DNA of 64,000 nt from Octopus sinensis (lineage: Eukaryota). The position numbers were made by a program, and so were the translations under genes. Below, in pieces: positions 1 to 64,000 of this stretch; position 1 is the stretch's first letter, and each line of letters starts with the position of its first letter. The notes under the pieces were generated by a model, which worked only from the letters and a program-made list of their open reading frames with translations, was not told the DNA's origin and ran no database searches. Location: the NCBI RefSeq assembly GCF_006345805.1, contig NC_043003.1, forward strand, positions 18,724,001-18,788,000, given 5' to 3'.

Positions 1-2614
1 GAAGAGCCAGCCTTGTTCATGCTGAATCTATCTGAGAACTACATTAAGAGTACACATGTCTGGAGTGCTCAACCACTTGCACATTAATTTCACAAGAAGG
101 CTGTTCCATTGATCAGATCAGCAGAACAGTAATCATCAAAACCATCAGAGCCTGGACATTTGACAGAGTAATCTGAATACTAATGGGTTAAAAAAAAAAA
201 ATCACAATACCATACATATCATCTGTACCCTCAGGATCATCTCCCCCTGTGCCTCAGATATATATAAGCTCACTCATATTTTACTATTAATACATTGTTT
301 TTGTATATCATCTCCTTTATATACATATGATTTTACCTTGTATTGAGTGTGCTGTATCTAGTGTATATTATAGTCTGAATAACTCTGATATTACACTTAT
401 TTGTCTATTCATTTTTTCAAGTGTAAGTCCTCCTTTTCTGGAGACTTTTTAATGTTTTCACTTTTACACATTTTATAAATTTCTTTTTCTGAACCATTAT
501 GCTTAAACAGACGGAAGCATGTGGCCTTAGTGTTTAAGGTATTCAGCTCGTGCATTTCAATTCCTGGACTGGGTGGCATGTTGTATCCTTCAGTGAAGCA
601 ATTCAATTCAAGCTGCTCCTATCTACTCAGCTGTGATGAATACCAACCAGATGTTGGGGCAGCCCTCCCTCTCTCCCATACTTGTCATATCCAAAATGTT
701 CCCAAGATCGAGAGTAAGAAAGGAGCTGAGAGTGTCTGCTTATGACTTCACAGACACTGAAAACAATCAGCGAAAGCATTGCAGAAGCTACCAAGCCATA
801 CTCACTCAAAGCAGGCTAGATCAAGACCTAGACAGTTTCTCTAGCAGTTTCAAGCAGCCAGGTTTAAGATTGAAACTTCCACAAGGATACATGATTCATT
901 AATATTCTAATCGTTTCAGATAACAGAAGATATTGATGAAGATAATTTCTTTATTGATAGTTAATGGCTTCTAGATCAGTGCCAGAGATTATAACACTGA
1001 AAATATTGTAAAGTTATTGCATTGCTAACACCCTCGAGAAAGGATAAACATCGCGGTCTTATTCTCCCACCCTTTATAAATCCAAGTCTTCTATGGAAAT
1101 AAAAAAAAAAATCAATAACTCAGTAGTTATGAAGTGACTTACAAATTCAATTGATAAATAACAGAGCTTGCTAATGTTGAACATCAGTTTATTAATTTTA
1201 TTTTAAATCAATTTATTAAAACTCAACTGGTTGTTTTTGAATATTACAGAAAACAAACAAAGAGTCATGGAAAATACAGAAAAGAACTTATTTAACTAGA
1301 TTTGTTAATAGCCCATTACTAATTTTACAAGAGCTTCCTCTGCATTCAATCGGTCATTCACACCCACTTAGTTTCAAGAAACAATGTTCTAAATGCAACA
1401 GAGAAAGCAACCAATAAAACAAAAATTAAATAAAATAGCCAGAACTCAGAATTATGTTGAAATCAGAATTTCTATAAAAATGTTCCAAGTTAATATTGAT
1501 AGGATTCACATAGCAAAAGAGGCGTCTAAAATTTCCTCATCGCCTTCAGTTTCAGGCCAGCTGTTAGATGCACTGATTTTAGCTGGCTTTCATCTTTAAA
1601 GAATTCAATGCACCACTGACGTCTTTCATCGAATTTGTTATCGTATTCTGCACACACATACACACACACACACTTTTCGGATGTACTTCACAATAATGTT
1701 TCTCTAAATAGTAATTCATAAAGTACCAGATCAAAGAGAATGTTTTATTCAACCAAAAGCATTGTTCTAACCCCCAAAAGGGCTTTAAATCTTCAAACAA
1801 CAAACCTCCCAACAACTAGGTGTAACATAATCAACATTATTTCAGCTATATGGAAAAAAGGAACCAGGAGATAATTACAATAGGCAGTTTGACAAGTGTG
1901 AAAGTCTCCTAAAGTAGAAACAGCAACAAATCTGAAAGCTTTCCAGTAGAATTTGTCAACATTTGATTGGTTCGACTTTCATATGAAAGTTTGATCATTT
2001 AAAAGATGACATGACTAACAACCATTAATTGCTAATTCCTATCAAGGAATAATAATGAAAATAAGCCATGGCGATGTCCACAAAACATGACAGGACAAGT
2101 TAATCATGTGAATGGGAAATAAGAATTAAATTCAGGAAACAGCCAAAAAAAAAAAAAGACCAAAATAAAACGCCAGAAATGAAAATGATTATAATCTTTA
2201 CTATTGAGGCCTGTTGCTCCCTTCCACCTCCTCTCTGTCTCTCCTCATCACCTCTGGTGAAGCTAATGTCATCATCATCATCATCATCATCATCAATGTC
2301 TTTATTATCATCCTTATTAATTGCTCTATATTTGTTTTTTTCTCATTGTATAACCCCCAATTCAATCCTAATTGAATAGTCCTCAGATCAAAAGAGTTCC
2401 AACCATGACCATCCCTATATCTTTTACCAGGGCTGTGGAATCGGAAACAATTAAAGGGTAGCTGGAGTCAGAGTCAGTAAAATAGACCACAATCACTTAA
2501 TTACATAGAGGAGTTGGAGGTGCCAATAGTAGAGGAGTCAGAGCCAAAGTTTTTTTGCTTCAACTCCAAGGCCCTCTCTTTTACATTTATATATACATAC
2601 ACATTTCATCATCA

Positions 2615-2915
2615 TCATCATCATCATTTAGCGTCCGTTTTCCATGCTAGCATGGGTTGGACGGTTCTACTGGGGTCTGTGAAGCCAGAAGGCTTCATCA
2701 GGCCCAGTCAAATCTGGCAGTGTTTCTACGGCTGGATGCCCTTCCTAACGCCAACCACTCCGTGAGTGTAGTGGGTGCTTTTTACGTGCCACCCGCACTG
2801 GTGCCAGACAGAGCTGGCAAACGGCCACGAACGGATGGTGCTTTTTATGTGCCACCGGCACGAGGGCCAGGCGAGGCTGGCAACGGACACGAAACGGGCC
2901 TCGCCTGGCCCTCGT
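2615..2915 (-). mobile_element. Family C retroposon with RTE-like 3' end and (GAT)n tail
   Basis: (CAT)n-TTTAGCGTCCGTTTTCCATGCTAGCATGGGTTGGAC...GGATGCCCTTCCTAACGCCAACC; internal repeated GTGCTTTTTAYGTGCCACC units. Confidence 0.85.
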
Positions 2916-2916
2916 T

Positions 2917-3016
2917 TATATATATATATATATACACACACACATTATATATATATATATATACACACACATTATATATATATATATATACACACATTAT
3001 ATATATACACACACAT

Positions 3017-3061
<45 letters not shown>
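2917..3061. repeat. Compound (TA)n/(CA)n microsatellite
   Basis: Direct observation. Confidence 0.95.
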
Positions 3062-3079
3062 GGTACATGCATGGATATA

Positions 3080-3239
3080 GGCACAGACATGACTGTGTGG
3101 TTAAAAAGCTTGTTTGCCAAGCATGTGGTCTTGGGTTCAGTCTTACTACATGACACCTTGAGCATGTGTCTTCTTTTATAGCACTGAGCCAACTAAAGCC
3201 TTGCAAGTGGATTTGAAAGACAGAAACTGCAAGGAACCC

Positions 3240-3312
<73 letters not shown>

Positions 3313-3545
3313 TGTGCATGCACATGCATGTGTCCTTGTCTAGACATCACATGATGGATATAAATGAACATCATCATCATCATACAAGTGAGACTGTTCA
3401 ATTTCCAGTCTTCTGTGAAAAACATCTACCTACGGGAAAATGTTAACTTGTTTGGAAACAGGTGAGGATTGACAACAGAAAGGACATCCAACCATAGAAA
3501 ATTTGTCTCAACAAATTTCATTCAATCCAAGCAAACATGGAATAG
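3080..3545 (+). mobile_element. SINE family A composite copy
   Basis: Same head, (GT)n, then a 3' module. Confidence 0.8.
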
Positions 3546-4829
3546 TCAACGTTACATATTGATGAGGAGAGCTACACTGCCCAATGTGTACTTCCTTCCT
3601 AAGAGAATATGGTTACTATTTCTAGATAGACATCACTCCTATGTTTTGTATTAAGAAAGAATCCTTTTAACAAGTCATAAGAAATTTTCTAAATAAATAG
3701 CATTCTCAAACTCTTCACATTTCCACATCTATTATCGACGTTAAACAATTTTTTCCCTCCTTTCAGTGAAAATGAAATGTTTTGTCATTTCAAAAGAAAA
3801 ATATCAGATTTTCAAAATTAATAACTTTACAAAGAATTATTCATTTGAACAAATTGTATCATTCCTAAGGTTGTAAATGTTCTAATCATAAAAGAATTCT
3901 TTTCTTTTAATGTACCAATTGTTTTCTTTCTTTCTTTCTTTTTTTGTGTTTTTGGTATATCTTCTAAAAAGTATTTTTTCTAGTATTTTTTTTTAAACAA
4001 AAACGTTCAAAAGTGTCTTAATTGCAGCTCTGTCTAATTCATGTCATCATTAAAAAAACACAGGTTAAAAGAATGAAAAGTATTTGAATTAGAGACAGCA
4101 TAACTATTCTCAGTAGATTTAGTTTCTTTCTGATTAATTTTCAACTACTAAATTTTAAAAGACAGGGAAAAGATTGTGCATGAGGTAGCATGAGCAATAA
4201 TTTTAAATAAAAACATATAGACAGTAGAGGGAACTCTTTAATTCTAATAGCTTTCTATTTCTGGTGATATAAAATGCACCCTGTCCATGATAGAAAGTAG
4301 TTTGCAATAGAGAGGGCATCCATCCATCCCTCTCCACACCTCTCTCTCTCTGTAGAAATTAAAACAATAACAGAGATAGGTAATTTTTTGTGTGTATCAA
4401 ATGATGAAGCAGCATGATGCTGTGCTAAGACAGACTTGTCCAAACTATAACAGGGGACGGGGGGAGAAGACCAAAGTTAAAACAATGATGATGACTGGAT
4501 TAGCATTTGACACAAGTTTCATTCTCTTCAACACAATCTAGATATTAATACCAGTATCCGGTGTACCAAATCAATGCTTCTTTTTATTCTTGTTTTCTTT
4601 CTCCTGTCTTTCACTGTTACCACTTCAACTAAAACATCATAATTTCCACTTCCATTTCTCCCTTCCTCCCTCTTTCTCTATCTTGCCTGACACTCACCAT
4701 CATTTCTAGCATCACTATAATCATAAACAACCATAGTTCTCAGTTTTCACTATCAAAAACCCATGGAAATTCCATGAATTTTGCTAGTCATTCATTAAAA
4801 TAAATAGCTTAGGTTGAGAATATTGGATC

Positions 4830-4977
4830 CTTATATATATGTGTATATATATATATATATATATAATATATATATATATATGAGCACCTATTAATAATAA
4901 TACTGTAATTGTTCCACGTATTGTTGTTTTTTTGTTTTCCCGTTTGGATTAAAATTATATATATATATATAATATAT

Positions 4978-5009
<32 letters not shown>

Positions 5010-5036
5010 CATACACACACACACACACACACACAC
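4830..5036. repeat. (TA)n and (CA)n microsatellite cluster
   Basis: Direct observation. Confidence 0.9.
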
Positions 5037-5054
5037 TTTTATTCTTTTACTTAT

Positions 5055-5405
5055 TTCAGTCATTTGACTGCAGCCATGCTGAAGAACCATCTTTAGTTGG
5101 ACAAATCAACCTCGGGACTTGTTCTTTGTAAGTCTTGTATCCATCTACTGGTCTCTTTTGCCGAACAGTTTAGTTACGGGGATGAAAACACACCAACATC
5201 AATTGTCAAACAATGGTAGGGGAACAAACACACACACATATATACAACGGGCTTCTTTCAGTTTCTATCTACCAAATCTACTCACAAGGCATTGATCAGC
5301 CCATGGCTATAGCAGAAGACACTTGCCCAAGGTGCCACACAGTGGGACTGAACCTGGAACCATGTAGTTGAGAAACAAGCTTCTTACCACACAACCACTC
5401 CTGTG
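5055..5405 (-). mobile_element. SINE family A copy
   Basis: Reverse complement of the family A head and tail. Confidence 0.8.
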
Positions 5406-5417
5406 CCTATATATATA

Positions 5418-6226
5418 CAGAGTGTGGTAAATAAATTGTTGTCTAAATTACACAAAAATGAAAATAATATTGACATCTCATTTTAATAGATATATTTACC
5501 AAAATTACATTTCAAATACTAAAGAGTAAATTTATTCAATAAAATTGCCAATGGCTTCAACCATGGCCTTCAGATGACTTTGGAATCTCCTGCAACTCTT
5601 CTGGACAGGCTCCAATTCATCCTTGATGTTACATGGAATTTTGTTGGTCTCTTGCTCAACTGTGCCCCATGCATAATAATCAAGGGGGTTGCATTCTAGG
5701 GAGTTAGGTGGCCAGATGTTAACGGTGATGTGGTCGCAGAAATTATCTGAAAGTCATGACTAGGTTCTCCTGCTTGGTGCAGAGTCCTGTTGCCAAGCAT
5801 AGTGTCTTCTAGCAACCACCCTCTTCACCCAGGGCAGTACTACCTCCTCCAGGCATTAGATGCAGGCCTCTGTGTGGAGTCAGAAGCTGTGTGGAAAGAT
5901 GAATGGAGGCATAATGTCACCATCCCGAGTGATCATTCCAAACACCATGATGTTGACTGGATGTTTGATTTTTATCACTCTCAGTATGTCCTCAGATTGA
6001 CACCCAAATACTCTGAAATGTTTGTATAGGAGCTTCCAGTGCAAATGCTGTTTCTAACTGCATGTTGTTTCTAAATTTTTGGCAGAATGAATTATAGTGC
6101 TGTTTTTCTCACAGACAGTGCCCAACTGACCCTATTATATCTTGTGGTCGATAAAATCAAAGGCAAACAATGCACATGCATGAAATTAGAAATATAAAAT
6201 GGCAACAATTTACCCATCACACCCCA
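5418..6226 (-). mobile_element. Internally deleted Tc1/mariner element, maT (DD37D)-like, decayed
   Basis: Minus strand ~5975-5545 reads KHPVNIMVFGMITRDGDIMPPFIFP...EEVVLPWVK...WQQDSAP...NIWPPNS.ECNP/DYYAWG with stops and a frameshift. Imperfect 26-bp TIRs (5418-5443 vs 6201-6226, 18/26 match), each flanked by TA. Confidence 0.85.
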
Positions 6227-8919
6227 TATATATAAAATATGGGTATTACTTTTACACTAAAGTTTTGTGAAAGTTATCAAAAATCAACATAATCTACAAT
6301 GTTCAAAGACTGTCATAGATTAACGACAGAAAGTACCTGTGGGATGAAGTGGTTTCCTCAGACAGTCTTAGGTACAAAGTGATGCAAGGTTAAGATTCAC
6401 AGAAAGACGTGGTACTGCAGGTACATTTAACATGTAACCAGCATCAACATCCAGGATAAAGCCAGTTGATAAAAACTGATGATGATGAATGATAACAGTG
6501 ACAACAGACAACAATGTCCTCATTAAATAGAAACTTAAACTTGAAAGTTTACACGATGTTTTGCAGAATGATTACAGGAAAACTAATTTAATATGAGTGG
6601 AAAACATATGTACAATGTGTGAAGACAAATATAATTTCCACCACTACCAACCACTACCCTCACTAGTACTAGTTACAGCAGTCTCTACCAAAGACAAAAA
6701 TCCTTAACATAAAACCTTTCTCATTCCTAGGTAACAGTAACTGTGAGAAGGCTAAGGAGGATTCTGGGTGGTTATTGATACACACAACAAACCTGCAGAC
6801 ATTGTGGCAACTAATAGCTTCCTATTTCAAATCTTCCGTGTTCTATTTTTAAACCCCAATGTACATAAGAGCGAAAGTAAATGATATCATAGGGGTGGGG
6901 GTATAGAGGAAAAGCCATCAAAATTTTACATGTGATGTTGTTGGTGAATGCTTCATTGAAACTCCGTGATCAAAGAATGGAAACAGGAAATATGAGATAA
7001 AATACAACCGAGTTGTTGTCGTATGAAACATCTAAGAGAATTCAGAACGACTAATATCCTGTAATAAAAATAATAAGTATGTACCCAGCTTCCAAAGATA
7101 AAAATTATCACAACTGCTGCCATGCTCCCGTGATTCCCTAATGTTGAAAAGAATATCTATAAACTAATTTGAATATGAAGAGGTTCGAGATAAATTTCTT
7201 TCTAAGTAAATATAAAGGAATTATGAAATATTGATATTATATCAACAGCCTTTAATTTTCTTTCATCAATAAGATTCAAGAAAATTATGGAGCAATAAAT
7301 ATTTAAAAATAAAAAAAAAATAAAAGGAAAAAAGATACAGTAAAATATTTAAATACGAAGGTGAAAACAAAAATTCATTTTCCTTTCCATATGCAATGGA
7401 GAAATGAGAAAAGCTCAGATATAGGCATGCTGGTAATAAATACCTGCAGCATTTCATCTTTTCCCCCTTTCATAAAACAACCATACTAGCATTTTATAAT
7501 TGAACCACCTTTTTACTCTCAATGGGGTTAGCCAGTTACTTTCCTATACTTTCTTACCATCAAGCTGACAATAAACAGCTCATTCCCCAGTTTTGCTTTT
7601 GTTCTTTTTTGTTGGTTCTTTTATTTTTCTCCTTATTTTATTATTTTTTAAATTTTTTCCCTTCCATCTTTGTTGACTATTTTAACTGAAGCAGAACACA
7701 TTTCTGATACACAAGCACACAAATTGTGTACTTTTTTAAAAGAAAGAAAAACTCTTTCTTGCAATTACTAATTAGGCACAGGCATGACTATGAGGTTAAG
7801 AAGCTTGCTTTGCAACCATGCAGTTCCAAGTTCAGTCCCACTGTGCAGTACCTTGGGTAAATGTCTTCTTTAGCCTCAGGCTGACCAATACCTTGTGAGT
7901 GAATGTGGCAAACAGAAATTGTGTTCTTGAGGAAAACACTTTCATCTCACATTGTTCCAATCCACTCAGCTGTAAAGGAGTTCTAGCAAAAGCCAGGAAG
8001 TTAACCTTTTAATGACAGGTGCTCCTTTCAGAAGGGAGTGTTGCAACTAGGTTAAGGTTCCAGCCTTATTAGTTCTAGGGCTCCTGATAGACTTTAGCTA
8101 AGCTAAGAGATTACAAAAAGAACCAGTTTTGTGAGCCGGTGGACCCTTCTCAACTGGGGTTGTTTGTGGGTTTATCAACAGAATTGTCCCTTAGGTGTTA
8201 GTCATGCCCCAATGTAGGCCCTAGATGGCATACAAAGAATTAGCAAATGATAAGGGATGGTTTGTTTTTTTACACCCCTGGCTGACGAAGGAGGCTTTTG
8301 AAACACAATTTTAGGAGCATTATATTTGTAATGATCACCATAGGTAAACATCAAAAATTGAAGTGACTGCCATTTCTAGCAAACACCAAGGTCTTTAATT
8401 GTGAAATGTTCAGGTGTAAGGTTGGCATGATGCAAATCTGTTCTTTTGATGTTTAGTGATGGTGCCTTTGTGTTGTTCAAGTTGACTAGATTGTTAAAAT
8501 ACAAGCGTGATGTGAAGTGTCTGGATTGTGTGCAGACAAACCCTCAGTGCATAGGCTTAATGAATAATAAAGGGTAGTAGAAATGTATAAACGAAAACAA
8601 AATCCTGGCAATTTTTATAACCATGTTTCCTAGTAGCTCTAGTAAATTTTTATGCCTCAAATTATACACATCATTTAAAAATTCATTCAACAAACCATCA
8701 CTATAAGGGCTATAGAAAAAGGGAAGTTGAAAACAGTTACATTGAACTTTAGTTTCACAAATGAAAATTAAATTTTAAAATTTCCTTTTTTCTTTTTATA
8801 AGCTATTAATTTTGACTCCTAGCAACCTAACATGCAAGAGAGCTCTGATGTGTCTCCCTGCCAACCCTCAAATATATTTTCATTTTTATTGCCTACTAAA
8901 GGCAGTGAGCCAGCAGGAT

Positions 8920-9140
8920 CATTACAGCTTCAGGGGTGGGATAGGGGTATGCTTTGTGGTATGTATTCTGGATCATATCATTCTGAGTTCAAATCCCACT
9001 ATGATCAAATGTGTCCGTCAGCCCTCCAGGGTTGATAAATTCAAGCACCTGTCAAGTACGTGGGGATCAATAGTACCAACTAGTCCCATTCCCCTCAAGA
9101 TTGCTAGCCTTGTACCTAAATCAGAAACCATTATTACTAT
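8920..9140 (+). mobile_element. SINE family B, old plus-strand copy
   Basis: TTCTGAGTTCAAATCCC...GGGTTGATAAATT...CTAGCCTTGTACCTAAATCAGAAACCATTATT. Confidence 0.6.
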
Positions 9141-9594
9141 TGTTTACTAAAAACAACAGAAGCAGTTGAAATATTAAACAAGGTCTGGATGCCGCCTTTT
9201 CTAAATGTATACCATACACTTTTAAAATAATCTCCAGCTCATTTGTACTCTATTCGCTAAGGTTAAATAAATCTTGAGTAAACTGTGAAAATAATTAGGA
9301 ATTTCATGATGGTAATTTCAGTTGAATTCATATTTATGATTTTTGGCATTAAATTAAAATCCAACAACTTAAGACTGCTCGACTGCAAACCAATAGGTCT
9401 GGCAAAATAATTTGTGGTTAAGTGACCAAGATAATTTGGTTGTGGGACCTACCTATTGCTCATAATTATGTCAAGAGAAAGGTGATGAAAAAAGACTTGC
9501 ACAACATTGTCACCTTTAAAAATGAAACAGTTTAACCCTTTCCTGACATCCATTTCTAACTACACTGGTTATGTATTTGAATTAACTTTTAAAA

Positions 9595-9950
9595 TAGGCA
9601 CAGGTATGGCTGTGTAACTTCGTGGTCTGTGATTCAGTCCCACTGTGCAGCACTTTGGGTTAAGTGTTTTCTATTATAGCCCTGGGTTGACCACTGCTCT
9701 CTGAGTGAATTTAGTAGACAGAAACTACTGAAACCTGTTGCATGTATGTGTGTGTGATTTTGTGTTCGTCCCCTTGACAATTCATGTTAGATTGTTCACA
9801 TTCCCATAACTTAACAGTTCAGCAACAGAACTGATAAAATAAATACCAGGCTGTAAAAGAAAAAGTATCAGTGTTGAACTGTTTGGCTAAACTCTTCACG
9901 ATGGTGCCCCAGCATAGCTGCAGTCCAATGATTCTAACATGCAAAAAGTA
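9595..9950 (+). mobile_element. SINE family A copy (diverged)
   Basis: Family A head and tail recognisable. Confidence 0.75.
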
Positions 9951-10841
9951 AATAATAAAAAATTTGGGGGGCAGTTAGTAAAATAACTACACTTTTGGAT
10001 TATTAAATTTAAATTTGAAACTTAAGAAAATACTCCCGTATAAAATGTGGATAGTTTTAATTTAGGAATTCTATGGAATGAGTAGTACAAGAAGTAGTCT
10101 CTCAGCCAGATTGATATCAAACAAATAAACTCAGAATATTTATATGTAGCCAAAGAAGGATTAATATCTCACTATTCTGATTCAATATTACCAATGATTG
10201 AACAGCTGTTACAGATAAAAAGGAAAATAGTCAATAGATATAAAACATTATCGTAAACTATTGGGATCGTTTCTACGCAAAGCTTCAATAAAATTGTTGT
10301 TTCATGTCCATAAACGAGAATTTCAAAGAAAACTAAATAGAATAATGTAGTTAAATTTATTTGAAAATTAGTCATTACTTTGTTTAAAGGAATAGTTAAC
10401 ATCAAATAATTTACATCAAGAGAGACAGGGCAGACAGGAGATAACATTTATTTGAATAATAAATAATGATAATTATCTCTTCAACTACGATTACATCATT
10501 TTAGACTGAGGCTGTCATAAAGGTTAGGTCACAATACCCTGAAAACTTTAATATCTTGCGAGCATTAGAAGCAGAATTAATCCTAACTAGCAATAATGAA
10601 CATAGCTGGAGAAACTTGTAACTGGTGTTCAAAAGAAAATGAACAAGCATAGATACAATGATCATTTACAAAGAAAAATTTCTGCTTTTATTTCCTACAC
10701 TGTAAGCAAAAGGAAGGCTACGATGCTCTGAAGTGCCAGACATGCTAAGTAGAAAAAGTTAAGCTTTCATTTTGAATTGCTTTGTAGAATTAAATTACAA
10801 CTTCCTTACATAAAACAATCATGCTATTTATACATTTTTAA

Positions 10842-11063
10842 CTCCTTAGCATTTAAACCAGCCATATCCAGCCAAAATATTCTACCTGTTTTAAGTTCAA
10901 ACTGGCCGAATCCAGCCTCTCATACCTATCCTACAATGTTATTCTAAGAATAAAACAATCACATCATTGAGATGCTCAAAGCTATGAAATAAAGCATGAT
11001 CAATTCAAAACAATTTGAATAAATAAGCATCAATTTTGACAGAATAATATGTATACTAAAGGG
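10842..11063. mobile_element. piggyBac-like MITE, second family (partial reverse copy at ~21285-21415)
   Basis: TTAA|CTCCTTAGCATT ... ATACTAAAGGG|TTAA. Confidence 0.7.
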
Positions 11064-11104
11064 TTAATCATTGTTGTCGTTCTTATTGTTTATATTTCAA
11101 CACT

Positions 11105-11525
11105 TACAAGGTCCAGGTGAAATTCGTTGGGGCAGATTTTATACAGCCAGGTACTTTTCCTGTTGCCAACATTCCACTGTTTCCAAGCAAGGTAATATTG
11201 CCCCCAAGTCCTTTGAACATAAACAGTAGAATGACTGGACATATATTTCCAGAACATTGTAGGCAAATGACACTGCTTGTTCAACTGTGGGTTTTGTTTA
11301 CAAATACAGCACAATTTAAGAACAAGGACATGCGCACACATACAAAAATACATACATACACGCACGCACAAACACACACACAATTTCTTTAAGTTTCTGT
11401 CTACCAAACCCACTCACAAGGCTTTGATTAGTTCGGGGCTATAGCAGATGGCACTTGCTCAAAATATCACAGTGGTACTAGACACTATTACATGGCTGGG
11501 GAAGCAAACATTTTAACTATGTAAC
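11105..11525 (-). mobile_element. SINE family A composite copy (diverged)
   Basis: Reverse of the 3080-3545 architecture. Confidence 0.7.
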
Positions 11526-12719
11526 CCTGTACCCTGATGTAATAAAATATTTAACATATTTAAGAAGACTGGAGAAGCACTGAAAAAAGGAATAGAGTAA
11601 AGATTGAACTCAATTTAAAAAAACCAAAGTTTTGAAGCCTCCCGCGGCACAAGTTGGTTCTGTTTTAATACCAATAACACAAAAATTCTAACTGACTGCA
11701 TGAGTATTATCTATCATTGGAGGAATATAGGAGGGAGTGATGTTTAAGAAGGGATGAGATTCATGAGCTTGCAGTGGGGAAACAGCTAGAAAAAGAAGGT
11801 TCTTCAGAAGAAAAATCTTTCAAGATGAAAAATTTAGAAATCTGGTTAAAACTAAAGAAAAGGAGACAATAGAAAGTATACATGTAATATTTTGCAGCCT
11901 CCCTAATTAGCTCAACTCTAGGATAGTATTGTAATCTTCAGGATAACCAGGACTTGCATGTTTCTACAGATCTTCACCCAAACACACATTATTGCATGTA
12001 GCTTCTGTGCTCATCGCTAGCCTATACAGGAGAGAGAGAGAGAGAGAGACAGGAAGGTGGAGCATAGATGTAATATTGTGTAACCTTCCTAATTAACACA
12101 TGTAACAAACAATGTGGCAGAACATCACTGGAAGATATGAACTTATACCTTATATACTGCCAAGAAACAAAAGATCAAATATTCATTGAAGAAACGGGGC
12201 AGCTCATATTGTGCTATCTTGTACTTCCTCTTATCTGGCTTATTGCCACTGAAAACAAATGAGTTTGGCAGGTTTTCCTGCATTTTATGACCAAAAGCAA
12301 TACAACGTAGTGCTTTGGCTATTTCTTTATCACTGCTACTTAACAGATAACAGATGAACTTCCTCCTTTCTTTTGTGTGTGTGTATGTGAGAGGGAAATT
12401 AAAATGTAAAATGGTCGAAAGTATAGCCAAATCTTACTCATAATAAAACAGCATCAAATGCATTAGAAGCCAATATTTTGTTGCTGTTGTTGTTTTTTTT
12501 AACCATATAAAAGAAAACAAAGATGATATCTAACAACATAACTTAATTAGACACATTCAAGGCCACAAATTCATAGAAAGAAAAAGAAAATTAATAGGGA
12601 AGATGACATCATCCTATGCTTATTAATAAAGTGTAATGCAAATCAAACTTAAGTAATAAAGGGGGGTTGCAGGAAACTTGGTATTCTAATATTAATCTCT
12701 AACATGTGGCATATAAAGG

Positions 12720-13950
12720 ACTCAAAAATGCTACAGTAAAATGTAATTCATATGTGGTGTACATGGATGAACAAACATTGCCTAGGTTCTGCCTATTGTG
12801 CCAACAGTGTTTGATAAATTAATCCATGAAACATGAGATCATTTAAATGACAAAGCAGAGAATTCATGTAAACCCAAAGTTGGAATATTTTAAAATCATG
12901 AAGAGTTTGAAAATAGATCCACTTTTAAACCATTGCTTTCTGCACAAAAATCCAGCAATCATAATCTTGAGGCAATTCATGAAATTTCTCTACTTAAAAA
13001 AAAAAATGATGATAGAATTTATAGTAGAGGTCACATCATCATTTAGCATCTGCTTTCCATGCTGACATGGGTGGACAGTTTGACTGAGGACTGGCAAGCC
13101 AGGAAGCTGCACCAGCCTCCAGTCTGATCTGGCAAGGTTTCTACAGCTGGATGCCCTTCCTAACACCAACCACTCCAAGAGTGTAGTGGGTGCTTTTTAC
13201 ATGCTACCAGCATGGGGGCCAGTTAGGTGGCACTGGCATCAACCATGCTCAAATGGTGCTTTTTACATGCCACCAGCACAGGAGCCAGTCAGTGGATATA
13301 ATTAAGCAAGCAATATCAACTTTTCACAATACAGAACTGGAGAAGGTTGACCAAAATGTCTAAGACATGCCACTAACAAAAGGGTTTGCTGTAGAATAAA
13401 TAAGTACAGATATCTAAGAACAGCTTATTCAAAATCAAAATCAATGAAATTCACAACACCAACAAGGAGGCCTTATTGTTCAAACATGAGATGTATTAAT
13501 GAGGAAGAGTTTTGAGGAAAGGAAAGTATTTTGCAAATCTTTAGACAGTATCACTACTGAAGTTGATGTCCTAATAAACTTAAAAATTGGCTGACAATAA
13601 CACATAAAAAAAAAAAAAAATCATTGCCCTATACTACAGATGGCATCCATACTCAAAAAAGCAAGAAAAATGGGTGTTAAAATTGATGAGAGCATGACAA
13701 CCCAGTAATGTTACTGATGCATTTGTGAAAATTTAGTTGCCAAGAAATGTTTCACCTGTTTTAAATGAAACAGTAAAGCCAGTAAAAAAATATATCAACA
13801 TTATCAAAGCTAATGTTAAATGTGAGCATCTCTTTAAACAGTTTTGTGAGTGTCAAGATGAAACCCAAAGATGAGGAGCTAGTTAAAGCTATTTTTTCAA
13901 ATAAAAGGAATTGTGATGGGGCTCTGTGATGAGACAAAAATTAAATACCC
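12720..13950 (+). mobile_element. Decayed hAT transposase remnant (Buster/Charlie, ZBED8/SCAND3-like), interrupted by a SINE
   Basis: Colinear broken peptides FCLLCQQCLIN*SMK (BED finger), VFCKSLDSITTEVDV and LNETVKPVKKYINIIKANVKCEHLFKQFCE resemble Buster-family transposases. Confidence 0.75.
13030..13295 (-). mobile_element. Family C retroposon nested in the hAT remnant
   Basis: Same diagnostic sequence. Confidence 0.8.
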
Positions 13951-14818
13951 ACGTTCAGCTGGTTTTGGAAAGACAGGATAATTGTAACCATTCTCACCCT
14001 AATGTTTAGTAGGATGTAGTTTGGTGCTTCAAGTGACTTGCTAGAAGAGGGGGATGGGTTTACAATTCAATTAGATATCACAAAATAAGGAGATTTAAGA
14101 CAGAAGCTAAGCACTTGAAATCAAAACTATTTATAATTAATATCAAGCTGAAGAATCTCACTAGCCTGAGATGATCAAATTTTGAATTTGTTATATTTTT
14201 TCACCAAATATCACTTGAAAACCACCAACTTGAAAACAAACAGGGGTTGATGCAACATGCTGCTTCAAGAAGCTTCACTTAATCCATCATAGCATGGAAG
14301 AAGTGGGCATAAAATCAACAGAGATGGTCAATGAGGAGAGGAGCTATTATACATGATCGTATGTAAACAAAAACAAAAAAAAACAAAAAAAATTAAAGTT
14401 AATCAGTAAGAAAAAAAAACCCTTCAAGGAAAAAATTAATTATGGTGTTTGCGCTGTCCAAGTTGCACAGAGTTTCCCTTCTCACTCTCATTAACAGAAA
14501 TATTGTAAGTCTATGATTGGCTCCTTGAAAACCAGTTGCCAATGATGTTTTAATTCACAATGAAATATGAAAAATCAATAAATGTCACAAAGTTAAGTTT
14601 GTTTACTTTTTGTTCATTTCTTTTTCTTTTTTTATGGTTAATTAATATAGATCAATATATTTCATTTTGTTATAATAAATCTGATTATTAAAGATTTATT
14701 TCATAGACATGCTATCCAGCAATTTTTTTTAAAGATAAGCTGAAATTAAAAAAACAACAACAAACTGACAAGTTGCAGAGTACAAATTATGAAAACAAAA
14801 GTTTGTTATCAAACTTAC

Positions 14819-14920
14819 TCTAGTGTTATTTCGTTCTGCTTTCAATTCTGATATTTCTTCCTCCCTTTCTAATAGCTGTTCTCGAGCAGCACTCAATTCT
14901 TTAGTTATAGTAGCAAATTC
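14819..14920 (-). CDS. PPFIA: Internal coding exon of liprin-alpha (N-terminal coiled-coil/LH1 region), 102 nt, phase 0/0
   Basis: Translates to [34 protein letters not shown], closely matching the liprin-alpha motif [34 protein letters not shown]. Acceptor tctttcttgcattttcag|GAA at 14921; donor AGA|GTAAGT at 14818. Confidence 0.93.
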
Positions 14921-15365
14921 CTGAAAATGCAAGAAAGATTCCATCAGTGAATTTCAATTTCCATATTTTTAAAACAATTGAAATGATTATGATTAAAACA
15001 TTCACAAAAATTATGCATAAGCAAAGAGGAAAACTGTTTTATAGAAAACATTACCACAAAAGAAACAAACATTGACAATATAAGAGGAGAATGTTGATAA
15101 ACAATACTAAATTATTTCTATAATTTTCTCCTATCTGTTTTAATGAAGCAAAAATAAGAACGAAAAATTATATCAAAACAACCAATAAAAGTTCCATTAG
15201 GTTAATTACATCTAATATGATTTTTCAATTAATACAATTAATATATTTATATCAATATAAATATACTGGCAGTAAAAGTGTGCATGCATGCATACACACA
15301 CACTCTCTCTCTCTCTCTCTCTTATCTATCTATCTATATATATATATACACATATATATATCTAT

Positions 15366-15399
<34 letters not shown>

Positions 15400-16008
15400 C
15401 TCCAGCTCGCACAGATGTGCCCTTACCATACACATACCATTAAGTAACATCTTTTAAAACACACAAGAAAATCAGTTTACTTCATGTAAGAAAATTTGGA
15501 ATGAGCATAGATTCATTTATAAAATGTTGAACATAACAGCTGTTTCTAGAAATATTAGGATGGTAGCAGAATTTAAAAAATATTTTATGAATTTAAAACT
15601 GGGAAAAGAGACTCCTTGCCTACTGGTATGAGACAAATACCATTATGTGATGAAGGTTAAACTAACATTATCAAGGGAAGAAATCCTTTTATAGTGCTAT
15701 TTTACTCTTCATTGACCTACACACAAAAACTGAAGCATTTCACATTTAAATCTATTATGCTGAAGTAGGTATTCGTTTTACAAATGCAGGTATCTCTTAT
15801 AAGTTGCTTTATCTGCTAGAAATAACTAAATCTTACATAAATCACATAATAGCATCTTTAAAATGGAAAGACATTGGATAAAATAATCCTAGATACACTA
15901 CGCATGAAAGGAAAATAGAAGGATCATAGCTATAGGTGTACATGATTAGGCTGACATAGGCCTAAACAATATCAGAGCCAACAGATATTTGGACAGCGAA
16001 ACCAATGA

Positions 16009-16106
16009 ATGCACAAGATAGGATGCTAAGAGACAGAAGGCAGATTTGTGATGCACAAGATAGGATGCTAGGAGATAGAAGCAGATTTGTGATGATCAAG
16101 CTAGGA
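16009..16106. repeat. ~41-42-bp tandem duplication (about 2.3 copies)
   Basis: ATGCACAAGATAGGATGCTA.GAGA.AGAAG(G)CAGATTTGTG repeated. Confidence 0.85.
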
Positions 16107-17334
16107 TATAAAATGGCTAATATAAAATGAACTTATAGCTAATGACAACCAAGGTACACTAGAAGAAAACAATGAAAGCATTAATCAAGTGAATAAGAGT
16201 CCTCACTTTCAATTAAGATTTTGCATTTCACAGGAAGTGCCGGCACGATATTCTAGGACAAGAAACTTAAGCCATCTTACCTAATTTAGTAATTATCATT
16301 CGCTCTTAAGCTTTTACATGCTAGAATAATTTGAGCAAAATCTACAGATGCACACATGTTCTCAGAGCAGATGTTCTGAGACAGGAATTTAGCTACTTCA
16401 TTATCAAGACTTGCTTGTTTGACTGAACCAAATAGAATACACTGCACATGTGCAAACAAGCTTAACCATTTAGTCAGGCGGAAAATTAGAACCATAAAAT
16501 AATATTACTTTGGTGCTAAAGAAAAGAACATGCAATTTAGGCACAGAAATTTTAATATATGCATTTGAAGATCCTCTGCTGTTGAAATGACATTTCAAAG
16601 CTTATGTTCACTCACAGATGCTAACTAAACTAGGTGTTGTACATGGCTATCAATACCACAATATCGTATACTTCATTAGAATCACATAAAACCTTTTACA
16701 CTAAGCACCGATAAATGAAGTCTTACAACTTAGTATCTTAACTAGCTTTGAAATACATTTACAAAAACAAACAAAATAAAACCAACCCAATATTTACAAT
16801 TCGCTCGTGATCCATTCAATTTATCAATATCTAGCTTTTAAAGGAAAATAAATATATATTTAGGTGTAATTCTGTTGATAAAATATCAAAGTTGGAAAGA
16901 AGACATACATGTATGAACATAAGTTTCACGATCTTTACATTGGATGTTTAAAGACACAGCTCTAAGTCATATGGCTTCATTAACCCCTTTCAGTATATGT
17001 TTTAATATCAGATATCTTAGATGCCTTTACTTGTTTTATTCTGCTGATTGGTTATGTAACATATGACAAGAAAAATCAATTCCTTAGTTTGCTCAGGCTC
17101 AAAGACATATAACAAACTACTCGTACCAAGAACCAAAGTCTACAGCTAAAAGAAAGCCATGTTAACAAAATCTATTTCCAATACCTATTCCACTCAATCA
17201 ATAGCTCATCATTTTAAACTAGACTCTGTGTGTGTGTGTGTATGTGTATGTGTAGAAAGAGAGAGGGGGGGATTCACAAAATAAAAAACTGACAAAGACA
17301 GGTATATTAGTATAACACTCAGGAAGTGAAAAAG

Positions 17335-17372
17335 TCTTTAACGTTTCGAGCCTATGCTCTTCCACAGAAAGA
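17335..17372 (-). ncRNA. Minimal type I hammerhead ribozyme motif (Penelope-like), with core variant
   Basis: Minus strand: UCUUU CUGUGGA A GAGC AUAG GCUC GAAAC GUU AAAGA. 5-bp stem I, 4-bp stem II, palindromic ACGU stem III, GUU cleavage triplet; A6 is replaced by U. Confidence 0.55.
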
Positions 17373-18069
17373 AACAAGGAGAGAAAATAAAGAATGTGAA
17401 GTGGCTAGCGATATAAATTGCAGAGTACAACTTATATATATATAGACAGACAGACATATAAATTACTGAAGTCAAACCAAATAATGATATTTTGAATGCA
17501 TTTAATATGTACATTTCAGATAATTACACAAAAGATAAAAAGTGAATTTCATCTCTTCGAAATTTTGCCTTAGAAACGAAATTCCCATTTTATCTTTTGC
17601 ACAATTATCTGAAACCTGCATATTAAATGCATTGAAAATATTCCTACTTGGTTTAACATCATTATTATATGCATTATATAACAACACCAATACAAACTAA
17701 CCATCCCTAACTCCATTCATACTGGTACTGTAACTAAGATTTGGAGTGGTGTGTTCTTTTTGATTTGAGTTGGAAATTCTGGTAATATGAATAGTTTCTA
17801 AGCATCTGTTTATTGTTCCCTCACCTGTCTCTATCTTTTGTTTTCTGTATATTTGAACCATATCTATAGATATTAACATCTCGTGTATTTATCTCCATTT
17901 TCCATTATCCTTATGTTCTCCAAAACACATCTCATTTCTCCTTAGAATTATCACCCACACAAGTGTGATTACTAATTTCTTAGGCACTTATGTGACATTT
18001 GACTACATTGTAACTGTTCCTCTGGATCTTTCCTAGTAACCTGAACATATATATATATATATATAAAAA

Positions 18070-18352
18070 TCATCATCGTTTAACGTCCGCTTTCCATGCT
18101 AGCACGGGTTGGACGATTTGACTGAGGACTGGCAAACCAGATGGCCACACCAGGCTCCAATCTGATCTGGCAGAGTTTCTACAGCTGGATACCCTTTCTA
18201 ACACCAAAAACTCCGAGAGTGTAGTTGGTACTTTTACATGCCACCAGCATGAGGGCCAGTCAGGCAGTACTGGCAACGGCCACACTCAAGTGGTGTTTTT
18301 TACATGCCACCTGCACAGGAGCCAGTCCAGCGGCACTGGCAACGACCTCGCT
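18070..18352 (-). mobile_element. Family C retroposon
   Basis: Same diagnostic sequence. Confidence 0.85.
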
Positions 18353-19304
18353 CATATATATATATGAATATTTCCTTTTAGTTTTGCAAGTAAAAGAAAC
18401 AAATCTTATTTTCATTAAAAAAAATATTAATTAGATAACATATATTTCACAGGTATTGCTTGAAATGATTTTCTGAAATTGTTTAACTGTTTCAATTTCA
18501 CAATGTAAATATATGTCACAGCTGTCAATATCATGAAAACAGTAAAATTCCTAAATTAATCATCAATGTTTCTAAGACTTTCATAGTCTCATCTTCAGGA
18601 TAAAGTGATATTAGTGACTGTTGCTGCCTCTTTTAAGTAGGCAGGTCTAAGATAATTTGTGTGGACAAAATGATTAGAATTTATATTTTGTTAGATTTAA
18701 GTCCATAGTCAAGTGTTGTTTATTTTGGTTTGTGAACATTGCATGTTGCCTATGATCTCCACATACCATAGCATTTTGTTGGCTGTGTTATGAACATTAT
18801 TTCCATCACAAAACATCTAGTTGTTATCCACTAATGTTTTCCTATGCTGTGTAATAAGTGCATTACAATTGCTCTTTGTAAGTGTATGGTGGTGAGGTGA
18901 CAGGAGGCTGTCATTACTTGTATGACCAACATTATCAGTTGCTGTTGTGAGGTTTACAGCCGAATTCATAAATCACATTGAGCACTAGCATCTTGTCTGC
19001 AATTTAACAAGTTTGTGTTTTATTATTAATAAGATTCAATATTTTTGTAGTATATTATTACCGTGTGTGTGTGTGTGTGTGTCTGTAGGTGGACAAGCAG
19101 CATCGAAGCATTTATAAATAAGTTAGACATGTATAATTAAGCAGAAAGATAGTCCATGGTAGTCCTTCTCAAATATATAGATATCCAGAGGTTTAAGGAA
19201 TAGCAAATATTACCGGCTTCCTTTCTGCATAATTATATATCTATATGCTTATTTGTATAACATATCTATAAATGCCTCTCCACGTTTTTTTTATCTTTAC
19301 TTTT

Positions 19305-19565
19305 GTTAGCTCAACCACATTGTTCCAGGTTCAGTCTTGTTACATAGTACCATGGGCAAGTGTCTTCCACCATAGCCTCTAGCCGACCAAAGCTTTGTGG
19401 GTGGGTGGATTTGGTAGACAGAAACTGAAAGAAACCTGTCACATACACACATGTTTGTGTCTGTTAGTCACATACCACTGTTTGACAGCTGGTGTTGGTG
19501 TGTTTACATCCCTGTAACTTAGCAGTTCAGCAAAAGAGATCCAATAGAGTAAGTACCAGGCTTCC
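19305..19565 (+). mobile_element. SINE family A copy
   Basis: GGTTCAGTC...GGGCAAGTGTCTTC...GGATTTGGTAGACAGAAACTGAAAG. Confidence 0.8.
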
Positions 19566-20417
19566 AAAAAAAAAAAAAATTACAGAAACCAGCAAAGAAT
19601 GAATGGGTGTGTGCATGTGCATTGATTCATGCATCCATTTCTTGCCAGGCATGCATGGATTAATGAACGTATATTATTAAAGCAATGTTTTACATATGCA
19701 CACACACACACACACATTACACACACACATTACACACACACATTACACACAAGTCAACACGGATGTCAATTAGATAAATTACAGCAGCTCGTCAGTAATG
19801 CTGCATTTTGTGGCCATGATCAACAGTTGAGTCCACTTAGATGTAAATAGCTCGAATGTTAAGTTGCAGCGACACTGTGGGATTGCATGCCCAAGAACTC
19901 CTGGAAAAAGCTGTCTACAATGGATCGGTCTCACATTAGCTTAAATGCTATGGGAACCAGGAATACGAGCCAGTATCACGTATCCATGTGATTTGGAAAG
20001 AGTATGGGATAAGGATGTAACAATACTAATTGTGGCTCTACATAATTTAGTACGTGTAAACAGCTAATTATTGCATGTAGTGTTTAAAGTAACTACTCTA
20101 TAATGTATGCAATTGATTCCGATGCCGCAACTAACTGCCCAGGAAAAATAGATAAATAAATAAATAACAACAAGAACAGCAACCATCAACTTTTCAGGTT
20201 ACATAATTTATCAATATAACATGATATGAAGAGATGGTAAATGGCAAAAAGCAAAACAAAAAAAGAGATGTAATAACCTGTATATAAAAAAAATATCACA
20301 ATCATATCAAGGTTCCCCTCCCCACAAACACAAGAATATAACAATGTCAGAAGCATTAGGCTTTCCTGAAAGGGAATCTAATTGACAATAAGGTCTGGGG
20401 ATTTTTTGTTTTGTTTT

Positions 20418-20457
<40 letters not shown>

Positions 20458-22687
20458 TAAAGAGTTATATTAGCTTTATATTTAAGTCAAGTATTTATTT
20501 TATCAGTCTCGTTTGCTGAACCACCAAATTATGACAGTCATCAACATTGTTTCTTGGAGGGTGGGGGCACAGAAGCACGCGCGCGCACACTCACACACAC
20601 ACACAATATATGGCAACTTCATTCCAATTGCCCAGTAACTAAGTTGTATATAACCCCTAATTTCACATTTAACTACTTAAAAAAGAAAGAAAAATACAAT
20701 AATCATGTATTATACATGACTGTTCTAACAAGGGAGTAGCTGCAAAGTAGTTTGAGCTGACCTACTAAAAAAAATAGTCAAAGAAGCTTCCACATATTAC
20801 TCCCCACTACCTTAGAAAGTTGAGACATAGTAGCATCACTTACTAAAATAGAAGCCAAAGCTTCCTCAAATCACTACCTTTTGCCTTAGAAAGTAAGATC
20901 ATGTTAGATAATGGAACCCAACATATTTTTGAATTGAGGACAAGATGATATGAGCTGGAATATCTTCCCTCCTCAGTTTGCTCAGTCAGAACTGACCTAA
21001 GCTAAACAAGTTAGATCTTTAGACAAAGTTTTTTTTTTTTCTAATGAATTATAGCATCTAAAAAATCCCGAAACATAGAAACTCTGTCTCTAAGATATGA
21101 GCATCTATCATTTCACTGTAGGTTTCTCATAGACCTAATTGTTGAAATAGTCAGTATAAAGCTTGCAACAACTGTTCCTCACAAAAGCATTGTGTAAAGA
21201 AGGTAAAATTTTATAAGTTTTCAGCACTCAGATTACTGTCTAATATGATGCTTATTAATCATACATTATCTTGAAACTTTAAAGACAATGATGTGAGAGC
21301 TTATTTTTAGAATGACATTGTAAGACAGATCTGAGAGGCTCGGTTTGCCAGTTTGAACATAAAACAGGTAGAATATTTGGGCCTCATATGTTCAATTTAA
21401 ATGGTGAAGAGTTAAACATATGCAACTATATTCTTAATGGTAATATAACAATGATAAACAGAATAGCTGTAAATCACTGCAGAAAAATGTATTTTGAAGA
21501 AATAATCTTAGATTTGAAAACCAATAGAATTAATTAAAAGAATTGGCTGATATTTATTGCTTGCATGTAAAATAGCAATTACATGAAAAATGGAAAATAA
21601 TTTTCACAATTGTAAAAATTTCAAATGTGAACAAAAATGACATGATTCGAAACATTTCTCTAACAAACAGGCTATGGGTTTGTCCTCTTTCAAAAGCACT
21701 ATAAAAAAATATATGTAAGTAAAAACAAATCAAAAGACTTGTGTACAATTAGGTCATCAGTTATAATAACGACTGTCTATTAGACAAATCAATTAGTAAA
21801 ATGAAGACAATGGAGATACAATAAGCCAAATGTATTAGAGAAACTTAATGATTATCAGTTGTTTTGGTTAGAGATTATTAGAAACAAAGTCATTAGATAT
21901 GTAAAAAATGTTTCTATGTGAAGAATTTACAAAATATGGCTAGCAACCAATAAGTACTTCTATAGCGAATATCATCTTTCCTAAAGAAATAATGCTGCCT
22001 GAAGATAAAACCAACCTACAGTAATGATATAATAACAAAGAAAGTAAAGTGCATACTTGCTCCTTGGTTACAGATATGATCTGTCAAGTTACAACTGAAT
22101 ATAGCTACACCTACGATTATGACCGAAGTGAGTCAAGATTAGCAAGTTCTCACTCACACACACATGTTTTACACTGTATAACCTGCTAAAACTTAAGAAA
22201 GAGATGATAATCATCAGCCAAAGAATAAATGATTGATTACAGCTAGCAAAGAAACCAACCCTAAATTCTGTATTTAGAGAGGTGGTACCCAAGTCGTTTG
22301 ATGCTCAGGGCTTACTGTAACCGAGAGGAATTTAACAAATGTTCCCTCCATATGTTTTATATAAGAAAAAAAAATAAATAAAAACTAATTATTTTAATCA
22401 AACAGAAGCTAATTTTGTATACTGGTTATTACCTATATTTTCTTAACAGATTCCAATCAGCATGTGGCTCCCTCCAGATATTTATATGGATTTATGCCCC
22501 ACTGCATTAAACTTTTATGAAAATACTAAAGAAGGTGAGGATTGACATAATGAAATTATAGTGGAGTGTTCAAGCATTACTAGTCATGCTTCTGCTCACT
22601 GATAATGCAATGCCTTTCTTGTATTTTAATCCTGACAAAGATTTTTTTTTTTTTTTCAAAAATTTATACAGAGTATAACTATTGTAT

Positions 22688-22960
22688 CATCATCATCATC
22701 ATCGTTTAACGTCCGTTCTCCATGCTAGCATGGGTTGGACAGTTCGACCGGGGATCTGGGAAGCCAGAAGGCTGCACCAGGCTCCGGTCTTATCTAGCAA
22801 AGTTTCTACAGCTGGATGCCCTTCGTAACGCCAACCACTCCGTGAGTGTAGTGGGTGCTTTTTACGTGCCACCTGCACTGGTGCCAGGCGAGGCTGGCAT
22901 CGGTCACGGTCGGATTGGTGCATTTTATGGAAGCCAGTCAAGGCGGCACTGGCTTCGGCT
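22688..22960 (-). mobile_element. Family C retroposon (young)
   Basis: Same diagnostic sequence, CpGs retained. Confidence 0.85.
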
Positions 22961-23797
22961 CCAGTTGAAATATTTTATTTCAAAGAAAAATGTTGACCCT
23001 TCTAAAATACCCACGTCTTCCCATAGCCCCTCCTTAACAGTCAAGTGCCCCTTTGTATGCTAACACTACCTCAGTTAAGAACCACGTTCAGCAAAATTTG
23101 AGAAGAGAGGAAAAAATAAGAATCACAAGAAAAGTACAGATGACATATCAGTAGTTTCCATGAAAATGTTTACAGCAATTTCACAATATGTTATTGAACT
23201 AACCTAAATCACAGGGCAATTTTTAACAACATCAAGGGGTTCGATTCACAAGTATTTAATTACAATTAGAACTATTAAAATAATGTATTCAAGTCGTTTG
23301 TGAAATGCTAATGTCCTACCTACACTTATCCCAAAGGTCAAGATTATCCAGCAGCCATGTTGTGAATGGTACGTGAGCTAAAGAAAAGGACTGTTTCTAT
23401 TTTGTTCTATTCCAACTCTATTGAAAATACAATGCTAATATCTGATCACAACTGGACAAAGCATTTTACATTTTTAATCTGAATATTATTATTATTATGA
23501 ATTTTTTTTTTCTCTTTCTCTTTTTTCTTTTCATGAACGTAAAATATCAAATGATATTTATGGTCTGAAAATATCAATATGCTTAATGATTACTTGTTTG
23601 TTTGTGTTTTTTAATTTTTAATTACTTAGAGCAAGGATATGCAGCAGTACACATAGTCTTTGTATAATCAGACTGTTGAGTTCTATGGGGTCGGTGCCCA
23701 TAGGAAAAATGTAAGGGAGAAAGAAACGGGTTCTTGAGCATTGTAGTTTTAAATAGGAAGATTGAGTAACTAAAAGAATGATATTTGAGATTTTTGT

Positions 23798-24458
23798 ATG
23801 TCTGCACCTTGTTCTGGTTCTTTGCATTCTGTGTTCAAATCCTGCCAAGGCCTACTCAGATTGTAGAATTGATATTCTTTGGTTGTAGCATCTACGTAAT
23901 TAGTGATAAAAAAATTTTTTTAAACCTGAAACATAATTTCATTTGCACTTGTGTCAGAGAGGGAAAATGGCAATTTATATCTTAAGATAAAATAAACTTC
24001 AGCTAATATAATCAAGTTGTTTTTATGTGAGTGTGTCTGTGTGGTGGTGGTAGAGGTCTAGAGTTCTACATTCAGTATAACTGTTTTCTTTATAGAAGTG
24101 ACAAAAACAGCCAAATACAAAAAGCAACAATATTTGCTAGAAACTGAGAACAAAAGTATAAAGATAAAAGTGGTGGAAAATAGCTTTTTGTTTGTTTTTT
24201 TTTTCTTCTTATCTCATAGTCAGGAGAGAGGAGGTGGAACCCATAGCCTGTTACACAGCCTCCAAGACTAGTATAAGAGAGAAAAGAAGGTATGCTCAAA
24301 CCAGAAACTTAACCTGAATGTCTGAACTCCACCAAAGACACACAAGGTGCCAGGTGATGGTGTTTAAACCAAATCATGGATTATCAATTCTACAATCTGA
24401 GTAGGCCTTGGCAGGATTTGAACTCAGAATGCAAAGAACCAGAACAAAGTGCAGACAT
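23798..24458. repeat. 77-bp inverted repeat (23798-23874 / 24382-24458), 75/77 identical, 507-bp spacer
   Basis: Direct base-by-base comparison. The arms derive from a diverged SINE head fragment (TTCTGAGTTCAAATCC). Confidence 0.95.
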
Positions 24459-24474
24459 CCAATTTGATATTCTT

Positions 24475-24845
24475 AGGTGTGGCTGTGTGGTAAGAAGTTT
24501 GCTTCCCAGCCACATGCCTCCAAGTTCAGTCCCACTGTGTGGCACCTTGGCCAAGTGCCTTCCACTATAGACTTGGGTCGACTAAAGCCCTGGGAGTGAA
24601 TTTGGTGGATGGAAACTAAAAGAAGCCCATTGTGTGTGTATGTGTGCACACGCACACGTGCATGTCCCAGTACTGCTTGACAAACAGGTTGGTGTGTTTT
24701 ATATCCCCATAAACTTAGTGGTTCAACAAAAGGGGCTGGTAAAATAAGTACCAGGCTTCAAGAATAAGTACTGGGGTTGATTTGTTTGACTAAAATTCTT
24801 CAGTGCCCCAGCTTGGCCACAATCTAATGACTGAAACAAGATAAT
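24475..24845 (+). mobile_element. SINE family A copy
   Basis: Full head to GACTGAAACAAG tail. Confidence 0.85.
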
Positions 24846-25329
24846 CCACCACTCTGGACTGGTATAGATTCTTATATTGACTTCAATGAATAATGACAGG
24901 ATGAAAGGAAAAGTTGACCTCAAACATGATTTCATCTCAAGAGTACAGAGAACTGGAACAAATACCACAAGGCATTCTGATGCACCAACAGCTCTGCCAA
25001 TTCACCACCCTAGATAAAACTGATAAGAGCTGGAACTCCTGTATACTTAGATAAGACATTTTCTTCTATATAAAACCTGGCAATCGTTCTGTATAAACAT
25101 CTACAACTTGATTTTCCCACAAAGTACAAAAGAAAAAAAAAAGATTAAAATTTGCTAAAATCAGCTCATTTTGCTTGGCAATTGGCTTTATCATACTTAA
25201 TTACAGAGACAGAATTATTAAAAATTGTAATTAACCTGCACCAACAAAAAAAGGAAATTACTAAAAGATATTTAATTATACATTTAATTTTGATAAAAGC
25301 TACTTAAAATATATGTTCATGGCGTTCAT

Positions 25330-25332
25330 GTG

Positions 25333-25388
<56 letters not shown>
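25330..25388. repeat. (TG)n microsatellite
   Basis: Direct observation. Confidence 0.95.
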
Positions 25389-25391
<3 letters not shown>

Positions 25392-25619
25392 GACAAAATG
25401 CAAATATCTGACATTACTGTTTTTGATAAATATTTAAATGAAAGATCCATAAAAACTTGAAAACAACATTAAAAGTAATTTTTCTTTAAAAATTAAAATC
25501 TTTATCTAGGGATTTTCCAGCAGAAAAGGGGGGTGAGAGAATGATAATGGGGAACAGAGGTAAAACAAGAGAAAGGGTGAGAGGAAAGAGATAGAAAGGA
25601 AAGAGAAGAAAACGAGATA

Positions 25620-26015
25620 TTGTTTAATGTCCACTGTTCCATGCTTGCAAGGGTCAGGTGGAATTTGTTGCCAACCCTCACCAGTTTCTAAGCACATAGT
25701 TAGACATGTTCTTACAGAAAACTGAAAATAAACGACATCACTTGGCTGATGACGATTCTCATTTATAATCACCACATGATGTCTAGACAGTGACGTGTGC
25801 ACACACTCTCTCCCCCCCCCCTCTCATAACACTCTCAGAGACACAAACAAACATACAAAAAGCTTCTTTAAGCTTCTAACAAATCAACTCACAAGGCCTT
25901 GGGCACCCCGAGACTATAAGAGGACACACTTGCCGAGAGTGCCACACAGTGGGACTGAACCCAAGACCACACGCTTGGGAAGCAAGCTTCTTACCCACGC
26001 AGCCACATCTGTGAC
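25620..26015 (-). mobile_element. SINE family A composite copy
   Basis: Reverse-oriented head at ~25880-26010. Confidence 0.75.
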
Positions 26016-26571
26016 ATAACACACAGAAAGTAAAGAGAAATGAAGCTAGAAAGAAATGAAAACAAGAAAGCAAGACACACTGAACAAAACAGAGAGGTGG
26101 GGGTAGTCCAGAATATTTGCAGACAGTTGGCTAATTCTAAATGAGACTGTTGAAATGGAGACAACAGGTGCATATTTGAATCTAAGATTAATACAAGGAC
26201 ATAAATGTCAGACAGACACCAGACTACGAAGAAGCCAGACTACTCAATGTCTTGTTCTGTAAGAATTTAACTTCACTAAATAGTATTAGTTTATACATTA
26301 TTCAGTGTCCACTTTCCATGCAAAGAGCAGGGGACAAAAGTTACCGAGGCAGATTTTCACCACCCAGATGCCCTTCCTGTCACCAACCTTTACCTGTTTC
26401 CAAGTAAGGTGATATCTCCTTAAGGCCAGACGTGTACTCACAGGTTACTGAAAATGAATGAAACTACTTATACGACAGTGACACTCATTTACAACCATCA
26501 CAATGTCAAGATCACGCACGCACACGCGCGCACACACACACACACACACAACAGGGTTTTTTCAATTTCTT

Positions 26572-26985
26572 ATTTCTTTATTGCCCACAAGGGACTAAAC
26601 ATAGAGGGCACAAACAAGGACAGATGAAGGGATTAAGTTGATTACATCGAGCCCAGTGTGTAACTGGTACTTAATTTATCGACCTCAAAAGGATGAAAGG
26701 CAAAGTTGTCCTCGGCGGAATTTGAACTCAGAACGTAAAGACAGACGAAATACCTATTTCTTTACTACCCACAAGGGGCTAAACACAGAGAGGACAAACA
26801 AGGACAGACAAACGGATTAAGTCGATTATATCAACCCCAGTGCGTAACTGGTACTTATTTAATCAACCACGAAAGGGTGAAAGGCAAAGTCGACCTCAGC
26901 GGAATTTGAACTCATAACGTAGCAGCAGACGAAATACCACTAAGCATTTCACTCAGTGTGCTAACGTTTCTGTCAGCTCGCCACC
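26572..26985 (-). mobile_element. SINE family B: two tandem copies (one 5'-truncated, one near full length)
   Basis: Two successive CCCAGTG..AACTGGTACTT...GAAAGGCAAAGT..CCTC.GCGGAATTTGAACTC blocks. Confidence 0.85.
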
Positions 26986-27569
26986 TTTCTTTCAATTGCT
27001 GCTAACCAAATCCAGTCACAAGGCTTTGGCAGGCCTGAACCCATAATTATGAGGTTAGGAAACTCTCTCTCTCTCTCTCTCCCTACACACACACACACAT
27101 TATATATATATAAATATATATATGCAAGCTGAGTATGATAATCACCTCAACACAAAATGTGTGATTTGCATCGTAAGTGAAATAGGAGTTTATGGCATTG
27201 GTATCTTTTTTAATGGTATGTGTTTAATGTGTAATTAATGTGATTTCAAATTGCTTCCAATGAAATCTGAAATTGGGTGGCAAACTCTTTTTATCGAGAA
27301 CTTTGCTTGACAGTGAGAAAAAAAAAATTATCACTTTTATTTTAATCTTTAATTTAATGTTATTTATATCAAAGATCAAAGTAGAAAATTAATCCCATTT
27401 TTCTTTTATTTTTTCTATCAATTGTCGCTAATTAAGCAATTTAGCACACATTTAACTCACTTTTTAGAGAATATTGAATGAATTCTCAAATCCAAATGAA
27501 TAAAATTACTTCTGATAAGAAATTTATTACAACTAATGCAAAGAACTAAAATAATAATAATAATCCTTT

Positions 27570-27765
27570 CTTCTATAGGCACAAAGCCTGAAATTTTAAG
27601 GAGGGGCTTAGTCAATTACATCAACTCCAGTGCTCAACTGGTATTTATTTCATCAATCCTGAAAGGATAAAAGGCAAAGTTGACTTTGGTGGAACATAAA
27701 GACAAGTAAAATGTCACTAAGCATTTTGTCTGGCATACTCATAATTCAGCCAGTTCACCACCTTA
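27570..27765 (-). mobile_element. SINE family B copy
   Basis: Same diagnostic block. Confidence 0.75.
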
Positions 27766-29858
27766 ATAATATAGGCACAAGGCCTGAAATTTGGGGATGT
27801 GTTTTTACACACTGGTTCAACTAAATACAGTTAAGAATCGAAGGTTTTGCTTTCTGATTACTATGTGAAATCAGAAGAATCTGTTGAAGAATGGTTAACC
27901 TTAGTGACATTATAAGAGAGCAAAAATGAATTTCAAAACCCACAGCATTCTCAAGAAAATTTTGAAACCCCAACAACCAAGAATCAAAACTGTTTCACTG
28001 GCTTTTCTTGCCAAGAACCCATCTCTAACCCACAATGCTTACCATTTATATTATTTTATTCCTTTACTCATGCCTGCAAGAGAACTGCTTTAAAGGGTTT
28101 AGTCAATAATACTGTATTTTAGATGAGAACTTATCGATTTCTAACTGCTAAGTAACAGGACATAAAAGTTCATAACATAACCACAAACAAAAGCATGAAC
28201 ACATATACACATACACGAAAAAAAAATACTCATAAAGCAGTGATCGACCAAAGGCTAGTATTGAACTTGGAACCTCATGATTGTAAAACAAACTTAACCA
28301 AATAGACATGCCGCCATCTGAATAAATACTTCAAGACATATGTGTACAAGTGTCAAAAGAATCAGTTATGCATGCAAACATATCTACATGTGCCCAGTTA
28401 AATTTACAAATTAGAGTTTATCAATAAATTTCCGTTGAATATTTTATAGCTACTTGACAGGAAAGATGAAAGACACAGAGGGAGTTAAGTGTCCTAAATA
28501 TTTCAACATTTAATTTTTATGTTCTATCAAATTTGTTTATGTTGATTCCAGAAATGTGCAAATAACTTCCATCCAACAAATTGCCAGGCTAAGTATGTTA
28601 ATAGAGACGCAATTACCAGCCTAATGTAGCTGCAATATTCATGAAGATTGTAACTTCAATGTAGATTCGTAAATTCAAACATTACTAGTGTTTAGCCAGA
28701 ACACAGAACCATTTATAGAGTCACTGGTGTTGCATGCAATATTTTTCTGAGGATAAAACTGAAATTTCTTTGGCTTGAGATTTCTATTTTGCCTCACAGT
28801 CATATATAAAAAACATCTTCCACTAATCTAAAAAATCATAGGTGAATCATAGAGGATTGAATAAGTAAACAGGTTTATCAGAGGGGCTGGCAATACACAT
28901 TGTATTACCAATACTACATGGTGTCTGAGATGATTAACTCTTAATGATCAAGTGATATAGTTCACTGCAGTTTGCAGTAGCCACACAGTGAAATTAACAA
29001 GTGAATCATCAAACTTGCAGTACTGGGTTCAGTTCTAGTCAAGCAAAAGGTGACCTGTTATCTTCCCATCCAGAGAGGAGTAATTCATTTCCAGAATACT
29101 TTATACTAAAGATGAGCATCAACTCTGGGAGTACTAACTTAGGAGTGTATCTGGTGCCAAAGAGATGGTTGAGACAAATTTACGCATGGAAAGCAGTTAC
29201 TAGTGAATTAAAAAGCACAGACTTACACAATTAAAATATAATTTCTTACACTGCCCCAGCCATTTAAAAAAAAAAGTAGAGAATATCACTTCAGAAATTG
29301 AACTATATATCAGTCACACATTATGTGATTATGATAACAATAATACACCAAGATGACCTGATAGACAACTAAACAATAATGATGGTTTCAAATTTCAGCA
29401 CAGGGCCAGCAGTTTTTTTAGGGTAGTGGGGAATTGATTATATCAACCCTAGAACTTGACAGGTACTTATTTCATTGACTCCAAAATGATGTAATGCAAA
29501 ACCAATTTCAGCAGAATTTGAGTTCAGAATGTAAAGATGGACAAAATACCAATAAACACTTTGTCTAGCATATTAATAGTTCCACCAGCTTGCCATCTTC
29601 AACCAAACAATAGCAGCAACAATCTGGCTTCTATAGTCAACATTATGAATCTAATCCTCATTTTTGTTGTTGTTACTAGTTACTGTTTAATCAGATTATT
29701 ACTGTTGCTATTGTGTAATTTTTCCCACTGAATAATAGCCAGGTAAAAGAGTATTAAGTCATTTATTGCTTATAAGAACTTGTTTGATTTATTAGCCAAT
29801 GTAATTAGTAATTATATTTCTTGTAGTATGTATACTGTTTATATTAGTCAGATTAGTG

Positions 29859-30286
29859 CATCTTGACTGTTGTTTTCACTACATTTTGGCTGTTGTATGC
29901 TCCAGCCTTCTTCAGGTGTCATATGTTGAACTTGGTTGTTGTATTGGAATTTTAAACTTAACCCTTTATTTGATTGCCAAGGAGGTACACAATTCTCATG
30001 CTGCTCTCTGTGTTTTGTAGTAGATAAAGACATTGGTCAATGCAGTGCAATCACCTAGGGGGTTCTGGGTTCAATCCCAGATCAGGAACTAAGGTAATTC
30101 ACAGAAATCAACTGAAGCAAAACATGTCACGAGACGCAGAGAGCAAAATGAGAACATTGTACCCTCGTGGATCGAATAAAGGGTTAAGTTTGAAATTCCA
30201 ATACAACAACTAAGTTCAACACAAGACACCCTAAGAAGGTTGGCATGTACAACAGCTGAAACATAGAGAAAGCAACAATCAAGATG
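29859..30286. mobile_element. Fold-back element: two inverted Penelope-like terminal repeats (~155 bp, ~80% identical by eye) around a B-box-containing spacer
   Basis: Arms 29859-30016 and 30131-30286 are reverse complements. The right arm encodes ESKMRTLYPRGSN (cf. the GIY-YIG end motif TLxPxGLN). Both arms carry decayed hammerhead cores. Spacer has GGTTCAATCCC at 30068-30078. Confidence 0.7.
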
Positions 30287-30689
30287 AGAACACAACTCCA
30301 ACTAATATAAAAAGTATACATAATATGAATTCCCCATCTAACAAATATAAAAATATTGTATATTTCTTGTAACAGATAAACATATACTAGAAGAAGAATG
30401 AATAGCTTTCTCTGGTGGTCTTGCCACTGTTTTAGCCTCAGCTCAACACTGATTGAATGCTGCTATGATCAAAAATACTCTAACCATGACCATCACATCT
30501 TTACAGAGATATGCAGGACTGCACTATCCAACATCTTACTGCTAAACTATGCAGTCGGCACTCAAAATTAAATTATCAATTAATCACATTTCCCAGTGCT
30601 ACTCAATGATTTTACAAACATTTCTATATAATAACCCAATTACTATATGATCAACAATCAACAATGAGGATTATAATTTCACTAATGAT

Positions 30690-30950
30690 CAATCTCCTTT
30701 CCCAAAGTGCTGAGTTATAGGAATGTAAACAAACCAACACTAGTTTTCATGTGGCTGCAGGTGACAAATACACATACACACATGCATGCATGTATGTATG
30801 TATGTATATGATAGACCTCCACACAGTTTTGTCAACCAAATTCACCCACAAGGCATTAGTTGGCCCAGGACTAAGGTAGAAGACACTTGCCGAGATGCCA
30901 CATACTGGAACTGAACCTAAAACCAAATGGTCGCAAACTAAGTTTGGTCA
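30690..30950 (-). mobile_element. SINE family A copy (diverged)
   Basis: GAAGACACTTGCC...GAACTGAACC block (reverse head). Confidence 0.7.
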
Positions 30951-31689
30951 CTTAACCAGAGAATCATGACCTCTTGTTACAGCACTATATTGAATCAAGA
31001 ATAAAAGATTATTTTTACTAAGTGATGTTATCCTACAACAGAGAAAAACAGAAAAGATGGAACTGGTTGTAAATCATAGAAAAATGTGGAAACTGGTGAA
31101 TCACTTAGCGATTTACAACGCTGAGCTTTGAATGCATTCACAAAAATAAAATTTAAAAAAGAAAATTTTAAAAAGTAAGTAGCTACTTATATAAAAATAT
31201 ACATCAAAAACATATTCTTTTGCAGAAATAATACTACTGTCATCAATGATAGAAGAAGTTTGACTTTTCTTGCTATTACCAATTCTAGTTACTAAGCAAC
31301 TACTGACTTTTAAACCAGACTTGTTCAGGTCACCTAGATAACATAGCTTGGTTAATATTTAATGACTTATTACTGCAATCCATTTTCTTCATGTCCAGAC
31401 TTTATGCACTGTCAATTTTGCATTAATGAACTTAGTGCACAAGCAAGCCAAGTTCACTGTCAGATGCCCTTAGTGTCAACATAGTAACACTGTCTGAATT
31501 ATAATCTATCCTTCACACTCAAGGGCTGAACTAGTTAACTGCTGCTCAGTTCCTAGAGTCTGCAGACATTACATATATTAGATAATACTATTTCAGCTTC
31601 TCTCATATTTGTCTGTAATTCATTGATACAAGCACTTCTGTCCAGGTAAGAAACATGTGTCTGAAGAACAAAAACTGGCAATCATTTTG

Positions 31690-32030
31690 TTTCAGCTGTT
31701 AGACAGTGACTATGCTGCGGCATCACCATGAAGAGTATTCATAGAACAAAGTGATACCAATATTTTTTTTTTCATGGTCTGGTACTTTTGCCAAACTACT
31801 AAATTACAGGGATGTAAACAAACCAACACTAGCTGTCAAGAGGGTTTTGGCAAACACAGAAGCACATACATATTCACACATGTACACAAACAGACTTCCA
31901 CAAGGTTTCTGTTGAGCAAATCCACTCACAGGCACTAGTTGGCTTGGGGCTTTAGCAGAAGCTTGGTCAAAGTGCTATTCAGTGGGGCTGAACCTAAAAT
32001 CATATAGTTACAAACCAGGCTTCTGAACCA
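31690..32030 (-). mobile_element. SINE family A copy (diverged)
   Basis: Reverse head and tail modules. Confidence 0.7.
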
Positions 32031-32407
32031 CAGAACTTTTCTTCTTTTTACTGCTTTGGCTGTTGGATGGAAAATGATTTGGGGTTCAGGGCAGAAATGA
32101 AAAGTATGGCAGTTTAGTTTTAAATACAAAGAGAGAAAAAATTGTACATTTTGCTTCATGGGAAAGGGCACTGCCCCAGTTCAGGAATTGAAGAGTCAAT
32201 TGGTTGGGTTAATGATCAATTTTAATTGCTCTAGGTTACTAACAGGAGAAAAAGAATAGACAAACAGAGTAAGATTTTCAAGGAGATGCAATCTTTAAGA
32301 AGAAAGATTACAAAAAAAAAAGAGGACTTAGAGGTTTGAGACATTGTGGGAGATGAGACCAAAAAAAGTGAGAGTATGAAATCAATAGACTAGGACAGAA
32401 AGTTGAG

Positions 32408-32730
32408 CAGGCATGGCTGTGTGGCACTTTGGATGTGTTGTTTATTATAACACCTGGTCAATCAATGCTTCATGAGTGGATTCGGTAGGTGGAAATTGTG
32501 TGGAAACCTGTTGTGCCTATGTGTGTTTATGTATCTGTTCACCACCACCATTGACTAACAATTAGTGTTGGTTTGTTTACATCCCCATAATTTAGCAGTT
32601 TGGCAAAAGAAACAGATAAAATAAGTAACAAACTTTAAAACCTGGAACTGGGAGTCAATTTTTTCGACTACACCCTTCAAGGTAGTACCCCAGCATGGCC
32701 ACAGTCCTATAACTGGCCAAGCAAAATGTA
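32408..32730 (+). mobile_element. SINE family A copy (diverged, head partly deleted)
   Basis: GGCATGGCTGTGTGG start; CCCCAGCATGGCCACAGTC tail. Confidence 0.7.
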
Positions 32731-35147
32731 AAAGATAAAGATATTTACCAACATTGTTGTATCAGTAACATAAGAATTTACCAGAACAATGGAGTAATGG
32801 TTAGAGTGTGTTTGTGAATGGTGGCTTCTAATAGCAAATGACTGATACGCAAGACATTCATTCATGGGAGGATTAGCTTTCACTTGTAAAGTGCACAAAC
32901 TACCTTGAACTAAACTATTACATTATAAATACATAAGTTCAAGAAAGTGTAAGGAACAGCCAACAATTCCTGTTTCTGAATCGAGAAAATTATTACGAGT
33001 TGAAAGATGTTTGAGGTGGTAAAGATAGTTATCGTAGGGAATGCTGCCAAAGAAACAAACTGACTTCTTTTATAAGTGCTTTTATAAGCGAAAGTCTAAC
33101 CAGGTAAGAATTATCAAAACGTATTTCCATGGCCTACATTTCAATAATATACAGTGTTCCCGAGGATATTTTAGCAAAGACTCTCTTCACTAATTACCTA
33201 TTATCTTCAGATTCACACATAATTAAACAATATCTCTTTTCATGATCAAACTGCCAAGCTATAAACTGATAAAAGAGTATTCAATACCCAAAAATGCAAT
33301 TTATCATGTAAATATTTTCTAAAAATTACTTTTCCACTATTATTTTGATTAAAAATATAAAAAGCACCCCCCCCCCCCCCACTAAAAAAAAACAAAAATG
33401 ATGAATAATGATTCTGTTTCATTATGAACTCAAAACCAATAGAGAAAGAGTATGTGAAGCCATGGAAACAATAGATAAAAATGCATTTTTATTTTTATTT
33501 ATATATATATATACTGATTAAAGAAATCATTTTTATAGTAAACCAAGCTATCTTGTAAATTTTTTCATTACACAAATTAAATTGTTAAAAATATAATCCA
33601 ACGATAAGGACAATTCATCTTTATGAGAAAATACCTCCTGTTTATATATATATATACATATATATATACGCGCGCGTGAGTATGTGTGTACACATTGTAC
33701 GTTCAGTTAAAAGAGTATCGTACAAAAAAGCTCTGACATGATAAGAAAGGAAATTAAATGCACTGACCAATATACTCTTGACTTCAGTAGTTAGCCTGAG
33801 GGAAAATTTTTCAGAACATTCCTAGCAAGGCTAGAATAAACATCTGGCAGCATCATAGCATGAAATTGGCAAATTAAAAGTCAAATATCACAGGACTACC
33901 CTTTCATTTCCTAGATCAACAAGTAATCAATACATTTTAACTAGTCAAGCATAACTAGAGACAAGCTTACAGGATGTGTGATCCAATCTCATGAAATAGA
34001 TTTTAAAATGTCAGCAATGATTGCTTAAGTTAGTTTGTATTATCTTAATGGGTTTTAAATGGACTAGTTTTTATACATGCACAGAAAAGCAAAAAGAAGA
34101 AAAGAAAGAAAAATAGAAAAATAAATATTTAAGGAATTTCCACACTGTTTCTTCAAGAGATTGCCTATAATGGGAATATTTAATGTTTTATTGGTAGATC
34201 TATTGATAATCTAAAACAAATCAAAATATCTATATTCTTTAATAAGTACAAGAGACTAAAATCTCTTCCATGAGTGATCAGAAAATTCATCATTTAAAAC
34301 ATGCAAACACACACACATACATTTTCTAGTTTTATTAGTTTTATATAAATTTTAGTTTTTTTTAACCTTTCTATTCCATCATCATTATTTTTACAAAGCC
34401 TTTTCTCTGCCAGCATGTGTTGGATGGGGCATTGTAGATTGAGTCAACTCTTAGACAGACAAGTCTGTCTTGTTCATCTGTTCCATTTTTGATATGTGTT
34501 TTTATAGCTGAATGCCCTTCCTATTGCCAACCCCTTTACAGAATGTACAGGATGCATTTTATCAAGACACCAGTACTCGAGAGATTGTCTTCTCCTCAAC
34601 AAAAGAAAAGAGTCCTCTCTTACCCAATATGATTTCCATTTGCTCGTTCGCCAACACCAGAAGGTTGTCTTGTTCTCAGCAAATAGAAGTGACTTTGATG
34701 TTAGACGACCAATGCAAGAATGTGATAGAAGAGAGAGTAATAGAAAAGAATCAAAGAGAGAAGTTTTAAAAGGTAACAGAGATGAGCAGAGGAAGAGAGT
34801 GGTGAACAGCTAGATGATAATTGTTGGTAAGGATATTCAATATAAATAGCATGAGGAGAGGAGAGAGAGAGCAGGGTAATTGAAGAGAAGGTACTGTAAG
34901 TGAGAGAGAGAGAAGTGCTGGAAACAGAAAGAGAGAGAGCTAGGAAAGACAGTAAGCATTATAGATGTCAATAATGAGTGATAGAGGAGAGAGTAATCAT
35001 CAGTTACTTTGGTGTAACCACCAGTTACTCTGGTTATCCTAGCATACACCAGAGCTGCATCTTGTCTAGGCTTATTCTTTTTCTAATCAATTGTACTATA
35101 ACTCTTTCAGTAACTTTGATAACCTAGTTCATCAATTTAATGCTTCT

Positions 35148-35270
35148 CTAGCTACCACTCTCTAAAGCATCTCCTTTGCTCTTGTAGAAGTGGATGGTGA
35201 TATTATTATGCCAGTAATTGGTGATAACACCTTTCTCGACTACCTGACTGACTATGAGTGATGGATGTTG
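35148..35270 (-). mobile_element. Second short RTE RT N-terminal fragment
   Basis: IVSQVVEKGVITNYWHNNITIHFYKSKGDALES; paralogous to 37030-37140. Confidence 0.65.
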
Positions 35271-35699
35271 AGTGATGGATAGCAATAAAAATTTGAGATA
35301 AGAGTGGAGGTGACGGATGGAGGTGCCGGATGTCAATAATCAGTGGATAAGGGTTGGAGAAATGGGACAGAGAAAGAGTAGATGATGGCTATTGATAATG
35401 AGAGGATGGTGGTAAGTGGGAGACTGAATCGAGACAGATCCAATTAATGACATCCCTCGTTACATAGGCAGTGCAATGGGGGTAGGGGTGACAGTAGGAA
35501 GATATATTAATGAGAAGGTGGGAGAACAATAGATATGAGAGTCTCAAAAACACAAAGAAACAATATATGAAGAATTGATAGGAGCATAATAGTCAGGAGA
35601 GATCTAATTGTAGATATTAAGGCATCTCATTTTCCATCTCTGACATCAACCTCTTTTATATCCGGTCTTCTGTACTTGTATCTATTGAGTGAGTCCCCT

Positions 35700-37140
35700 T
35701 TAGTACAATGATTCATAGGCCCCTTTTCCTCCTCTCCTTCCCAGGATTCAGCCTTCTAAAATGAGTCTTCCAGAATTTATCCCATAGCCTTCTTCTTCCA
35801 CAGGTTCCATCCATAAAGAGCACTTGGCATATCATTAAACAAGCGGCATTCTCCATACATGACCATACCCACATAGTTGTCTCTCCTTCACACTCCATCC
35901 AGTTACTCCATGTCAAGTCTTTTCTTTCACTGCATTTGTACTCCACTGTCATGCACGCTAACAACATTATGCATCCAGCAGAGTATGGTCACCACATTTC
36001 TTTTCAATTTTCTCAAATCTTCCACATTCAAGGTCCATTTTCCAGACACACATCATACATAAATAGCATACAATAAGAAAGAGAAATCTTTTGCTGCAAA
36101 GTAGTGGTAGCAGCTCCCTGAACTTTTTCCACCACACTAACTCTGGCAACTGGGCTTTTGGAACAGTTGCCTCCACTTCAAATTTGGTCATCTATGTAAC
36201 AAAATCTATCAACTACACCAGGGATCCTTCTGAACACTTGAAGGAATTCATTTCATATGAATTCTTACTGCTAGCAACTCCCGTGCACCTGCCGCATATG
36301 AAGCTAACCTACCTTCCTTGTCAGACTGCCTGTGGTCTCACAACACTTCTAATGTATCCATAGATTAAAATTGGGTATAGTGTATTGAATTTCTACATAT
36401 TTTTTCTCTGCATATCAAACATGGCCATTTCTAGTGACAGTAGGGTCCTATCATCTTTGCTAGATTTACTGTGAAGCATCCATTTTAAGTAATGTTTCCA
36501 AGCCTGGAATTTCTTCATTAATTCTTTGAACAATTCAGCTATGACAACTAGGTAGAGAAGTGTTTCTAAGGACAACCATTCTGAAACATCTATTGTGGCT
36601 CAAAGGACAACAGTAAACAAAGGCAGAACAGAAAAAGAACTAAGCCCTGATTAACGCCAACCTGAAAACTAAATTCTTCATGGAACTCATTGTTAATCCT
36701 CTCTCACCTTAATGATACCACCTTTGTACATGGCTTGCAAGAAAGACTTACACACCACTCACCTTATACATGTTACCTTAGTAACTGCCAGTCTTGTGAG
36801 CATGAAGCACTGTCAAGGGACTTCTCCAGGACCACAAAAGCTAAATAGAATGGCTTAGTCTAGCCAAGTACGTCTACAGTTGTTGTTTCACTAAGAACAT
36901 GGAATTAGTGGCACCTGTCTGGGTATTAACCTGAAATGAGTCTTGTCCAGGCTAATTTTTTTCCAAATCAGTTGTGCTATAACTTTTTTTAGTAACTTTT
37001 ATACCTTCATCCATCAGTTTGATGCAACCTGTCTCGCTCTAAAGCATCTCTTTTGCTCTGGTATAACTCGATGCCAGTATTACACCAATAACTGGATATG
37101 ACACATTCCTGTACTACCTGACTGACTACGAGTGGCTAAC
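35700..37140 (-). mobile_element. Decayed RTE-clade LINE, reverse transcriptase to C-terminal region
   Basis: Colinear remnants: YQSKRDALE (cf. YKGKGDALE), KVIAQLI, LLY-LVVIAELFKELMKKFQAWK (degenerate YADD region), WKKFRELLPLL, NVEDLRKLKRN. Many stops and frameshifts. Confidence 0.85.
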
Positions 37141-38634
37141 ATATTATCTGCTTCAAATATTTTAAGTGTCTCAGTGATTATACCAACCCCAATGACCCAG
37201 TACCTTCCCTTTCTTCATATCCTTAATTGTGCCTTTGATCAATTGGCTGTCAATTTCAATGGTTGATCCGTCAAAGTTATATGATTATATTTTTCCATTT
37301 ATGAAAATTATCACTGAATTCTGACTCTTAGAAATATACAATAAAAATATACATTTTTAAAAGGTTACTGACTAACAATTAATAAAACTGTTTTTAAATG
37401 ATTCATTACTTGTTTTATTCTAATAGTTTTTTTTTTCCTCTTCTTCCATAAACTGAAACTAGTGATTGGAACATTAAGAACCATTCTCCATTTCTCCCTC
37501 CTCAACATTTTTCTTTTTTTTTTTTCTCTTTTTTTTTTTTATTTGACATTAAACTAACTAATGCAGCATTCAGCAACATTTTGGTAAGGATATTCAATTC
37601 AAAGAAAGTATGTGTGTCACAAGGACCATGTATCAAATATTTCAACTTGACAAATAGAGAGCAATCATCACCAAAATATAATTTTTAACAACTTCTTCCT
37701 TTCTGTTTTTTTTTTTTTTTTTTTTCTTTTACTGGTTTCAGGTTCCGGTTTGCCTTCATGGATGTAACCATTATTGCCATTCCAACACCGCTGTATAATC
37801 AACAGGCACTCATTTCACTGACCTCACAAGGTGGAAAAGCAACAGCAGTCTGAGGATTTGAGCCCAGAACGTAAAAAGGTATCACTATCACAAGCCATTT
37901 TCTATGGTACTCTACAAATTCTACACTCTACCATTAATTCATTACAAATTTAATACGCTTAATCATCGGAGACATTTAAATAAGTGCTCTATTCAAGGAT
38001 ATCACTTAATAATCCCAATATCCAAATGTTCTTAACTAACTTCATTGAGGCAAACCAGTTTAATTCAGCCCATTAGCGTGTGTGTGTGTGTGTGTACGTA
38101 CATACGTACGTATGTGGTCATGTGTCACCCTGATCTCTAGACTTATAGATATTAAGGTTTGCACACTTGTTACCTTTTTAAAAAGTCATCTCTGTCACTA
38201 CTGAGACCAGGAACAAAAATAATAAAAGCACATCCAGCCTATATTGCTTAATAAAAGAAAATATATGCCTACAAGTGGATCATTTGGAGAGAATCCAATG
38301 AACGCTAATGTTCCAAATACCAATAACTCTTATAGATTTACTCCTCTACACAGACAGAAAGGAACAGCAGATTTAATGGAAAGCTGACTCCTGCAACTAA
38401 GTCCATCTGTACTGAGATGTATAAAAGAGAACCCAATAAAACTAGCAGCTATTTGATTTTATGTATCAGCCCTGAGCAAGGAAACCTCAGATGTGCTTTT
38501 GCAACAGGATGTAGAAAGAGTACTAAAAATTAGAACTGTGCTTTGCTGTCCTCCACAAAAAAGAAAAACCCATTAGTGCACTCACATGCAAATGCCCACA
38601 TGCCAGTGTAAATGCATGTATATGTGCATACCCT

Positions 38635-38665
<31 letters not shown>

Positions 38666-40427
38666 ATGTATACTAGTGTAATCCTTTGCCTCGAGCCGAG
38701 TCCCTCTTTGTGAAGAGGTGACTTATTCATTTTTGATTAATAAAAACCATCAAGACTGAAATTAGTGCCGGGATCAACACGATGGATTAGTGAAGGCAGT
38801 GCCCCAACAGGGCTGCATTTTCTGCATGAAATGCAACAAAAGAATAAGGAAAAGAATATACACATATACATACATGCACACAAACATAAACCAGATACAT
38901 ATAAAGACATATAGCTCAACAGACACAGTTTATGGGTATTAAAAGGCAAGAGACTGTTTTAGGAGCTCATTTCCAAAATAGAACAGTATTCTTGTGCATT
39001 TAGCTTTGTTGATTTATTATTTATTAACTGTCATTAGTTTATTCCTCAGAGGAATATTTTGTACATAGCATTCACACTCAGCAACACACAACTCACTGCT
39101 AAAATGACACCTTGGAGTTCTTTCCTTCTTTTCATTTTATATTAGTAATGATATGCAGTCGTTTATTTGGCAGAAAATTTTTTTTTTCCTTTAGAGGAGC
39201 ACACTAGTTTGGCATTGGCAAATGCCTAATGAAACAGGGTTAATGGTCACAAGTCATTGCAATTCTCATCTTCCTGAGAAAAGCTCTGAGCAGTTGGGAC
39301 CTGCAAAAGAATAGCTGCCAAATCCCCCACAAATCACACACCCTATCTTTAAAAGGAAGGACATGGTAAATGCATTATGCCTGAAGATGAAAAAAAAACA
39401 AAATGGGATGGTCATGGTAAGATTGACATTGATTGTAAGTCTACTTAGTCGGAGCTGACTTGGCTTTTTTTGAAATTATAGCTACACTTGTTCTCTAAAT
39501 ATATTAAGAAAGTGAATTTGCTCTTCAACAAGTTGATGTTGCAGAACAGTTTAGCCATCAACATATCAACATTTTGATTTTCAGCAGAGCTATAACAATA
39601 TCAACTGGTGCCCATCTTAACAAATTCAAACCCATAGTCTTTATCTTAAAACAGTTAAGAAGTTGTCTAAACTAATGAAATCCTGCATGCCGCATATGAC
39701 TGATTAGAGAAATGATTTACAAATAACCATGAGTAAATAAATATCTCTTTAAATAAATATCTCATTCAGGAGAAGGAGGTGATAGAATTAGAAAATGAAA
39801 GTGAATACTTTTCAAGAGAAAAATAGCTTTCAGAACAATGGAATATAACCACATTTTCAACTGGATTTCTGATCTATATAATAACTATTTCAGCAACACG
39901 TCTGAATGATAATGAAAAATGAAAAGCTAAAAACTACCCAATCCATAAATTTTATATGACTACATCAGCTCAGACCATATCCAACTATAAGCATACATAG
40001 AGATTATCGCATCAAATTTAACATGAAACCATTTTTGGAATATTTTTTTTAACAAAATATACCAGATTACAAAGGAAAAAAAAGTTAGGGGAATTTTTTT
40101 TCTGTTTCTCAGCAGTTATTGTTTTAACTATAAGGAATAAATATTTCAATAGATAACTAATTTTGCTTAATGCATACAAATTATAACAGAAAAAGGAGAA
40201 AAAAGTTGCTGTTTTTTTCCCTAATTATTAGTAAATCTTTTAGCTATGAGGACTAAATATTTCATTAGCAAACTAATTTTCTTAATGAGTAAAATACTAT
40301 TGTGATGTTAATTATATACAAACTGGCAACTAGTAAAAAGTACCTCTAACTCAGAAAATTGCTTTATTATTCTTTCAAAACATTAAAAATATTAGTTGTT
40401 TTTTTTTTGTCCATGTTAAAAACTTAC

Positions 40428-40535
40428 CTGAACAAAATACTTGAGATGCTTTATATCATTATTCTTCAATCTTGACACAACATGATCAATCCCCCGCAAA
40501 TTAACGTCTAAGTGTAGATTAAATCCGTTAGCCAT
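40428..40535 (-). CDS. Candidate alternative first coding exon of liprin-alpha (36 aa: MANGFNLHLDVNLRGIDHVVSRLKNNDIKHLKYFVQ)
   Basis: ATG at 40535; 36 uninterrupted codons ending at CAG|GTAAGT (donor 40427-40422). Phase 0 matches the acceptor of the 14920 exon, on the same strand. Non-repetitive sequence; no convincing acceptor just upstream of the ATG. Confidence 0.6.
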
Positions 40536-41514
40536 CGAGTCAGATGACAACAAATATATACATATACATATATATATATAAATATATATATATATATTTA
40601 TATTTATTTATATACAAACATAAAATATTAATGATCTCAAAAATATCTACTTTGACTTTCTTTAATGCCAAAAACTACACTTTTTGGCATTCTCTCCTTT
40701 AAAAAAATACTTTATATTCAAACTTTCTGTGGTGTATTTGTTTGGTGGATGTATGTATGTGTAGGTATTATATATGTATATATAGATATATATGGGTATG
40801 TGTGTATATATGTATGTATGTATATATACTCATACAATGGTGGTATTATTTTCTTTACACTTGCTTTTTTTTTTTACTTAGACGAAGTAAAAATAAGACT
40901 AAAATAATATATATATAAAAAAAGGGGGAAAAAAGAAAGATAAAGTAAACCACACAACAAGAGAAACTAAACTGCAAGGTGATGGGGTAATGAATGAAAA
41001 GATAAATTTATATCCAGAGGTTGCAGAATAAAGAGGTAAATCCACTCCAATGGTAGATATCCATGGAAAAAAGAGGTATCCATTAGTTTAATCCATGGTA
41101 GTAAATATGAAATGTTCATCAGCTTGGAAGTAACTTTACACAGCCTCATTGTAGCCAAATAGTAACACATGGCTACAAACAATTGCATCCAATGCTGAAG
41201 AATGGTTATGGCTAATTACAGCTTAATGTTTGCAGACACTGGTGGGGGTAAAAGAAAAGGGGAACAAAAAAAAAATGAAAATGAATTGAATTGCTTCACA
41301 ATTACAAAGCTTTCACCACTGATTAGACACAAGCTGCTGTTACTGTTGCTACCATCCCAAAGTATCCATCATATGTATGCATCAAAAACCAATATATTTT
41401 ATCCTTAGTGATTCTGATAGGTTGACAACACTGTGGTTACCAAAAGATGAAGCATGCTGATTACGTTCACATCACTATCTGCAATAGAAGCTACTCCAGC
41501 TGATGAAACTGCCT

Positions 41515-41585
41515 CGGTAGTAGCAGTAGCAGTGGGGGTGATATTAGCAGCGGCAAGATCAGCAGCAGCAGCAGCAGAAGCAGAG
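41515..41585. repeat. Imperfect (AGC/AGT)n trinucleotide tract
   Basis: gtagtagcagtagcagt...agcagcagcagcagcagaagcag. Confidence 0.8.
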
Positions 41586-41779
41586 ATGCTAATGGCCATT
41601 CCTCTAATTCTGCTATTAACTTGTAACAGTAGGTAAACTGCAATACAAGAGCAGCATTGGGGAAAGTTTTTATGTCTTGTCTTACTAGAAACTAATGCAA
41701 GTTATAAACTGTGAACTACACGACTAACATCTATTTTTTATGTAGCAGAAGCAGAAAGAGAAAAAACAAAACATGCACA

Positions 41780-42207
41780 CACGCACATCCAAGTATTATT
41801 TTCCAAACACAGGAACATGCACACACACACACATCCAAATATTATTTTCCACACACACACGCACACACTGAAACACATATCCAGATATTATTTTCCAAAC
41901 ACAGGAACACACACACACACACACACACACACCCAAATATCATTTTCCACACACACATGCACACATGTCCAAGTATTATTTTCTAAAAGTTCACGCGCAG
42001 AAAAACACACATCTAAGTATTATTACACACACACACACACACACGCACACACTCACACACACACACACACACACACATCCAAATATCATTTTCCACACAC
42101 ACGTGCACACTGAAACACATATCCAGATATTATTTTCCATACACACATACACACACGTCCAAGTATTATTTTCCAAAAGTACATGCATACAGAAACACAC
42201 ATCTAAG

Positions 42208-42239
<32 letters not shown>

Positions 42240-42245
42240 CAGTAT
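41780..42245. repeat. Compound minisatellite: about 9-11 copies of a TCCARRTATYATTTTCCA-like core separated by (CA)n, with higher-order duplication
   Basis: Core near 41787, 41833, 41879, 41931, 41966, 42077, 42121, 42157, plus truncated variants. Confidence 0.9.
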
Positions 42246-42741
42246 TTTGTCATGAAATGAAACAAAAGAAGTTAAACATATCAAAACAGTCATTTTATAG
42301 GCTAACTATTGGTTTCCCATTTTGGCACAAGGCCAGCAATTTGGGACGGCGAGGAAGGTGATAAGGAAATTATATCAATCCCAGTTCTCAGCTGGTACTT
42401 ATGTTACTGACACCAAAAGGAAGAAAGACAAAGTTAGCCTTGACAGAATTTGAACTCAAACCATAAAGACAGATGAAATAATAATAATAATGAAATTATT
42501 GTATACAGTGCTCAGGTGCACCACAACTTGTCAAAAGTGCGTATAAAGTATGCCACTAAGCAAGAGGTAGCTTACATGTGAACATGAATATGGAAAAAAT
42601 CAGAATTTACTATGTCGCATAATTTAATTGAGATTTTATACTTTAATACTGCTTACAGAAAATATGTAGAAGAAATATCAAATATAAAAACTAATCATCA
42701 CAACTGCATAGATTTTTCAGTCTTCACTCATCATTTTTTAA

Positions 42742-42964
42742 TTAACCTGTCCATTACCAAATTTCTGCAGATAAACACTGGGTTGTTTCAATTAATGTTG
42801 AAAATAGTGACGAATTTAGTAAAATAATCTTGTTGCTATTAAGCTAATTTGAAACGAATTAATATGAAATTTTAATGGAAGATTTCAATTCAGATCATTT
42901 AAAACAAAGTTCATACCAGAGAGCCAGGTTCGGTCTCAGGCAGATTGGTATCAGAAGGTTTAAG
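42742..42964. mobile_element. Older copy of the same piggyBac-like MITE family
   Basis: Shares the internal gaatttagtaaaataa...ggaagattt...ccagagagccagg blocks; eroded TTAACC / GGTTTAA ends. Confidence 0.55.
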
Positions 42965-43093
42965 TGAAAAATTTATAAGTCCTAAGGTTCTAAAATTGAC
43001 TAGTTCTAGTCCTGTGAGCCAACTTTTATATAGATTTATACAATTATTCTGTGCATAAGTGTATTTGTAGACAAAGACATATACACACACATT

Positions 43094-43500
43094 GGAGTGG
43101 CTGTGTGGTAAGTAGCTTGCTTACCAACCACATGGTTCCAGGTTCAGTCCCACTGCGTGGCACCTTGGGCAAGTGTCTTCTACTATAGCCTCGGGCCGAC
43201 CAAAGCCTTGTGAGTGGATTTGGTAGATGGAAACTGAAAGAAGCCCGTCATATATATGTATATATATGTGTGTGTGTGTGTGTTTTTGTATGTCTGTGTT
43301 TGTCGTCCTCGCCCCCCACCCCCCAACATCACATGACAACCGATGCTGGTGTGTTTACGTCCCCCTAACTTAGCGGTTCGGCATACGAGACCAATAGAAT
43401 AGGTACTAGGCTTACAAAGAATAAGTCCTGGTGTCGATTTGCTCGACTAAAGGCGATGCTCCTGCATGGCCAAAGTCACCTGACTGAAATAAGTAAAAGA
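43094..43500 (+). mobile_element. tRNA-derived SINE family A (best-preserved copy)
   Basis: GGCTGTGTGGTAAG...GGTTCAGTCCCACTG...CACCTTGGGCAAGTGTCTTC head, internal (TA/TG)n, 3' segment ending GACTGAAATAAGTAAAAGA. Confidence 0.9.
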
Positions 43501-44479
43501 ATATTTTGAAATAAACATGCAAAACTAATTCCTTTGGCAATGTGAATATGAATCAGTAAAAGTTTCGTGAGTGGAATAGGTAGACAGAAACTGAAAGAAG
43601 CCCATCGTGTGTGTGTCTACCCACCACTTGACAACCGAGATTGGTATGTTTACATCACCGTAACTTAACAGTTTGGCAAAAGAGACAGCTAGAATAAGTA
43701 CTAGGCTTTAAAAAAAAAAAATACTGGGCTCGATTCATTGGACTAAAAATTCTTCAAGGTGATGCTCCAGCATAGCTGCAGTCTAATGAAGAAAAAAGAC
43801 AAGATATATGAAATGCCCGGACCAAACTTATTTTTCGATAGGTCCCTACAGCAGATTTCCAACATCGTTGCTTAATCCTTGCAGAACATCATATCCAGAG
43901 TAACGGCAGGATGGCAACAACTAGAATGGACACAAACTACTATACTAGATATCTCAAATGGGGCGCTGAGCCGGTGTGTCTCTCCTGAGTGTTTAAATGG
44001 CCACCTCTGTACCAGGTGTCTTCCTGAAGCAACAGCAATAAACAGATTTTGTAATATTGAAACTAATGAGATAATTTCACAGGATCCAAGTAATCAAGCA
44101 AATAACAGATAAGATATCATGAGAGATTTGCTATTGCAAGCATTCAACCATGCAGGTTACACACAGGAACTAAAAGACAAAAGGTACGTCAATTTTTTCT
44201 TTTCTTTTTTTTTTTGTGTGTGTGTAGTGAATCAAAAACACCACCTCTGTCCACCTGCCAAAGATGAAAGAAGGTCTCATTTTAAACGTGGGACAAGAGA
44301 TAATGTTCCCTTTGTCCCTGATGGATCCAAATGTACATCAGCCTAATGCCAATCTACCTGAAATGAGAGGGAGAGTTCACTTAGAGTTTGGATTGTTGAT
44401 GAATCCAAAGAGACAGGATTATGAAACCAAGTTCTCACAAAACTTACTGAATCATTTTTCGGCCCTTTCTATTGCTATA

Positions 44480-44780
44480 TGCAAAGGCACATGGCTTAGT
44501 GGCTAAAGTATATGGTTCATGCTCATAAGGTCATGAACCATAGTTCCTGGCAGTACCTTGTGTCATTGAGAAAGACACTTTATTTCACATTGTTCCAGTT
44601 CACTCAAATGGCAAAAATGAATAGTTCTTACATTTCAAAGGGCCAGCTTGTCACACCCTGTATAATACTGAATCTCCCTGTGGAGTGGTCAGCCACTGGC
44701 ACAGTAATTTCATGAGCAGACTGTTCTGATGATTGGATCAGCTGGAACCCTCATTGCCATAACCAATGAAGTGCCAGTTC
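44480..44780 (+). mobile_element. Old tRNA-derived SINE, further family (related fragments near 1-175 and 495-650)
   Basis: CATGGCTTAGTGG A-box-like start; TTTCACATTGTTCCAGTTCACTCA central block. Confidence 0.6.
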
Positions 44781-44836
44781 CTATTAAAATGGCTGTTAAA
44801 ACAACCATTTACCTTTTATGAACTCTAATTTCATCT

Positions 44837-44883
44837 CCCTCTTGATATACAGACTTCCCCTCTTGATATACAGACTTCCCCTC
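44837..44883. repeat. 21-bp perfect tandem duplication
   Basis: CCCTCTTGATATACAGACTTC x2. Confidence 0.9.
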
Positions 44884-45659
44884 CCCTCATTGTGTCTACT
44901 GGTACTTATAAATCCCAGCAGATTCAAGGGCCAAAAAGACCTTAAGAAAATTCAAATATAGAAACATATGGCAATGAACAAGATAAAAGGTATTTGTAAT
45001 CACAGTGGGATTTAAACTACAAACAAGGGAGTATAAGGTATCTAAACCCCACCCCTTACTGTTGGGAACATTTCCATCAACCTTTACTTAACATCATGTT
45101 ACACTCTTGTTACTAGAATTATGCATGTTCTCAGTGATTTAATCTCAAAACCTCTCATACATCTGGCAGGTAATGCACCCAAGACAAATACTTTTCAAAA
45201 GTGCTTTTATAAGAGTGAGATTAAACACAAAGTTGGATACTAATAAAGCTAACAGAAATTTCAGATACATTATCACCCAATGTACATTTGAGATACAGTT
45301 ATTTATGTTTATGCAGATATCAGTTGAGAAGAAGGAGTCAAAATGGGATCTATTCTGAAAATCTGCCATCTGTATGATGTATCACAGCCAAATATCCATC
45401 TACAAAATTTTCTACTATATCAACAGAATTAAGTACAAGTAGGAATGTTGGTGGGGCATTCCCTATCTTTTGTTATAGAAATGGTAAAATATATATTAAC
45501 CCATTTACCAAGTAACAACCAAAAAAATAATGAAGAAACACAAAAATTTTTCTCTACCTACACAATCAAAAGCTACACACTACTAGTGGCCATCAGGGCA
45601 TATGTGAAAGAAATTCTGTTTCTATGTACATGTCTGTGTGCGATCATAATTCTATAGCA

Positions 45660-45693
<34 letters not shown>

Positions 45694-46068
45694 CCTGTAA
45701 GTTGCTCAACATGTAATGTGATATAACAAAGAGAATTGGACTCTTGTTTCCAAATAAAGATAATGACTTAAATCACAACTTCAGTATGACTGAACAATGA
45801 TTGACCCACTAAAAATAATGTGGAGCCTAGGATTGCAGGAGCCAAATAACTCAAGTCTTTGAGTTGAAATCCCAATTTTAAAACAGATGGTATCTGCTTT
45901 CTAATGAAGATCTGCAATCATATTTACAATTATTTTAATGCTCTAAAGCACTGCGACCTCAGTGTAAATCTTTTAACATCGGGTTATTTTGGAGAGAGTT
46001 CAGATGTGATTTAGAGCAGGAAAAAAGATTCAACACATAATATTTAATTGGAACAGTACAATTGTGAA

Positions 46069-46330
46069 CAGGAGGATCCTCATGTTCTGATACACTTTTT
46101 TATTGTCCACCAATATTCATTCTTTGATATGATTCGTAGTGGAGATGCATGTATTCTAGTGATACGTCTGAAAGAAATCTGGATTTCATTCAAAACTGGA
46201 AAACGATTTACCTAAGTTGCAATACCTTAAGCTTAGGAGAGACAAAATGCAAAGCAATGGTTCTCATTCATGCTTTCTCTGGATCAGACAGTACATCAGC
46301 TTTCAAGTTTAAGAGAAAGTGATATTGTTT
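46069..46330 (+). pseudogene. Degenerate remnant of an invertebrate TE-associated PIN/H3TH (FEN1/XPG-like) nuclease ORF
   Basis: Frameshifted pieces NCEQEDPHVLIH, IRSGDACILVI, EIWISFKTGKRF and SLGETKCKAMVLIHAFSGSDSTSAFK parallel, in order, the family motifs HEEADTR..LH, SPDTDVFV, LW..FGTG and HAFTGCDTTSAF. Confidence 0.55.
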
Positions 46331-46789
46331 CAAGATGAAGAACAAGATTCAACACCTTACCAAAGAATTCACAGCTGTGCCAATAATTCATAACAAGATT
46401 CCTGACTGAAAGAGATTGTGATGCAGCAATTTATCTTGGAGCGACGCAACAAAAAATGATGTTCTGTTGTAAGATCAGGGACATGGAGTGTTACTGTCTC
46501 CTTACCTTGACCCCAACAAGAAATGCCTCAAATAAAACATCAGCTTACAGATGTGTGTGTGTGTGTGTGCAATATCTCCTTGCACTGACATCACATAATT
46601 AGAAGCAATTGTCACTGTCATGCAAGGGGTTCTCTTTATTCCTAATATTTCATGAAAAACATATCTGGTCATGGGGAAATATTACCTTACTAGGCAAAAA
46701 GGAAGAGCTTTCAGCTCCAGAAAATCTTCCTAAATAAAATTCCATCCAACTCACATGAACATGGAAAAGGGGACACTAAAACAATGATC

Positions 46790-46985
46790 ATCATCATTTA
46801 ACATCCCTTGTTCAAGGTGGTATTGGTTAGATGGTGTGACCATAGCTGGCAAGCGGGGAGGGGGGGGATGCACCAGACTCCAGTCTGATCTGGCAGAGTT
46901 TCTACAGCTGGATGCCCTTCCTAATGCCAACCGCTTTACAGAATGTGCTGGGTGCTTTTACATGATGCCATACAGGCGCTTTTAT
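46790..46985 (-). mobile_element. Family C retroposon (diverged)
   Basis: CAGCTGGATGCCCTTCCTAATGCCAACC. Confidence 0.7.
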
Positions 46986-48599
46986 GATGGTATGTGTATG
47001 GATGAATATATATATACACACACACACACCATCATCATCACTTTTATATTCTTTGTTTCCTTCCACCATTCCTAGGTTGGATGAGTCTCAAAGCACTTCA
47101 CCTCCTGTTCTGACACTTTATCACCAAGCACACACATAGCAACAGAGGTGTATGCAGTTATGACTCTACACCCACTTCTATCACCAACTACTTTATAGGT
47201 GCATCCCAATATGCTACCAACACTCAAGAGGCTACAGCTTTGGTTAGCCCAGTGCTATAGAAAATATTGGCCCAAGGTGCTATGGGAATGAAACTCAAGA
47301 GTCAAAACTATCATGTCTCAATTTTTAATCTATGTAAATACTCTTCCGGATAGATTGCCAGTTTTGTGATTTACAGAATCCATGTCTATTCTTTAATTTC
47401 TCTTTTTTTTTTTTTTTTATAAGTGGGGATTACATGGATTTTACAGCTGGTCATATGATGTTCGTAATCAGAATTATTTTATGCAAGGGAAATTTTTTTC
47501 TTTTTACCATGACAATGAAACTACAAAGGCTGTCTACAGTAGGTCCCAGGTTTTCTCTTAAATATTTTGTGACAAATATAGCACATAATTTGTTTAAGAA
47601 TCACATCAACAGTGGTTTTGCCCTTGTACATCCATCCAAAAATGGATTTTTAGCCTAGCAGTAGATAAGCACAATTTTGAGCATAAAGCCCAACAGTGTT
47701 TCACAGAAGCCATTGGATGTGTGTGTGTTCATTCATTTGTCTTTTGGTCCTATTTTTTCATGCAGGCATGGGTTATTAAACAAGTATTATTGAGTCACAT
47801 GTTTTACAAACAGGTTCCCTCCCTTTCAAGGATCCATATCTGTTTTTCAAAAAAAAAAAAAAAGATTTATTTTGAATGTCTTTGAAGGTGCAGTACTGAC
47901 AGATGATTTGTTGACAGAAGAAAATACAACAGCATCACAGTCCACAATATTCAGAGAATATATAAATGCGCGCACACACGCACACACACAGAGAAGAAGC
48001 TTATTTCAGTCTGTCTATTAAATACACTGACACAGCTTTGGTTAGCCCAGTGCTATAGAAGATATTGGCCCAAGGTGCTATGCAATGAAACTCAAAAGTA
48101 GCAAACTCCCTAATCACAAAGCCATGCTTGTGCCTTAAAAGTCGTAACACTACTTGTGGGACTACCACTAAACCAAAGAGACAGACAGATGAATAGACAT
48201 GAAAACTGTATATATAGAATATAGAATCTACAATTAACTGCATTAATCTCACCAGCCTCAGAGGATCTGCAAAGGCTATTAGCAGTCCTTTTCTCCGAAC
48301 CAATCCAATAAAACAAATGAAACGAAATAAATTATATGAAATGTATATAATTTGTGTGTCCTCGAAATGAACTGAAGGTTCTGTATTGAAATTCTGAGTT
48401 TCTTATGGATTAGACTGGATTGGAATGGATTGCCTATGTTCAGTCCACTGGAGAACAAAGGCTTCAGTATATTCTCTCCACCAACCATAGTCTGATGTGA
48501 AGGCCATGAATCTGAGCTTGTGATCATACTGGTTTGATGAGCCTACTCTGCCACATAGGCTTGAAATTGCTTGGCTGAGGGGTGAAGTTTTTATATTTA

Positions 48600-48790
48600 C
48601 AAATGGGAGTAATTGAGTCAATTATCCATTGACCCCAGTCAATTATACATTGACTCTACTGGTATTCATTTTATTGACCCCAGAAGGGTGAAAGGCAAAG
48701 TCAACCTCGGCAGAATTTGAACTCAGAACGTAAAGATAAAATGAAATACTCTAAGCATTTCGCTCAGCATGCTAACGATTCTGCCAGCTT
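48600..48790 (-). mobile_element. SINE family B copy
   Basis: Same diagnostic block. Confidence 0.8.
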
Positions 48791-51700
48791 GTTGTCTGAG
48801 CTTCTTATATTTGATCAAATAACAGTCAATTCAAAAGTTGGAACTCCACAGAACTAGGAATAGGATATAGAAATAAATTCAAGCAACATGAATTTATCAA
48901 TAACATTAGGATGCCAAATTTTCAGCAAAGTATGGATATTTTTACAAAGGAACCTGAAGAAGAGGAAGACCAAGGAGGATAAAGGGGAGATGCTTTTAAA
49001 GCTGATGCCTGAGTATTGAACCTCACAAAGAAAATGGCAAAGAATCACAAGTGGTGAGAGGTTATGCAGGAAAAGACCCATCCAACTCACACAAGCATAG
49101 AATAATTCACATAAAAAAAATTATGATGAATAATAATTTTAATTTGATTATGAAATAAATATAATGATGAAACTTTTTTGTTGTTTTTTTTTATTTTCAA
49201 TCATACAAAAAAAAAAAAAAGAGTTGACGGTTTGAAAGGGAAGGCATCTAGTAAAAGTATTTTATTGACGATTGCAGTGGTGGTGATGATTATATCAAAA
49301 AAATACTCTATTTTTGTCATGGCATTTAATCTATAGAGAGCCATTTTACAACAGGGAGAGGGAGGGGGAGAGGCAAAGGAGAAGGAGGGGGAAAGGTCAC
49401 TAGATTTGTTTTAAGAAAAAGTTACATTGACAGGTATTGAGTGATTATAGGTGAAAGAGGAATAACTTATTGATTACCAATTCCATGACTGTACAAGATG
49501 TTGCAGTGAGGAGAAATCCTCTGCAGGTAGAAAAATAATAATATTTTGCAGATTTCAATAGAGGAAGGAGAAGGGGGGGAAAAAAGTATATTCAAAGTGA
49601 TAACAGAAGTTCAACAGCCAGTAATGGTATCTGATATACTGTCTGGGTTTGTTAGTTCATAATGAAGGAAACTGGCATTTCAGTTCATTTGTATATTATT
49701 TCTAATATCATGATGATCATCATCATCATCACTCCTTCCCTTCTTTACCTAGCAACCTCAGCTTTTCACAGAAGTTATTATTCCTACTTGCTAAATTTAC
49801 CTGGCGGGGGAGGAGATGGAGTGTCATATAAAATGGGAGAGGAGTAAATTACATAAGTAAAAAGAGAGAAACCCAGTGCAACTAAGTGCTGAATTAAATG
49901 TGCGTGGGCGTGGCTGAGTGCTGAAGGTGTTTGCATTACAACTAGAGGCTTCTGGATTTGATCCCACTACACAGAACAGAGCAACAGTTATCTACCAGGC
50001 TGACCAACACTCCACGAAATATGGTCAGTGGAAAATATAGTATGTGTAGAGCCAGTGAGTAAAGTGGGAGTGCATACATGCACGCATGCAGTACAACATA
50101 TGTGGGGGTGGGTACTGAAAAGTCCCTGATTTGGGGTAAAAGAAAATATTCCCCTCTCGGATTCACCCACTTATTGCAGCAGTCCTTCAGGTTTTCTAAA
50201 CCTTGTAAAAGAACTCAGAAGGGGGTTGGGCCTCCAACCAGGCTTTCACGATACTCCTAAAGCCAAAACGTTTTTAGCATCCCCCTGTAAATACATTGGT
50301 TAGAGAATCAGCAATAAACTTTGCAGTGAAACAGAAATACCTAGCAGGATTTATTCCACCCAAGTTACACAAACACTCGCTTGTCACATCATTGTAAATA
50401 CAATGAAACAGTACTACTACTATTTACAAAATTGCAAGATCTAAAATTAAAAATTAAAATGCGTAAACACAATTTCTTTTACATAATTAATTATCAGGAG
50501 TGAAAACTGAGATGCACTGTTTATCAAGAATTTAACGTAAGGTTTATCAGAAGCAAAACTGCATTTGAAGATTGTATCAATAAGCTGTGTCTAGTAAAAG
50601 TTTTAGAAAGTGAACTGAAAGCTACTAAGATAATGGCTTATGTGCAACTAAAGACACACTCTAGCAGACATCATGTACAATACAAAGTAAAGTAATATTA
50701 GTGATGGAATGAGTTGTTGTTGTTGTTGTTCATGTTGTTTAGCGCCAGATCAGTTCTTATCTAGCAAATTTATAATTTAAAAGCATTTCAGATGTAACGA
50801 ACCTCACTCCTCACCACCATTTCAAGAAAACTACACTGCCCAATTTATCCTCTGATTTTTTTTTTAAAACTAAGGAGGTACATGAGAGAAATTTTGTTGC
50901 TATTTTCAGCAAGTTAACCAACCAAAGAGGCTATTAAACCAGCTTGAAATGGAATGAATGAATAAATTATAGAGAAATACAGCATTTAATTTGTGTACCT
51001 TCTGCACTCAGAAACCCCACCCAACCCATTTGTCTTTCCACCTTTCACAACCCCTGCTGCATCCAAACCTACTGGCCCCACACAAACCACTATATCTCGT
51101 CCTTCCTCCTTAGAACAACATCCCACTGAAATCCTGTCTTTACTCATGTCTTTCCTGCAGGTGTTAATCAGTAACAATTTAAACCGAACGTTAAAAGGCA
51201 TCAAACACTGGTCTTGGAGGGTCTATAAAGGTCATGAGCACTTCCCCTTCCTTTACAATCAGAATTTAAAAAAAAAAAAAAAAAAAAAGAATACCCCCAA
51301 AGTCGACAATTTCCAAATTCTTTCAAAATGACTCAAGTGTAAATGACAGAAATAGGAGCAGAATATATGGGGTTATATCTTATCAATCGCAGAAGAATGA
51401 AACAAAAATTGATTCCACCTGAATTTGAACTCAGAACCTGAACTAAACATCACTATGTATTTTGTTCAATGTGCGAAGCATTCAGCTAATCCAACACCCT
51501 TGTTTGTATAATTGCTTGCATAAATTATTGAAAACTGAGTTGAAATTCTTTATCAGAAATACACGAACAATTCACATGGTCTTAAAATAAACAAAAACAA
51601 ACAAAAAATAATTTTTGCAGTAACCCTTGAAGAGTAGCAAAACAAAATTGTAAATTAACAAAGACAGCCATAGTTATATACGTTTTATAAAAGAAATTCG

Positions 51701-52218
51701 CCCCTCGGAAGAGCAGTGAAATCTTATTTGTAATAGTCGTCATTAGCACCAATGTAATTCAGACAAAAATTAAGGAAAGTGACATGAAAAGTGATGGAAG
51801 GGAGACAACTTGTGTATTTCTAGTTCCATTGAATTGAAGGCATAAGTTTGATTACCTTAATGGGCAGAGAATTCAAATATTTCGAGTTAGGGAAAGTGAA
51901 GGGCTGGCTGAAATATTAGATTTTTTTTAACTGTAAAATAACATCCGTTTTAACCCCCCCCCCCAAAAAAAAACTGTGTTCTCGAAAGTAAAGAGTTACA
52001 TTCATTAGACAAACGTTTGCATCTATGTCAGCCGTTGGTCATAGACCGAGGTTGCTTGTTTCCTCCCCCCCCTCCAGCCCCTCTTAGACTGAATTCTTTA
52101 AATGGTGTGTAGTTTATTGTATTCATATAACAAAACAACAAATTAACGAAGTTTTTGAAGGAAATATATTAACATAATAGTTCTAAATATTCCCAATTTA
52201 TAAACTGTAAATCACTAT

Positions 52219-52410
52219 CATCATTTAACCTCCTTTCTTTTCCATGCTGGCATAGGTTGGACGGTTCGACAAGAACAGAGGAGCCGGAGGGCTCTGTCAC
52301 GTTCTATGCCTGCTTTGGCATGGTTTCTACAACTGGATGTCCTTCCTAACAGCAGCCACTTAACAGAGTGTACTAGCTGCTTTTTCGTGGTACCAGCACT
52401 AAAGTCGCCA
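52219..52410 (-). mobile_element. Family C retroposon (diverged)
   Basis: TTTCCATGCTGGCATAGGTTGGACGG...GGATGTCCTTCCTAAC. Confidence 0.7.
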
Positions 52411-52709
52411 AGAACTTGCAAGATAATTTCCTTCAACGGGACAGGGTATAGACTAGAGTAAGAAATTATGATAGAGAGACACACACACATATATACAAAT
52501 GTGTGTGTGTGTGTGTGCGCGCGCGCGTATGTGTGTACATATACATATACACAAATACAATATTTTTACAGTGCTATGCATTTATTCTTTTAAACTTAAT
52601 CTCTCGTCTACCCCTAAGATTTAAAATTTCCTCAAACTTTTCGTCATCCCGTTCCTCTGGGAAGTAATACCAGTAATATACTGAAACACTGCCATCTAAT
52701 ACAACTCAC

Positions 52710-53105
52710 GTCCACCAAAAATTGTCCTGCGTTTAGTAAAAAAAATATATTATTGCTTTTGTTTAGTTCAAAATCATCCCTGATAGAACAGAACTATGAT
52801 GAGAGTCGTTCCGATAGTGACCATCCCATCTTTTTGTACATGAAGGACTACAATATCCAATGTGTCCTTCCATTGTTTATCACAAGAGAATGTGATTTGG
52901 AGGGATATTCGGTTGCCATTTGCCTACCACGCAGAACCTTAGGCGGAATCCACCCAGTTGCAAGTATTCGGACCAAGTGTCCGCGCGATTCGGTGATGTC
53001 TTCCTTCTTCTCTCCCTCCAGAGAACCTGTAATGGATCGTCCGCATTGCCCTTCCCTCTTAACTAAACGACCGGGATGGGAGCGAAAAATTCGTCGAGTC
53101 GTCAG
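52710..53105 (-). promoter_or_regulatory. CpG-rich unique segment; candidate internal promoter / non-coding first exon
   Basis: Roughly 18 CpGs by manual count in 52801-53101, against a CpG-poor background. Ends at a GAC|GTGAGT donor (52709-52704) on the host strand. The ATGs I traced on the minus strand hit stops before the donor. Confidence 0.45.
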
Positions 53106-53334
53106 AAAAAAAAAAAAAACAGTTTAAAAAATACATTTAGAATCAAGGGAAATAACTCTTACATAACTTTCCTTTCGTTAAAAATTTTACAAAGCGAAGT
53201 TAATTATTTCCTCTTTATCTGAGACACTTTTTAAGTGGTAGAAACGTTAACTTGAATCCAATTACTTTGAGCTTAAACTATTGAAATTTATGTTCAAGAC
53301 AATTCTACTTTATGTTGTTTAGATTTTACTTCTA

Positions 53335-53675
53335 ATGGAGTTAAGAATTCACTTCCTACCCATATGGTTCCGGGTTCAGTACCATTGCGTAGTACTTTGG
53401 GTGTTCTCTATAGGAGCACCAAGCCATGTGAGTAAATTTTGTAGGCGGAAACTGTATCGAAGCCCATCGCGCGCGCGCGCGTTTGTCCCTGTCCACACCG
53501 CTTGACAGCCGGTGTTGGTTTGCTTACATCCATATCACTAGCGGCTTGGTAAAACGAATAAGTACAAGACTTCAAAAAGAATTAATAAGCACTGGGGTTG
53601 ATTTGTTCAACTAAAACTCAAGGCAGTGCCCCAGCATGGCCACAGTCCAATGACTGAAACAAGTAAAAAATAAAA
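53335..53675 (+). mobile_element. SINE family A copy
   Basis: GGTTCCGGGTTCAGT head, (CG)n in place of the usual microsatellite, standard tail. Confidence 0.8.
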
Positions 53676-53986
53676 GATTTTTAAAAGGACAAGGTGACAG
53701 CTCTTTCTGTGTTATACTACCATACCATGTAATAATGTCACAATATCCCTGTTAAATTTTTTAAATGGTACCATCCCACAAAAAAAAATAATTAATTAAA
53801 TAAAGCTTAGTGTAAAATACTTTTGACCAGTTAGTAGAATTAAGTGACCTTAATATATGATAAGTAGTTATTTAAGCTAACAGATGTAGTTGTTTGACTT
53901 GTTTTAAATTAACCACCAAATCTCCCTCTTTACCACCTTAAAATGTAAGGAACATTGGATACTGTAGTTCTAAAAACAGTATGTCT

Positions 53987-53987
<1 letters not shown>

Positions 53988-54030
<43 letters not shown>
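53988..54030. repeat. (AG)n microsatellite
   Basis: Direct observation. Confidence 0.95.
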
Positions 54031-54033
<3 letters not shown>

Positions 54034-55939
54034 CGAATGGTACCAGTTTGAACATATTTTATTGTATGTTTGCTCAATGATAACAATTATTAATAGTTAT
54101 TTTATTGACTTCTAAATTATTTTCGAGTAAACTTGAACATAAACAGATTTTGAAAAGTAATTGACACTAAAATTTTTTAGTTTCTTATTTTATCAACAAC
54201 AAATAGGTGACTGTCCAAAATTTTAAACTTACAAAAAAAAATGTATGTATTAAAATTCTAGAGAGACAGTCTAATCTACTTAAAATTTTGTAGACTATAA
54301 AAGTAGCTGCTATCATAAATAATATTTACAACATAGGCTTTGTGCTTCTTATAAATATTTTAATTGAGCCCAGACAACTGACGGGTGAAGTTAACCGCAA
54401 CAGGATTTGAACGTAAAGGGACATAACTAAATACTGCAAACTATTTTGTCTTCCGTTCTATCCATTCACTTGTCATCAACCATGCTTCAACAATAATAAC
54501 AGTTTTCCAAAGCTTAGCTATATTCCACATTTGATCTTGAGCTGATCAAGAGTCGTGTGTGAGTGTGTGAAATAAATTATTTTCTTCATCGCAGTTATTG
54601 TTACAATATGGTATATTTTCAAAATATCCATTTCAATAAAAACAAACCCTATATCATTTCTTTGCTAATTCCTATATCATAAGTGGCTCTGCTATTAACT
54701 GAACACATCAAGTTACACTACGAATGAGAGATGCAGCTGGCAACCTCAACAGAGTGTCAAGGTGTCATATTGCTATGATGTCCACAGTCAAAATACTTCA
54801 ACTCTCAGATTACTGAATGTAAAAGAAGAACCATCAGTTGATGTAGTTTGCAAGTATAAACAGGACGACTGCAAAATTAACAAATTTCATTAGCTCTAAG
54901 TATGTTCAGTTCAAATCCTCAATTACTCAGACAGGGATCAGATATACCACACTATGGGCCTCAAGTTCTATATGGCTGCTAAAGAATTTTGTTGCAAGTA
55001 ATGATTTATTTAAATTAGTCAGTCCCATAAGCTCAATGGGTTTTCACATAAAACATGAACACCCATCCAACCATCCATCTATTATTCTTGGTGAGGCTGT
55101 GGGGGAGAGTCCTCAGGCATTTCCTCCAAACAATCCTACCAGAAATTGTCATTAAACTTTCCTGCTGGATTCCAAAGTTTGACCAACTGAGACCATAAAT
55201 ATTATCCAACCATCTTGCTCATGCTGTCTCTAGGCAGCTGTCAGTTGGTTTGGTTTCAAGAAAAAGTGTAGAAAAAAATAAAACCTGAACAAATATATTT
55301 AAATGCTGCCTTACCAACAAGTTAACATGTGAGTGTGTGACCTCGTGCATACTGTGAATTAAAATTCAATTTTTAATATTAATGATTATAACCACTCTTT
55401 CAATCTCAGACTAATTTAACGTGCTAACCACAACCTATACCACCAGTGGTTCATCGCAAACTTCACACAACCACCATATGCACCACCAGTGGTACATTTT
55501 CATAATTTGAGACAATATTTTATTCTGTATCTTTGTCAGAGTTTCAAGGATATCTAAACAACATGAGTACTAAATATTCAGTTCAATTTTGAAATGTAAA
55601 AATACAAAAAAATTACATTTCCTTGTAAGTATGCAGTGTGATCGGAAATATGTGATGTTAAATTCCAGTAACAGGCCATGGCAGTTAATGTGTTAAGATT
55701 GTAAGAGAACAAAGACGTTGTCAAAACTCATTTGTCAATTGCACAGTCCTATTGCAGACTACAGCAAGTAAGAGTTCTTCTTTTACACTCAGTAATCTGA
55801 GAGTTGAAGCATTTTGCTAGTGGACATCATCATAGCAAATAGACGCCCTATTACGATTGTCAGCTGCATTTATTGTTTTCTAAGCACTGTATCACCGTTT
55901 ATGTTACACTGCTTTTTATCCTTTTATATTTTATGACTG

Positions 55940-56310
55940 TGGCTGTGTAGTTAAGAAGCTTGCTTCCTAACCATATGGTCTTAGATTTAAGCCTACTGCA
56001 TGGCACCTTTGGCAAATGTCCTTAACTATAGTCCTAGGCCAACCAAAGCATTGCTAGTGGAAGCTGAAAGCTGTATGTATGTGTGCGTATGCACACATGC
56101 ACCGTTGCCTAAGCATCAAATGATGTTTGTAAATGAGTGAGGTTCTTCATTTCCAGTCTCCTGTGAAATACATGTCTAGCTATGAAAAAATATTACCTTA
56201 CTTGGAAACAAGCGAGGGTTGGTGACAGGAAAGACATTCAGTTATAGAAAGTCTACCCCAACAAATTTCATCTGACTCATGCAACATGGGAAAGTAGACA
56301 TTCAATGATG
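55940..56310 (+). mobile_element. SINE family A composite copy
   Basis: Same architecture as 3080-3545. Confidence 0.75.
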
Positions 56311-57119
56311 ATGATTTTTATTTACTAATTCTGGTATAACCAAAGCTGCCCCCAAAGCAATAAATCAATGATTCAACATCTCACAGTGGGTTCTTTTCCA
56401 ATTAAAAATAAATACTTACAAGAAAATAATGTTTAGAATCATTCATGTTTAAAATACTAGTTGTTAATTTTGTGGTTAATTTTTACTGAAATGACAGTGT
56501 AATTAATACCTCTTTCAATTGGTTCGATCGCTCTGATTACTGTCAGCTTAATTATTCCTGGATATGTATATAGTTGCAAAATGAATTTCACCTAAGAAAC
56601 TTTTATTCTCAACTAAGAGTAGTAACGCTCTTATTCATTATATCAGTACATATACCAGTGGCTGCATAGATACAACCATTACTGCCCTTAACTGAGAAAT
56701 TAAAGCACCACGATTGAATCAAGGGATAACTTACAGCATTGCTGGTAATGTAGATGCAACTATCTTAAAATGCTTCATCTCCAAAGATGAGGTGAATAAT
56801 TCAAAACATTTACAATAGTGTTCCCTATGTTCTGCAGATAATTTAAAGACTATGTAAGCTCAAATTTTAAAGGTGAAGCAGTGAACATAATCAGGCTAAA
56901 ATGCAAACTATTTTGTAACGAGGTGAATTAATTTCCAACAATTTTTTTAGGGAAATTTATCATATTCAGTACACACCAAAGAAGATGAGAAGAAATTAAA
57001 ATATTAAGTAATTAACATCACTAATCTTGCAGTCTTATTTCCACTATATTGTTGCAAACAATATAGAGGAAATGAGACCGAGAGAGAACAAACACATTCA
57101 ATGTGTTTGTTGCATTTAT

Positions 57120-57335
57120 ATAATCCCTTCTACTATAGGCACAAGGCCTGAAATTTGGGGGAGGGAGATAGTTGATTACACTGACTCCAGTATTCAACTG
57201 GTACTTAATTTATCAACCCCGAAAGGATGAAAGGCAAAGTCGACCATGACAGAATTTGAACTCAGAAAGTAGCAATGGGCGAAATACCGCTAAGCATTTC
57301 GTCCAGCATGCTAATGATTCTGCCAGCTCACCATG
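57120..57335 (-). mobile_element. SINE family B copy
   Basis: Full length, with tail AATCCCTTCTACTATAGGCACAAGGCCTGAAATTT. Confidence 0.85.
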
Positions 57336-58064
57336 TTGCATTTATATAATAAACAATGCAATTAGCAAACCAATGAAGGGAGCCTTTTATACAATTGCTG
57401 GAGTGGCTAGAAATAGCAGTCAAATATTCTTCAAATCACACCTTAAAAGGAATAATGTATTGAATATTGTAGTCCTAGGTTCTCTATGCCAGGGAGGGGT
57501 AGATGGGGTAAAAAGCTAAACTGTCATGATGATTCATGAAGTTCTGTTACCTAGGCAATAATGGATGGGTAGCTACTGAAAGTTTAGTGTCAAACATTTG
57601 AGGGGATGGAAGGAATATAAGAAGGCAATGCTGCCTATGTTGATAATTTCCAAACAAAAGACAAAACTATATGGTTCATGTCAGAAATATAATAGCATAT
57701 GTAGAGTAATGGATCTTATCTGCTGGGTGTGAAACACATAACAAAAGATAGTTATATATGGAAATAGGTCAAGTGCAAATGAAAGTACCTAAATATCAAC
57801 AGATTCAGTTGATGGCATTCAAAAGAAATGTCCATATTAATATGTTACAAGAATGGATAAACATGTGCCTTCATGTGGCTCTACACAGACACCCTTAAGC
57901 AGAACAAGAATTAGGTTAAAATAGGAATAGTGGATTAAATATCAAACAATGTAGAATTTATGCTGTTTTCAGTGATATACAGAAATATTCTGTGTTTTAA
58001 GTATACCATCAACAAGTAAATGTTTTTTTTCTACTAAAAACACAAGGCATAAAAATGTGGAAGG

Positions 58065-58221
58065 GTGGGGACCCCAGTGCTCAACTGGTATTTATTTTGC
58101 AATCCCGAAAGGATGAAAGGCAAAGTCAACCTTAGGAGGATTTGAACTCAGAATGTGAAGACAGGCAAAATGTCACTAAGCATTTTGTCCAGTGTGCTAA
58201 TGATTCTGCCGGCTCACTGCC
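58065..58221 (-). mobile_element. SINE family B copy abutting a MITE
   Basis: Same diagnostic block. Confidence 0.8.
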
Positions 58222-58225
58222 TTAA

Positions 58226-58430
58226 CCCTTTTGTTACTGTATTTATTTTGAGATGCTCTGTTTCAATTATTTTAGATATAACAAAGAATTTAGTAAAATA
58301 ACTTAGTTATCATTAAGCTAGTGTTAGGAACATTAATTGTGACTAAGGTTTGGTGGAAGATTTTAATTCAAAACAAGACATTTGTACTACAGAGCCAAAG
58401 CCAGTTTCAGCTGGGTTGATAACAAAAGGG
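58226..58430. mobile_element. piggyBac-like MITE
   Basis: TTAA|CCCTTTTGTTA ... TAACAAAAGGG|TTAA. Confidence 0.8.
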
Positions 58431-58461
58431 TTAAGAATTGTTTCTCTGTTATATATTTTAA

Positions 58462-58678
58462 CCCTTTTGCTACCATATGTCTGTTGAGATGGTCTGTATT
58501 ACTTTCAATTACATTAAATATAACAGAGAATTTCGTAAAATAAGTTGTCATTAAGCGAGTGTTAGGGACATAAATTGTAACTAAGGTTTGGTGGAAGATT
58601 TTAATTCAAAACTTATGAAAACAAGAGATTTGTACTACAGATCCAGAGCCAGTTTCAGCTGGTTTGGTAACGAAAGGG
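58462..58678. mobile_element. piggyBac-like MITE, same family, adjacent copy in the same orientation
   Basis: TTAA|CCCTTTTGCTACC ... GGTAACGAAAGGG|TTAA; interior similar to 58226-58430. Confidence 0.8.
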
Positions 58679-59038
58679 TTAAACTAAAATAAACTAATAA
58701 GCTAAATCATTCCTGAAATGGAATAAACCCCTTGAATTTGCAAATAAAAAGAAATGGAGAGTCTATATTCGAATGATTATTTAAGTGCAATATAAAAACA
58801 ATCCAAATTTGTACCGAAGAAATAAATTTACATTTTCATCTCTAGTATTATGTATAACACTTAAAGGTTTAGATGTAATAGTTCAAGTAAAAAGCAAAAT
58901 AAACTGTATTTGCCTTTAAAGCCTAAGCAGATGAAAAAAATAAATAAAGAGGAATAAATATTTTAAATAACAATCAATAAAAAGGATTAAATTGCTCTAA
59001 GTAAATCTGGCAATTTACTTGGTGACCTCACTACTAGT

Positions 59039-59355
59039 TTTATTTATGTGTCCTTTTCAAGCCTAGCCAGGCTCATGGGCCCGTTTTCCTGGTTTCTGTG
59101 GCGTATGTGTTCCCCCCCCCCAGCTGGACGGGATGCCAGTCCACCGCAGCATTACTCAAGAAACAGGAAGAGAGAGTGAGAGAAAGTTGGGGCGAAAGAA
59201 TACAACAGGGTTTGCCACCACACCCTGCATGAGCCTCGTGGAGCTTTTAGGTGTTTTCGCTCAATAAACACACACAACGCCTGGTCTGGAAATCGAAACC
59301 GCGATTCTCCGACCACGAGTCCACTGCCCTAACCACTGGGCCATTGTGCCTCCAC
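59039..59355 (-). mobile_element. Young tRNA-derived SINE with perfect 14-bp target site duplication
   Basis: A box TGGCCCAGTGG and B-box-like GGTTTCGATTTCC on the minus strand; CpGs retained; TSD ACCTCACTACTAGT at 59025-59038 and 59356-59369. Confidence 0.9.
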
Positions 59356-59394
59356 ACCTCACTACTAGTGGTGTCATGAAAATAGAAATAATGA

Positions 59395-59545
59395 AGCACC
59401 CAGCACACCTTGTAAAGAAATTGGCATTGGAAAGGGCATTAGAGCTGTAGAAACCATACCGAAGAAGACATTGGAGACCAACACAGCCCTCAGGTCAGTC
59501 AGATCCCGTCTAATTGTCCAACCTATGCCAGTATGAAAAATGGAT
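59395..59545 (+). mobile_element. Family C retroposon, opposite orientation
   Basis: TTGGCATTGGAAAGGGCAT...GCTGTAGAAACC...TCCAACCTATGCCAGTATGAAAAATGG. Confidence 0.65.
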
Positions 59546-62324
59546 ACAGGCATATAATGATAACTTAGTATCTGCAATTCTACATTTTCTTCTACCAATT
59601 CTGAAACACTTCTACAAATTCTAACTAGTAAATTTACTATACACCAACACAATCCTTTCCCCCAGATGTTTTTATAATCCTTTCTGAATAAAAGCTAGCA
59701 AGTTAAAGTCTATGCCAGAGGGAATTCAAATGCAATTCTAATTAAATATTTAAACATATAAAGCAGTCAACTAGTGCAATTTGTTGTTTTGTCTCCCAAG
59801 CTTAATCAGCAATGTGCTACATAATGCAATATCTATACCACTGTAAGTCTTCTAGTTATCACATTTTCCACTGTCTATAATTAGGATTATGTTTGTGTAT
59901 ACATGTATGCATATACATGTATACATGTGCATGCATACACATGTTTGCAAGTAAAATCAGATAACAGATACTTTTTTTCTTATTCTTTACTGCTTTGTTA
60001 TTTATTAAGCAGTTAACTTGAAATAACTTTCCATATTCAGCAATTTACAAGCAACAAGCAGGTTTAAAAATCAAAATCTAATTACGATGCCATACAAAAT
60101 ATCATCCATAGATCAAACTCCAATGATATCTCGTCTACTAGAATACACAAGATATATCTTCAAAATTTACTACAGGTACTTAAATTGAATTTCAATAACA
60201 AACAATTTATAGACCTTTCAAATTTAAGAATCCTATCTGGTGACCTAATTTTGTTACTAGAAATGAGAACACTACAAGCTTATAGTAGTGTTTCATTTCC
60301 ACTTTAATTTTAAAAACTATTATCAATTAATTAATATAAGGCAAAGCTAAAGCTAGATTAACAGATTTCAAATGATTTTTAATGAGGATGAAATATTCAG
60401 AGCAACTAAGAGTAAGTTTGGTAGTAAATAAGATAAACAGGGTTACTGAAAGTCTGTTTGCATCACACAAGACATAGCTAATCAATGTATTTGATCGATA
60501 GTTTTTATTAGTCATTCTTATTCTGTCTTAAAAATGGCAGGGAGCTTTTTCACAAAATCTGCCAGAAGTTCAAAGTGTCTAAAGACTCAGTAGCCGAATC
60601 CCAGTGAGTGTTGGGAAATCCGTGAAAAATCAGTAGGTCCATAAGTTAACATTAGTTACTTCCCTTACATTTATTTATTACAACCACAGCCTTGGACGCC
60701 AACTGTATCATCTGTTGTGCTTCTACATGTATGAACACACACACACACACACACAAAAGGTGGTTGTTATAGGCTAGCTCAAGGCCAGCACTGATCAAGT
60801 TAACATGTGATCAAAGCATTCCAGCCACGACCATCTCTTCTTTTATTCAGGTATAGTGTGTATGTTATACACACACATACTCTACTAATCCAGCAAAGTC
60901 TTTAAAAATATTTTTTTAAACTATTAAGGTGTGAGTGAGAGAAATTTCGTGTGTGAGTCTCTTAGAAACAGCAGTCAAATTCCCACCAAAAACAGGAGAT
61001 TCTCTTGTTTATTTCAATGAGTGCCTAGCAGTAAAACGTTAGCATTATTACCAAGGAGTGAACGCATTCTTACAAAGGAAATCTTTTATCTTCTATAATG
61101 ATGTCTGAACCATACCTGAAAAACTGTGTGTGTGTGAAGCACTGAGAGTGAATCAAGAAGCCAAAATGAACTGATATAATTGTGTGTGTGTGTGTGTGTG
61201 TAAAATGTGTATGTGTTCGCTTTACAATGGCCGGCTCGTTTCTGGTATTTGATTTTATTTCCGGATTTTGCTTGGTAAATATCACGAGAGAATACTTATG
61301 TCCTGGCATGTGCATGTATGTTTGCGCACGTGTGTGTGTGTGAATCTGTGTGTGTGTGTGTGTGTGTGTAAGTATGCATAAAAGAGGAGGGACATCCAAA
61401 ATTCCTCGTGTATGTGACATTTAGAAAGAGCTAAGGAATAACAGTGAAAAGTAAATGGGCCAAATTAATTAGAGCATTTGGGACAACCTTGTTGGTAATC
61501 AAGTGAACTGCTTTTGTCTTTCAATAGGGTGTAACTGAATATACAACAAAATATATGCCGCTAATTATTTTGACTCTTATATTACAAACCAAGTGAAAGA
61601 ACAGGAAGGGAGGGGAAGGGGTACCAAAAACAAAAAGGACAAAGAAAATAAAGTAAACATAAAATTTAATCCTGAAGAGATTTGGAAAACCAAGTCATTA
61701 ATATGTATGCATCTGATTACATATATACACTCATACAAAGATAAACACTACACAAACACGTGTCTGCATTTATAAATACACACACACTGGCATATGCAAA
61801 CACATTGGCACACATGCAATCATTCAGAAGTCCCCTTAGCATTTAAAGGATATATAAAGTTGGTTTTTTATTATTTTGTTTCACTTTCTTCATATTTTTA
61901 ATACTATGTTGGTTATTTCATTGTGAATATTTTTTGACGTTGTTCTTCGTCCGCCGCTATAAAGGCTTTTTCCAATGCGCCAGAGAAAAAATTTGTTTGC
62001 TTGTTATCAGTCGTAAGACACTTGTTGTTTTCACCGTTAATGCTTCTGTATTCCATTATTGTTTTTTGTTTTTTTATATCTGTCCCTTTTGCTGTCCTGG
62101 TGTTCGTATGCATTCGATCCTTCTTCCAGGAAATCTACGCTTCCAGCTTAGTTTTTCTTGGAGGGCTGGCCGTGATCTAGTAATCTCAAGATTAATCAGC
62201 CGAAATTACTACGATGATCCGGTTCTTGACTGAAGACTGAGGGGTTCGAATGTCCTGTCCATGTTTATTGTATTGTCTTCTATGAGTTATACGTTCTTGT
62301 CCATGTTGTATTTTTCTACATACC

Positions 62325-62363
<39 letters not shown>

Positions 62364-63899
62364 TATTTATTTATTTATTTGTCTTATACATTTTTAAAAA
62401 GCATCATTAAGAAAATATGAGAGAATATTCATTGTCCTAAAAATGAGAAAACGGTAAAACATAATAGTAATCCTCTCCAGTTGTCTGAACACATCAAGTC
62501 CAACTACCTCAGTGGTTCAGAAGGCTGGCAGTATGCACAACAGAATAGCAGACCTACTATCCCAGAACCCCTGATCCATGATAGGTGAGAATGAGAGGGT
62601 GAGCTATGGTGGTGTGGTGTGGGGGTATAATGAAGAGTGTGGCTGGGACTTGGGAAGGAAATGTAAAGAGGGCAAAAGATAAGTCATACCTTAAGAGTAT
62701 CAACTGACTTCAATGATTTGCCAGTTTACATTAAGGCTAAGGGGACCTTTAAATCAAATATGTATAGAGATGGGAGGTGTTAGAAAAGGGGGTGGAAACT
62801 GCAAGTGCAAGATGACATCCAAATTAAATATTTGAAACAGTTTAAATCTATGTATTTAAAAACAGCCGGAATTTAAATCAATGTTAAGGTTATATATAAA
62901 CAGCACCTTGCTTTAGGTCCTAAAGCTGTAAACACAGCATCCATAGTCAGTGGTGCTTCATTTAATATCATTCACTTATTTACTGCTGACAATCTTACTG
63001 GATTGAGAGGAAGTTCACAGTGAACAATAACCACAAGACTTAAATTTCTAATTTGAATAATTCTAGTTTAAATGACTATATTCACTGCCTTAACGAATAA
63101 AACCTCAAATCTGACTATCTCTCTTATGTGTGTACATGTGTTGCTTAATTAAGCAATCAATAATGCAAAGATTCTTTTTAAAGTTATTTATATATATATA
63201 TATAATAGAAATATGTTACAAAAAGAAAATAGAAACTACACGTGGAAATGTAAGGGGGAAAGTAAGAAAAATCAACGAAAATGTACATTGTAAATGTAAA
63301 AGACTTTTTATGAAAGCTAACGACAGATATATACAATTAGAAGAACCGAGGTAGTAATAAAAGTCATTATTATGAGATTATTAAAGAGATTCAAGCATGC
63401 CACGGTTTTGTCAGATACTATAAGGACATTCATCTCTCATGTCTCTGGGGATGACCAGATTAGTAGCTTTACTCTTTGAAGGCCCCTTAGATAGTTCATT
63501 AGGTTAATATTAGCATAAAATCCATAGTTACACTTGGGGCACATTAACAGCAGCATCTGGACTCAGCAGGATTCTCCCTTTCCACACAGTCCTTTATTGT
63601 TTCTAATTTAGGCACATAAAGCCAACAGCCTCAAGGAGAGAGGAAAGTTTAAAGTCAATTACATCACCCCAGTACTTGACTGACACTTTATTTCATCAGC
63701 TGACCTCAAATATTTCACTTAAAATTCTAATACTGACTGATTGACTTTTGAAACAATTTTAAAAGGATGCCAGAACTCTCTACCATAAATTGCAAACTCC
63801 ATCTATTTACTCCCATTTCTTACCCAACTTATTTAAATACTTCAAAAAATTACATAACTAGCTTGATTAGATGATGATGGATGATGGATGATGATGATC

Positions 63900-64000
63900 T
63901 TTTCTACTAAAGGTACAAGGCCTGAAATTTTGGAGGAGGGGACTAGTCGATTATATTGACCCCAGTGTTTCACTGGTACTTAATTTATCAACCCCGAAAG
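63900..64000 (-). mobile_element. SINE family B copy, cut by the window edge
   Basis: Tail and central block present. Confidence 0.8.

What the first reader, a model, noticed from the sequence alone, without database searches (positions are those of the whole stretch)
40428..40535. Hidden alternative first exon that would give liprin-alpha a new 36-aa N-terminus
Seen in sequence: an ATG-started 108-nt open frame (MANGFNLHLDVNLRGIDHVVSRLKNNDIKHLKYFVQ) in unique sequence. It ends exactly at CAG|GTAAGT, phase 0, on the same strand and 25.5 kb upstream of the phase-0 liprin-alpha exon EFATITKEL. It is below the ORF-track length cut-off. Established: in liprin-alpha/SYD-2, the exon normally preceding EFAxLTKEL encodes the start of the N-terminal coiled-coil (LH1) region implicated in oligomerisation and active-zone assembly. 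Inference: this exon would replace that segment with a peptide I do not recognise, giving a possibly cephalopod-specific synaptic scaffold isoform with altered self-assembly.
Basis: partly seen in the sequence, partly recalled or inferred. Interest (0 to 1): 0.72.

Follow-up and report, generated by a model that had tools for sequence, protein, structure and literature searches.

The report
Conserved alternative first exon of liprin-alpha
The small open frame is most likely a real alternative first coding exon of the octopus synaptic scaffold gene liprin-alpha. It is not a cephalopod invention: the same exon occurs in insects, a scorpion and an annelid, and no paper found here describes it.

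Summary
A 36-codon ATG-started frame lies at 40535..40428 on the minus strand. It ends at CAG|GTAAGT in phase 0, 25.5 kb upstream of the phase-0 liprin-alpha exon EFATITKEL (14920..14819).

ORF and donor features alone do not exceed chance. A search with the hypothetical spliced N-terminus changed that. Its best hits were annotated liprin-alpha isoforms whose alternative N-terminus joins the same exon: Tenebrio, Tribolium, Homalodisca, Helicoverpa, Dalotia, the scorpion Centruroides and the annelid Lamellibrachia.

The octopus peptide shares their layout:
- Its own Met sits just before an NG[FY]xL motif.
- It has 34 residues from NG to the final Q.
- It ends F-V-Q at a GT donor.

It is the best match among all 15,289 open 36-mers of the window to most of these references. 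None of 1.5 million random peptides reached its joint score. It lacks some family-invariant residues (His-Gly, Q-x-F), and arthropod-only profiles do not detect it. No octopus transcript containing it was found.

The exon replaces the 80 residues before LH1, not LH1 itself. Verdict: a probable real exon and a new member of an annotated but uncharacterised exon family. The claim of cephalopod specificity is refuted. Interest is moderate.

The parts
40428..40535 (-). Candidate alternative first coding exon, coding part: 36 codons, MANGFNLHLDVNLRGIDHVVSRLKNNDIKHLKYFVQ. The 5' end of the exon (the transcription start) is not defined.
   Evidence: Searches give the sequence and translation. It ranks 1 of 15,289 open 36-mers of the window against the alternative exons of Lamellibrachia, Centruroides, Homalodisca, Helicoverpa, P0406 and P0409. 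0 of 1.5 million random peptides reach the joint score.
40533..40535 (-). Initiator ATG. It is the first in-frame ATG after the stop at 40610-40608. The context is gactcgATGg.
   Evidence: The Met sits two residues before the NGF motif, as in the scorpion (MATNGF) and in P0409 (MSNGL).
40422..40427 (-). 5' splice donor GTAAGT, directly after the codon CAG, phase 0.
   Evidence: It is the only CAG|GTAAGT on either strand of the window. Family members end the same way: CAG|GTGAGA in L002, CAA|GTAGGT in L001, and Val (GTN) read-through after F[VIM][QK] in the genomic ORFs.
14819..14920 (-). Liprin-alpha coding exon 2 ([34 protein letters not shown], 34 codons). This is the start of the LH1 region and the proposed splice target.
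   Evidence: E 7e-13 to PDB liprin-alpha-2 7d2g/7d2h. 100% identical to the octopod transcript P0156 over this exon.
14921..14940 (-). 3' splice acceptor of exon 2: pyrimidine-rich tract ending ttttcag, phase 0.
   Evidence: read directly.
14813..14818 (-). Donor GTAAGT of exon 2. The next exon (LLLEHLECLV...) lies beyond the window.
   Evidence: The tblastn finds no further liprin exon in the window.
40554..40614 (.). (TA)n microsatellite 19 nt 5' of the ATG. This is context only: the presumed 5' UTR or promoter region has no recognisable promoter feature.
   Evidence: TRF. One search shows no CpG-rich island upstream; CpG o/e is 0.65-0.66 over the two 400-nt bins that cover the exon, against 0.29 for the window.

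Best explanation
The frame at 40535..40428 (minus strand) is the octopod copy of an old alternative first coding exon of liprin-alpha/SYD-2.

Proposed mechanism: a promoter inside the very long first intron starts a transcript at or shortly upstream of this exon. The canonical exon 1 lies beyond the window's upstream end, at least 23.5 kb from the candidate. Translation starts at the ATG at 40535. The exon is spliced from the consensus donor (40427) to the phase-0 acceptor of the EFATITKEL exon (14920).

The product would lack the canonical first 80 residues. These hold the MMCDVMPTISEDG motif, which fits the B56/PP2A LxxIxE pattern, and the first heptad-repeat helix (FEQLMVNMLDERDKL...). In their place it would carry 36 residues: a short NGF cap followed by an amphipathic stretch. 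By analogy with a model of the scorpion isoform, that stretch would extend the LH1 helix N-terminally. LH1, CC2 and the SAM domains are unchanged.

Shown: the sequence features, the absence of canonical exon 1 from the window, the existence of the exon family in other phyla, and the similarity statistics.
Inferred: homology, use of the exon in octopus, the internal promoter, and any functional consequence.
For: 1. Search result. With the hypothetical spliced N-terminus as query, the top hits were liprin-alpha isoforms with an alternative N-terminus joined to the same exon. They scored 54-63 bits, against about 49-51 bits for isoforms that match exon 2 only.
2. Shared anatomy (alignment A1). 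The Met lies 2-3 residues before NG[FYL]. There are 34 residues from NG to the final Q, the same as in Lamellibrachia and P0406. Gly15 is invariant. The exon ends [LI]-x-x-F-V-Q at a GT donor in phase 0.
3. Window-wide ranking. Among all 15,289 open 36-mers in six frames, the candidate, in exactly the donor register, ranks first against six references: Lamellibrachia (32 vs next 23), Centruroides (36 vs 26), Homalodisca (33 vs 26), Helicoverpa (29 vs 22), P0406 (59; 12/36 ungapped identities) and P0409 (41 vs 25). It is unremarkable against two controls, the fish alpha-4 exon (rank 1292) and the end of canonical exon 1 (rank 8897).
4. Random peptides with M and Q fixed. p is about 3-4e-5 per reference. 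0 of 1.5 million reach the summed score (maximum 91 against 101 observed). Against P0406, 0 of 1.5 million reach the observed score, with a tail estimate of 5e-8.
5. Profile without octopus. An HMM built only from Lamellibrachia, P0406 and P0409 ranks the candidate first of the window's 3,530 six-frame peptides (13.3 bits, E 0.015). P0406 and P0409 are themselves clear family members by an arthropod-only HMM (30.6 and 34.2 bits).
6. Gene geometry. tblastn with the octopod transcript finds only exon 2 in the window. Canonical exon 1 is a single 80-codon exon (P0244-P0247). The candidate therefore lies inside intron 1, on the right strand and in the right phase.
7. The frame is intact, it has the only CAG|GTAAGT in the window, and CpG is locally retained.
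Against: - No octopod protein or transcript fragment containing the peptide was found in the 5.8-billion-protein collection within the length ranges searched (38-122, 123-392 and 549-1748 aa), nor among the 1.84 billion representatives. The only octopod transcripts retrieved (P0156, P0249) carry the canonical N-terminus.
- Arthropod-dominated profiles do not detect the octopus peptide (0.1-1.7 bits, rank 60 to about 200). It lacks the family's invariant His-Gly (it has Asn-Asp) and the Q-x-F positions.
- The reference sequences were found by searches seeded with the octopus peptide, so the per-reference p-values need correcting for selection. The correction is hundreds of distinct N-termini for the named references and 43 family members for P0406.
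- No other cephalopod or mollusc copy could be examined.
- No promoter signature lies upstream.
- The organisms behind P0406 and P0409 are unknown; both come from metagenome contigs.
Confidence: 0.7

Rival explanations
1. Relic exon. The sequence descends from the conserved alternative first exon but octopods no longer use it. Either the isoform was lost or another copy is used, and the frame, ATG and donor persist without function.
For: - The most conserved family positions are lost: His-Gly has become Asn-Asp and Q-x-F has become V-x-R (alignment A1).
- Arthropod profiles score it at about 1 bit.
- No octopod transcript carrying it was found.
- No promoter-like feature lies upstream; low-complexity repeats abut the ATG.
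Against: - In a 35% GC genome a 36-codon frame stays open by chance only about 7% of the time. Here the ATG, the frame and a perfect 9/9 donor are all intact.
- The annelid copy, which sits in an annotated protein, is almost as divergent from arthropods (10.1 bits). Divergence alone therefore does not mean decay.
- CpGs are retained in the exon.
Confidence: 0.15
2. Chance ORF. This is an intronic open frame that happens to start with ATG and abut a consensus donor, and the resemblance to the insect, scorpion and annelid exons is coincidental.
For: - Five comparable background ATG-ORF-plus-GTRAGT combinations occur in the same window.
- The comparison sequences were selected by searches seeded with the peptide itself.
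- Arthropod HMMs give non-significant scores.
Against: - The candidate ranks 1 of 15,289 against six references from at least four lineages, with margins of 7-16 BLOSUM units for the five where the runner-up is an independent frame. For P0406 the runner-up (score 50) may be a shifted copy of the candidate frame; this was not checked. The two control references give nothing.
- 0 of 1.5 million random peptides reach the joint score. The tail estimate against P0406 is p about 5e-8.
- The top search hits were all members of one genuine exon family, not assorted intron read-throughs. The read-through hits that could be compared scored 53-54 bits, against about 49-51 for exon 2 alone.
- The NG-to-Q length is identical (34) to the annelid and P0406.
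Confidence: 0.1
3. It is part of something else. It could be an internal cassette exon inserted between canonical exons 1 and 2, or an exon of an unrelated overlapping transcript.
For: Both junctions would be phase 0, so inclusion after exon 1 would keep the reading frame.
Against: - There is no AG acceptor in the roughly 100 nt upstream of the ATG, and an in-frame stop lies at 40610-40608.
- Every family member starts with its own Met and is annotated as the N-terminus.
- No Pfam family matches the ORF.
Confidence: 0.05

Closest known systems
Alternative-N-terminus liprin-alpha isoforms in RefSeq/GenBank: liprin-alpha-1 isoform X12 of Tenebrio molitor and Tribolium castaneum, isoforms X1-X12 of Homalodisca vitripennis, X10 of Helicoverpa armigera, X5 of Dalotia (Atheta) coriaria, liprin-alpha-3-like isoform X2 of Centruroides sculpturatus, and Liprin-alpha-1 of Lamellibrachia satsuma
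   Same: - A short first coding exon with its own Met.
- An NG[YFV]xL motif near the start and one invariant Gly.
- An amphipathic stretch ending [ILV]-x-x-F-[VILM]-[QK].
- A phase-0 junction directly onto EF(A/T)T(L/I)TKEL, replacing canonical exon 1.
- The octopus and annelid copies have the same NG-to-Q length (34).
   Different: - Octopus lacks the invariant His-Gly and the Q-x-F positions. It is 21-28% identical to each member, and arthropod profiles do not detect it.
- Insects have a linker three residues shorter and often a long Asn-rich tail before the motif.
- The octopus copy is unannotated and has no transcript support here.
Canonical liprin-alpha/SYD-2 N-terminus (exon 1: MMCDVMPTISEDG...FEQLMVNMLDERDKL...TTPQ)
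   Same: It has the same downstream partner exon and the same phase. By the read-through residues VSD in P0244 it has the same kind of donor (Q|GTAAGT-like).
   Different: There is no sequence similarity (rank 8897 of 15,289). It is 80 residues rather than 36. It carries the motif that fits LxxIxE: SLiM1 lies within the first 30 residues of human liprin-alpha1 (PMC12273559), and its identification with MPTISE is my inference. It is not present in the window.
Vertebrate liprin-alpha-4/-2 short alternative N-terminus (fish MNPTSVKIHLQNGIHFNTYMYQ|EFATLTKEL; bird and snake variants)
   Same: It is also an alternative first coding exon joined in phase 0 to the same exon. It contains an NG motif and ends aromatic-x-aromatic-Q.
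   Different: It is only about 22 residues long. It shows no significant similarity to the octopus peptide (rank 1292 of 15,289). Homology to the protostome exon was not established.

Membership tests
Protostome liprin-alpha alternative first coding exon (NG[YF]...HG...QF[VIM][QK] class) | Own initiator Met a few residues upstream of an NG[YFVL]xL motif | tested here: met
   Octopus has MANGFNL. Compare MATNGFDL (scorpion P0252), MSNGLKNHL (P0409/L002) and MPVPRNGVTL (Lamellibrachia). The octopus ATG is the first in-frame ATG after a stop.
Protostome liprin-alpha alternative first coding exon (NG[YF]...HG...QF[VIM][QK] class) | Ends F-[VILM]-[QK] exactly at a GT donor, phase 0 | tested here: met
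   Octopus ends YFVQ|GTAAGT. L002 ends FLQ|GTGAGA and L001 ends FLQ|GTAGGT. Most of the genomic ORFs read through into Val (GTN).
Protostome liprin-alpha alternative first coding exon (NG[YF]...HG...QF[VIM][QK] class) | Lies upstream of, and on the same strand as, the EFxTxTKEL exon, whose acceptor is phase 0 | tested here: met
   It lies 25.5 kb upstream on the minus strand, and the acceptor ttttcag|GAA is phase 0.
Protostome liprin-alpha alternative first coding exon (NG[YF]...HG...QF[VIM][QK] class) | Length of 30-35 residues from NG to the last residue | tested here: met
   34 in octopus, 34 in Lamellibrachia and P0406, 35 in P0409, 30-31 in arthropods.
Protostome liprin-alpha alternative first coding exon (NG[YF]...HG...QF[VIM][QK] class) | Conserved core residues: Gly before the helix, [LV]-Q-x-[FL]-[LV], His-Gly, [CY]-[ILV]-x-x-F | tested here: inconclusive
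   Present: Gly15, Val19/Leu23, Leu31 and Phe34. Absent: Gln (Val20 instead), Phe/Leu (Arg22 instead), His-Gly (Asn26-Asp27 instead) and Cys/Tyr (His30 instead) (alignment A1).
Protostome liprin-alpha alternative first coding exon (NG[YF]...HG...QF[VIM][QK] class) | Detected by a family profile built without the candidate | tested here: inconclusive
   A profile of the three long-linker members gives rank 1 of 3,530 peptides, 13.3 bits, E 0.015. Arthropod-only or arthropod-dominated profiles give 0.1-1.7 bits, rank 60 to about 200.
Protostome liprin-alpha alternative first coding exon (NG[YF]...HG...QF[VIM][QK] class) | Transcribed and spliced to exon 2 as the first coding exon | not testable with these tools
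   No octopod transcript or protein with the peptide was found. No RNA-seq reads or cephalopod genomes are on hand.
Liprin-alpha / SYD-2 gene | The downstream exon encodes the conserved start of LH1 (EFAxxTKEL...AERNNTR) | tested here: met
   E 7e-13 to liprin-alpha-2 (7d2g/7d2h). 100% identical to the octopod liprin-alpha transcript P0156, whose cluster holds Argonauta hians and Octopus bimaculoides liprin-alpha.

The most novel reading that the evidence does not exclude
The NG[FY]...F-V-Q exon may be a protostome-wide alternative N-terminal module of liprin-alpha, older than 500 million years by standard divergence dates. It is now traced to a mollusc as well as arthropods and an annelid. 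It would produce a functionally distinct scaffold that keeps LH1, CC2 and the SAM domains but swaps the B56-motif-bearing, first-helix segment for a different helix. That could change PP2A recruitment, oligomerisation or autoinhibition at particular synapses or in non-neuronal cells. No paper found here describes this isoform, including a 2026 family review.
Probability: 0.45. Interest if true: 0.6.

Novelty: new member of a known kind. Interest (0 to 1): 0.45.

Why it matters
Liprin-alpha/SYD-2 is a core organiser of presynaptic active zones. Its N-terminal coiled coil controls oligomerisation, phase separation and partner recruitment.

Suppose an alternative N-terminus has been kept from arthropods and annelids to cephalopods. 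Then invertebrate liprin-alpha is two proteins at its N-terminal end. Work that uses only the canonical cDNA, or alleles that hit only exon 1, may miss or spare one of them.

The practical gains are two. Cephalopod annotation gets a concrete, testable exon. Fly and beetle geneticists get an isoform-specific target.

Tried and rejected
1. ORF and donor statistics alone cannot separate the candidate from background.
2. Profiles dominated by arthropod sequences do not detect the octopus peptide. This is recorded as evidence against, not explained away.
3. Searches for an octopod transcript or protein with the peptide in three length ranges and by profile over 1.84 billion representatives found none.
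5. A degenerate DNA pattern for MANGFNLHL in metagenome contigs gave one GC-rich bacterial contig (L003). This is a chance match.
7. Cluster look-ups of ten family ORFs gave only one name, Ranatra chinensis.
9. A promoter or CpG island upstream: none was seen.
10. A cassette-exon reading was rejected because there is no acceptor and there is an upstream in-frame stop.
11. Pfam has no family for the ORF or for neighbouring ORFs.
12. Literature: no paper holds 'liprin-alpha' together with 'alternative first exon'. The hits for 'alternative promoter' were unrelated. A looser search on alternative 5' ends turned up only general liprin papers. In the 2026 family review the word 'alternative' occurs once, in a reference title.

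Full report
**Observation.** On the minus strand an ATG at 40535 opens 36 sense codons, MANGFNLHLDVNLRGIDHVVSRLKNNDIKHLKYFVQ. The last codon, CAG (40430-40428), is followed directly by GTAAGT. On the same strand, 25.5 kb downstream, lies the exon [34 protein letters not shown] (14920-14819). It sits between ttttcag and GTAAGT and matches liprin-alpha-2 chains 7d2g and 7d2h at E 7e-13. The description is therefore accurate.

**Chance.** The window is 35% GC, so open stretches are common: 15,289 open 36-mers in six frames. Of the 63 GTRAGT sites, 7 have an ATG-started phase-0 frame of at least 30 codons. Five of those are background; one is the candidate and one is the true exon 2 with a spurious intronic ATG. 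The full CAG|GTAAGT occurs once on either strand, and my own base-composition arithmetic expects about 0.4. Nothing in these features alone separates the candidate from background.

**Gene geometry.**
- An octopod liprin-alpha transcript was recovered from the protein collection: P0156, 1172 aa, a Logan assembly. Its cluster also holds Argonauta hians and Octopus bimaculoides liprin-alpha.
- tblastn of this transcript against the window finds only the EFATITKEL exon.
- Canonical exon 1 is a single 80-codon exon, MMCDVMPTISEDGSNDRESQGSQDDANFEQLMVNMLDERDKLMETLRETQDAYSLAQAKLAEVERERDAFQKQLQATTPQ. It is seen as genomic ORFs P0244-P0247 that read through into VSD....
- Exon 1 is absent from the window, so it must lie beyond 64000. 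The candidate therefore sits inside intron 1, at least 23.5 kb below exon 1 and 25.5 kb above exon 2.

**The key result.** I searched the 5.8-billion-protein collection with the hypothetical spliced N-terminus (36 aa plus exon 2), scoring only those 70 residues and allowing full-length candidates. The best hits were not the isoforms with the best exon 2. They were liprin-alpha isoforms with an alternative N-terminus joined to the same exon:
- Tenebrio and Tribolium isoform X12: ...NGYRLLSAQGMETLQTFLREHGNECIKQFVK|EFATLTKEL
- Homalodisca isoforms X1-X12 (eight of the twelve retrieved, plus one cluster representative)
- Helicoverpa isoform X10
- Dalotia isoform X5
- The annelid Lamellibrachia satsuma: MPVPRNGVTLVGDMVCGGGHTVQRFVNLHGEKRLSHFIQ|EYTTITKEL

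A repeat for shorter proteins added the scorpion Centruroides isoform X2, MATNGFDLRRYGMENLQNLLKTHGSQCLHHFLQ|EFATLTKEL. These score 54-63 bits, against about 49-51 for exon-2-only matches. Two kinds of hit with chance extensions scored lower: genomic ORFs that read from the upstream intron into exon 2, and gene models that carry such sequence. Those that could be compared reached 53-54 bits.

A profile of these exons plus the octopus peptide (A1) was run against 1.84 billion representatives. It returned 43 hits at E of 0.001 or better. The weakest is a 3,928-aa protein matched only in short repeated stretches. The other 42 carry the exon: most are short genomic ORFs ending F[VIM][QK] and then reading into Val (GTN, the donor), and one is the scorpion isoform itself.

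Two of these ORFs, from metagenome contigs of unknown animals, are of the long-linker type shared by the annelid and the octopus:
- P0406: MPAPLPRNKNGFTMPLELRLRGMETVKSFVRLHGDEYIKQFLQ|gtaggt
- P0409: MSNGLKNHLRLYQVQGMQTIQTFVKLHGEEYLRQFLQ|gtgaga

| Test | Result |
|---|---|
| Candidate among all 15,289 open 36-mers, end-anchored BLOSUM62 score | Rank 1 against Lamellibrachia (32 vs next 23; ungapped 23 vs 10, 10/36 identities), Centruroides (36 vs 26), Homalodisca (33 vs 26), Helicoverpa (29 vs 22), P0409 (41 vs 25) and P0406 (59, 12/36 ungapped identities) |
| Same test, Tenebrio and Dalotia | Rank 2-3 |
| Same test, controls | Rank 1292 (fish alpha-4 alternative exon) and rank 8897 (end of canonical exon 1) |
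| Random peptides of window ORF composition, M and Q fixed | p about 3-4e-5 per reference |
| Joint score over three references | 0 of 1.5 million reach 101 (maximum 91) |
| Against P0406 | 0 of 1.5 million reach 59 (maximum 42; tail estimate 5e-8) |
| HMM built only from Lamellibrachia, P0406 and P0409 | Candidate ranks 1 of 3,530 window peptides, 13.3 bits, E 0.015 |
| Arthropod-only HMM on P0406 and P0409 | 30.6 and 34.2 bits, so both are independent family members |

**Cautions.**
- The references were found by searches seeded with the octopus peptide, so the single-reference p-values must be discounted for selection. The factor is a few hundred distinct N-termini for the named references and 43 family members for P0406. 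The joint and P0406 figures survive this.
- Arthropod-dominated profiles give the octopus peptide only 0.1-1.7 bits. It lacks the invariant His-Gly and the Q-x-F positions. The annelid copy, which sits in an annotated protein, is also weak by this measure (10.1 bits).
- No cephalopod or named mollusc copy and no octopod transcript with the peptide were found.
- No promoter-like or CpG-rich feature lies upstream. A (TA)n array abuts the ATG.

**What it replaces.** SYD-2 LH1 is aa 91-207, and the primer used to clone it begins at QELQTMT, the nematode equivalent of QEFATIT (PMC3857474). LH1 therefore starts with exon 2 and is untouched. The swap removes the 80 residues before LH1. In human liprin-alpha1 a B56 LxxIxE motif, SLiM1, lies within the first 30 residues. 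It was reported to bind B56-gamma and helps B56-delta binding when SLiM4 (LKSLFE) is mutated (PMC12273559). The octopod MPTISE fits that pattern, which is my inference. LKSLFE lies in a later exon and would be retained.

An AlphaFold2 model of the scorpion isoform's first 162 residues uses a shallow five-row alignment and a monomer, so it is only indicative. It puts residues 8-91 in one helix, with pLDDT of 71-86 over the alternative exon. The alternative exon would thus extend the LH1 helix, with MATNGFD disordered.

**Comparison with what is known.** The isoform exists in automated annotation (RefSeq isoforms of insects and a scorpion; a GenBank annelid model). I found no paper that describes it:
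- No paper holds 'liprin-alpha' together with 'alternative first exon'.
- The 'alternative promoter' hits are unrelated.
- A looser search on alternative 5' ends gave only general liprin papers.
- The 2026 family review mentions only the C-terminal splice variant.

The octopus exon is thus a new, divergent member of an annotated but uncharacterised exon family. It extends that family to molluscs.

**Verdict.**

| Reading | Estimated probability |
|---|---|
| Real, used alternative first exon homologous to the family | 0.70 |
| Homologous relic, no longer used | 0.15 |
| Chance ORF | 0.10 |
| Something else | 0.05 |

It is wrong on cephalopod specificity and on LH1.

Noticed in passing
proteins P0146, P0150-P0152, P0159, P0162-P0166, P0168, P0134: Vertebrate liprin-alpha-4/-2 isoforms carry a different short alternative N-terminus joined to the same exon. 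Fish have MNPTSVKIHLQNGIHFNTYMYQ|EFATLTKEL; birds and snakes have variants with NGIN. It also has an NG motif and ends aromatic-x-aromatic-Q, but the octopus peptide is not significantly similar to it (rank 1292 of 15,289).
   Followed up: partly
P0295 (Octopus bimaculoides UniProt model); window 45685 minus strand: The O. bimaculoides model starts MREREC and then continues with EFATITKEL, so it is a fragmentary model with a tiny different 5' exon. The window has a (GA)n-encoded MRERERERD at 45685 on the same strand, but without a matching donor. This is probably an annotation artefact.
   Followed up: partly
window 41776-42239, 40749-40827, 40554-40614: There is a minisatellite with 46/98/146-bp units rich in (AC)n, together with (ATGT)n and (TA)n arrays, in the 1.7 kb upstream of the exon. 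On the minus strand the minisatellite reads as repeated Cys/Val-rich ORFs.
   Followed up: no
window 52600-53400, 2600-2800, 22600-22800, 26500-26700, about 61900: These are patches of high CpG o/e (0.7-1.2, against 0.29 for the window). Several fall where one search lists repeated ORF families (for example ...HVKSTHYTHGVVGVRKGIQP and ...HSQGFGRPEAIVEDTCPRCHAVGLNLEPCGW). These look like young interspersed repeats. Copies of such ORFs also occur near 13100, 18200, 19400, 24600, 43200 and 46850.
   Followed up: no
window 5535-6053 minus strand: These ORF pieces look like the C-terminal part of a DDE transposase by eye (…NIMVFGMITRDGDIMPPFIFP…, …WPPNSLECNPLDYYAWG…). They have no Pfam match at E of 0.01 or better.
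   Followed up: partly
window 41408-41701 minus strand: A 98-codon open frame with an Ala/Thr-rich (GCT)n-like stretch lies in a locally GC-richer segment (0.40-0.41), about 0.9-1.2 kb upstream of the exon's ATG. It has no Pfam match. Whether it belongs to the 5' region of the alternative transcript is unknown.
   Followed up: no
L001 (JGI metagenome 3300040954) and L002 (ENA ERZ27251157): Animal DNA sits in metagenome assemblies. Both contigs carry a liprin-alpha alternative first exon of the long-linker type. Their source organisms are unknown, and they are the closest relatives of the octopus exon found here.
   Followed up: partly
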